In this document: in pieces, positions 1-20,997 of the stretch | Layout of the letters: each line of letters opens with the position of its first letter | Numbering within the stretch: position 1 is the first letter of the stretch | UHGV virus genome: UHGV-0209998 | Origin: a virus | DNA length: 20,997 nt | Strand: one strand, 5' to 3' | Translations under genes and position numbers: made by a program | Notes under the pieces: model-generated | What the model saw: only the letters and a program-made list of their open reading frames with translations | Told to the model about the DNA's origin: nothing | Databases searched by the model: none

Positions 1-735
1 GGGTCAGATTGTAAAATTGATTTCGTTCGTGGTCCTTTGACTAATTTTGCCAGTGCAGCTTCATTTGATGGTCGTCAAAAAGTAATCGTTATTGATGAAT
101 TTGACCGTTCAGGGTTAGCAGAGTCTCAGCGACATCTTCGTTCCTTTATGGAAGCTTACAGTTCAAACTGTAGTATTATTATTACTGCTAACAATATTGA
201 TGGTATTATTAAACCACTTCAGTCACGATGCCGAGTTATTACGTTCGGTCAACCGACCGATGAAGATAAAATTGAAATGATGAAGCAGATGATTCGTCGA
301 TTGACTGAAATCTGCAAGCATGAAGGAATTGCTATAGCTGATATGAAAGTTGTAGCAGCTTTGGTTAAAAAGAATTTTCCTGATTTTCGTAAAACTATTG
401 GCGAGCTCGATAGTTATTCATCTAAAGGTGTTTTGGATGCTGGTATTTTATCACTGGTTACTAACGATCGTGGTGCTATTGATGATGTTCTTGAGTCTCT
501 CAAAAATAAAGATGTTAAACAACTCAGAGCTTTAGCACCAAAATATGCGGCTGATTATTCATGGTTCGTTGGTAAACTTGCCGAAGAAATTTATTCACGT
601 GTAACTCCACAGAGTATTATTCGTATGTATGAAATTGTCGGTGAAAATAACCAGTATCATGGAATTGCAGCTAACACGGAATTACATTTAGCTTATCTTT
701 TCATTCAATTAGCATGTGAAATGCAGTGGAAGTGA
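1..735 (+). CDS. 44: Clamp loader large subunit gp44 (AAA+), 5'-truncated at window edge
   Basis: Frame 1 is open from base 1 to TGA at 733-735; the track ORF at 37 begins on TTG, so the gene continues upstream. Translation has Walker B VIVIDEFD and the clamp-loader SRC motif (LQSRCRV). Matches T4 gp44 C-terminal region from memory. Confidence 0.9.
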
Positions 736-736
736 T

Positions 737-1300
737 ATGAGCTTATTTGAAGATGATATTCAATTAAACGAGCATCAAGTTGCTTGGTATTCAAAAGATT
801 GGACAGCTGTCCAATCTGCTGCCGATTCTTTTAAAGAAAAAGCTGAAAATGAATTTTTTGAAATAATTGGAGCTATTAATAATAAAACTAAATGCTCTAT
901 TGCTCAAAAAGATTATTCAAAATACATGGTTGAGAATGCACTATCACAATTTCCGGAGTGCATGCCGGCAGTGTATGCAATGAATTTAATAGGTTCTGGA
1001 TTAAGTGATGAAGCTCATTTTAATTATCTGATGGCCGCGGTTCCTCGTGGTAAAAGATATGGTAAATGGGCAAAACTAGTTGAAGATTCTACCGAAGTAT
1101 TGATTATTAAGTTGCTTGCTAAGCGGTATCAAGTTAATACGAATGATGCAATTAACTATAAATCAATTCTTACTAAAAATGGAAAACTTCCTTTAGTATT
1201 AAAAGAACTAAAAGGTTTAGTCACGGATGATTTTTTGAAAGAAGTGACTAAGAACGTAAAAGAACAGAAACAACTCAAAAAACTAGCATTGGAATGGTAA
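737..1300 (+). CDS. 62: Clamp loader small subunit gp62
   Basis: First ATG at 737, one base after the gene 44 stop; the track ORF at 716 begins on GTG. Product [22 protein letters not shown]... matches T4 gp62 from memory; 187 aa. Confidence 0.88.
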
Positions 1301-1301
1301 A

Positions 1302-1670
1302 ATGATTGAAATTACTCTTAAAAAACCTGAAGATTTTCTGAAAGTAAAAGAAACTTTGACTCGTATGGGAATTGCTAATAATAAAGATAAAGTTCTGTAT
1401 CAGTCCTGTCATATTCTCCAGAAAAAAGGACTATACTATATCGTTCATTTTAAAGAAATGCTTCGTATGGATGGTCGTCAGGTTGAAATGACAGAAGAAG
1501 ATGAAATTCGTCGTGATTCGATTGCGTGGCTGTTAGAAGATTGGGGACTGATTGAAATCGCTCCAGGCCAAAGAACTTTTATGAAAGATTTAACTAATAA
1601 CTTCCGAGTTATTTCTTTTAAACAAAAGCACGAATGGAAACTTGTTCCTAAATATACGATTGGTAATTAA
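1302..1670 (+). CDS. regA: RegA translational repressor
   Basis: ATG at 1302 directly after the gene 62 TAA; 122 aa product MIEITLKKPEDFLKVKETLTRMGIANNKDKVLYQSCHILQKKGLYY... matches T4 RegA from memory; synteny 44-62-regA-43. Confidence 0.92.
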   Translation: MIEITLKKPEDFLKVKETLTRMGIANNKDKVLYQSCHILQKKGLYYIVHFKEMLRMDGRQVEMTEEDEIRRDSIAWLLEDWGLIEIAPGQRTFMKDLTNNFRVISFKQKHEWKLVPKYTIGN

Positions 1671-1671
1671 T

Positions 1672-1893
1672 ATGACTGCTATAACCCCGCAAGAATACAT
1701 GGCGTCTCTTAAAGAAAAATATAATCTTTCTGCAACAGAAACACTTTTTGATTTACCAGAAAACCTCCAACTAAAATTTCAGGTAGAATTTCAAAAATTA
1801 GTTCACCCAGAACAAAAACACTTTACTGCAGTCGTTAAGTCAATTAATGCAGATGGATTGACAATTTTCACCCGACAAATAGTACTAATTTAA
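1672..1893 (+). CDS. Hypothetical small protein (73 aa) between regA and gene 43
   Basis: First ATG at 1672, two bases after the regA TAA; the track ORF start at 1642 is a TTG inside regA. Stop at 1891-1893 sits immediately before the hairpin terminator at 1896. No recognisable motif. Confidence 0.5.
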   Translation: MTAITPQEYMASLKEKYNLSATETLFDLPENLQLKFQVEFQKLVHPEQKHFTAVVKSINADGLTIFTRQIVLI

Positions 1894-1895
1894 GC

Positions 1896-1918
1896 AAGGG
1901 GCTTCGGCCCCTTATTTG
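1896..1918 (+). terminator. Rho-independent terminator downstream of the regA operon
   Basis: Stem AAGGGGC (1896-1902) / GCCCCTT (1907-1913) with a TTCG tetraloop, followed by T-rich TTATTT. Confidence 0.6.
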
Positions 1919-1935
1919 GAGTATAATATATCAAG

Positions 1936-1974
1936 AGCCTAATAACTCGGGCTATAAACTAAGGAATATCTATG
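1936..1974 (+). promoter_or_regulatory. Candidate gene 43 autogenous translational operator (hairpin plus Shine-Dalgarno)
   Basis: RNA hairpin with a 5 bp stem (AGCCU 1936-1940 / GGGCU 1949-1953, one G-U pair) and an 8 nt loop AAUAACUC, followed by AAGGAA and the ATG at 1972. This matches the known architecture of the T4 gp43 operator; a TATAAT-like hexamer lies at 1922-1927. Confidence 0.5.
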
Positions 1975-4668
1975 AAAGAATTTTATATCTCTATCGAAAC
2001 AGTCGGAAATAACATTGTTGAGCGTTATATTGATGAAAACGGAAAGGAACGTACTCGTGAAGTAGAATATCTTCCGACTATGTTTAGGCATTGTAAGGAA
2101 GAGTCAAAATACAAAGACATCTATGGTAAAAATTGTGCTCCTCAAAAATTTCCATCAATGAAAGATGCACGAGACTGGATGAAGCGAATGGAAGACATCG
2201 GTCTCGAAGCTCTAGGTATGAACGATTTTAAACTCGCTTATATCAGTGATACATACGGTTCAGAAATTGTTTATGACCGAAAATTTGTTCGTGTAGCTAA
2301 CTGCGACATTGAGGTTACTGGTGATAAATTTCCTGACCCAATGAAAGCAGAATATGAAATTGATGCTATCACCCATTATGATTCAATTGACGATCGTTTT
2401 TACGTCTTTGATTTGTTGAATTCAATGTATGGTTCAGTATCAAAATGGGATGCAAAATTAGCTGCTAAGCTTGACTGTGAAGGTGGTGATGAAGTTCCTC
2501 AAGAAATTCTTGACCGAGTAATTTATATGCCATTTGATAATGAGCGTGATATGCTCATGGAATATATTAATCTCTGGGAACAGAAACGACCTGCTATTTT
2601 TACTGGTTGGAATATTGAGGGATTTGACGTTCCGTATATCATGAATCGTGTTAAAATGGTTCTCGGTGAACGTAGTATGAAACGCTTCTCTCCAATCGGT
2701 CGAGTAAAATCTAAACTAATTCAAAACATGTACGGTAGCAAAGAAATTTATTCTATTGATGGCGTATCTATTCTTGATTATTTAGATTTGTATAAGAAAT
2801 TCGCGTTTACTAATTTGCCGTCATTCTCTTTGGAATCAGTTGCTCAACATGAAACCAAAAAAGGTAAATTACCGTACGATGGTCCTATTAATAAACTTCG
2901 TGAGACTAATCATCAACGATACATTAGTTATAACATCATTGACGTAGAATCAGTTCAAGCAATCGATAAAATTCGTGGGTTTATCGATCTGGTTTTAAGT
3001 ATGTCTTATTACGCTAAAATGCCTTTTTCTGGTGTAATGAGTCCTATTAAAACTTGGGATGCTATTATTTTTAACTCATTGAAAGGTGAACATAAGGTTA
3101 TTCCTCAACAAGGTTCGCACGTTAAACAGAGTTTTCCAGGTGCATTTGTATTTGAACCTAAACCGATTGCTCGTCGATATATTATGAGTTTTGACTTAAC
3201 TTCTCTGTATCCGAGCATTATTCGTCAGGTTAACATTAGTCCTGAGACTATTCGTGGTCAGTTTAAAGTTCATCCAATTCATGAATATATCGCAGGAACA
3301 GCTCCTAAGCCAAGTGATGAGTATTCTTGTTCTCCGAATGGATGGATGTATGATAAGCATCAAGAAGGTATCATTCCAAAGGAAATCGCTAAAGTATTTT
3401 TCCAACGTAAAGACTGGAAAAAGAAAATGTTCGCCGAAGAAATGAATGCCGAAGCTATTAAAAAAATTATTATGAAAGGCGCAGGGACTTGTTCAACTAA
3501 ACCAGAAGTTGAACGATATGTTAAGTTCAATGATGATTTCTTAAATGAACTATCGAATTACACCGAATCTGTTCTTAATAGTTTGATTGAAGAATGTGAA
3601 AAAGCTGCTACACTTGCTAATACAAATCAGCTGAACCGTAAAATTCTTATTAACAGTCTTTATGGTGCTCTTGGTAATATTCATTTCCGTTACTATGATT
3701 TGCGAAATGCTACTGCTATCACAATTTTCGGCCAAGTTGGTATTCAGTGGATTGCTCGTAAAATTAATGAATATCTGAATAAAGTGTGTGGAACTAATGG
3801 TGAAGACTTCATCGCAGCTGGTGACACTGATTCGGTATATGTTTGTGTAGACAAAGTTATTGAAAAAGTAGGTCTTGACCGCTTTAAAGAACAAAATGAT
3901 TTAGTTGAATTCATGAATCAGTTCGGTAAGAAAAAGATGGAACCGATGATTGATGTTGCATATCGTGAGTTATGTGATTATATGAATAACCGCGAGCATC
4001 TGATGCATATGGACCGTGAAGCAATTTCTTGTCCTCCACTTGGTTCAAAGGGTGTCGGTGGTTTTTGGAAAGCGAAAAAGCGTTATGCTTTGAATGTTTA
4101 TGATATGGAAGATAAGCGATTTGCTGAACCACATCTAAAAATCATGGGTATGGAAACTCAACAGAGTTCAACACCAAAAGCAGTGCAAGAAGCTCTCGAA
4201 GAAAGTATTCGTCGTATTCTTCAGGAAGGTGAAGAGTCTGTCCAAGAATATTACAAGAACTTCGAGAAAGAATATCGTCAACTTGACTATAAAGTTATCG
4301 CTGAAGTAAAAACTGCGAACGATATAGCGAAATACGATGATAAAGGTTGGCCAGGATTTAAATGCCCGTTCCATATTCGTGGTGTGCTAACTTATCGTCG
4401 AGCTGTTAGTGGTTTAGGTGTAGCTCCAATTTTAGATGGAAATAAAGTAATGGTTCTTCCATTACGTGAAGGAAATCCATTTGGCGATAAGTGTATTGCT
4501 TGGCCATCTGGCACAGAACTTCCAAAGGAAATTCGTTCTGACGTACTGTCTTGGATTGACTACTCAACTTTGTTCCAAAAATCGTTTGTTAAACCACTTG
4601 CGGGTATGTGCGAATCAGCAGGTATGGACTATGAAGAAAAAGCTTCGTTAGACTTCCTGTTTGGCTGA
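1972..4668 (+). CDS. 43: DNA polymerase gp43 (family B, with 3'-5' exonuclease)
   Basis: 898 aa ORF. Exo I motif (VANCDIEV), polymerase motif A (DLTSLYPSII), motif C (AAGDTDSVYV) and KKRY (KAKKRYAL) are all visible. Near-identical to T4 gp43 as recalled. Confidence 0.97.
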   Translation: MKEFYISIETVGNNIVERYIDENGKERTREVEYLPTMFRHCKEESKYKDIYGKNCAPQKFPSMKDARDWMKRMEDIGLEALGMNDFKLAYISDTYGSEIVYDRKFVRVANCDIEVTGDKFPDPMKAEYEIDAITHYDSIDDRFYVFDLLNSMYGSVSKWDAKLAAKLDCEGGDEVPQEILDRVIYMPFDNERDMLMEYINLWEQKRPAIFTGWNIEGFDVPYIMNRVKMVLGERSMKRFSPIGRVKSKLIQNMYGSKEIYSIDGVSILDYLDLYKKFAFTNLPSFSLESVAQHETKKGKLPYDGPINKLRETNHQRYISYNIIDVESVQAIDKIRGFIDLVLSMSYYAKMPFSGVMSPIKTWDAIIFNSLKGEHKVIPQQGSHVKQSFPGAFVFEPKPIARRYIMSFDLTSLYPSIIRQVNISPETIRGQFKVHPIHEYIAGTAPKPSDEYSCSPNGWMYDKHQEGIIPKEIAKVFFQRKDWKKKMFAEEMNAEAIKKIIMKGAGTCSTKPEVERYVKFNDDFLNELSNYTESVLNSLIEECEKAATLANTNQLNRKILINSLYGALGNIHFRYYDLRNATAITIFGQVGIQWIARKINEYLNKVCGTNGEDFIAAGDTDSVYVCVDKVIEKVGLDRFKEQNDLVEFMNQFGKKKMEPMIDVAYRELCDYMNNREHLMHMDREAISCPPLGSKGVGGFWKAKKRYALNVYDMEDKRFAEPHLKIMGMETQQSSTPKAVQEALEESIRRILQEGEESVQEYYKNFEKEYRQLDYKVIAEVKTANDIAKYDDKGWPGFKCPFHIRGVLTYRRAVSGLGVAPILDGNKVMVLPLREGNPFGDKCIAWPSGTELPKEIRSDVLSWIDYSTLFQKSFVKPLAGMCESAGMDYEEKASLDFLFG

Positions 4669-4680
4669 TAGAATAAATCT

Positions 4681-4702
4681 AGGGACCTCCGGGTCCCTTT
4701 TT
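4681..4702 (+). terminator. Rho-independent terminator after gene 43
   Basis: Stem GGGACC (4682-4687) / GGTCCC (4692-4697) with loop TCCG, followed by TTTTT (4698-4702). Confidence 0.7.
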
Positions 4703-4785
4703 CATACAAGTAATATAAATCTATACTTAGGAAAAATAGATGATTCTAGGTCCTGTAAATTCATTAAAAATTTTTCACAAAACTG

Positions 4786-4814
4786 TTTACATCTCTGTTC
4801 TTCCATGGTACTAT
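4786..4814 (+). promoter_or_regulatory. Early (sigma70-type) promoter
   Basis: -35 TTTACA (4786-4791), 17 nt spacer, TGg extended -10 TACTAT (4809-4814); about 35 nt upstream of the ATG at 4849. Same pattern recurs at five other sites. Confidence 0.5.
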
Positions 4815-4848
4815 ACAACTATCAACTGATACGGATTTGGAGAATAAA

Positions 4849-5085
4849 ATGAAAATTGTTTATGGTTGTTTAGCAATGTGTTTAGTTGCATTAGCAACTG
4901 TTCCATTTATTGATATTGAAAATGACACTCAGAATGTGATTGAATCTAATACTATTATTCACATGAATGGGAAAGTATCAACTAAAATTGGTGATAATCT
5001 TCATATGAATACTAACGGATCTTTAGGTGTTCAATTAGGGAATACATGTGTGAGCACTACAGGTGTAATTACTACTTGCATTTGA
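4849..5085 (+). CDS. Hypothetical secreted/membrane protein (78 aa), upstream of imm (imm.1 position)
   Basis: ATG at 4849 with GGAG 6 nt upstream; the track ORF start at 4837 is TTG. Hydrophobic N-terminus MKIVYGCLAMCLVALATVPF is signal-peptide or TM-like. Confidence 0.6.
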   Translation: MKIVYGCLAMCLVALATVPFIDIENDTQNVIESNTIIHMNGKVSTKIGDNLHMNTNGSLGVQLGNTCVSTTGVITTCI

Positions 5086-5095
5086 GGAAATTGTT

Positions 5096-5476
5096 ATGAA
5101 AATCGCTATTTTGGTTATTGCATTGGGTCTTACTGGTTGTGTAGCTCAAGGACCGGTAGTAAATCAATCTGATGTAGGAAAAATTGTAAACTGCTCAAGC
5201 AAATTTTATAATCCTAATGTCAAGTGTTATAAAGAAGCTCCGAAGCAGACAGTAGAGCAAATGCAGGCGAATTTTGACGAAGCTATTCGCCCAGATGAAT
5301 CTGCTCAAGCATATCGTAATTCAGATGTAATTACACACGAAGAAAAAATTGAAAATTATTGCGCTGAACTTTGGGCAAATTGGGCTAATAATTACCAATG
5401 GCGTACAGGTAAAAATGCTCCGATGGAGTATGTGGTGAATTCTTATAATTCATGTGTAAAAAATTTGACTAAGTGA
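5096..5476 (+). CDS. Predicted lipoprotein (126 aa)
   Basis: ATG at 5096 preceded by GAGGAAA. N-terminus MKIAILVIALGLTGC has a lipobox (LTGC); the mature part carries 6 further Cys. Confidence 0.7.
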   Translation: MKIAILVIALGLTGCVAQGPVVNQSDVGKIVNCSSKFYNPNVKCYKEAPKQTVEQMQANFDEAIRPDESAQAYRNSDVITHEEKIENYCAELWANWANNYQWRTGKNAPMEYVVNSYNSCVKNLTK

Positions 5477-5483
5477 GGAAAAT

Positions 5484-5735
5484 ATGGAAACTTTAGTAGC
5501 AGGTTCAATTTTTATGGTTTTAGTTTCAGGCGTGTTGGCTATTATTATATACATGCTTCCATGGTTCATTGCCTTGATGCGTGGGTCAAAATCGACAGTA
5601 GGAATCTTTTTCACGTCTTTACTGTTTAACTGGTCAATTATCGGTTGGTTTATTACATTTATTTGGTCAATTGCTGGTGAAACTAAAAAGTCTGCACAGC
5701 CAAATCAGGTAATTATCATCAGAGAGAAAGAATGA
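5484..5735 (+). CDS. imm: Imm superinfection immunity membrane protein
   Basis: 83 aa with two predicted TM helices (METLVAGSIFMVLVSGVLAIIIYMLPWFIAL... and LLFNWSIIGWFITFIWSIAG). Size and position between 43 and 42 match T4 Imm. Confidence 0.8.
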   Translation: METLVAGSIFMVLVSGVLAIIIYMLPWFIALMRGSKSTVGIFFTSLLFNWSIIGWFITFIWSIAGETKKSAQPNQVIIIREKE

Positions 5736-5881
5736 AAAGCAAAATTATAGCAGTGTTGCTTTTAATCTTGATGGTTATAATAAGTATATACTATAGCGTA
5801 ACAGTTCCTGTTATGATTCCAACTCTTATCATAGGGTGGGGTTTATTACTGTTACAATTTAAATATGAATGCATCAATTGA
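5732..5881 (+). CDS. Small hydrophobic protein (49 aa), not in the supplied ORF track
   Basis: ATG at 5732 overlaps the imm stop (ATGA). Translation MKSKIIAVLLLILMVIISIYYSVTVPVMIPTLIIGWGLLLLQFKYECIN is almost entirely TM-like. It fills the gap to gene 42, whose ATG follows 8 nt later. Confidence 0.45.
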   Translation: MKSKIIAVLLLILMVIISIYYSVTVPVMIPTLIIGWGLLLLQFKYECIN

Positions 5882-5888
5882 GGTTTAA

Positions 5889-6629
5889 ATGATTAATGAC
5901 TCTATGACAGTTGAAGAAATCCGTCTTCATTTAGGACTTGCATTAAAGGAAAAAGATTTCGTAATTGATAAAACTGGTGTTAAAACTATTGAAATTATTG
6001 GCGCATCATTTGTAGCAGATGAACCCTTTATTTTTGGTGCTCTTAATGACGAATACATTCAGCGTGAACTTGAATGGTACAAGTCTCAAAGTCTGTTTGT
6101 TAAAGATATTCCAGGTGAAACACCAAAGATTTGGCAGCAGGTAGCATCTTCTAAAGGCGAAATTAACTCGAATTATGGTTGGGCTATTTGGTCAGAAGAT
6201 AACTATGCCCAGTATGATATGTGCTTAGCTGAACTTGGTCAAAATCCTGATTCTCGACGTGGTATCATGATTTATACTCGCCCATCTATGCAGTTTGACT
6301 ACAACAAAGACGGCATGTCAGATTTCATGTGTACTAATACAGTACAGTACCTGATTCGTGACAAGAAAATCAATGCAGTTGTTAGCATGCGCTCAAATGA
6401 CGTGGTCTTCGGATTCCGTAATGATTATGCATGGCAAAAATACGTACTAGATAAATTAGTATCTGATTTGAATGCAGGCGATTCAACTCGTCAGTATAAA
6501 GCAGGTTCTATTATATGGAATGTTGGAAGTCTTCATGTATATTCCCGTCATTTTTACTTGGTTGATCATTGGTGGAATACTGGCGAAACTCATATTATGA
6601 AAAAAGATTATAACGGTGAGTGGAAATGA
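5889..6629 (+). CDS. 42: dCMP hydroxymethylase gp42 (thymidylate synthase fold)
   Basis: 246 aa; sequence MINDSMTVEEIRLHLGLALKEKDF... matches T4 gp42 from memory; GAGG SD upstream. Confidence 0.93.
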   Translation: MINDSMTVEEIRLHLGLALKEKDFVIDKTGVKTIEIIGASFVADEPFIFGALNDEYIQRELEWYKSQSLFVKDIPGETPKIWQQVASSKGEINSNYGWAIWSEDNYAQYDMCLAELGQNPDSRRGIMIYTRPSMQFDYNKDGMSDFMCTNTVQYLIRDKKINAVVSMRSNDVVFGFRNDYAWQKYVLDKLVSDLNAGDSTRQYKAGSIIWNVGSLHVYSRHFYLVDHWWNTGETHIMKKDYNGEWK

Positions 6630-7468
6630 TTCAATTTGTAATTCCAAGCTATCAACGCGTAGGGGCAGTTTCTGCCCTTGATATGTTTCCGACTGATTAT
6701 GAACCTCATATCGTAGTACGTGAACATGAAGAAAAAGCTTATTATGACGCTTACGGGTCTAGAGCTAAAATTATAACCATTCCTGATGATGTAAATGGAA
6801 TTGCTGGAACTCGTAAAGCAATTACTGATATGTATGCAGGTCAACGAATCTGGATGATTGACGATGATACTACGATTCGTATGAGCTCAATGCGAAAAAG
6901 AGATGATCGTCGTTGTGTAGATAAAATTAATCAATTAACCCGTGAACAATTCTACGAATTAATTCAATACGCTGAAGATGCTATGGATTGTGGGTATTAT
7001 CACGGTCATGCTCGTTTACCAATTTTTAAAATTACTTCATCTTGGGGTAATTATCGTGAAAATTCATATGGATTCACGAATACATGGTATGACCTCGGAA
7101 AACTTACGACAGAACAAATTGGGTATGGAAAAATTGATTTATGCGAAGATATGTATGCATTTCTCAATTTAATTAATCAAGGTTATCCGCATTTGGCCTT
7201 GTTCAAATACCTGGTTGTATCTGGAAAAGCACAGGCTCCGGGTGGGTGTAGTTCAATTCGTAGTAATTCTAAACATAATAGAGCGCTTGAGCAAATTAAT
7301 AAAGAGTTTCCAGAGCAAGCTCGTTGGAAGACATCTAATATTGAAAAGCGAAAATCGTTGGGTGAAGAAGACGAGCCGTTAAAGGTTCTTCGTATGTGTG
7401 TTTCGCGTAAAGAAAAATCAGAAGCATTTCATAAGTTTAATGCTATTCATCCAATAGCAGTTGATTAA
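6626..7468 (+). CDS. Putative HMC-DNA glycosyltransferase (GT-A-like DxD protein), possibly the T2/T6-type beta-glucosyl-HMC alpha-glucosyltransferase
   Basis: ATG at 6626 overlaps the gene 42 stop (ATGA); the track start at 6620 is GTG. It occupies the locus where T4 has beta-gt but does not resemble T4 beta-gt as I recall it. Has a hydrophobic strand followed by DDD (RIWMIDDDTTI). The specific family call is inference. Confidence 0.55.
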   Translation: MIQFVIPSYQRVGAVSALDMFPTDYEPHIVVREHEEKAYYDAYGSRAKIITIPDDVNGIAGTRKAITDMYAGQRIWMIDDDTTIRMSSMRKRDDRRCVDKINQLTREQFYELIQYAEDAMDCGYYHGHARLPIFKITSSWGNYRENSYGFTNTWYDLGKLTTEQIGYGKIDLCEDMYAFLNLINQGYPHLALFKYLVVSGKAQAPGGCSSIRSNSKHNRALEQINKEFPEQARWKTSNIEKRKSLGEEDEPLKVLRMCVSRKEKSEAFHKFNAIHPIAVD

Positions 7469-7492
7469 TGCCTAAATTTATTGTGTTATAAT
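7469..7492 (+). promoter_or_regulatory. Candidate middle-type promoter upstream of uvsX
   Basis: Imperfect MotA-box-like TGCCTAA (7469-7475), 11 nt spacer, TATAAT (7487-7492). Weak, one mismatch to TGCTT. Confidence 0.3.
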
Positions 7493-7545
7493 TACTTTAT
7501 CTTTAACCAGTGAGGAAAATATAATGATGCCTATGGAAAAAATGA

Positions 7546-8727
7546 ATGTCTATTGCAGATTTAAAATCCCGTTTGATTAAAGCTTCCACTTCTAAAATGA
7601 CTGCTGAGTTGACTACATCTAAATTCTTTAATGAAAAGGATGTAATTCGCACAAAAATCCCAATGCTTAATATCGCTATTTCTGGTGCGATTGATGGTGG
7701 TATGCAGTCTGGTTTAACAATTTTTGCAGGTCCTTCTAAACACTTTAAATCAAATATGTCTTTGACTATGGTTGCAGCGTATTTGAACAAATATCCTGAC
7801 GCGGTTTGTCTATTTTATGATAGCGAATTTGGTATTACTCCAGCTTATTTGCGATCCATGGGTGTTGACCCGGAACGAGTAATTCATACGCCAATTCAGT
7901 CAGTTGAACAACTGAAAATTGATATGGTGAATCAGCTTGAAGCTATTGAGCGTGGTGAAAAGGTTATTGTTTTCATTGACTCAATTGGTAATATGGCTTC
8001 TAAGAAAGAAACGGAAGATGCCTTGAATGAAAAATCTGTGGCAGATATGACTCGTGCTAAATCGCTGAAGTCATTATTCCGTATTGTTACTCCTTATTTT
8101 AGTATTAAAAATATTCCATGCGTTGCGGTTAACCATACAATTGAAACAATTGAAATGTTTAGTAAAACCGTGATGACAGGTGGTACAGGCGTAATGTATT
8201 CGGCTGATACTGTATTCATTATCGGTAAGCGTCAGATTAAAGATGGTTCTGATCTTCAGGGGTATCAATTTGTTCTAAATGTAGAAAAATCTCGTACCGT
8301 TAAAGAAAAAAGTAAATTCTTTATTGATGTTAAATTTGACGGTGGTATCGATCCTTATTCTGGATTGTTAGATATGGCTCTAGAATTAGGATTTGTAGTA
8401 AAACCTAAAAATGGTTGGTATGCTCGTGAATTTCTTGATGAAGAAACTGGCGAGATGATTCGCGAAGAAAAATCTTGGCGTGCAAAAGATACCAACTGTA
8501 CTACATTCTGGGGTCCTTTATTTAAGCATCAACCATTCCGAGATGCTATTAAACGTGCTTATCAATTAGGTGCTATTGATAGTAATGAAATTGTTGAAGC
8601 TGAAGTTGATGAATTGATTAACTCAAAGGTTGAAAAATTTAAATCTCCAGAAAGTAAAAGTAAATCAGCAGCTGATTTAGAAACTGACCTAGATCAGTTA
8701 AGTGATATGGAAGAATTTAATGAATAA
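7546..8727 (+). CDS. uvsX: UvsX recombinase (RecA-like)
   Basis: 393 aa; Walker A GPSKHFKS; matches T4 UvsX from memory. First in-frame ATG after a TGA at 7543-7545. Confidence 0.95.
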   Translation: MSIADLKSRLIKASTSKMTAELTTSKFFNEKDVIRTKIPMLNIAISGAIDGGMQSGLTIFAGPSKHFKSNMSLTMVAAYLNKYPDAVCLFYDSEFGITPAYLRSMGVDPERVIHTPIQSVEQLKIDMVNQLEAIERGEKVIVFIDSIGNMASKKETEDALNEKSVADMTRAKSLKSLFRIVTPYFSIKNIPCVAVNHTIETIEMFSKTVMTGGTGVMYSADTVFIIGKRQIKDGSDLQGYQFVLNVEKSRTVKEKSKFFIDVKFDGGIDPYSGLLDMALELGFVVKPKNGWYAREFLDEETGEMIREEKSWRAKDTNCTTFWGPLFKHQPFRDAIKRAYQLGAIDSNEIVEAEVDELINSKVEKFKSPESKSKSAADLETDLDQLSDMEEFNE

Positions 8728-9064
8728 AGATGATTTAGATTTAGATCTAGAAATTATCGATGAATCCCCCTCTTCGGAGGGGGAAGAAGAAAGAAAAGAA
8801 CGTCTTTTTAATGAGTCTCTTAAGATAATTAAATCCGCTATGGAAAATGTTATCCAGGAGATTGTCATTAAACTAGAAGATGGTTCTACACATATAGTGT
8901 ATGTAACTAAACTGGATTGGGTTGATGGAAAGGTTGTAATGGACTTTGCTGTTCTTGACCAAGAAAGAAAAGCTGAGTTAGCTCCTCATGTAGAAAAATG
9001 TATTACAATGCAACTACAAGATGCATTTAATAAAAGGTCAAAGAAAAAATTTAAATTCTTTTAA
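8720..9064 (+). CDS. 40: gp40 head vertex assembly chaperone
   Basis: ATG at 8720 overlapping the 3' end of uvsX; the track start at 8702 is non-ATG. 114 aa product MNKDDLDLDLEIIDE...; position uvsX-40-41 matches T4. Confidence 0.8.
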   Translation: MNKDDLDLDLEIIDESPSSEGEEERKERLFNESLKIIKSAMENVIQEIVIKLEDGSTHIVYVTKLDWVDGKVVMDFAVLDQERKAELAPHVEKCITMQLQDAFNKRSKKKFKFF

Positions 9065-9073
9065 GGAGTAAGT

Positions 9074-10501
9074 GTGGTAGAAATTATTCTTTCTCATCTC
9101 ATATTTGATCAAGCTTATTTTTCAAAAGTTTGGCCATATATGGATTCAGAATATTTTGAAAGTGGTCCAGCTAAAAATACGTTTAAATTAATTAAATCTC
9201 ATGTCAATGAGTACCATAGCGTTCCATCTATTAATGCGTTAAATGTTGCATTAGAAAATAGTTCATTTACTGAAACAGAATATTCTGGTGTAAAAACACT
9301 TATTTCAAAATTGGCTGATTCTCCAGAAGACCACAGTTGGTTAGTAAAAGAAACAGAAAAATATGTTCAGCAAAGGGCGATGTTTAATGCTACGTCTAAA
9401 ATAATTGAAATTCAAACCAATGCTGAGCTTCCTCCGGAAAAACGAAATAAGAAAATGCCGGATGTAGGTGCTATTCCTGACATCATGCGACAAGCATTAT
9501 CAATTTCATTTGATAGTTACGTTGGTCATGATTGGATGGATGACTATGAAGCACGTTGGCTATCTTATATGAATAAAGCTCGTAAGGTTCCATTTAAACT
9601 AAAAATTCTGAACAAAATTACTAAAGGCGGAGCTGAGACTGGAACACTAAATGTTTTAATGGCTGGCGTTAACGTTGGTAAGTCATTAGGATTGTGTTCA
9701 CTAGCAGCGGATTATTTACAGCTTGGACATAATGTTCTTTACATTTCCATGGAAATGGCTGAAGAAGTCTGTGCTAAGCGTATTGATGCTAATATGCTTG
9801 ATGTTTCTCTTGATGACATTGATGATGGGCATATTTCTTACGCTGAGTATAAAGGAAAAATGGAAAAATGGCGTGAGAAATCTACTCTCGGTCGTTTAAT
9901 TGTTAAACAGTATCCTACTGGTGGAGCAGATGCTAACACATTCAGGTCTCTCTTGAATGAATTGAAGCTCAAGAAGAATTTTGTTCCAACAATCATTATT
10001 GTCGACTATCTGGGTATTTGTAAATCGTGCCGCATCCGAGTTTATTCAGAAAATAGTTACACAACTGTTAAAGCTATTGCAGAGGAATTACGTGCTCTAG
10101 CTGTTGAAACTGAAACTGTTCTTTGGACTGCAGCACAGGTTGGTAAGCAAGCTTGGGACTCTTCTGATGTTAACATGAGTGATATCGCAGAATCTGCTGG
10201 TCTTCCAGCGACAGCTGATTTTATGCTTGCGGTCATTGAAACCGAGGAGTTAGCAGCAGCTGAACAGCAACTCATTAAGCAAATCAAATCACGATATGGT
10301 GATAAGAATAAATGGAATAAGTTTTTAATGGGTGTTCAAAAAGGAAACCAGAAATGGGTAGAAATTGAGCAAGATTCTACTCCAACTGAAGTGAATGAAG
10401 TGGCAGGTTCGCAGCAGATTCAGGCTGAGCAGAATCGCTATCAAAGAAATGAATCGACTCGAGCTCAGTTAGATGCTTTGGCGAATGAATTAAAATTTTA
10501 G
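9074..10501 (+). CDS. 41: gp41 replicative helicase (DnaB-like)
   Basis: 475 aa; Walker A AGVNVGKS. GTG start at 9074 is the first start codon after the in-frame gene 40 stop, with AAGGAG 5 nt upstream. Matches T4 gp41 from memory. Confidence 0.95.
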   Translation: MVEIILSHLIFDQAYFSKVWPYMDSEYFESGPAKNTFKLIKSHVNEYHSVPSINALNVALENSSFTETEYSGVKTLISKLADSPEDHSWLVKETEKYVQQRAMFNATSKIIEIQTNAELPPEKRNKKMPDVGAIPDIMRQALSISFDSYVGHDWMDDYEARWLSYMNKARKVPFKLKILNKITKGGAETGTLNVLMAGVNVGKSLGLCSLAADYLQLGHNVLYISMEMAEEVCAKRIDANMLDVSLDDIDDGHISYAEYKGKMEKWREKSTLGRLIVKQYPTGGADANTFRSLLNELKLKKNFVPTIIIVDYLGICKSCRIRVYSENSYTTVKAIAEELRALAVETETVLWTAAQVGKQAWDSSDVNMSDIAESAGLPATADFMLAVIETEELAAAEQQLIKQIKSRYGDKNKWNKFLMGVQKGNQKWVEIEQDSTPTEVNEVAGSQQIQAEQNRYQRNESTRAQLDALANELKF

Positions 10502-10530
10502 TTTACAAGCTGACAAGACTATGGTATAGT
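10502..10530 (+). promoter_or_regulatory. Early promoter upstream of dmd
   Basis: -35 TTTACA (10502-10507), 17 nt spacer, TGg + TATAGT (10525-10530). An 8 bp inverted repeat CAAGACTA/TAGTCTTG flanks the -10. Confidence 0.6.
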
Positions 10531-10559
10531 AGTCTTGTTGGTTAAACGAGGAGATTGTT

Positions 10560-10742
10560 ATGGAATTAGTAAAGGTAGTTTTTATGGGGTGGTTTAAGAA
10601 TGAAAGCATGTTTACTAAAGAAATCACAATGATGAAAGATGACGTGCAGTGGGCTACTACCCAATATGCTGAAGTTAATAAAGCGCTAGTTAAAGCTTTC
10701 ATTGATGACAAGAAAGTGTGTGAAGTGGATTGCCGAGGATAA
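10560..10742 (+). CDS. dmd: Dmd-like antitoxin (60 aa), the 61.5 position
   Basis: ATG at 10560 with GAGGAG 6 nt upstream; 60 aa, first gene after 41 as in T4. Sequence identity to Dmd not verified; call is by size and synteny. Confidence 0.6.
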   Translation: MELVKVVFMGWFKNESMFTKEITMMKDDVQWATTQYAEVNKALVKAFIDDKKVCEVDCRG

Positions 10743-10743
10743 T

Positions 10744-11001
10744 ATGCATATAGTTTTATTTAAGCCTACTCCGTATAACGTTAGGAAAAATACTCAATTC
10801 AAAGCACTTATCGCAGATACGTGGGAATTGGTGTTAGATATTCCATCAGAAGAAAACCCTCCATTTGGTCGAGTGGAATTTATTAAGTTTGCTGTGCGCC
10901 CTACTAAGCGACAGATTCGTCAATGTAAAAGATACTTTCGTAAAATTGCCAAGCTAGAGAAACAGTTTGTAACATGTGATTATGCAGAAGTTTTAAAATA
11001 A
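10744..11001 (+). CDS. Hypothetical protein (85 aa), 61.4 position
   Basis: ATG at 10744 immediately after the dmd stop, with GAGGA upstream; the track start at 10702 overlaps dmd. No recognisable motif. Confidence 0.55.
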   Translation: MHIVLFKPTPYNVRKNTQFKALIADTWELVLDIPSEENPPFGRVEFIKFAVRPTKRQIRQCKRYFRKIAKLEKQFVTCDYAEVLK

Positions 11002-11004
11002 CTG

Positions 11005-11033
11005 TTTACTTTTGTTGGAAATTGAGATACTAT
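11005..11033 (+). promoter_or_regulatory. Early promoter upstream of sp
   Basis: -35 TTTACT (11005-11010), 17 nt spacer, -10 TACTAT (11028-11033). Confidence 0.5.
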
Positions 11034-11061
11034 ATAAACATAAACTACTGAGGAGATTATC

Positions 11062-11355
11062 ATGAAAAAATTTATCTTTGCTACAATTTTTGCTTTAGCT
11101 TCTTGTGCTGCTCAGCCTGCTATGGCAGGCTATGATAAAGATTTGTGTGAATGGTCTATGACTGCGGATCAGACTGAGGTTGAAACCCAGATTGAAGCAG
11201 ATATTATGAATATCGTTGAGCGCGATCGCCCTGAAATGAAAGCTGAAGTGCAAAAACAGCTTAAATCTGGCGGTGTAATGCAGTATAATTATGTTCTGTA
11301 TTGCGATAAAAACTTTAATAACAAAAATATCGTAACCGAAATCACAGGCGAATAA
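11062..11355 (+). CDS. sp: Spackle-like periplasmic protein (97 aa precursor with signal peptide)
   Basis: N-terminus MKKFIFATIFALASCAAQPAMAG is a cleavable signal or lipobox; 97 aa and the position between dmd and 61 match T4 sp (61.3); GAGGAG SD. Confidence 0.65.
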   Translation: MKKFIFATIFALASCAAQPAMAGYDKDLCEWSMTADQTEVETQIEADIMNIVERDRPEMKAEVQKQLKSGGVMQYNYVLYCDKNFNNKNIVTEITGE

Positions 11356-11356
11356 T

Positions 11357-11989
11357 ATGATTTATTATATGCACAAAAATCCACCGTTTAAATACGGTAA
11401 ATTTCCTGATGCACAATGTTATAATATAACGCCTGATGAAAATAACCGTGGATATCTTATTGGCACAATTTTTGTAATTGTTAAAGATAACGAAATCGTT
11501 GCCTGGGCAGATTTTAAAGGTACAACATATGATGTTAATCCGGTGCCTTTCACATATTACAATTTAATGGATTTGGCATACGATTATAATTGGTTTAATC
11601 ATGACACTTTGGCTCATATTGAAGGTGTAGGATTTGATATTTCATATTCGGAATACACTTTAAGCCCTATGAGTCGAGCCCATAAAGAACCTGAATATTT
11701 TTCATTTAGGAAACGTGTAAACTTTAAACGCAGCACAGAGTATGTCGGTGGAATCTTTGTTAAAGATAATCGAATTATTCGTATTAATTATCCTTTGAGC
11801 GTTAGTCAAAAAGATATTGATGTTGATTTAGATTTCACTGAAAATAATATTAATAATATTGCTTCTGCGTATTTTGGTATCGATCACAAAATTGTAATAT
11901 GTGGATATGAATTACCGTTTGAAGAACAGCCTAAAGTAAAAGTTTCTATTGACGATCAAATTTTTAATGCTTTTATGAATAGGGGTTAA
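11357..11989 (+). CDS. Hypothetical protein (210 aa), 61.2 position
   Basis: ATG at 11357, one base after the sp stop. No recognisable catalytic motif. Confidence 0.7.
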   Translation: MIYYMHKNPPFKYGKFPDAQCYNITPDENNRGYLIGTIFVIVKDNEIVAWADFKGTTYDVNPVPFTYYNLMDLAYDYNWFNHDTLAHIEGVGFDISYSEYTLSPMSRAHKEPEYFSFRKRVNFKRSTEYVGGIFVKDNRIIRINYPLSVSQKDIDVDLDFTENNINNIASAYFGIDHKIVICGYELPFEEQPKVKVSIDDQIFNAFMNRG

Positions 11990-11990
11990 T

Positions 11991-12155
11991 ATGAAAACAT
12001 ATAAAGAATTTATCAAAGAAGATATGGTCGCTGGAGATTCAGGTGGTAATCCTGAAAATATCTCCACTGGAACAACGTCAGGCGCTGTAGTAAATAAAGG
12101 TCCTGAGCAGATTCCTAAAAAGAAAAAAGAGGAATCTAAAGAAAAAGAAGAGTAA
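11991..12155 (+). CDS. Hypothetical small protein (54 aa), 61.1 position; not in ORF track
   Basis: ATG at 11991, one base after the preceding stop; product MKTYKEFIKEDMVAGDSGGNPENISTGTTSGAVVNKGPEQIPKKKKEESKEKEE has a low-complexity Lys/Glu tail; stop 2 nt before the gene 61 ATG. Confidence 0.45.
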   Translation: MKTYKEFIKEDMVAGDSGGNPENISTGTTSGAVVNKGPEQIPKKKKEESKEKEE

Positions 12156-12157
12156 AA

Positions 12158-13186
12158 ATGTCATCAATACCTTGGATTGATAATGAGTTTGCATACCGTG
12201 CATTAGCTCATTTACCTAAATTTACACAAGTAAATAATAGTTCAACTTTTAAATTACGGTTTAGATGCCCAGTTTGTGGAGATTCAAAAACCGACCAGAA
12301 TAAAGCTCGTGGATGGTATTATGGTGATAATAATGAAGGAAATATTCATTGTTATAACTGTAACTATCATGCGCCAATCGGAATATATTTAAAGGAGTTT
12401 GAACCGGATTTATATCGTGAATATATCTTTGAAATAAGAAAAGAAAAAGGTAAAAGTCGTCCAGTAGAAAAACCTAAAGAACTTCCTAAACAACCTGAGA
12501 AGAAAATAATTAAATCTCTTCCGTCATGTGTTAGATTAGATAAACTGGCGGAAGACCATCCAATTATAAAATACGTAAAAGCTCGTTGTATTCCAAAGGA
12601 TAAATGGAAATATCTTTGGTTTACAACTGAATGGCCTAAATTAGTTAATAGCATAGCTCCAGGAACATACAAAAAGGAAATTTCTGAACCTCGACTTGTT
12701 ATTCCAATTTATAATGCTAATGGAAAAGCTGAATCTTTTCAAGGACGCGCATTAAAGAAAGATGCTCCTCAAAAATATATCACCATCAAAGCTTATCCTG
12801 AGGCAACAAAAATTTATGGTGTTGAACGAGTTAAAGATGGTGATGTATATGTTCTAGAAGGACCTATCGATTCACTTTTTATTGAAAATGGTATAGCCAT
12901 TACGGGTGGCCAATTAGACCTAGAAGTTGTTCCATTTAAAGATAGACGTGTGTGGGTCTTAGATAATGAACCTCGACATCCTGATACAATTAAGCGAATG
13001 ACTAAATTAGTCAATGCAGGAGAAAGGGTTATGTTTTGGGATAAATCTCCCTGGAAATCTAAAGATGTCAATGATATGATTAGAAAGGAAGGTGCAACCC
13101 CTGAACAAATTATGGAATATATGAAAAATAATATTGCCCAGGGGTTAATGGCTAAAATGCGGCTATCTAAATATGCCAAGATTTAA
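12158..13186 (+). CDS. 61: gp61 DNA primase (zinc ribbon plus TOPRIM)
   Basis: 342 aa; Cys4 zinc ribbon (CPVCGDS...CYNCNYH) and TOPRIM acidic motifs (VLEGPIDS, VWVLDNEPRHPD). Matches T4 gp61 from memory. Confidence 0.95.
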   Translation: MSSIPWIDNEFAYRALAHLPKFTQVNNSSTFKLRFRCPVCGDSKTDQNKARGWYYGDNNEGNIHCYNCNYHAPIGIYLKEFEPDLYREYIFEIRKEKGKSRPVEKPKELPKQPEKKIIKSLPSCVRLDKLAEDHPIIKYVKARCIPKDKWKYLWFTTEWPKLVNSIAPGTYKKEISEPRLVIPIYNANGKAESFQGRALKKDAPQKYITIKAYPEATKIYGVERVKDGDVYVLEGPIDSLFIENGIAITGGQLDLEVVPFKDRRVWVLDNEPRHPDTIKRMTKLVNAGERVMFWDKSPWKSKDVNDMIRKEGATPEQIMEYMKNNIAQGLMAKMRLSKYAKI

Positions 13187-13383
13187 ATTAGCCCAACTAG
13201 AGCAAATGCTAAATCTACGAATGTATCAAGAGTAACTACTGGAATATTAACACCATGCGCAATTGCAATTGGTGATAAAATAAAGTTCCAGAGTAAAATT
13301 CCTACCATAGCAGAAATAGTAAAAGCTATACGCTTTTTATTACCTTTTATGGCATTGACAAGTGCCATTAATTTTTGTACCAT
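13183..13383 (-). CDS. Hypothetical small membrane protein (66 aa), antisense to all neighbours
   Basis: Only convincing minus-strand ORF in the window. Minus-strand AAGGAGG sits 4 nt before the ATG (complement of 13381-13383). Hydrophobic core AFTISAMVGILLWNFILSPIAIAHGV. Its 3' end overlaps the gene 61 stop by 4 nt. Confidence 0.5.
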   Translation of the reverse strand: MVQKLMALVNAIKGNKKRIAFTISAMVGILLWNFILSPIAIAHGVNIPVVTLDTFVDLAFALVGLI

Positions 13384-13392
13384 ATGTCCTCC

Positions 13393-13419
13393 TTATTGCT
13401 TTATATATTTATTGTATGA
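13393..13419 (+). promoter_or_regulatory. Candidate MotA-dependent middle promoter for gene 56
   Basis: MotA-box-like TTATTGCTTTA (13393-13403), 10 nt spacer, -10 TATGAT (13414-13419); about 40 nt upstream of the gene 56 ATG. Confidence 0.45.
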
Positions 13420-13455
13420 TTAATCTACTAACCCATGAATTGAAAGGAAAAAATA

Positions 13456-13974
13456 ATGGCTTACTTTAATGAATGTGCTCATTTGATCGAAGGTGTTGAT
13501 AAAGCAAATCGTGCATATGCTGAGAATATTATGCACAATATTGACCCACTGCAGGTTATGCTTGATATGCAACGGCATTTACAGATTCGTTTGGCTAACG
13601 ATAAACCAGAAACAAATCGTCATCCCGATTCACTTGAAACTGCGGGAGAAGTTCTTGCTTGGTTGCGAAACCAAGACGATTATATCGCAGACGAAACTCG
13701 CGAGCTATATACTTCTCTTGGCGGTATGAGTAATGGTGAAAAAGAAGCTTCTGCTGTATGGAAACCTTGGAAGAAACGTTATTCTGAAATGCAATCCAAA
13801 AAAATTCAAGATTTATCTCCCGAAGATCAGCTTGAAATTAAATTTGAACTTATTGACCAATTTCACTTTTTCATGAATAAATTCATTGCTCTTGGAATGT
13901 CAGCTGAAGAAATCTTTAAACTTTATTATCTGAAAAATGCTGAAAACTTCGCTCGTCAAGACCGAGGTTATTAA
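13456..13974 (+). CDS. 56: gp56 dCTPase/dUTPase (dCTP pyrophosphatase)
   Basis: 172 aa; sequence MAYFNECAHLIEGVDKA...EEIFKLYYLKNAENFARQDRGY matches T4 gp56 from memory, including the conserved C-terminus. Confidence 0.88.
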   Translation: MAYFNECAHLIEGVDKANRAYAENIMHNIDPLQVMLDMQRHLQIRLANDKPETNRHPDSLETAGEVLAWLRNQDDYIADETRELYTSLGGMSNGEKEASAVWKPWKKRYSEMQSKKIQDLSPEDQLEIKFELIDQFHFFMNKFIALGMSAEEIFKLYYLKNAENFARQDRGY

Positions 13975-14163
13975 TGGCTCGTTTAAATAAACGCCAGCTT
14001 AAGAAAGCCCACAAGAAACGTATTGACAGCTATTTAAAGATTATGACAAAGAGCTCGTATGTGAGCTCTTAACTAATCAGCTTCGTATGGTTGAAGTTAC
14101 AGAAGGTCATGACGAAATTTATGTCAGTGAAGAAGCTTTAAAATTAATTATAGAGCATTCAAA

Positions 14164-14373
14164 ATGAAATTTGATTTCTACGCATGGCAAAAAGCCGGGA
14201 GACCGGCTACTCGAGCATTTGGTTCTGATGGATATAATATTAGAGCCCATTGGAAATTTAATGCTCCAGAAGATTATTCTCCGGTAATCATTAACGGCGA
14301 TGTTGTTATATTAACTAAAATCGGGTATTTTAACGTTCCGCGAGAATTTATTATAAATAATCATGTAATTTAA
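14164..14373 (+). CDS. Hypothetical protein (69 aa)
   Basis: ATG at 14164; no motif. Its 3' end contains the late-promoter box for soc. Confidence 0.55.
   Translation: MKFDFYAWQKAGRPATRAFGSDGYNIRAHWKFNAPEDYSPVIINGDVVILTKIGYFNVPREFIINNHVI
14353..14360 (+). promoter_or_regulatory. Late promoter box (TATAAATA) upstream of soc
   Basis: Exact TATAAATA at 14353-14360, 30 nt upstream of the soc ATG. I found no other exact copy near a gene start on a partial scan. Confidence 0.5.
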
Positions 14374-14389
14374 ATAAAAGGAGAATTAC

Positions 14390-14635
14390 ATGGCTAGTAC
14401 TCGCGGTTATGTTAATATTAAAACATTTGAGCAAAAATTAGATGGAAATAAGAAAATTGAAGGAAAGGAAATTTCTGTAGCTTTCCCTCTTTATTCTGAC
14501 GTTCACAAAATTTCTGGCGCTCATTACCAGATATTCCCTTCAGAAAAAGCAGCATATTCTACAGTATATGAAGAAAATCAACGTGCTGAATGGATTACTG
14601 CAAACGAAGATTTGTGGAAAGTAACTGGTGAATAA
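14390..14635 (+). CDS. soc: Soc small outer capsid protein
   Basis: 81 codons; MASTRGYVNIKTFEQKLDGNKKIEGKEISVAFPLYSDVHKISGAHYQ... matches T4 Soc from memory. AAAGGAG SD 6 nt upstream, late promoter upstream, strong terminator downstream. Confidence 0.8.
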   Translation: MASTRGYVNIKTFEQKLDGNKKIEGKEISVAFPLYSDVHKISGAHYQIFPSEKAAYSTVYEENQRAEWITANEDLWKVTGE

Positions 14636-14640
14636 ATTCA

Positions 14641-14666
14641 AGGACTCCTTCGGGAGTCCTTTTTTC
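14641..14666 (+). terminator. Rho-independent terminator after soc
   Basis: 8 bp stem AGGACTCC / GGAGTCCT with a TTCG tetraloop, followed by TTTTTT (14661-14666). Confidence 0.8.
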
Positions 14667-14676
14667 ATTTAAATGG

Positions 14677-14705
14677 TTTACATATCAAAATGGGTATGGT
14701 ATAAT
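14677..14705 (+). promoter_or_regulatory. Early promoter
   Basis: -35 TTTACA (14677-14682), 17 nt spacer, TGg + TATAAT (14700-14705). Confidence 0.55.
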
Positions 14706-14731
14706 AAAATTATCTTATAGAGGAGAGCACT

Positions 14732-14944
14732 ATGTTAAATCGTTGGATTAAACCAAATGAAGACCTCCAGAAGGTTCTTGATAAAGCTATCTCTGATAAA
14801 TGGGGTATGAAAAGCTGGGATTGTGATGTCGTCACGCATTCATTCATGATGCATGCAGATGGTTCAGTCGAGTTCAATGCTGAAATGCGATACACTGACT
14901 GGGGTGGATTTCAAAGAGTCGAATTTCAAAGAGGCTTTTTGTAA
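14732..14944 (+). CDS. Hypothetical protein (70 aa)
   Basis: ATG at 14732 with GAGGAGAG upstream, downstream of the early promoter. No motif. Confidence 0.6.
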   Translation: MLNRWIKPNEDLQKVLDKAISDKWGMKSWDCDVVTHSFMMHADGSVEFNAEMRYTDWGGFQRVEFQRGFL

Positions 14945-15285
14945 TGTTTATCTTTAATTGGTTTAAAAATTTCTTTACGGATTTTTTCTCTACAACTCCG
15001 GGAGAAGGTGTAGTTCCTATTTCAAATGACTACCTTCCTTTAACTGTAGTTGAATATGTTTATATGGGAGATGGAACAGTAGAAGCAGTTACTATGACTT
15101 ATGAAGAAGCCCAAGAATATTATAAAAATCCTTGGCGTTGGTCAACACCTACTACATCGTCTAATACGCAGAATACACAGTCTAGTTCTGATTCATATGA
15201 CACTAATGTTCCTGTTCATGTATGGGCAGGTGATTCATGTGGAAGTTCTTGTGATTCTGGTTGTTCATCTACATCTTGTGATTGA
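14944..15285 (+). CDS. Hypothetical protein (113 aa) with Ser/Thr-rich linker and Cys-rich C-terminal tail
   Basis: ATG at 14944 overlaps the preceding stop (TAATG). C-terminus ...[47 protein letters not shown]. Confidence 0.6.
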
Positions 15286-15293
15286 GGAAAATT

Positions 15294-15779
15294 ATGGAAG
15301 CGATTTTGTTTGAAATGTATATTAGCAGTAATAACATGTCATTTGCTAAAGATGTTCCAATTACTGTAGCCGTAATAATTGATAAGGGTTATTGTAACCC
15401 TATGTATCTCGTAGAAAATTTCGTTTCAATGCCAGTTCCAGAAGATGCTGAAATAAAACTTAAAAAGATCGGAATTATTGAAACTGTACCAAATAGTCCG
15501 TTTAGAGCAATTGAAGCATTTACTAAATCCGAATACATTAATGTCAGCGCAGAACAATATAATGATAACCCTTTATCTTTTTATTCGTATGATTCAGTAT
15601 ATGACTGGAAAATAGATAAAGGAAATAAATTTATAATTGCGAGTGAAGATGCTTTATCATACTTTATTTATTATGTATGGAATAATTTAAATCCTAATTT
15701 GCTAAAAATTCATGAATTTGACGATGCTCCTACTATTGTTTTAGGTAAAACAAATGAAAGTTCTGAAGAAGATGCTTGA
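15294..15779 (+). CDS. Hypothetical protein (161 aa)
   Basis: ATG at 15294 with GAGGAAA upstream; the track start at 15282 is TTG. No motif. Confidence 0.6.
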
Positions 15780-15957
15780 ATGGTTCAGTAGACCAAACTC
15801 AATGTATATTGATGATGGTTGGGTTGAACAGGCAAATAAAGAAATGCAGAACGAATCCGAAGAATGGATGAAATCGATGATTAGCACTGAGAAAGAAAAG
15901 AAATTAGAGCGCTCAGCACTTAAATTGATGAGAGACATCTATGGGGATAAATCATGA
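15754..15957 (+). CDS. Hypothetical protein (67 aa)
   Basis: ATG at 15754, overlapping the preceding ORF by 26 nt in another frame; charged, helix-like composition. An alternative ATG at 15769 is possible. Confidence 0.45.
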
Positions 15958-16118
15958 ACAAGAATATGATGTTAGAAGAGGCTAAGGCTAAAGCAAATGA
16001 AGCCTTAGATTTGCTTCTTAAAATCGGTAGTAAAATGATGGAAGAAAATGAGAAATATATCCAGGAAAACAAAATTCCTGATGGTCCATTAGTAGGCAAG
16101 AGGAAATCACATGATTGA
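15954..16118 (+). CDS. Hypothetical small protein (54 aa), not in ORF track
   Basis: ATG at 15954 overlaps the preceding stop (ATGA); product [54 protein letters not shown]; overlaps the next ORF start by 8 nt. Confidence 0.4.
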
Positions 16119-16593
16119 AGTAGCAAAACATTATTCAATAGAATTTATGTCTAAAGAAGGTAAATCAGTAAATACACTTGATAAAAATTGCTCGTTAATT
16201 ATTCCTTTAGCAGAAAATCCGGATATTTTAATTAAAGATATAAAAGAAAGAAAATATCCAGAAAATATTATTCTAATTATAAAGCATACTGAAGATATTT
16301 TGCAGAATACAGATTCACCATTTTCTTCTTCTGAAGCTTTAACTATTAAAGGCTATAAAAGAGCTCACGAATATGGTCTTTTTGACCTGTTTGAAGATGA
16401 TAAAGTTAAATTAGCACTTAATTTAACAGGCCAGCCTTCTAAAAGTAAAACATTCATTATTGAAGATATTAAAGATATAAACGCATTTGTTAAGATGGTC
16501 TGGGCTCATTTTGATGTTGGACTACGTTGGAGAATGTCCGAAGAAGAAAGAAAGATTGCTGAAGCTAATCGTCATTTTGGTTTTTATCGCTAG
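16111..16593 (+). CDS. Hypothetical protein (160 aa)
   Basis: ATG at 16111 with AGGAAA upstream. No motif recognised. Confidence 0.6.
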
Positions 16594-16601
16594 GAATTAA
16601 T

Positions 16602-16784
16602 ATGGATTTATTTGAGATGTTAGAAGATAATCATTCTACGAATAACCAGAATGATTCTAGTGATTATAAGAAAGAGTACCGTATAGTATTACAGAATTAT
16701 GGAATTGAAGCCCCAGATGCTCTTCTAGAAGAACTAGCTTCATACCATCTTGACCCTCCGCCCTGGGCTCCCTGGGCAAAATAA
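16602..16784 (+). CDS. Hypothetical protein (60 aa) with Pro/Trp-rich C-terminus
   Basis: ATG at 16602; C-terminus LDPPPWAPWAK is encoded by the direct repeat CCTGGGC-TC-CCTGGGC (16761-16776). Confidence 0.45.
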   Translation: MDLFEMLEDNHSTNNQNDSSDYKKEYRIVLQNYGIEAPDALLEELASYHLDPPPWAPWAK

Positions 16785-16796
16785 TTCAAAAAGTTG

Positions 16797-16825
16797 TTTA
16801 CTTTCCTTTCTAACGATGATATGAT
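16797..16825 (+). promoter_or_regulatory. Early promoter upstream of modB
   Basis: -35 TTTACT (16797-16802), 17 nt spacer, TGa + TATGAT (16820-16825). Confidence 0.55.
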
Positions 16826-16851
16826 AGCTTCTGAAGTATATGGAGGCTATC

Positions 16852-17475
16852 ATGATTATTAATCTTGCAGATGTTGAACAATTATCTATAAAAGCTGAAA
16901 GCGTTGATTTTCAATATGATATGTATAAAAAGGTCTGTGAAAAATTTACTGACTTTGAACAGTCAATTCTTTGGCAATGTATGGAAGCTAAAAAGAATGA
17001 AGCTCTTCATCGGCAATTGAATAAAATCGTTAAAAAGCATTTAACTAAATCACCTTATCAGCTATATCGTGGTATATCAAAATCAACAGAAGAACTTATT
17101 AAAGATTTACAAGTTGGAGAAGTGTTTTCAACGAATAGAGTAGATTCATTTACTACTAGTTTGCTCACAGCATGTTCTTTTTCTTACGCTGAATATTTTA
17201 CTAAAATAATACTTCGCTTAAAAAGCGATAAAGCTTTTAATTATTCTGACCATATCAGCGATATTATACTTTCTTCTCCTAATACTGAGTTTAAGTACAC
17301 GTATGAAGATACTGATGGATTAGATTCAGAGCGTACTGATAACTTAATGATGATTGTGCGTGAACAAGAATGGATGATTCCAATTGGAAAGTATAAAATA
17401 ACTTCTATTTCAAAAGAAAAATTACACGATTCATTTGGAACATTTAAAGTGTATGATATTGAGGTAGTTGAATGA
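16852..17475 (+). CDS. modB: ModB-like ADP-ribosyltransferase
   Basis: ATG at 16852 with GGAGG 5 nt upstream gives 207 aa (track start 16840 is an upstream ATG without SD). Shares YRG and EQEWMIP motifs with the downstream paralog; position upstream of modA-srd-dda matches T4. Confidence 0.65.
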   Translation: MIINLADVEQLSIKAESVDFQYDMYKKVCEKFTDFEQSILWQCMEAKKNEALHRQLNKIVKKHLTKSPYQLYRGISKSTEELIKDLQVGEVFSTNRVDSFTTSLLTACSFSYAEYFTKIILRLKSDKAFNYSDHISDIILSSPNTEFKYTYEDTDGLDSERTDNLMMIVREQEWMIPIGKYKITSISKEKLHDSFGTFKVYDIEVVE

Positions 17476-18074
17476 AATACTCAGTAATGCAACTAAAAGA
17501 TTTTAAAATAAAATCAATGGATGCATCGGTGCGTGCTTCTATTCGTGAAGAATTGCTTTCTGAAGGGTTTAATTTATCTGAAATTGAACTTTTAATTCAT
17601 TGTATTACCAATAAGCCAGATGACCATACTTGGTTAAATGAAATAATCAAATCTCGTTTGGTTCCAAACGATAAACCTCTTTGGAGAGGTGTTCCAGCCG
17701 AGACTAAACAAGCATTAAATCAAGGAATTGATATTATTACATTTGATAAAGTCGTATCAGCTTCATATGATAAAAATATAGCTCTACATTTTGCTTCTGG
17801 TTTAGAATATAACACACAAGTTATTTTTGAATTTAAAGCTCCTATGGTATTCAATTTCCAGGAGTATGCTATAAAAGCTCTACGCTGTAAAGAATACAAT
17901 CCAAACTTTAAGTTTCCGGATAGCCATCGTTATCGTAATATGGAATTAGTTTCAGATGAACAAGAAGTAATGATACCAGCTGGAAGTGTATTTAGAATTG
18001 CAGATAGATATGAGTATAAAAAGTATTCAACATACACTATCTATACTCTCGATTTTGAAGGATTTAATCTATAA
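17472..18074 (+). CDS. modA: ModA-like ADP-ribosyltransferase
   Basis: ATG at 17472 overlaps the modB stop (ATGA); 200 aa; motifs LWRG and EQEVMIP; size and synteny match T4 ModA. Confidence 0.65.
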   Translation: MKYSVMQLKDFKIKSMDASVRASIREELLSEGFNLSEIELLIHCITNKPDDHTWLNEIIKSRLVPNDKPLWRGVPAETKQALNQGIDIITFDKVVSASYDKNIALHFASGLEYNTQVIFEFKAPMVFNFQEYAIKALRCKEYNPNFKFPDSHRYRNMELVSDEQEVMIPAGSVFRIADRYEYKKYSTYTIYTLDFEGFNL

Positions 18075-18132
18075 TGGAAGGACTTAGATTCATTATACCA
18101 TGAAATTTTTAAAGCATTTTTACATAAAGTTG

Positions 18133-18161
18133 TTTACAAGCCAAGGTAAAAATGTTATAGT
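18133..18161 (+). promoter_or_regulatory. Early promoter upstream of the srd-like gene
   Basis: -35 TTTACA (18133-18138), 17 nt spacer, TGt + TATAGT (18156-18161); a second TTTTAC lies about 15 nt upstream. Confidence 0.55.
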
Positions 18162-18196
18162 ATAGTAGTCAACCGTCCGTAAGATGTGAGAAAAAT

Positions 18197-18952
18197 ATGA
18201 AACTACATAATATGTCCAAAAATCAAATTCGTAAAATTACACGTCGTTTAGAGCATACTCAGGCATCTGCAAAAAGACGTTCTAAAGATTTTAACTTAGA
18301 CTTCAATTACATTAAGAACATTTTAGATCAAAAAGTTTGTGCTTACTCGGGAGAACCTTTTGATAATCGTATTGAAGGTGAGAAATTATCGTTAGAACGT
18401 TTTGATAATAACGTTGGATACATTAAAGGGAATGTTATTGCAGTAAAGAAAAAGTATAATACGTTTCGTTCTGACTATACTTTAGAGGAGTTGATTGAAA
18501 AGCGTGATTTATTTGCTTTGCGAATTGGTCGTTCATCTGCGAAAAAAGTTCATAAACTAAATTTAGATGAAAAGAAATGGGCTAAAATCAAAAAGACTTA
18601 TAATCAAATTAAAGCTATACAGAAAAAACGTGAAAACCGAATTGAACATCTTTCTCAGCTTTCTAAATCAAAACAAACTTCTGACATTAAGCTAATGATT
18701 ATAGCACTCAAAGCGCGAATTGATGGTTCTCGCATAGCAGAAGGCGCTGAAAATGTTAAACTGAACGTTCTTCTTAAAGGCTCTGATTGGAAAACTGTGA
18801 AAAAGTTGTCAGAAGCAGAAATGCAATATGATATGTGTGATAAAATTATTCAAGGTGTAGAGCGGTATCAAAACTTATCTTTCATTGATAAACTTAAACT
18901 GAAAAGAGGATATCCGCTAGATTGTTCAATTTTTAAACTTATCCGAGGATAA
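18197..18952 (+). CDS. srd: Srd-like protein (251 aa), assigned by position
   Basis: ATG at 18197; basic N-terminus. Assignment is by size and synteny (modA-srd-dda.1-dda) only; sequence identity to T4 Srd not verified. Confidence 0.5.
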   Translation: MKLHNMSKNQIRKITRRLEHTQASAKRRSKDFNLDFNYIKNILDQKVCAYSGEPFDNRIEGEKLSLERFDNNVGYIKGNVIAVKKKYNTFRSDYTLEELIEKRDLFALRIGRSSAKKVHKLNLDEKKWAKIKKTYNQIKAIQKKRENRIEHLSQLSKSKQTSDIKLMIIALKARIDGSRIAEGAENVKLNVLLKGSDWKTVKKLSEAEMQYDMCDKIIQGVERYQNLSFIDKLKLKRGYPLDCSIFKLIRG

Positions 18953-18953
18953 T

Positions 18954-19265
18954 ATGGTTTATGTATACGCGATAGTTTACCGAGACAAAGACGGATTTAC
19001 TGCGCCAGTTCCGCTTGATGAACATCGTCCTGCTGTATTTTTTGAAAGGGAGATTGCTGATAAAGTATTTACAACTCTTAAAGATCAGTATCGACTAGCT
19101 TTAGGTATGGGAATTCCGAGATTAGTTGAAACTCCACGCAAGTTTTGGTTTAATAAAATAGAAGTTAAACATGTTAAGCCTGATGTAGACACGCAAAGAT
19201 TATATCGGCGAATTTTAGATACTGGGCGTATTGTTAGTATACCAATTGCAGGGAATTTACGATGA
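18954..19265 (+). CDS. Hypothetical protein (103 aa), dda.1 position
   Basis: ATG at 18954 after GAGGA; its stop overlaps the dda ATG (ATGA). Confidence 0.65.
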   Translation: MVYVYAIVYRDKDGFTAPVPLDEHRPAVFFEREIADKVFTTLKDQYRLALGMGIPRLVETPRKFWFNKIEVKHVKPDVDTQRLYRRILDTGRIVSIPIAGNLR

Positions 19266-20581
19266 CATTTGATGATTTAACAGAAGGCCAGAAAAATGCC
19301 TTCGACATGGTTATGAAGGCTATTAAAGAAAAGAAACACCATGTAACTATTAATGGACCTGCTGGTACTGGTAAAACTACTCTTACTAAGTTCATCATTG
19401 AAGCTCTAATATCTACAGGTGAAACTGGTATTATTTTAGCGGCTCCTACTCATGCAGCTAAAAAGATTCTTTCAAAATTATCAGGGAAAGAAGCGAGTAC
19501 TATTCACAGTATTCTTAAAATTAACCCAGTAACATATGAAGAAAATGTCCTTTTTGAACAGAAGGAAGTACCAGATTTAGCTAAATGCAGAGTATTAATC
19601 TGTGACGAAGTGTCAATGTATGATAGAAAACTATTTAAAATTCTGCTTTCAACCATTCCACCTTGGTGTACAATAATTGGAATAGGTGATAATAAGCAAA
19701 TTAGACCTGTTGACCCAGGAGAAAACACTGCTTATATCAGTCCATTCTTTACACACAAAGACTTTTATCAGTGTGAACTCACTGAAGTTAAACGTAGTAA
19801 TGCTCCTATTATTGATGTAGCTACTGACGTTCGTAACGGTAAGTGGATTTATGATAAAGTTATTGACGGTCATGGAGTACGTGGATTTACCGGTGATTCC
19901 GCTTTACGTGATTTTATGGTAAATTATTTTTCAATCGTTAAATCTCTAGATGATTTGTTTGAAAATCGCGTAATGGCATTTACGAATAAATCTGTTGATA
20001 AGTTAAATAGCATCATTCGTAAAAAGATTTTTGAAACTGACAAAGATTTTATTGTCGGTGAAATTATTGTAATGCAGGAACCATTAATTAAAACGTATAA
20101 AATTGATGGAAAGCCTGTGTCAGAAATTATTTTTAATAACGGACAATTAGTTCGTATTATAGAAGCAGAGTATACATCAACCTTTGTTAAAGCTCGTGGT
20201 GTTTCTGGAGAATATCTAATTCGTCATTGGGATTTAACAGTAGAAACTTATGGCGATGATGAATACTATCGTGAAAAGATTAAAATAATTTCATCTGATG
20301 AAGAGCTGTATAAGTTTAACCTATTTTTAGGTAAAACGGCAGAAACTTATAAAAATTGGAATAAGGGCGGAAAAGCTCCATGGAGTGATTTTTGGGATGC
20401 TAAATCACAGTTTAGTAAAGTGAAAGCACTTCCTGCATCAACATTCCATAAAGCGCAGGGCATGTCTGTAGACCGTGCTTTCATTTATACACCTTGTATT
20501 CATTATGCAGATGCTGAACTAGCTCAGCAGCTTCTTTATGTTGGTGTAACACGTGGTCGTTATGATGTGTTTTATGTATGA
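19262..20581 (+). CDS. dda: Dda DNA helicase (SF1)
   Basis: 439 aa; Walker A GPAGTGKTT, Walker B LICDEVSM; matches T4 Dda from memory. Confidence 0.95.
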   Translation: MTFDDLTEGQKNAFDMVMKAIKEKKHHVTINGPAGTGKTTLTKFIIEALISTGETGIILAAPTHAAKKILSKLSGKEASTIHSILKINPVTYEENVLFEQKEVPDLAKCRVLICDEVSMYDRKLFKILLSTIPPWCTIIGIGDNKQIRPVDPGENTAYISPFFTHKDFYQCELTEVKRSNAPIIDVATDVRNGKWIYDKVIDGHGVRGFTGDSALRDFMVNYFSIVKSLDDLFENRVMAFTNKSVDKLNSIIRKKIFETDKDFIVGEIIVMQEPLIKTYKIDGKPVSEIIFNNGQLVRIIEAEYTSTFVKARGVSGEYLIRHWDLTVETYGDDEYYREKIKIISSDEELYKFNLFLGKTAETYKNWNKGGKAPWSDFWDAKSQFSKVKALPASTFHKAQGMSVDRAFIYTPCIHYADAELAQQLLYVGVTRGRYDVFYV

Positions 20582-20602
20582 TTAAATTTGAGGAAGCTAT
20601 TC

Positions 20603-20848
20603 GTGGAAATAACTAAAGATCAGTTTTATCTGCTTCAAGATAAAGTGAGCGAAATTTATGAAATTGCTCATGGTAAAAATCGTGAAACTGTAAAAATTGA
20701 ATCTAGTAAGTTGATGCTTCAATTAGAAGAAATTGAACGAGACTTAATTGCGCTAGAATTCTTTTGTGGTGAAGTGAAAACTGTTACAATCAGTGATTAT
20801 GTTTTAGGTGAAATTAGTCATCTTTATAAGGCGATTATTAATGATTGA
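20603..20848 (+). CDS. Hypothetical protein (about 81 aa; start ambiguous)
   Basis: Track ORF begins on TTG at 20588; a GTG at 20603 with GAGGAAG 6 nt upstream is the more plausible start. No motif. Confidence 0.45.
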   Translation: MEITKDQFYLLQDKVSEIYEIAHGKNRETVKIESSKLMLQLEEIERDLIALEFFCGEVKTVTISDYVLGEISHLYKAIIND

Positions 20849-20997
20849 ATTAAGTTGGTGTCAGTTTAAATCTCTTATGACAAACGTTAAAGCTGTCATT
20901 GAGAAAAATCCAGGACCTGATAATGTTACTATTCGCGAAAAAGCTCTAAAGATAGTATACAGTCTTGAAGAGATGCAAAAAGATATTGAATCTATGG
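20841..20997 (+). CDS. Hypothetical protein, 3'-truncated at window edge
   Basis: ATG at 20841 overlapping the preceding stop; open to the window end (MIELSWCQFKSLMTNVKAVIEKNPGPDNVTIREKALKIVYSLEEMQKDIESM...). Confidence 0.4.
   Translation, partial: MIELSWCQFKSLMTNVKAVIEKNPGPDNVTIREKALKIVYSLEEMQKDIESM

Follow-up and report, generated by a model that had tools for sequence, protein, structure and literature searches.

Does superinfection exclusion by T-even phages, a textbook system in T4 in which Imm and Spackle are the two proteins usually invoked, have further components that are encoded next to imm? The question is raised by a viral DNA stretch of 20,997 nucleotides (the window), in which imm is one of four tightly packed genes on the + strand between the DNA polymerase gene 43 and the dCMP hydroxymethylase gene 42 (Table 1). 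The initial annotation described these genes as an envelope-targeted cassette and proposed that the products of imm.1 and of a 49-residue ORF, gene 42.1, are candidates for additional exclusion or envelope-modifying factors. Our analysis indicates that Imm is the sole product of the four with a demonstrated function, and that the biology of the region is ordinary and already catalogued; the four genes are not new candidates. Within this otherwise known locus Imm.1 is a testable lead. Should it contribute to exclusion, a periplasmic element would be added to the sealing model of the T-even-infected cell, and a conserved gene that has long lacked an assignment would acquire a function.

Table 1. 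Features of the imm region and its boundaries, in window coordinates
Feature	Position	Strand	Description
Intrinsic terminator hairpin after gene 43	4681..4698	+	AGGGACC-TCCG-GGTCCCT then T-run; stem 7 bp, 5 G-C
T4-type early promoter	4786..4814	+	TTTACA, 17 nt, TACTAT; TG extended -10
orfA	4849..5085	+	78 aa; phrog_4189, E = 8e-26; predicted N-terminal signal peptide or signal anchor
8-bp direct repeat, left copy	4849..4856	+	ATGAAAAT; bounds the 247-bp orfA indel
8-bp direct repeat, right copy	5096..5103	+	ATGAAAAT; start of imm.1
imm.1	5096..5476	+	126 aa; predicted periplasmic lipoprotein; Pfam DUF5481 (PF17578), phrog_1754
imm	5484..5735	+	83 aa; inner-membrane superinfection immunity protein; PF14373 (Imm_superinfect)
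gene 42.1	5732..5881	+	49 aa; phrog_3610, E = 2.7e-26, profile positions 1-47 of 47
MotA-dependent middle promoter P42	5757..5781	+	MotA box TGCTT at 5757, -10 TATAAT at 5776-5781; inside 42.1
gene 42	5889..6629	+	dCMP hydroxymethylase; downstream boundary; 96-99% identical to T4 and relatives

Identity and transcription of the imm locus

As judged from its sequence, the region is very probably the canonical imm locus of a T2/T6-like Tequatrovirus. It shares 94-97% DNA identity and an identical gene order with hundreds of Tequatroviruses, and all four ORFs are already annotated in hundreds of GenBank phage genomes. Comparison with the T4 imm.1-imm locus (NP_049661, NP_049660) and with RB14 gp42.1 (YP_002854379) revealed the same genes, identically ordered, in the interval from gene 43 to gene 42, and in T4 the same terminator, early promoter and P42 promoter. 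Amino-acid identities to T4 are 98% for Imm.1, 99% for Imm (over 83/83 residues) and 86% for 42.1. The one difference in gene content is orfA, which lies between the early promoter and imm.1 in the window and is missing from T4 and RB14. As controls for the dN/dS values given below, gp43 has an omega of 0.01 or less and gp42 of 0.03-0.11.

The four consecutive ORFs are present, and their hydropathy agrees with the initial assignment of all of them to the envelope; of about five envelope-directed genes in the 21-kb window, four are the contiguous genes of the imm region. Signal-peptide and lipoprotein calls are based on hydropathy, motif rules and conservation. The description as a cassette overstated the unity of the run, orfA being an optional insertion. 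Scanned against NCBIfam and PADLOC, the four proteins gave sub-threshold noise only, and a locus scan of IMG/VR returned 7 loci.

The claim that the run has its own early promoter past a gene 43 terminator was borne out. The terminator hairpin is nearly identical in T4, RB14 and 4E10 by alignment, with a 1-nt deletion and one stem substitution in the T4 copy, and it is annotated as a terminator in the relatives G4507 and SA21RB. The promoter between gene 43 and orfA is kept in T4, RB14 and 4E10. It scores 9/12 on a generic sigma-70 scan, which found 8 sites against 8.0 expected, no excess over chance. It is also an exact match to the early-promoter consensus of T4 and PST, TTTACW-N17-TAYWAT (PMC4122927). 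The window contains three such matches, all on the coding strand, where 0.17 would be expected, and in 100 shuffles the count never rose to three; the match at 11005 is located 29 nt upstream of spackle. Hairpin and promoter form what appears from their sequences to be a PeSL-like terminator/promoter unit. As in the PeSL (promoter-early stem-loop) cassettes of T4-type phages, the hairpin is followed by an exact early promoter and then by a variably present small ORF. Unlike in those cassettes, the hairpin and the promoter are ~90 bp apart, and the orfA indel is bounded by an 8-bp microhomology at two start codons and not by PeSL copies.

Transcription of the small-gene run would start at this promoter, and the products would be delivered to the host envelope, or inserted in it, during the opening minutes of infection. 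Shine-Dalgarno sites (GGAG or GAGG) lie 5-8 nt upstream of orfA, imm.1 and imm. The imm.1 and imm RNAs of T4 are classed as early; at the protein level, T4 Imm.1 was detected with early kinetics and T4 Imm shows middle kinetics (PMC9697503 supplement). The middle promoter P42 was assigned by the T4 criterion, in which a MotA box TGCTT precedes TATAAT by ~12 bp and the start site is mapped. The start site of T4 P42, at 26320 (PMC2988021, Table 1), maps 56 nt into the T4 42.1 ORF, placing the inferred start at ~5788 in the window, and a promoter similar to P42 is annotated in phage SA21RB.

Imm and the predicted lipoprotein Imm.1

Imm had been called a known superinfection-immunity factor, and this identification is secure. 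It matches PF14373 with 58.2 bits (gathering threshold 27.9, E = 7.7e-16) and phrog_1039 'immunity to superinfection' with E = 3.6e-32, its flanking genes are the same as those of T4 Imm, and its omega is 0.06 or less. The protein is hydrophobic across residues 1-38 and 39-69. A PDB search with its sequence gave no meaningful match. It took until a 2026 preprint to resolve how Imm works: T4 Imm keeps out superinfecting T-even phage through its binding to the tape-measure protein gp29, and plasmid-borne Imm by itself excludes T4 (bioRxiv 10.64898/2026.03.06.709160), so no neighbouring gene is required for its activity. Residues R33 and W50, which that study found important, are both present in the window Imm. 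From its place in the inner membrane Imm binds gp29 of the superinfecting phage and blocks DNA entry, as the DNA conduit is prevented from forming. The authors of the Imm-TMP structure liken Imm to HK97 gp15 and to colicin immunity proteins (bioRxiv 10.64898/2026.03.06.709160). These are inner-membrane blockers of an incoming pore-forming or tape-measure component, a likeness that extends to Imm only; they are unrelated in sequence and have no bearing on Imm.1, 42.1 or orfA.

Imm.1 matches PF17578 over profile positions 1-103 of 103 with 236.8 bits (cut-off 27). Its N-terminus is hydrophobic and ends, as initially noted, in a lipobox, LTGC at residues 12-15, with Val at +2. The six further cysteines of the same description were reduced to four on counting: the protein contains five in total, Cys15 of the lipobox and those at 33, 44, 89 and 120. 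According to the +2 sorting rule, a lipobox with a residue other than Asp at +2 predicts sorting to the outer membrane. Imm.1, with Val and no Asp at this position, would leave the cytoplasm, receive its lipid at Cys15 and end up in the outer membrane. The lipobox Cys is kept in 5/6 divergent DUF5481 sequences; the sixth (P0004) lacks the lipid-anchor Cys and carries a classical AHA/S signal peptide instead, suggesting that the DUF5481 domain is periplasmic with or without a lipobox. The lipobox pattern [LVI][ASTVI][GAS]C matches Imm.1, but it also matches spackle (LASC), from which signal peptidase I releases a soluble protein of 75 aa (PMC7677548). Imm.1 is accordingly a likely rather than a certain lipoprotein.

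In the divergent DUF5481 sequences C89 and C120 are invariant, and C33 and C44 are either both present or both absent. Imm.1 may consist of a flexible tether and a small helical C-terminal domain with two likely disulfides, C33-C44 and C89-C120. The AF2 model contains helices at low confidence (pLDDT ~63 from the single sequence as well as from a 6-sequence alignment). A Foldseek search of the PDB with this low-confidence model found nothing below E = 4, and the Imm.1 profile gave no match below E = 0.07 against PDB sequences.

In about 500 Tequatrovirus records, T4 included, Imm.1 sequences share 96-100% identity, and the omega of 0.01-0.04 indicates very strong purifying selection. Deep homology searches retrieved 3 clusters from an index of 5.8 billion proteins and, in an exhaustive search of 1.84 billion proteins, 7 representatives; by these searches the family is confined to T-even-like phages. 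One of the matches is a stretch of 29 residues within a 1434-aa protein. In RefSeq, imm.1 bears the label 'iduronate sulfatase', which appears unfounded. A literature search on the function of Imm.1 or DUF5481 found nothing, and we found no experiment or paper that assigns a function to Imm.1, 42.1 or orfA.

Linkage to imm and a possible exclusion role

Assigning an exclusion role to Imm.1, 42.1 and orfA is a matter of guilt by association only. It is quite possible that all three are envelope proteins unrelated to superinfection exclusion and that their proximity to imm is historical synteny. They might serve instead in envelope stabilisation, in the timing or inhibition of lysis or in countering host envelope-based defence, and 42.1 might be tied to the neighbouring DNA-modification genes. 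Against a purely historical linkage, imm.1 stays adjacent to imm in two different genomic contexts. In Mosigvirus an imm.1-like gene, imm and spackle are contiguous in that order, which indicates from gene order that imm.1 was relocated jointly with imm to the side of spackle. In six further genera a protein with a lipobox and a C-terminal pair of cysteines is encoded beside gene 43; the gene for this positional lipoprotein adjoins imm in three of the six (those of Klebsiella phage Roth01, Moonvirus and Gelderlandvirus) and is two genes away from imm in a fourth, Dhakavirus. Homology of these lipoproteins to DUF5481 over the whole length was not supported, since hhalign aligns 37 N-terminal columns only. 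It is supported over the signal peptide and about 20 residues only, and in a control against spackle the signal peptide alone yielded a spurious profile match. The early synthesis of Imm.1, like that of spackle, also speaks for a connection with exclusion.

For 42.1 the linkage points the other way. In Mosigvirus and Winklervirus it is downstream of a SIS-domain sugar isomerase gene, between this gene and nucleotidyl-transferase/kinase genes, and in Tequatrovirus it precedes gene 42. It is ~10 kb from imm in Mosigvirus. The Winklervirus X20, a Serratia phage, keeps the positional lipoprotein and 42.1 beside gene 43, and a search of about 20 kb of its sequence turned up no imm. The gene order thus indicates that the link between 42.1 and imm is broken in two genera, and the role of 42.1 is probably not imm-specific. 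These arrangements favour functions unrelated to exclusion, as do the activity of Imm by itself and the lack of similarity to known exclusion or defence proteins in the PDB, Foldseek and PADLOC searches and in the comparison with spackle. Soluble nucleotide or sugar chemistry, however, offers no obvious task for a membrane micro-protein. The initial proposal that Imm.1 and the 49-residue protein are extra exclusion factors finds weak support on balance: the linkage of imm.1 to imm speaks for it and the broken link of 42.1 against it.

For Imm.1 itself, the most likely function, put forward tentatively and at less than even odds, is that of a periplasmic accessory to exclusion or to protection of the envelope. 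This role is favoured because the protein is nearly invariant, is expressed early and is repeatedly linked to imm, and in Mosigvirus to spackle as well. Spackle (gp61.3), the periplasmic inhibitor of the gp5 tail lysozyme in T4, provides a parallel, being small, early and exported as Imm.1 is. Spackle folds into a compact bundle of helices that contains a disulfide (PMC7677548); for Imm.1 a helical structure is predicted, and its Cys pairs are conserved. In Mosigvirus imm lies between the two genes, and in the window both loci bear the T4 early-promoter consensus. The likeness does not extend to sequence past the signal peptide, nor to a fold match with the low-confidence model, and Spackle is released by cleavage as a soluble protein, in contrast to the predicted lipid anchor of Imm.1.

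A more specific and more doubtful form of the accessory role is that Imm.1-type lipoproteins constitute a third component of T-even exclusion. It would account for the lipoproteins beside gene 43 in six further genera, four of which have imm adjacent or close by, and for the contiguity of imm.1, imm and spackle in Mosigvirus. Tethered in the periplasm, Imm.1 would intercept a conserved portion of the arriving tail tip, either gp5, gp27 or the emerging tape-measure protein; alternatively, it would position or stabilise Imm. A weaker extension is that 42.1 could be an inner-membrane partner micro-protein.

It is improbable that Imm.1 instead masks a receptor in the manner of T5 Llp or phi80 Cor, as an outer-membrane lipoprotein that would bind the receptor on its periplasmic face and prevent further phage from adsorbing or being inactivated. 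Its predicted sorting to the outer membrane, small size, early expression and position next to a known exclusion gene would suit such a protein. However, T4 and T2/T6-like phages use different outer-membrane receptors, and a receptor-specific binder would be expected to vary among the ~500 records in which Imm.1 is nearly invariant. T-even exclusion, moreover, is reported to act after adsorption. The lack of a sequence or fold match to solved structures, the latter with a low-confidence model, and the family member P0004, which has no lipid-anchor Cys, also count against receptor masking. T5 Llp and phi80/N15 Cor, like Imm.1 predicted to be sorted to the outer membrane, are small phage lipoproteins that protect the infected or lysogenic cell (for Llp, PMC9586334). 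In the PDB sequence and Foldseek searches they showed no detectable homology to Imm.1, which does not vary among phages with different receptors and is not known to affect adsorption.

The small ORFs orfA and 42.1

The product of orfA has a single N-terminal hydrophobic stretch followed by an A-L-A/T site, and a Cys67/Cys77 pair at its C-terminal end. Preceded by a GGAG ribosome-binding site, the gene is found in 326 phage records, all T4-like, and its frame is intact in 321/326 at a coverage of at least 80%. Compared with divergent alleles, dN is 0.14-0.16 and omega about 0.3 (range 0.07-0.53), with 27 invariant residues; the protein evolves far faster than its neighbours. In T4 and RB14 the alignment joins the repeat ATGAAAAT straight to the coding sequence of imm.1, which identifies orfA, at the sequence level, as an accessory gene within a 247-bp indel. 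It may encode an optional, fast-evolving small periplasmic protein that recombination at the 8-bp repeat has added or removed and that is expressed through the shared early promoter and its promoter-proximal ribosome-binding site. Two other assignments were set aside. Lipidation at Cys7 or Cys11 was dismissed because both residues are replaced in divergent alleles and the segment preceding them is too short. Class II microcins have a C-terminal Cys loop, but the N-terminus of OrfA is of the Sec type with no double-glycine leader, and searches gave no support; a PDB sequence search with the OrfA profile found no meaningful match.

The 49-residue membrane ORF proved to be a genuine conserved gene. 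It is named 42.1 in phage RB14, whose protein is 96% identical to that of the window. Homologues occur in Tequatro-, Mosig-, Dhaka- and Winklervirus, with an intact frame, the invariant motif PxMIPT...W...QxK[YF]xC[FI]N and, in each of the four, a start that overlaps the upstream gene by 4 nt. Omega is 0.15-0.5 overall; between genera, amino-acid identity is 45-62% and omega 0.15-0.29, at saturated dS (1.4-3.1). Homologues with 82-90% identity carry a precomputed match to PF26865.

It is very improbable, and already largely refuted by sequence conservation, that orfA is a chance spacer ORF and that the 150 bp between imm and gene 42 are conserved for P42 only: both ORFs are short, and 42.1 contains a mapped middle promoter, has no strong Shine-Dalgarno site and is unannotated in the T4 reference records, but orfA has the ribosome-binding site, intact frame and constraint described above, and 42.1 keeps its frame, ATGA coupling, phrog_3610 membership and invariant motif in four genera despite differing flanking genes.

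The hydropathy of 42.1, with two hydrophobic stretches at about 5-22 and 26-41, is consistent with a two-segment hairpin in the inner membrane. Its start overlaps the imm stop codon (ATGA), and its stop codon is overlapped by the Shine-Dalgarno site of gene 42. Because the P42 middle transcript starts inside 42.1, the protein would be made only from the early read-through transcript, through translational coupling to the upstream gene. In T4 the gene is present at complement 26227..26376, and the reference annotation omits it despite its conservation.

The imm locus and its transcription

The region is securely the known imm locus, arranged as an early transcription unit for envelope proteins. 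The 1220 bases that separate gene 43 from gene 42 matched 523 phage records, nearly all Tequatroviruses from Escherichia, Shigella and Yersinia; in 465, most of the query is aligned, with 90-97% identity, and phage JoYop matches best (97.4%). A beta-glucosyl-HMC-alpha-glucosyltransferase gene 3′ of gene 42 indicates that the phage is T2/T6-like, not T4 itself. GenBank annotations and Pfam or PHROG families already cover all four genes; the locus is not new, and Imm provides its only demonstrated mechanism. Worth keeping are Imm.1 as a well-motivated test candidate, the lack of 42.1 in the T4 reference annotation and the clean microhomology boundary of the orfA indel.

The four small ORFs described in the initial annotation were all found in the window by ORF and sequence checks. 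By hydropathy and motifs, orfA has a single hydrophobic stretch, at the N-terminus, closed by A-L-A|T; the N-terminus of Imm.1 is likewise hydrophobic and runs up to LTGC, and 42.1 has two hydrophobic stretches with a proline-rich turn between them; Imm is hydrophobic over most of its length. When the 24 Shine-Dalgarno-preceded ORFs in the window were filtered for N-terminal hydrophobicity, a filter that 42.1 escaped, those retained were orfA, Imm.1, Imm, Spackle and a probably spurious ORF at 9732-9899. Since so few others are hydrophobic, the proposed run of four consecutive envelope-directed genes is a real cluster. Gene 42 has its Shine-Dalgarno site overlapping the 42.1 stop codon.

Features of the imm locus and related elements in the window
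Feature	Position	Strand	Remarks
DNA polymerase gp43	1972-4668		upstream flank
Terminator hairpin	4681-4698		detected by scan
Early-promoter consensus match	4786-4814	coding strand	exact match
orfA	4849-5085	+	GGAG or GAGG site 5-8 nt upstream
imm.1	5096-5476	+	GGAG or GAGG site 5-8 nt upstream
imm	5484-5735	+	GGAG or GAGG site 5-8 nt upstream
42.1 (49 aa)	5732-5881	+	ATGA start overlaps imm stop codon
Middle promoter P42, within 42.1	TGCTT (MotA box) at 5757; TATAAT 5776-5781	+	motif scan
dCMP hydroxymethylase gp42	5889-6629		downstream flank
Early-promoter consensus match	11005-11033	+	29 nt upstream of spackle
spackle	11062-11355	+	97 aa, phrog_1586; 5.3 kb downstream of imm
Early-promoter consensus match	14677-14705	coding strand	third of three exact matches in the window

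A generic sigma-70 scan of the window was uninformative (8 sites, 8.0 expected). The published early-promoter consensus of the T4/PST group, TTTACW-N17-TAYWAT (PMC4122927), matched three times against 0.17 expected by chance, each time on the coding strand. One exact match begins at 4786, downstream of a hairpin that relatives carry annotated as a terminator, in keeping with an early promoter of the cluster's own after the gene 43 terminator. A second terminator-like hairpin, TAGTTGC-ATTA-GCAACTG (4883-4900, +), lies in the signal-peptide coding part of orfA; its T-run is weak, and the match probably arose by chance. The window carries, between regA and gene 43, a 73-aa ORF (phrog_3826; 1672-1893, +) with a GC-rich hairpin, AAGGGGC-TTCG-GCCCCTT, 3′ of it (~1896-1913). 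In T4 the corresponding gap is just 78 bp long, with no annotated gene; in JoYop the ORF is listed as hypothetical.

The identification of Imm as the known superinfection-immunity factor held up, with a PF14373 score of 58.2 bits (threshold 27.9) and 99% identity to T4 Imm. In a 2026 preprint, T4 Imm co-purified with a fragment of the tape-measure protein (gp29 residues 205-518), its helix 2-3 loop touches the helical-bundle domain of gp29, W50A and R33A lower exclusion, and Imm from a plasmid excludes T4 on its own (bioRxiv 10.64898/2026.03.06.709160). In a T4 time course, imm is classed early for RNA and middle for protein (PMC9697503 supplement).

The predicted lipoprotein Imm.1

Imm.1 scored 236.8 bits against DUF5481, matching the profile over its whole length, and shares 98% identity with its T4 counterpart. 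The gene is under selection as strong as that on the polymerase (dN 0.003-0.010, dS 0.21-0.28, omega 0.01-0.04), and the family is very small: among 1.84 billion proteins it has 7 representatives at 50% identity. The initial annotation described a lipoprotein with lipobox LTGC and six further cysteines; the LTGC motif is there, but the cysteines are at 15, 33, 44, 89 and 120, four besides that of the lipobox. Divergent members all retain C89 and C120, and in them C33 and C44 are jointly present or jointly missing. Two disulfides would be expected to leave such a pattern, which suggests an oxidising periplasmic location. Of six divergent sequences, all but P0004 keep the lipobox Cys. P0004 carries a classical cleavable signal (…SAHA|SDK) in its place, suggesting that the domain works in the periplasm and that at least one lineage can do without the anchor. 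Asp never occurs at +2, for which the established E. coli sorting rule predicts delivery to the outer membrane. The AF2 models have low confidence (pLDDT 63) and are consistently helical from residue 53 on; no neighbour was found in the PDB by structure or by sequence. T4 Imm.1 is classed early for both RNA and protein (PMC9697503 supplement); assignment of a protein-level class implies that the protein was detected.

Relatives carry similar arrangements. In Mosigvirus SHSML-52-1, some 10 kb away from gene 43, the order is dmd, small ORF, imm.1-like gene (lipobox LTGC, 33% identity), imm, spackle, and imm.1-imm adjacency recurs in two more Mosigvirus-type loci (L014, L015). This order suggests that imm.1 and imm relocated as a pair, landing beside the other known exclusion gene. 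In other genera, gene 43 is adjoined by a gene for a protein that has a lipobox and, towards its C-terminus, a pair of Cys spaced 31-48 residues apart. The order is 43, lipoprotein, imm, 42 in Klebsiella phage Roth01, Moonvirus NM4.3 and Gelderlandvirus STP4-a; 43, imm, 42.1, lipoprotein in Dhakavirus JS10; and 43, lipoprotein, SIS gene, 42.1 in Winklervirus X20. These proteins are linked by a chain of weak pairwise similarities, and profile comparison with DUF5481 aligned the signal peptide and ~20 residues only. Because signal peptides alone yielded comparable matches in a control, we class them as analogues by position whose homology is unproven. Two cases count against the linkage: no imm was found within the ~20 kb examined around the position in X20, and no lipobox protein among three ORFs checked around imm in Morganella phage MP1.

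The likeliest reading, which we put forward tentatively and with more doubt than belief, is that Imm.1 is a helical protein, made early and facing the periplasm, that is probably anchored in the outer membrane and assists exclusion or envelope protection. An envelope role unrelated to exclusion is quite conceivable, at somewhat below an even chance. Receptor masking, as by the T5 lipoprotein Llp, is less likely, since Imm.1 is near-invariant over ~500 phages that use different receptors and one relative, P0004, is without the anchor.

RefSeq labels T4 imm.1 'iduronate sulfatase', for which the Pfam search gave no support. An exhaustive search gave a weak match (E ~1e-4, six stretches) between residues 638-666 of the 1434-aa protein P0007 and Imm.1 residues 80-108, a Trp/Asn-rich helix; this may be a low-complexity or repeat effect. 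Spackle has a lipobox-like LASC in its signal peptide (residues 12-15), yet mature Spackle is reported to be a soluble 75-aa periplasmic protein (PMC7677548); the lipobox regex by itself can thus mislead.

The micro-protein 42.1

The 49-aa ORF is gene 42.1 of RB14 (phrog_3610; close homologues carry PF26865). T4 encodes it at 86% identity (complement 26227..26376; L001 3728-3877, -), unannotated in both reference records, NC_000866 and AF158101. It is conserved in relatives: tblastn detected it in 580 phage records, and homologues of 45-47 aa occur in three further genera, Mosigvirus, Dhakavirus and Winklervirus. P-x-M-I-P-T, W and Q-x-K-[YF]-x-C-[FI]-N are invariant, and omega between genera is 0.15-0.29 with dS saturated. 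In every genus the ATG has a 4-nt overlap with the upstream stop codon, whether that gene is imm (Tequatrovirus, Dhakavirus) or a SIS-domain sugar isomerase gene (Mosigvirus, Winklervirus). That the translational coupling is universal and the C-terminal motif invariant speaks for 42.1 as a genuine micro-protein of the inner membrane, with a partner that is not specifically Imm. The T4 P42 start was mapped experimentally at 26320 (PMC2988021, Table 1), corresponding to window position ~5788. The gene 42 middle transcript therefore begins 56 nt into 42.1, and full-length 42.1 is translatable only from the early read-through transcript.

The slot 3′ of gene 43 differs in Mosigvirus (L006 1818-4323), Winklervirus (L004 1824-4326) and Dhakavirus (L005 3132-4835). 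A SIS-domain sugar isomerase gene (not in JS10) and a ~560-aa nucleotidyl-transferase/kinase-like fusion gene replace gene 42 and the glucosyltransferase, with 42.1 embedded among them; presumably they serve another hydroxymethylcytosine sugar-modification pathway. In the JS10 record (L005 2456-2593), the 42.1 homologue is annotated too short, beginning internally at 2483 (36 aa); the ATG at 2456 gives 45 aa and the same 4-nt overlap with the imm stop as in other genera.

The accessory gene orfA

orfA belongs to phrog_4189, and a Pfam search assigned it no family. It occurs in 326 records, one copy per genome, roughly two-thirds of the 502 with T4-type imm.1; T4 and RB14 are without it. Both are collinear with the window through GGAGAAT(A/G)AAATGAAAAT and then pass straight into imm.1, while the window runs on through orfA and rejoins at ATGAAAAT, the imm.1 start. 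The alignment thus defines an indel of 247 bp with an 8-bp direct repeat, containing both start codons, at its borders. At the protein level orfA diverges 15 to 40 times as much as its neighbours (dN 0.14-0.16), with dS somewhat above theirs (0.42-0.50) and omega ~0.3. By these rates orfA is constrained yet fast-evolving, and its divergence probably reflects old allelic lineages. The mature protein of ~62 aa is Asn/Thr/Gly-rich, with Cys77 invariant and Cys67 nearly so. orfA is optional and variable, and its product is a putative periplasmic peptide.

The window allele was rejected as a lipoprotein because Cys7 and Cys11 are not conserved. Some alleles (P0012, P0017, P0019) have 7-residue tandem duplications of LAVCLVA type in the hydrophobic N-terminal core, and that of P0012 generates a LAAC lipobox. 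Unlike the window allele, some may therefore be lipoproteins, and the LAAC allele may explain the UniRef label 'Lipoprotein'. In Shigella phage CT01 (L017 1209-2046), orfA is recognisable only in its middle, residues 28-64, and the annotated ORFs overlap the gene 43 end and extend into imm.1, suggesting that it is disrupted or fused, or that there is a sequencing frameshift.

Follow-up and report, generated by a model that had tools for sequence, protein, structure and literature searches.

Phages T2 and T6 lack beta-gt and carry the gene ba-gt (g-gt), whose product puts a beta-1,6-linked glucose on alpha-glucosyl-hmC; gentiobiosyl-hmC accounts for ~72% in T6 and ~5% in T2, with bare hmC at ~25% in both (PMC6024577; bioRxiv 10.64898/2026.02.25.707755). 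The T2/T6 enzyme has been equated with Pfam family PF20691 and makes gentiobiosyl-hmC (PMC13216743), and a T6 ba-gt deletion mutant has only alpha-glucosyl-hmC and greater sensitivity to Brig1 (PMC11078745). Most T-even-type phages have alpha-GT or beta-GT plus a TAGT, and the pairing of alpha-GT with beta-GT is found in six phages only, T4 among them (PMC13216743). TAGT and T4 beta-GT have been described as syntenic, and HPLC/MS found gentiobiosyl-hmC at ~40% or 67% of cytosines in Tequatrovirus phages carrying alpha-GT and TAGT (PMC13390438). Two papers of 2026 have already covered this gene, including its GT-A fold, a map position shared with T4 beta-gt and its prevalence, with alpha-GT plus TAGT as the arrangement of most phages (PMC13216743, PMC13390438).

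Organization of the region between gene 42 and uvsX

In T4, the interval between gene 42 and uvsX contains beta-gt (351 aa, NC_000866 24400-25455) followed by the homing endonuclease gene segA, of which the initial annotation makes no mention. The stretch of phage DNA analysed here (the window) is 20,997 nt in length, and the corresponding region of it has the following features:

5889-6629, + strand: gene 42, dCMP hydroxymethylase, source of the hmC that then becomes glucosylated (PF00303, E=8.7e-16; 94% nucleotide identity to T4 gene 42; annotated homologues)
6626-7468, + strand: ba-gt (g-gt, TAGT) coding sequence, putative beta-glucosyl-HMC-alpha-glucosyltransferase, 280 aa (ORF; T2/T6 identity; PF20691; PHROG 842; 475 records)
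6612-7557, no strand: cassette without DNA similarity to T4, replacing beta-gt and segA (T4 23556-25496; blastn of the window against T4)
7546-8727, + strand: uvsX recombinase, the downstream flank (PF21134 and PF00154, RecA and T4 UvsX C-terminal domain; T4 annotation)

The 280-aa ORF is intact and begins with ATG, and it contains the sequence RIWMIDDDTTI, described in the initial annotation, at residues 74-84. Its start codon overlaps the stop codon of gene 42, the product of which matches the thymidylate synthase family, in the tetranucleotide ATGA at 6626-6629, and uvsX begins 77 bases past its own stop. The annotations of JoYop, T2 and GiZh show this ATGA overlap as well. This arrangement suggests that ba-gt is co-transcribed with gene 42 and may be translationally coupled to it. 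Scanning of 5700-7700 for promoters and terminators gave counts not above those of shuffled sequence, and hence no evidence of a separate promoter for ba-gt. A GTG start two codons upstream (6620, giving 282 aa) was rejected as the annotated homologues all begin with ATG and MIQFVIPSY, and two antisense ORFs (6608-6844 and 6483-6647) were discarded as short and without support.

Two further observations were made in this region. A GC-rich hairpin of 9 bp, TAGGGGCAG-TTT-CTGCCCTTG, is located at 6660-6680, 34 nt inside the ba-gt coding sequence. T2, T6, GiZh, RB33 and JoYop all share it unchanged, whereas synonymous differences occur in the codons immediately before it, and its invariance may reflect coding constraint only (VGAVSAL). 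A 49-aa hydrophobic ORF (5732-5881) occupies the space from imm to gene 42; it has no Pfam match and is unannotated at that position in T4, T6 and JoYop.

Cassette replacement relative to T4

Comparison by blastn found 94-96% identity to T4 across genes 43 and 42 as far as position 6611, where homology ends; it restarts at 7558 and continues at 92% through uvsX, 40, 41 and 61. The replication genes flanking the site are therefore, at 92-96% DNA identity, near-identical to those of T4, in agreement with the initial annotation. The segment between the two breakpoints is 946 bp, versus 1941 bp for beta-gt plus segA in T4. Given the break in homology at 6612-7557, the difference from T4 at this site is a clean cassette replacement.

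Assignment to the T2/T6-type glucosyltransferase family

The 280-aa protein is 98% identical over its full length to the homologues of T2 (AP018813) and T6 (AP018814, MH550421), and 99% identical to that of JoYop; in all three phages the homologue occupies the same slot, between 42 and uvsX. It matches Pfam PF20691 (TAGT, "TET-associated glycosyltransferase") at 38.1 bits, above the gathering cut-off of 27.5, over profile positions 2-205 of 205, and PHROG 842 ("beta-glucosyl-HMC-alpha-glucosyltransferase") with E=3.9e-88. The product had been proposed to be a T2/T6-type second glucosyltransferase without similarity to T4 beta-gt, and both proposals were borne out. BLASTP against T4 beta-gt (351 aa) found no similarity (best E=3.3), nor did BLASTP against the alpha-gt of JoYop (PF11440; E=0.68), and the Pfam search of the protein matched neither PF09198 nor PF11440, while as controls T4 beta-gt scored 325 bits to PF09198 and JoYop alpha-gt 783 bits to PF11440. 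Neither outcome named in the initial annotation as refuting it, a significant alignment to T4 beta-gt or a profile search that detects no glycosyltransferase fold, was therefore seen. No matching model was found in NCBIfam and no solved relative by sequence search of the PDB; in a large protein collection just 11 relatives were found, each of them phage-like, the most distant at 29% identity. An arabinosyltransferase of the RB69/Mosigvirus type was also considered, and was set aside in view of the 98% identity to the T2/T6 glucosyltransferase and of LC-MS data for relatives, which show glucose, not arabinose.

From these sequence comparisons, 6626-7468 very probably encodes a T2/T6-type beta-glucosyl-HMC-alpha-glucosyltransferase (ba-gt), with a gentiobiosyl-hmC pattern predicted for the phage. 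With the T2/T6 genes it shares the length of 280 aa, the position and orientation between 42 and uvsX, the ATGA overlap and all conserved motifs. T2, T6 and JoYop have V where the window protein has I101 and A116, T2 has H where it has R11, and T6 has N, G and H where it has Y40, D55 and R106; these substitutions do not imply a functional difference. With T4 beta-gt (PF09198, GT-B, PDB 1JG7) the enzyme has in common the genomic slot, the UDP-glucose donor, inverting stereochemistry and a substrate of phage hmC DNA (PMC13216743), but the two are unrelated in sequence and differ in fold (GT-B versus predicted GT-A) and in acceptor, which is bare hmC for T4 beta-gt and alpha-glucosyl-hmC for ba-gt. 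The T4 cassette additionally includes segA, which the cassette of the window lacks.

The gene is an ordinary copy. By megablast it was found at ≥90% nucleotide identity in 475 phage records of Escherichia, Shigella, Yersinia, Salmonella and other Tequatrovirus phages, annotated as beta-glucosyl-HMC-alpha-glucosyltransferase, with JoYop the best match (98.6%), whereas T4 beta-gt DNA was found in 29 records only, mainly T4 itself and its laboratory derivatives. The arrangement is the common one in Tequatrovirus, and T4 is the exception. The initial annotation needs correction in weight only: what it singled out is common and already described, not unusual.

Conserved motifs and predicted fold

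A family alignment of nine full-length members, with identities down to 32%, was used to locate conserved motifs and to build an AlphaFold2 model. Four motifs were identified:

6641-6658, + strand: IPSYQR, aa 6-11, N-terminal strand-1/nucleotide-binding region typical of GT-A, with that role assigned tentatively (alignment; strand at residues 3-7 in the model)
6860-6868, + strand: DDD, aa 79-81, predicted DxD metal/UDP-sugar binding motif following the hydrophobic strand IWMI (invariant; strand at residues 74-77 in the model; GT-A matches)
7145-7150, + strand: E174-D175 (in CEDMYAF), analogous to the GT2 'ED' motif (D175 invariant in the alignment)
7238-7261, + strand: PGGCSSIR, aa 205-212, conserved motif (G206, G207, S209 and R212 invariant; low-confidence loop of the model)

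In the nine-sequence alignment, I6, P7, S8, Y9 and R11 of the first motif and D79, D80 and D81 (codons GAC GAT GAT, 6860-6868) are invariant. By analogy, D175 is a candidate catalytic base, and PGGCSSIR might, speculatively, form an acceptor or DNA-binding lid.

The AlphaFold2 model has a mean pLDDT of 74 and a pTM of 0.76, that is, moderate confidence, with three loops below a pLDDT of 50, including residues 193-211. On structural comparison it matches GT-A and not GT-B structures, with 8-17% identity in the structural alignments. The predicted fold is therefore GT-A with a DxD motif, which upholds the earlier description of the DDD as GT-A-like and agrees with the GT-A call made for the T6 enzyme using AlphaFold3, where it was placed as sister to GT2 (PMC13216743). 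Cellular GT2 enzymes of the GT-A fold (SpsA, TarS/TarP and the cellulose synthase catalytic domain) share with ba-gt the predicted fold, the DxD and an N-terminal strand of the IPxY type, and probably also an inverting, metal-dependent mechanism; they differ in their acceptors, which are polysaccharide, lipid or teichoic acid rather than a sugar on DNA, and only 8-17% of residues are identical. Only with inversion can UDP-alpha-glucose give rise to a beta linkage, in keeping with a probable DxD-containing, metal-dependent, GT2-like inverting enzyme.

Proposed pathway of DNA modification

Both hmC-pathway genes, 42 and 56, are present in the window, the latter as follows:

13456-13974, + strand: gene 56, dCTPase/dUTPase, which keeps unmodified C out of phage DNA, divergent allele (74.5% nucleotide identity to T4 gene 56)

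Orthology, family, predicted fold, synteny, the intact gene and motifs and the hmC genes come from the present analysis, whereas the literature is the source for the reaction catalysed, the pattern of modification and the consequences for defence. On this combined basis, gp42 would make hmC and gp56 remove dCTP. Once the DNA is replicated, its hmC would first receive an alpha-linked glucose from alpha-gt, the gene for which is expected upstream, outside the window, between genes 47 and 55; in JoYop, the closest relative, alpha-gt lies between 47 and 55 and matches PF11440 at 783 bits. The GT-A enzyme ba-gt would then bind UDP-glucose via its DxD and a divalent metal, and attach the glucose, with inversion, at the 6-OH of the sugar already alpha-linked to hmC, so that beta-1,6-glucosyl-alpha-glucosyl (gentiobiosyl) hmC is formed. 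The expected outcome is a T2/T6-like pattern consisting of unglucosylated hmC, alpha-glucosyl-hmC and gentiobiosyl-hmC, without beta-glucosyl-hmC.

How far the second glucosylation proceeds cannot be predicted from the gene being there: in T2, a gene of 98% identity goes with only ~5% gentiobiosyl-hmC. It is conceivable on this ground that the enzyme acts here at a low, T2-like level, so that the DNA would be essentially alpha-monoglucosylated and differ little in practice from that of a T4 beta-gt deletion, but we regard this as improbable. The window protein does not have the T2-specific R11H at an otherwise invariant residue, its DDD is intact, and sequenced relatives with LC-MS data hold 40-67% gentiobiosyl-hmC; these include the Durham phages Solly, TB37 and EL (from PMC13390438), which carry alpha-GT and TAGT and are among the matches of the window. 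The dam gene (GATC adenine methyltransferase) is also absent between 61 and 56 (13187-13455), its site in T4, where T4 homology skips from T4 17725 to 16805, and tblastn of T4 Dam found nothing in the window. Among the Durham phages, a group with about two-thirds gentiobiosyl-hmC lacks dam, versus a group that carries it (PMC13390438), and the high-gentiobiosyl phages Solly and TB37 resemble the window in this respect, although this is an association only. Because of R11, the intact DDD and the lack of dam shared with the high-gentiobiosyl group, we lean towards a high (T6-like) rather than a low (T2-like) level of gentiobiosylation.

It is very unlikely that the enzyme uses a different acceptor or donor from that of T2/T6, for instance by glycosylating hmC directly or transferring another sugar. 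Distant TAGTs do occur in phages without alpha-GT or beta-GT (PMC13216743), and the expected alpha-gt site falls outside the window; however, only 5-6 substitutions separate the protein from the characterised enzymes of T2 and T6 (98% identity), all of them outside the invariant columns, and the nearest genome, that of JoYop, has alpha-gt. We likewise give very little credence to the private substitutions (I101, A116), or an absence of alpha-gt elsewhere in the genome, leading to another acceptor or extent and so to a pattern unlike those of T2, T4 and T6. A highly diverged T4-type beta-gt of GT-B fold, which would have the map position alone in common with the window gene, can be dismissed with near certainty in view of the BLASTP and PF09198 results above and the match of the model to GT-A.

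With the T2/T6-type ba-gt as the favoured assignment, its significance lies in host defence, as the sugar borne by hmC determines which host defences a T-even phage can evade. Gentiobiosyl-hmC resists both the Brig1 glycosylase, which does not cut it (PMC11078745), and BapA, which does not deglucosylate it (bioRxiv 10.64898/2026.02.25.707755), and it is still recognised by GmrSD-family enzymes (PMC13216743, PMC13390438). It is therefore useful to know that ba-gt, and not T4 beta-gt, is present when predicting host range and the behaviour of the DNA with restriction enzymes and sequencing chemistries. The assignment itself is routine annotation, textbook-level for the field, and not a discovery.

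Variation in the T2 and T6 reference sequences

The R11H substitution in the IPSYQR motif of ba-gt (CGT to CAT; T2 AP018813 4093-4095, equivalent to window 6656-6658) was found in 8/8 T2/SV76 records. Across a 76-nt segment it is the single base difference between T2 and the nearest non-T2 phages, GiZh and RB33. R11H could be the cause of the low gentiobiosyl-hmC content of T2 (~5%, versus ~72% in T6), for which we consider it a candidate.

The two public T6 genomes have different lesions in ba-gt. In MH550421, codon 10 is changed from CAG to the amber codon TAG (at about 3951-3953, equivalent to window 6653-6655) and the gene is annotated from Met20; in AP018814, codon 10 is intact and one Asp of the DDD is missing (279 aa; equivalent to window 6860-6868). 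These differences may be due to laboratory-stock heterogeneity or to sequencing error. They concern users of T6 as a 'gentiobiosyl' reference; the gene in the window is itself intact.

Other differences from T4 in the window

Gene 56 forms a mosaic patch, its neighbours being 93-95% identical to T4 DNA versus 74.5% for gene 56 itself, and its product gave a weak match to PF08761, below the cut-off. The gene segF, which lies downstream of gene 56 in T4, is absent, and a 69-aa ORF (14164-14373) is found instead. Between gene 43 and imm.1, an 82-aa ORF is present at 4837-5085, with a TTG or an internal ATG as start. It has no counterpart in T4 (blastn found nothing for 4857-5095) and no Pfam match; it has a hydrophobic N-terminus and is annotated as a hypothetical protein in JoYop and T2.

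Follow-up and report, generated by a model that had tools for sequence, protein, structure and literature searches.

In T4 (NC_000866), gene 61 is followed, in order, by an unannotated gap, dam, gene 56, segF and soc. A preliminary description of the sequence considered here had placed dam between genes 61 and 56 of T4, and this is indeed where the gene is found (16846-17625). T4 gene 56 is preceded by P56/69, the oriA primer promoter, with transcription starting at position 16813, 28 nt before the ATG. The consensus of such middle promoters is (a/t)3TGCTTtA, placed 12 +/- 1 bp from a sigma-70 -10 element (PMC2988021). In the case of T4 late promoters, nine of the 50 listed carry A at position -13, this being the commonest variant (PMC2988020).

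The region between genes 61 and 56

The stretch of viral DNA analyzed here in full (20,997 nucleotides; the window) contains both genes. Since gene 61 ends at 13186 and the ATG of gene 56 is found at 13456, the gap between them spans 13187-13455, i.e., 269 bp, leaving no room for dam, as the preliminary description had held. The following features were assigned to the two genes and the region between them.

12158-13186, plus strand: gene 61 (DNA primase), 342 aa; from the ORF list and the annotation of JoYop, T4 and others as DNA primase
13183-13383, minus strand: small conserved gene, 66 aa, phrog_2024; from the ORF list, homologues, profile and selection
13349-13378, plus strand: terminator-like hairpin, ATGGCATT-GACA-AGTGCCAT, then TAATTTTTGT; from folding and the annotation of fPS-65
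13394-13388, minus strand: Shine-Dalgarno sequence AAGGAGG of the small gene, 4 nt before its ATG
13394-13395: point at which other phages carry a dam cassette, empty here; from blastn break points and junction sequences
13394-13420, plus strand: predicted MotA-type middle promoter of gene 56; from consensus match and positional homology
13406-13413, minus strand: AATAAATA, candidate T4 late-promoter-type box, A(-13) variant; from sequence match
13456-13974, plus strand: gene 56 (dCTPase/dUTPase), 172 aa; from the ORF list and the annotation of relatives

All of the sequence features that had been claimed earlier are present in the window. The antisense ORF, whose stop codon overlaps that of gene 61 (4 nt), does have the strong AAGGAGG ribosome-binding site ascribed to it, 4 nt from the ATG, and is, as had been supposed, a lone antisense gene, namely the sole gene on the opposite strand within approximately 27 kb of early genes. 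No known RNAs were detected in the window (Rfam), and a scan of the interval for repeats returned only the terminator and chance matches. The interval is best read, with a probability of about 0.7, as an ordinary form of the Tevenvirinae 61-56 junction, dam-free and probably ancestral, comprising three functional layers. The arrangement itself is ordinary and already known: hundreds of genome records contain it, and its annotation dates back to the genome of RB69. For the window as such it is of very little consequence.

Absence of dam and the cassette insertion point

When T4 Dam was used as query in tblastn searches (E<=10), no homologue was found in the window. The full-genome search for Dam that had been proposed was run on JoYop, the closest complete genome, again with no homologue being found at E<=10 in the entire genome. 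In the T4 control, Dam was recovered at 1e-174 and PF02086 at 6.7e-51. A motif scan of the window found no DPPY, and the only matches to [DNS]PP[YFW] were two NPPF sequences in unrelated ORFs; this bears out the earlier statement that no ORF in the window contains DPPY.

The absence of dam is no oddity of this phage: dam-free is the majority form among Tequatroviruses, and the other genera examined lack dam at this site. Specifically, dam is absent from the 61-56 site in T6, JK42, phiC120, RB69, S16, KPN6 and KLB31. DNA of the T4 dam type was found in 184 records, and the antisense ORF, at an identity of at least 90%, in 503 phage records (Tequatrovirus-type). Judged by these record counts, with dam-free records being taken as those containing the ORF minus those containing dam, the dam-free form is the commoner one among Tequatroviruses. 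A figure of 317 records covering at least 80% of the query was rejected as a dam-free count because matches up to 950 bp apart had been joined, such that dam-plus records may be included.

The window and fPS-65 share continuous homology on both sides of 13394|13395, the point at which fPS-65 contains an insert of 1427 bp. A cassette of 0.9-1.4 kb occupies this point, exactly between the ribosome-binding site of the ORF and the MotA box, in T4, in T2 and in roughly one third of Tequatroviruses. The cassette contains either dam alone, as in T4, or a gene encoding a 186-aa DpnII-like protein of phrog_8706 and dam, as in fPS-65 and others, with dam often being preceded by the DpnII-like gene. Outgroup comparison is what points to insertion of dam, rather than deletion, as the change that separates the two forms: five outgroup genera present gene 61, the ORF and gene 56 without dam at this site. 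It is unlikely that the lineage of the window instead arose from a T4-like, dam-plus ancestor through deletion of dam, even if both forms are frequent in Tequatrovirus and these phages recombine freely. Such a deletion could be mediated by the short repeat AATTAAT, found on both sides of the cassette in T4 and fPS-65, but the product expected from clean deletion across this repeat does not match the junction in the window. Furthermore, the dam-free form packs the late-type box and the middle promoter compactly, with a related layout being seen in RB69, again in better agreement with insertion.

The presence or absence of dam at one precise point in Tequatroviruses bears on predictions of GATC methylation and of sensitivity to DpnI and MboI, as well as on methylation-sensing defenses against therapeutic T4-like phages. 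A phage of the type represented by the window should not itself methylate GATC.

The antisense ORF is a conserved gene

In the preliminary description, the antisense ORF was thought to be found in this region instead of dam and to be recently acquired or lineage-specific. Neither suggestion held. T4 contains both, with the ORF, at 97-98.5% identity, lying between dam and gene 61 and adjoining dam, while the ORF is also found in T6, RB69 and four further genera. An antisense ORF already annotated in T4 had been named in advance as speaking against the earlier interpretation, and essentially such an annotation exists in OZ209023, an automatically annotated T4 record; in the curated records NC_000866 and MT984581, the ORF is left unannotated.

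In total, the ORF was found in 693 phage records and was near full length in 687 of these. The protein encoded in the window is 100% identical to the copies in wV7, RB68, ESh31 and BYEP02, and matches the phrog_2024 profile with an E value of 1.5e-31, residues 2-66 aligning with positions 1-65 of the 65 in the profile. The same synteny, in which the ORF converges on gene 61 from the opposite strand and diverges from gene 56, is seen in the window, RB69, JK42, phiC120, S16 and KPN6, and further in KLB31, T4, T6 and fPS-65. The antisense position is common to six genera. More distant members were detected with profile E values of 1e-4 to 1e-10; the representatives examined share the syntenic place, and the distant syntenic members also match phrog_2024. 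When 1.84 billion representatives were searched with a profile, only nine matches were obtained at E<=1e-3, and tblastn searches with two new distant members returned Straboviridae records only, offering no tie to a named family. IMG/VR contributed only five loci, too few for a population-level test.

The ORF is under purifying selection (dN/dS 0.06-0.54), with variable sites at codon positions 1, 2 and 3 being distributed 8:2:13 in Tequatrovirus and 6:0:13 in Mosigvirus. Residues W32, N33, F34, P38, G44 and P48 are invariant in an alignment across three genera, and a GGAG(G) ribosome-binding site is retained upstream of the ORF in each of the six genera examined. On the strength of this comparative evidence, the ORF is a real protein-encoding gene, old, conserved and subject to purifying selection. 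The RefSeq copy of T6 contains ATT in place of ATG, and therefore strong expression of the ORF is not universally maintained. A search of the literature found no evidence for a minus-strand transcript, ribosome footprint or peptide from the ORF, and queries concerning an antisense gene between dam and 61, unannotated T4 ORFs or ribosome profiling, and the names of the ORF returned nothing relevant.

It could be argued that the ORF is no gene at all, its frame having been kept by constraints acting on the 3' untranslated region of gene 61, its terminator or the origin region. The absence of the ORF from curated T4 annotations would agree with this, as would the position of the hairpin found 3' of gene 61, which lies in antisense codons 2-12 and thus within the first codons of the ORF. 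Yet frame, length, start, ribosome-binding site and motif are all maintained across genera at 45-55% amino acid identity, even though synonymous sites are saturated across genera (dS above 1), and the peptide is kept in Mosigvirus, where the hairpin is not visibly so, as judged by inspection of one sequence only. An explanation without a gene is thus barely credible.

Predicted transcription of the interval

The hairpin comprises a modest stem of eight pairs, three of them G-C, a loop of 4 nt and the T-run tail. The 66-nt segment containing it folds with -13.8 kcal/mol (z = -2.98), and the annotation of fPS-65 lists a terminator at this very site. The combination of a G+C-containing hairpin and a T-run is that of a predicted intrinsic (rho-independent) terminator, which the gene 61 transcript would meet at 13349-13378.

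Downstream, the MotA-box-like sequence and TATGAT previously noted to face gene 56 proved to be the positional homologue of the mapped T4 promoter P56/69. The MotA box, tatTGCTTTA (13394-13403), is separated by an 11-nt spacer from the -10 element TATGAT (13415-13420), such that both the MotA consensus and the spacing rule are satisfied. Because the relaxed middle-promoter pattern recurs within the window (five matches as compared to 2.0 expected), it is position and homology that carry the assignment. The window promoter aligns with P56/69, and a predicted middle promoter of RB69, Pm:16038, is found at the same place. As such, the gene 56 promoter appears to be of the MotA middle type. A MotA/AsiA-dependent promoter at this position would start the gene 56 transcript near 13427, yielding a predicted 29-nt leader; the RNA from the T4 counterpart also serves as the oriA primer.

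On the minus strand, AATAAATA matches the late box TATAAATA (-13 to -6) at seven of eight positions and would place the start of transcription near 13400, giving a 17-nt leader. The sequence NATAAATA is found 12-22 nt before the ATG of the ORF in six otherwise unrelated upstream contexts, among them those of both the dam-plus and dam-free forms of Tequatrovirus. In the window, ATAAATA occurs three times, as compared to an expected 13.6 +/- 4, with one of the three belonging to the soc late promoter, TATAAATA, at 14352-14359. At the same time, the S16 box reads TTAAATA rather than ATAAATA, a start directed by the most ATG-proximal box of KPN6 would yield a leader that is too short, and a published HMM scan of RB69 predicted no late promoter for RB69ORF029w. 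The box in the window, moreover, lies in the AT-rich spacer of a promoter, where composition alone could yield it. Given that no sigma-70-type promoter for the ORF was found on the minus strand, and that NATAAATA is conserved at the distance expected of a late promoter, the ORF would most likely be transcribed late by RNA polymerase containing gp55.

Because, in the dam-free form, the middle-promoter spacer contains the late-type box, the two divergent promoters would overlap back to back, yet be used at different times. This raises the question of whether late transcription acts mainly through antisense RNA and/or interference between promoters, the peptide being of secondary importance. Transcription from 13400 would then occupy the P56/oriA promoter and enter gene 61, such that, late in infection, origin priming would be shut down along with the transcripts of the primase and dCTPase genes. 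Besides the overlap of the late-type box with the middle-promoter spacer, this would be in line with no terminator having been found on the minus strand 3' of the ORF, so that the RNA would run on antisense into gene 61, and with certain T4 sites being transcribed on both strands, although not at the same time (PMC2988020). In dam-plus phages, however, the late-type box is 0.9-1.4 kb from P56, and therefore the overlap of promoters is not conserved. Purifying selection at the amino acid level, the conserved strong ribosome-binding site and the invariant residues further indicate that the protein itself is selected, making it quite improbable that the peptide is of secondary importance.

The protein product and its possible role

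The earlier depiction of the ORF product as a hydrophobic, membrane-type protein is supported by its GRAVY value of 1.25, by hydropathy, which reaches 2.0 (19-residue windows) across residues 19-42, a stretch that follows five K/R residues, and by an AF2 model (pLDDT 77) with helices at residues 2-12, 16-42 and 52-63. For RB69ORF029w, a transmembrane segment at residues 21-41 has been published. Alignment, hydropathy and the AF2 helix at 16-42 concur in placing a W-N-[FY]...P motif in a central transmembrane helix. The protein is predicted to be an N-in inner-membrane protein. In this topology, the basic N-terminal helix would be cytoplasmic, the transmembrane helix (approximately residues 19-42) would bear the invariant W-N-F...P motif, and a short Pro-containing turn and short hydrophobic C-terminal helix or tail would be found at the periplasmic face. 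Searches of Pfam, NCBIfam and PDB sequences with the ORF and its distant members returned nothing above noise. A Foldseek search of viral structures with the AF2 model returned only members of the family, although a helical model of 66 aa is too small for meaningful fold matching.

Its small size and hydrophobic character are holin-like, and a UniProt entry labels the OE5505 orthologue 'Holin'. Distant members also weakly match PF11351 (E 0.1) and phrog_11161 (E 0.012), but these are sub-threshold, all such profile matches being far below curated thresholds. The two full transmembrane helices, charged C-terminal tail and lysis-gene context of a class II holin or pinholin were not found: the second hydrophobic helix is only some 12 residues long, the protein lacks a charged hydrophilic tail, ending instead with uncharged ...ALVGLI, and the gene is not part of a lysis cassette, its neighbors being the primase and dCTPase genes. 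As these phages, moreover, already possess the T-type holin, which is annotated in JoYop, assignment of the ORF product as a holin or pinholin is very unlikely.

Speculatively, the best guess is that the protein acts late and in an accessory capacity at the inner membrane, for instance in lysis timing, lysis inhibition or exclusion, and that it is dispensable in the laboratory. It is possible, although this can be proposed only tentatively, that phrog_2024 represents an overlooked late gene of T-even phages, the product of which acts at the envelope in the late phase of infection, and that the back-to-back promoters of the dam-free form serve as a middle-to-late switch. Were this so, the phrog_2024 product might, for example, tune holin/antiholin timing or exclude superinfecting phage.

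Comparison with known systems

Imm, Ac and RI, small inner-membrane proteins of T4, and class II holins bear a general resemblance to the ORF product in combining small size with a basic N-terminus followed by a hydrophobic helix. They nonetheless differ from the ORF product in showing no detectable sequence or profile similarity to it, and their genes are found elsewhere in the genome, on the opposite strand and presumably with another time of expression.

The candidate late-type box resembles T4 late promoters (gp55/gp33/gp45) in its AT-rich downstream segment, short leader and strong ribosome-binding site. It departs from them at position -13, where canonical T4 late promoters contain T, as does none of the ORF orthologues. 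In T4, the late-type box upstream of the ORF (GATAAATA) shows no overlap with P56, whereas that of the window overlaps the middle promoter. P56/69 and the promoter in the window correspond in terms of MotA box, spacing, -10 element, leader length and position, yet differ in the sequences of the spacer and the -10 element (11 nt and TATGAT in the window; 12 nt and TATAAT in T4).

At the level of the locus, T4 and the window have in common genes 61 and 56, the antisense ORF (97% identity when translated) and the terminator hairpin, and in both gene 56 is preceded by homologous middle promoters. T4 alone contains approximately 0.9 kb with dam and its promoter between the ribosome-binding site of the ORF and P56, as well as segF after gene 56, which the window lacks. 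Curated annotation of T4 thus misses a small conserved gene that is syntenic across at least six genera, and T4 proteomic and transcriptomic analyses built on that annotation are blind to the phrog_2024 ORF. The closest counterparts of the ORF are its orthologues in phrog_2024, namely, RB69ORF029w, RB32ORF030w and S16 gp16.1, which are of the same size, occupy the same antisense position and contain a predicted transmembrane segment, with no substantive difference from the ORF of the window.

The 61-56 Interval

The window comprises the early-gene region of a T4-like phage (Tequatrovirus), oriented along early transcription; overall, it is best matched by the Escherichia phages JoYop (97.4% identity across 97% of its length) and GiZh (95.6% identity across 100%). 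Examination of the stretch between genes 61 and 56 revealed a gap of 269 bp (13187-13455), and the preliminary description had correctly reported this gap, the antisense ORF, its ribosome-binding site and the promoter elements, all of which are seen in the sequence.

Features of the 61-56 region
12158-13186, plus strand: gene 61 (primase)
13383 (ATG) to 13183 (end), minus strand: antisense ORF of 66 aa, its stop sharing 4 nt with that of gene 61
13349-13378, plus strand: terminator-like hairpin, ATGGCATT-GACA-AGTGCCAT then TAATTTTTGT
13394-13388, minus strand: AAGGAGG ribosome site of the antisense ORF, 4 nt from the ATG
13394-13403 and 13415-13420, plus strand: MotA-type middle promoter, tatTGCTTTA, 11 nt, TATGAT
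13406-13413, minus strand: putative late box, inside the middle-promoter spacer (13404-13414)
13456-13974, plus strand: gene 56 (dCTPase)

Beyond gene 56, the homing-endonuclease gene segF, present in T4 between gene 56 and soc, is absent from 13974-14390, and small ORFs of 32 and 69 aa stand in its place; the window is without both T4-specific genes flanking gene 56, namely, dam and segF. In the small gene following gene 56 (13974-14072), one C is missing near 14026 relative to JoYop (ATTGA-CAGC), shortening this gene to the 32-aa ORF, as compared to 64 aa in JoYop (cm3_140). The difference is either a true frameshift or a sequencing error.

The Antisense ORF Is a Conserved Gene

In tblastn searches, the small ORF was detected in 693 phage records, in 687 of these at nearly full length. 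The T4 copy lies at 17724-17924 of OZ209023, within the 309 bp left "empty" from dam to 61 in NC_000866; it is unannotated in the curated T4 records NC_000866 and MT984581 and appears as phrog 2024 in a T4 record with automatic annotation. The RB69 copy is annotated as RB69ORF029w, with a transmembrane segment predicted at residues 21-41, and that of RB14 as RB32ORF030w. When 1.84 billion representatives were searched with a profile, only a few distant members were added, through which syntenic genes of 61-69 aa, all matching phrog_2024, were reached in phages S16, KPN6 and KLB31.

The dN/dS ratio of the small gene is 0.06-0.30 in Tequatrovirus and 0.11-0.54 between genera, where synonymous sites are saturated, with variable sites distributed over the three codon positions as 8:2:13 (Tequatrovirus) and 6:0:13 (Mosigvirus). 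Residues W32, N33, F34, P38, G44 and P48 are invariant over three genera, and all six genera considered retain a GGAG(G) ribosome site. These data mark the antisense ORF as a genuine gene of long standing. The earlier suggestion that it may be recently acquired or lineage-specific is thus wrong, being contradicted by the 693 records, the T4 copy, the synteny and the purifying-type dN/dS values.

In the T6 RefSeq record (NC_054907, around 2001-2003), the small gene starts with ATT rather than ATG behind the same AAGGAGG, and a shortened ORF is annotated from Met6; this may reflect lowered expression via AUU or a sequencing difference. The orthologue of Escherichia phage vB_EcoM_OE5505 is 63 aa long, with a 3-residue deletion within the transmembrane helix.

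dam Is Carried by a Cassette Absent From the Window

No T4 Dam homologue was found in the window by tblastn (E ≤ 10), and the DPPY motif, already reported missing from its translated ORFs, is absent in all frames. In T4, dam (16846-17625) is indeed flanked by 61 (17935-18963) and 56 (16270-16785), as the preliminary description had stated. The absence of dam at this site is not unusual. T4-type dam DNA is present in 184 phage records, as compared to 503 records (68 + 338 + 97) containing the small ORF at ≥90% identity, here used as a marker of Tequatrovirus-type genomes, such that some two thirds of these genomes are without T4-type dam. A dam-free count of 317 records was dropped because the search merges hits separated by as much as 950 bp. 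The dam-free order 61/ORF/56 is seen in T6, in the Mosigviruses JK42, phiC120 and RB69, in S16 (Gelderlandvirus) and in KPN6 (Jiaodavirus). In older enzymology, induction of a DNA adenine methylase was reported for T2 and T4 but not for T6. KLB31 (Kanagawavirus) has a mazG-like gene rather than dam in this slot (1453-1746, flanked by the small antisense gene and by gene 56), suggesting that the site accepts different inserts by lineage. As the window covers 21 kb of its own genome, the whole-genome Dam search was run on JoYop, the closest complete relative, where no match was obtained (best E 1.2) and the annotation lists no methyltransferase; this relative is thus wholly dam-free.

The insertion point was located by blastn comparison with Yersinia phage fPS-65, in which homology is unbroken on both sides of window position 13394|13395 (97% and 91%) and a 1427-bp insert separates the two sides. 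According to the junction sequences, the insert lies between the ribosome site of the small ORF (CCTCCTT on the plus strand) and the MotA box. The T4 cassette carries dam only, with its own promoter, unlike that of fPS-65, which contains a 186-aa gene and dam, a pairing probably also found in the many other dam-plus records listing a hypothetical protein beside dam. Five other genera have no such cassette here, so that it is simpler to assume an insertion within a sub-lineage of Tequatrovirus; that dam was instead lost from the locus is unlikely.

The 186-aa gene of fPS-65 (NC_055724; 1341-1901, minus strand, directly upstream of dam) belongs to phrog_8706, and the Shinka record labels the gene beside dam a "putative restriction endonuclease." Its match to Pfam DpnII, a GATC-specific restriction endonuclease, falls below the cutoff (E 0.0045; 16.8 bits against 23). 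Given this sub-threshold match beside dam, the cassette may be, or stem from, a GATC restriction-modification module.

Predicted Transcription Signals on Both Strands

The window's plus-strand promoter, earlier described as a middle-type promoter facing gene 56, agrees with the MotA consensus, (a/t)(a/t)(a/t)TGCTTtA at 12 ± 1 bp from the -10 element (PMC2988021), and aligns with T4 ATTGCTTAC-N12-TATAAT upstream of gene 56, both of which bear out that assignment. In T4, initiation at this promoter, P56/69, has been mapped to 16813, 28 nt from the ATG, as compared to a predicted start near 13427 and 29 nt in the window; in RB69, a middle promoter is predicted at the same place (Pm:16038, score 21.6). 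According to the T4 record, the gene 56 transcript from P56/69 also serves as oriA primer, and by analogy the same may hold in the window. The hairpin at 13349-13378 is the sole terminator-like site in 12800-13800 (0.5 expected by chance), folds better than 200 of 200 shuffles, and coincides with a terminator marked in the fPS-65 annotation.

Early and middle transcription is confined to the strand opposite to the small gene, and a promoter scan found no sigma-70-type promoter on the minus strand. In every lineage but S16 (TTAAATA), NATAAATA is found upstream of the small-gene ATG.

Box upstream of the small gene
Window and other dam-free Tequatroviruses: AATAAATA
T4 and fPS-65 (dam-plus): GATAAATA
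Mosigvirus: AATAAATA
Gaprivervirus, Jiaodavirus and Kanagawavirus: CATAAATA

The sequence around the box is unrelated from lineage to lineage, and in dam-plus phages the cassette end provides the box, at unchanged distance from the ATG. The T4 late promoter is TATAAATA at -13 to -6, with A(-13) as the commonest variant (9 of 50 listed sites; PMC2988020), and T at -13 is poorly conserved among T4 relatives (PMC1524935). Over both strands of the window, the late-promoter core ATAAATA is strongly depleted (3 sites, 13.6 ± 4 expected from shuffles, all shuffles giving at least 3), the three sites being located in the canonical late promoter of soc, in the box of the small gene and at 15665. The conserved box, the avoidance of ATAAATA and the T4 variants together point to a putative gp55-dependent late promoter, which would initiate near 13400 and leave a 17-nt leader. 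Two caveats apply to this reading: for RB69, no late promoter is listed here by the published HMM scan, and the T6 RefSeq copy starts with ATT. With the late box lying within the middle-promoter spacer, the divergent promoters of the dam-free form would share one polymerase-sized site, an overlap not conserved in dam-plus phages.

A second MotA-like site (TGCTTTA-N12-TATTAT; 15650-15674, plus strand) lies within a 165-aa ORF (15282-15779) matching the position of JoYop's Mrh-type gene, with AATAAATA on the opposite strand (15665-15672). This box is not followed by any ORF having a ribosome site and could be a source of late antisense RNA or a by-product of AT-rich composition.

Predicted Product and Proposed Role

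Residues 1-18 of the small protein are basic (five K/R) and amphipathic and residues 19-42 strongly hydrophobic, followed by a turn (HGxxxP) and then by a hydrophobic C-terminus that includes two acidic residues. AlphaFold2, applied to the family alignment, gave helices at 2-12, 16-42 and 52-63 (mean pLDDT 77). By the positive-inside rule, the N-terminus would be cytoplasmic. The last helix comprises some 12 residues, fewer than a normal membrane span needs, which favors an N-in single-pass topology, with the tail interfacial or re-entrant, over a true hairpin. Searches of Pfam, NCBIfam, the PDB and folds yielded no relatives outside the family.

In UniProt, one orthologue (vB_EcoM_OE5505) is named "Holin." This identity is judged improbable, as a charged C-terminal tail is missing, the gene does not neighbor lysis genes, and these phages already have the T holin; the unsupported name may propagate through annotation transfer.

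From its predicted location and timing and the kinds of function established for other small membrane proteins of T4, the product is tentatively proposed (probability roughly 0.2-0.3) to have an accessory late function in the inner membrane, affecting lysis timing, lysis inhibition or exclusion at the envelope. As a secondary possibility, the transcript might act as antisense RNA or by promoter interference, although this would leave the selection on the peptide unexplained.

Comparison With Known Phages

Of the preliminary interpretation, the assignments concerning dam and promoter type stand, but the novelty of the ORF does not. The same arrangement can already be found, annotated, in hundreds of public genomes, T6 and RB69 included. 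What value remains lies with T4 itself, whose curated reference annotation is without this conserved small gene.

Follow-up and report, generated by a model that had tools for sequence, protein, structure and literature searches.

The locus examined here raises the question of what a small phage protein might do with a short, acidic C-terminal tail in which several cysteines are crowded together. The gene lies in a 20,997-nt stretch of the viral genome UHGV-0209998, hereafter the window, and had been noticed in a preliminary description of the sequence as a 113-aa open reading frame at 14944-15285 with an unusual Cys-rich tail, both of which are borne out. The features that define the gene and its surroundings are the following:

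14640-14669, forward strand: intrinsic terminator after soc, a 9-pair stem (strong stem 14640-14661) followed by a T-run
14677-14705, forward strand: predicted sigma-70/T4-early-type promoter-like site, TTTACA, 17-nt spacer and TG-n-TATAAT (extended -10)
14732-14944, forward strand: mrh.2 ortholog, 70 aa, phrog_1873, whose TAA stop overlaps the mrh.1 ATG
14944-15285, forward strand: mrh.1 ortholog, ATG start, TGA stop, 113 aa, 12.6 kDa, pI 4.05, Pfam DUF7206, phrog_2031
15284-15296, forward strand: GAGGA Shine-Dalgarno sequence and ATG of the downstream gene mrh, the Shine-Dalgarno sequence overlapping the mrh.1 stop codon

The gene is almost certainly the ortholog of the T4 early gene mrh.1 and a member of the DUF7206 family, because its product matches the Pfam profile (PF23836) at 104.4 bits against a cut-off of 25.6 bits (E = 6.1e-30), differs from T4 Mrh.1 (NP_049642) only by N9S and G105S (111/113 identical), and is encoded in the T4 gene order soc, mrh.2, mrh.1, mrh, as read from the window ORFs and the T4 annotation. 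The Pfam match is full-length, residues 3-113 aligning with profile positions 1-107 of 107, and both family motifs are present, EYVYMGDG at residues 37-44 and SCD at the C-terminal end. Likewise, phrog_2031 is matched with E = 3.7e-33. The same gene order recurs in loci L008 and L031, and mrh.1 is carried by about 500 Tequatrovirus records. T4 Mrh.1 occupies the same slot, has the same tail and shares the layout of promoter, mrh.2, mrh.1 and mrh, with no substantive difference. The neighbouring genes mrh and srh are annotated in T4 as sigma32 modulators. An overlapping +1-frame ORF at 15101-15313 was rejected as a gene; it is the frame entered by a rare frameshifted copy (P0006). The DUF7206 protein has an accessory role and is restricted to T4-like phages of Enterobacterales. 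Gene and family were thus already known, and what is new here is the definition of the C-terminal tail motif: literature searches for 'mrh.1', DUF7206 and UniProt-style names returned no relevant paper and no description of the motif, and mention of mrh.1 in the literature is limited to the supplements of screens.

The terminator after soc is predicted to part the late/structural soc transcript from a downstream early unit. Just 3' of it lies the promoter-like site, proposed earlier as an early promoter at 14677, which agrees with the consensus at 11/12 positions and has an extended -10; terminator and promoter are both calls made by consensus matching. It is plausible that mrh.1 is transcribed together with mrh.2 from this early-type promoter. 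The TAATG junction, from which translational coupling to the upstream 70-aa ORF had been proposed, was found as described (14732-14944 overlapping the start at 14944). A GAGG sequence precedes the mrh.1 ATG by 9 nt, and the abutting mrh.2/mrh.1 pair is also present in Mosig/Dhaka-like phages.

In published screens the gene is non-essential and dispensable in the laboratory. The CRISPRi-ART supplement scores T4 mrh.1 as 'Semi-Fit' and mrh.2, mrh, srh and soc as 'Not Fit' (PMC11879866). In the HIDEN-SEQ supplement, T4 mrh.1 tolerates insertions at 31/31 sites and has no conditional phenotype in the strains tested. Consequently, any function of mrh.1 would be conditional or redundant.

According to the structure predictions, Mrh.1 is built from four modules: an aromatic amphipathic helix, an EYxYMGDG hairpin, an exchangeable linker and a disordered Cys-Asp arm. 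Together with the individual Cys positions they map as follows:

14947-14991, forward strand: N-terminal aromatic amphipathic helix, residues 2-16 (AlphaFold2 helix at residues 3-15)
15043-15126, forward strand: conserved mini-core, a beta-hairpin with EYVYMGDG (residues 34-52) and then a short helix (53-61), pLDDT 81-90
15127-15222, forward strand: variable linker, Ser/Thr/Asn/Gln-rich in Tequatrovirus, with Lys/Arg/Glu-rich helical segments in other genera
15223-15282, forward strand: C-terminal acidic Ser-rich arm, predicted disordered (pLDDT 40-47), the feature flagged in the preliminary description
15238-15240, forward strand: Cys99, an extra Tequatrovirus-specific Cys; in other genera this tail region has Tyr or Ser
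15250-15255, forward strand: the upstream of the two Cys-Asp dyads conserved in the family (C103-D104, within S-C-D-S-G), assigned by motif context
15262-15264, forward strand: Cys107, the second extra Cys, restricted to Tequatrovirus tails
15277-15282, forward strand: terminal Cys-Asp dyad C112-D113-COOH

Eight aromatic residues fall within the first 16, the hydrophobic moment of the N-terminus (0.48-0.54) lies at about the 95th percentile of internal 11-mers, and a phi-phi-K-x-x-phi pattern is found in 89/100 relatives. The helix may anchor Mrh.1 at the membrane surface, amphipathic N-termini being a common and non-specific feature. The same hairpin is predicted in the AlphaFold model of a 50%-identical relative, and its motif, [ED][YW]x[Y][MVI]GDG, is present in 94/100 relatives. 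The linker is rich in Ser, Thr, Asn and Gln as previously described, these four making up 18/22 of residues 67-88, and the mosaic protein P0003 indicates that it can be exchanged. The tail has pLDDT values of 40-50 in both AlphaFold models, that of the window protein and that of the relative; low pLDDT is not proof of disorder, and the tail is probably flexible. The structure prediction suggested earlier thus yielded a confident hairpin core and a low-confidence tail with no knuckle fold. As the AlphaFold2 model of Mrh.1 has a pTM of 0.31, fold matches obtained from it would be meaningless.

The four tail Cys are at residues 99, 103, 107 and 112 and are spaced C-x3-C-x3-C-x4-C; the pattern first given had the four Cys and the first two spacings right and miscounted the last, as x5, by one. 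Assignment of C103-D104 as the family dyad rests on motif context since two alignments disagree, the C103 column being nearly invariant in alignment A2 and alignment A1 pairing C107 with that column instead. No comparable tail occurs in any other ORF of the window. By composition, such a Cys cluster is only mildly unusual: when the residues of the window's 34 proteins were shuffled, at least four Cys fell within some 14-aa stretch in 84/2000 shuffles, and within the last 15 residues of a protein in 3/2000. The decisive evidence that the tail is more than chance is its conservation.

This conservation was quantified on a set of 100 family representatives, all of them full-length and from T4-like phages of Enterobacterales. 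Cys occupies position -2 in 100/100 and Ser position -3 in 94/100, and the proteins end in Cys-Asp in 98/100 and in Cys-Asn in 2/100. Exactly two tail Cys are found in 95/100, separated by 4-12 residues (mode 6), and 89/100 tails contain two Cys-Asp dyads. The context of the upstream Cys is S(93)-C-D(87)-S(98)-[SG]-S(95), in counts per 100, and the tail consensus reads SYDSGSSCDS(S/G)3-6(S/G)CD-COOH, with almost only Ser, Asp, Gly and Tyr besides the dyads. Four-Cys tails are confined to clusters P0001, P0002, P0003 and P0005, all Tequatrovirus. Cys is dedicated to the tail, because only 7 occur elsewhere in the 100 proteins. Pooled over 2500 residues, the tails contain 351 Asp and not one Glu, Ser outnumbers Thr by 1136 to 88, and Lys/Arg/His together number 8; such selectivity for Asp over Glu and Ser over Thr is typical of liganding or turn-forming positions, not of generic acidity. 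Two divergent members (P0105 and P0107) have no core motif and keep the tail. Judged from these comparisons, the conserved unit is a flexible Ser/Asp arm with two Cys-Asp pairs, the second at the C-terminus.

Selection acts on the protein, because the Ser codons of both boxes, TGT/TGC and GAT/GAC interchange between lineages while the residues are unchanged. A DNA-level repeat or slippage was accordingly discarded as a sufficient cause of the tail. Likewise, a ribosome-binding-site constraint was rejected as the cause of the terminal Cys-Asp, which is kept while the downstream context differs by lineage. The possibilities raised at the outset that the tail has no counterpart in any homolog, or that homologs would expose it as a frameshift artefact, both fail: the tail is kept across T4-like phages, and the frameshifted copies are rare singletons (P0006 and L007) against an intact four-Cys tail in a 515-sequence Tequatrovirus cluster and in 494 phage records with tail DNA at at least 90% identity.

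Homology searches placed Mrh.1 in no characterized family. Neither a sequence profile search of the PDB nor a Foldseek search of the PDB with the AlphaFold2 model (pTM 0.31) gave a match below E = 1; NCBIfam gave none, Pfam none besides DUF7206 and no zinc-finger family, and the PADLOC defence/anti-defence models matched neither Mrh.1, Mrh.2 nor three relatives. A profile search with the tail alone against 5.8 billion proteins returned nothing significant (best E = 0.28). At the DNA level, scans for C-D-S-x-S-x-S-C-D-stop, with the spacing fixed at 6 and Ser restricted to TCN codons, retrieved from IMG/VR only DUF7206 genes and short non-ORFs, and from 185,579 GTDB species genomes only short non-ORFs; within these limits, mimicry of a host C-terminus finds no support. 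The search for the tail in other phage proteins that had been suggested thus recovered the DUF7206 genes, and no significant match beyond the family. Four proteins of 47-64 aa (P0108, P0109, P0110 and P0114) end in similar ...SCD/...GCD tails, a resemblance that is suggestive only. A tblastn search with one of these mini-proteins (P0110) against phage records gave no match, probably through the low-complexity filter, and P0111, considered as an archaeal example of a tail on a TM anchor, was dropped as the protein is cut by the contig end.

The reading that we tentatively favour, with a probability of roughly 0.3, is that Mrh.1 works close to the membrane as a flexible arm whose thiolates and carboxylates chelate a metal ion, be it a free ion or one bound in a host metalloprotein. 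The N-terminal helix would hold Mrh.1 at the cytoplasmic membrane, on its inner face, and/or drive self-association. The flexible arm would then act as a thiolate-plus-carboxylate chelator. Its ligands would come from both Cys, from the Asp paired with each and from the carboxylate of the free C-terminus, with more of them, perhaps in a site shared by subunits, if Mrh.1 oligomerises. The target of the arm would be a borderline or soft divalent ion (Zn2+-like), captured as the free ion or as the metal centre of a host metalloprotein, and in Tequatrovirus the arm would be strengthened by the two further Cys. Several observations argue against chelation: two Cys at a spacing of 4-12 do not make a recognised chelate geometry, CxxC and His both being absent; the Ser-rich context is unusual for metal sites; and the conserved Tyr upstream of the Cys is left unexplained by simple Zn chelation.

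E. coli ZntA, whose N-terminal Cys/Asp segments bind Zn, Cd and Pb, shows that a host protein can have soft-metal sites built from Cys and Asp in flexible stretches, and is hence a point in favour of chelation. Its N-terminus in the K-12 genome reads NDCCCDGACSSTPT...GMDCAAC. The two proteins have in common a Cys-plus-Asp set, ligands in ZntA (CCCDGAC and GMDCAAC) and putative ligands in Mrh.1, in a flexible, partly Ser/Thr-rich segment. ZntA also sits at the inner membrane, and its CDGACSST resembles CDSGCSST of Mrh.1, a likeness found post hoc that applies to the Tequatrovirus variant only. Unlike Mrh.1, however, ZntA is a P-type ATPase whose metal-binding domain has a ferredoxin fold, and there is no homology between them; outside Tequatrovirus, moreover, the Mrh.1 family keeps two Cys only, unlike the ZntA segments.

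A long shot, in our view, is that Mrh.1 is tethered to the membrane and inhibits a host zinc metalloenzyme as a pseudo-substrate; the most attractive target would be FtsH, the AAA+ protease of the inner membrane. The amphipathic N-terminus would bring Mrh.1 next to FtsH in the manner of lambda CIII and Bacillus SpoVM, FtsH would engage the long disordered arm like a substrate tail, and the thiol plus carboxylate of the terminal Ser-Cys-Asp-COOH would ligate the catalytic Zn. Chemically, Ser-Cys-Asp-COOH is akin to mercapto-carboxylate metalloprotease inhibitors. Lambda CIII and SpoVM, both inhibitors as well as substrates of FtsH, are small membrane-associated amphipathic-helix proteins on the sigma32/FtsH axis (PMC1838920). 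Mrh.1 resembles them in its predicted amphipathic N-terminal helix and adjoins mrh and srh; CIII and SpoVM differ in having no Cys-Asp tail, and no sequence similarity to Mrh.1 has been established. If FtsH were the target, sigma32 would be stabilised and the chaperone supply boosted, which fits the adjacent mrh and srh. It would also fit with another T4-like phage, which stabilises sigma32 via a different protein, Rki (PMC3486835).

Among the rival explanations, the metal-binding structure envisaged in the preliminary description was a compact knuckle in which C-x3-C-x3-C-x4-C would surround one Zn2+. The window protein does have four Cys within 14 residues, and all four are conserved within Tequatrovirus (515-sequence cluster; 494 records). 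However, two of the four are absent from every other genus, 95/100 relatives having exactly two tail Cys, and only two Cys are conserved family-wide, at a spacing of 4-12; the tail lacks a CxxC or CPxC turn, neither AlphaFold2 model gives it a structure, and no Pfam zinc-finger family is matched. As a family-wide mechanism, the four-Cys knuckle is on these sequence and model comparisons largely refuted, and we consider it very improbable. The disulfide-rich tail proposed alongside it is unlikely, because no signal peptide was apparent by inspection and the protein should therefore stay in the reducing cytoplasm. The third suggestion, a substrate for modification, could mean a RiPP-like core (azole, lanthionine or thioether) or a Ser/Tyr/Cys acceptor of glycosylation, phosphorylation or nucleotidylation. 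Microcin B17 and thiopeptide precursors likewise have Ser/Cys-rich cores at the C-terminus of a small precursor, and the repeats [S]n-[Y/C]-D-S-G, ordered with Tyr first and Cys after it, resemble a series of acceptor sites. Against this, the neighbours are soc, mrh.2, mrh, srh and mod genes with no modifying enzyme near, and RiPP enzymes (YcaO, LanB/C/M, radical SAM and similar) were absent from the window neighbours and from loci L008, L028, L030 and L031. ModA and ModB, the nearby ADP-ribosyltransferases, are Arg-specific, and the tail is essentially without Arg. The protein is, moreover, a cytoplasmic early product of a dispensable gene, and the two forms of modification, taken jointly, have a very small chance of being correct.

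Somewhat less improbable, and still doubtful, is a redox or sulfur-handling arm, suggested by analogy, whose Cys pair would alternate between the dithiol form and a disulfide (or persulfide). Such an arm would serve either as a shuttle or to decoy thioredoxin/glutaredoxin, or a cysteine-desulfurase relay, by posing as a substrate. The design is that of class Ia ribonucleotide reductase (RNR), with an acidic flexible C-terminal arm and the last Cys 1-2 residues from the end; in Mrh.1 the tail is predicted to be flexible and the last Cys is penultimate in all 100 relatives. E. coli NrdA ends ...DDGCESGACKI, T4 NrdA ...ADDCAACKL and Mrh.1 ...SSCDSG...SCD, so that the RNR alpha subunit shares with Mrh.1 the arm, the Cys pair near the end and, locally, C-[DE]-S-G, a likeness compared at the level of C-terminal sequences only. 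The RNR tail differs in belonging to a 750-aa enzyme, in ending K-[IL] and in its Cys spacing of 2-4 as against 4-12 (mode 6), whereas Mrh.1, with 113 aa, has no RNR domain and no catalytic domain for a tail to serve; the likeness is one of design only. In DsrC and TusE the penultimate Cys is strictly conserved and lies on a flexible arm at the C-terminus; DsrC has another Cys some way upstream. The conserved penultimate Cys is alike in Mrh.1, but the Ser/Asp context and terminal Asp are unlike their ...TGCV. Searches of Pfam, NCBIfam and PDB sequences and folds found no homology to RNR, DsrC or TusE. From general chemistry, the flanking Asp and the lack of a basic residue would raise the thiol pKa and disfavour fast exchange. 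Equally doubtful is metal-independent docking, in which S-C-D-COOH and S-C-D-S-G would act as short linear motifs and fit into a pocket on a protein of the host (or phage), as in other C-terminal-tail mimics, with the Cys serving shape or a covalent adduct, not metal. Position-specific conservation that reaches the free C-terminus, the predicted disorder of the arm and the modular, exchangeable remainder of the protein (the mosaic P0003; P0105 and P0107 without the core) are in line with docking, as are the mini-proteins in which unrelated N-termini bear a similar tail at non-significant E values of 0.3-0.7. However, the scan of the 185,579 species genomes (spacing 6, TCN Ser) turned up no host protein that shares this C-terminus, and docking leaves the two dyads and the preceding Tyr-rich repeats unexplained.

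The gene mrh.1 is one of many T4 early genes without a function after 60 years' study; of the wholly unknown genes, only five, mrh.1 among them, were scored as fitness-contributing in a genome-wide knock-down screen. The conserved business end of Mrh.1 is a sharply defined C-terminal motif retained by the T4-like phages of many Enterobacterales. If the arm merely buffers metal, its role would be a minor accessory function; if it targets a host metalloprotein or a thiol pathway, Mrh.1 would represent a new type of phage takeover device.

The ORF at 14944..15285 (+), 113 codons from ATG to TGA, is the ortholog of T4 mrh.1 (NP_049642, 'Mrh.1 hypothetical protein'), and its product differs from the T4 protein by two changes only (N9S and G105S). 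The Pfam DUF7206 match spans the full length of the protein (E=6e-30), and phrog_2031, labelled 'unknown function', is matched as well; this is a catalogued family without an assigned function, and the gene is near-identical to one annotated in T4 decades ago. Among the residues of the product (12.6 kDa, pI 4.05), 14 are acidic and 3 basic. The window itself belongs to Tequatrovirus, matching Escherichia phage a51 and its relatives best, at 96.5% identity, and its gene order is 44, 43, 42, uvsX, 41, 61, 56, soc, mrh.2, mrh.1, mrh, srh, modA.4-.2, modB, modA, srd, dda. Early-type expression signals and the adjoining genes are as follows:

14640-14661, strong terminator (soc hairpin) 5' of the promoter-like site; terminator score on both strands, clean T-run on the + strand only
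14677-14705, predicted promoter-like site: TTTACA, 17-nt spacer, TG-extended TATAAT, 11/12 match
14732..14944, mrh.2, upstream 70-aa ORF, phrog_1873
14944..15285 (+), mrh.1
15294-15779, mrh, next gene 3' of mrh.1, Pfam T4_MRH

Both the early promoter at 14677 and the TAATG overlap of the mrh.2 stop with the mrh.1 start had been claimed in the preliminary description and were recovered here, the former as a prediction. Mosig/Dhaka-like phages also have mrh.2 directly before mrh.1, the stop of one overlapping or abutting the start of the other, and the most divergent mrh.1 loci have unrelated genes upstream. At two relatives' loci, L014 (1756-2007) and L031 (3741-4001), the genes 5' of divergent mrh.1 homologs may encode remote Mrh.2 homologs; their products have in common the pattern W-x-K-P...CGGIN-[DE]-LI...VVVHAYREVGT-x-LEAS-x-E and are faintly like Mrh.2 (RWIKPN...VVTHSFMMHADGSVEFNAE), at phmmer E-values of only 0.009-0.08.

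Elsewhere in the window, dam is absent relative to T4 between gene 61 (12158-13186) and gene 56 (13456-13974), i.e. at 13187-13455, and the homing endonuclease gene segF is absent between 56 and soc (13975-14389), where a 69-aa DUF7422 ORF (14164-14373) and a 32-aa ORF are found instead. The 280-aa protein at 6626-7468, beside gene 42 (dCMP hydroxymethylase), hits the Pfam family TAGT (TET-associated glycosyltransferase) at E=2e-9; T4 has its beta-glucosyltransferase in this region. This points to an hmC sugar-modification set of T2/T6 type rather than of T4 type. Both Spackle (11062-11355) and AdfA, the anti-DarT factor (11357-11989, E=1e-138), are present and intact. The modA.3 ortholog (16111-16593) and mrh are paralogs, each with a T4_MRH match (E=1e-37 and 2.5e-43), and the region thus holds two Mrh-family genes with srh and modA.4 between them.

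Cysteines occupy residues 99, 103, 107 and 112 of the window protein and are therefore spaced C-x3-C-x3-C-x4-C; the four Cys first described are present, the reported final x5 being a miscount by one residue. The preceding linker, likewise described as rich in Ser/Thr/Asn/Gln, is so at 18 of 22 positions (residues 67-88). By composition alone the cluster is only mildly surprising: at least four Cys fell within some 14-residue stretch in 84 of 2000 shuffles of the window proteome, and such a cluster was placed at a C-terminus in 3 of 2000. No comparable tail was found among the other ORFs of the window.

HMMER searches, both word-indexed and exhaustive, and then a search by profile yielded 100 full-length cluster representatives, the named members coming from T4-like phages of Escherichia, Shigella, Salmonella, Citrobacter, Yersinia, Klebsiella, Enterobacter, Kosakonia, Serratia, Edwardsiella, Cronobacter and Erwinia. 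The tail is kept across these phages, with Cys at position -2 in all 100 representatives, Asp at -1 in 98 (Asn in 2) and Ser at -3 in 94 (Gly in 6). However, exactly two Cys lie within the last 25 residues in 95/100, and the four-Cys tail occurs only in the Tequatrovirus clusters P0001, P0002, P0003 and P0005; in the Mosig/Dhaka-like tail, WTGDSSYSSYDSGSCDSSSSSCD, Tyr or Ser replaces two of the Cys. The tail is thus real and conserved, whereas the four-Cys knuckle proposed for it is not the conserved unit. The upstream Cys lies in the context S(93)-C-D(87)-S(98)-[S/G]-S(95), at 4-12 residues (mode 6) from the second, and only 7 Cys in total fall outside the tails over all 100 proteins. Over the 2500 pooled tail residues, Asp occurs 351 times and Glu never, Ser outnumbers Thr by 1136 to 88, and Lys, Arg and His together total 8. 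In 82/100 the Cys dyads have one or two Y-[D/G] dyads before them on the N-terminal side, so that the arm can be read as a series of degenerate repeats, [S]n-[Y/C]-D-S-G, with Cys in the last two units. The window protein ends in the dyad C112-D113; motif context points to C103-D104 (S-C-D-S-G) as the upstream family-conserved dyad and to C99 and C107 as Tequatrovirus additions, an assignment that is not unambiguous because alignment A1 of the family pairs C107, not C103, with the column of the upstream conserved Cys.

This motif is sharply defined and selected at the protein level. Between lineages, Ser codons swap TCN for AGY, Cys codons TGT for TGC and Asp codons GAT for GAC with the residues unchanged, and the post-stop sequences are unrelated (TGAGGAAAATTATG, TAAATG, TAATGA, TAACTG and others). 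Consequently, the terminal Cys-Asp as a by-product of a downstream Shine-Dalgarno sequence, and the tail as a mere slippage-prone DNA repeat, were both ruled out. Tail DNA at ≥90% identity was present in 494 phage records. Nor is the tail a frameshift artefact: the frameshifted copies P0006, which reads into the overlapping +1-frame ORF (window 15101-15313), and L007 (2001-2087), which stops after 35 codons, are both singletons, whereas the cluster with intact tail comprises 515 sequences; sequencing error or pseudogene formation probably accounts for the two.

An AlphaFold2 model of the window protein (74-sequence alignment, mean pLDDT 60, pTM 0.31) has a helix at 3-15, a beta-hairpin at 34-40/46-52 (pLDDT 81-90), a helix at 53-61 and no confident structure from residue 62 to the C-terminus (pLDDT 40-47). 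The model of a Mosig-like member (50% identical) repeats the helix at the N-terminus and the hairpin (pLDDT 86), with two low-confidence helices as linker and an unstructured tail; the Mrh.1 tail is thus probably flexible. The N-terminus is strongly amphipathic, with 8 aromatics in the first 16 residues, a hydrophobic moment of 0.48-0.63 across members (internal 95th percentile 0.53) and a phi-phi-K-x-x-phi pattern in 89/100 relatives. The mosaic P0003 (164 aa, Escherichia phage 235Ecol030PP; a cluster of 17 member sequences) begins with the N-half and Ser-rich linker of Tequatrovirus, continues with an inserted middle part of Mosig type (MEEIIRQPEKAGNVG...LNSKKLKEHLD...IITATAVSSW) and ends in the Tequatrovirus four-Cys tail. 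It is evidence of inter-genus recombination inside this small gene and marks the linker as an exchangeable module. P0105 and P0107 are without the EYxYMGDG core and keep the N-terminal helix and tail, which makes the tail the most consistently retained module. The metagenomic contig of P0107, the most divergent Mrh.1-like gene (L028), also encodes a 466-aa Band_7 (SPFH/HflK-like) protein at 5938-7338, ~2 kb downstream.

The search for the tail in other proteins gave similar ends at no significance: a tail-only profile returned 47-64-aa proteins (P0108, P0109, P0110, P0114) with Arg/Glu-rich N-termini and ends ...SYDSCDSSSPSCD or ...SSGCD, best E=0.28. P0111 was dropped because its contig end truncates it. 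In Citrobacter phage Ci1, which is T4-like and 183 kb long, the P0110 gene lies directly 3' of dda, and the P0110-type proteins suggest, short of proof, that the tail is a portable module. Proteins of 58-60 aa at L032 5001-5177 (Ci1, OR515478.1) and L034 1859-2041, with an Arg/Glu-rich N-terminal helix and ends ...SYNSDSSYDSCDSSSPSCD or ...SYDSGSSCTDTSSSFSSGCD (E-values only 0.3-0.7), may be stripped-down carriers of it. Just 5' of dda in Ci1 (L032 736-3760), a 693-aa ADP-ribosylating-toxin-like protein (PF03496) adjoins a 301-aa ADP-ribosylglycohydrolase (PF03747). Codon-level scans for C-D-S-x-S-x-S-C-D-stop returned DUF7206 genes only in IMG/VR, and short non-ORFs only in 185,579 bacterial and archaeal genomes; there is therefore, within the limits of the pattern, no sign of host C-terminus mimicry.

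As to function, we infer, tentatively (probability about 0.3), that Mrh.1 may lie close to the membrane, possibly as an oligomer, and that its flexible arm would chelate a borderline or soft divalent metal, free or within a host metalloprotein, through two thiolates, the carboxylates of the Asp residues next to them and that of the free C-terminus. Consistent with this are the dedication of Cys to the tail, the pairing of each Cys with Asp and never Glu, the exclusion of basic residues and the further Cys added in Tequatrovirus. The N-terminus of host ZntA (NDCCCDGACSSTPT...GMDCAAC in the K-12 genome), which binds metal, offers a host parallel, with Cys/Asp sites in a flexible segment near the membrane. 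Conversely, the variable spacing of the two Cys and the absence of CxxC and His weaken this reading, which also leaves the Tyr repeats unexplained. The main rival, a redox or sulfur-handling arm, is improbable: its design is common to the C-terminal tail of class Ia RNR alpha (E. coli ...DDGCESGACKI, T4 ...ADDCAACKL) and to DsrC/TusE, but Mrh.1 has no homology to either, and on chemical grounds its acidic context disfavours thiol-disulfide exchange. A docking motif independent of metal is also unlikely.

Of the other readings in the preliminary description, a modification substrate is very doubtful, no candidate tail-modifying enzyme being encoded near mrh.1 in any locus examined, and the four-Cys knuckle, contradicted by conservation, is equally hard to credit. 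It is conceivable, though quite improbable, that Mrh.1 acts as a membrane-tethered pseudo-substrate whose terminal thiol-carboxylate would poison the Zn site of FtsH and so stabilise sigma32. The precedents are indirect: lambda CIII and SpoVM, both small, amphipathic and associated with the membrane, inhibit FtsH and are its substrates (PMC1838920), and the adjoining mrh and srh carry sigma32-modulator annotation; a T4-related phage stabilises sigma32 via a different protein, Rki (PMC3486835).

No paper discussing mrh.1 or DUF7206 was found in the literature searched. In supplementary data, T4 mrh.1 is 'Semi-Fit' by CRISPRi-ART (score 0.79, listed statistic 0.069; PMC11879866) and 'Non-essential' by HIDEN-SEQ, with insertions at 31/31 sites and no significant conditional change, as also for bas37_0138, which lies between mrh and soc in Bas37 at the position corresponding to mrh.1 (10.1101/2025.11.20.689424). 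The gene is dispensable, with a mild fitness contribution at most. We found no prior description of the family-wide C-terminal motif and its residue selectivity, which are a useful handle rather than a new system: mrh.1 was already known as an orphan gene and now has a sharp motif that can be tested.
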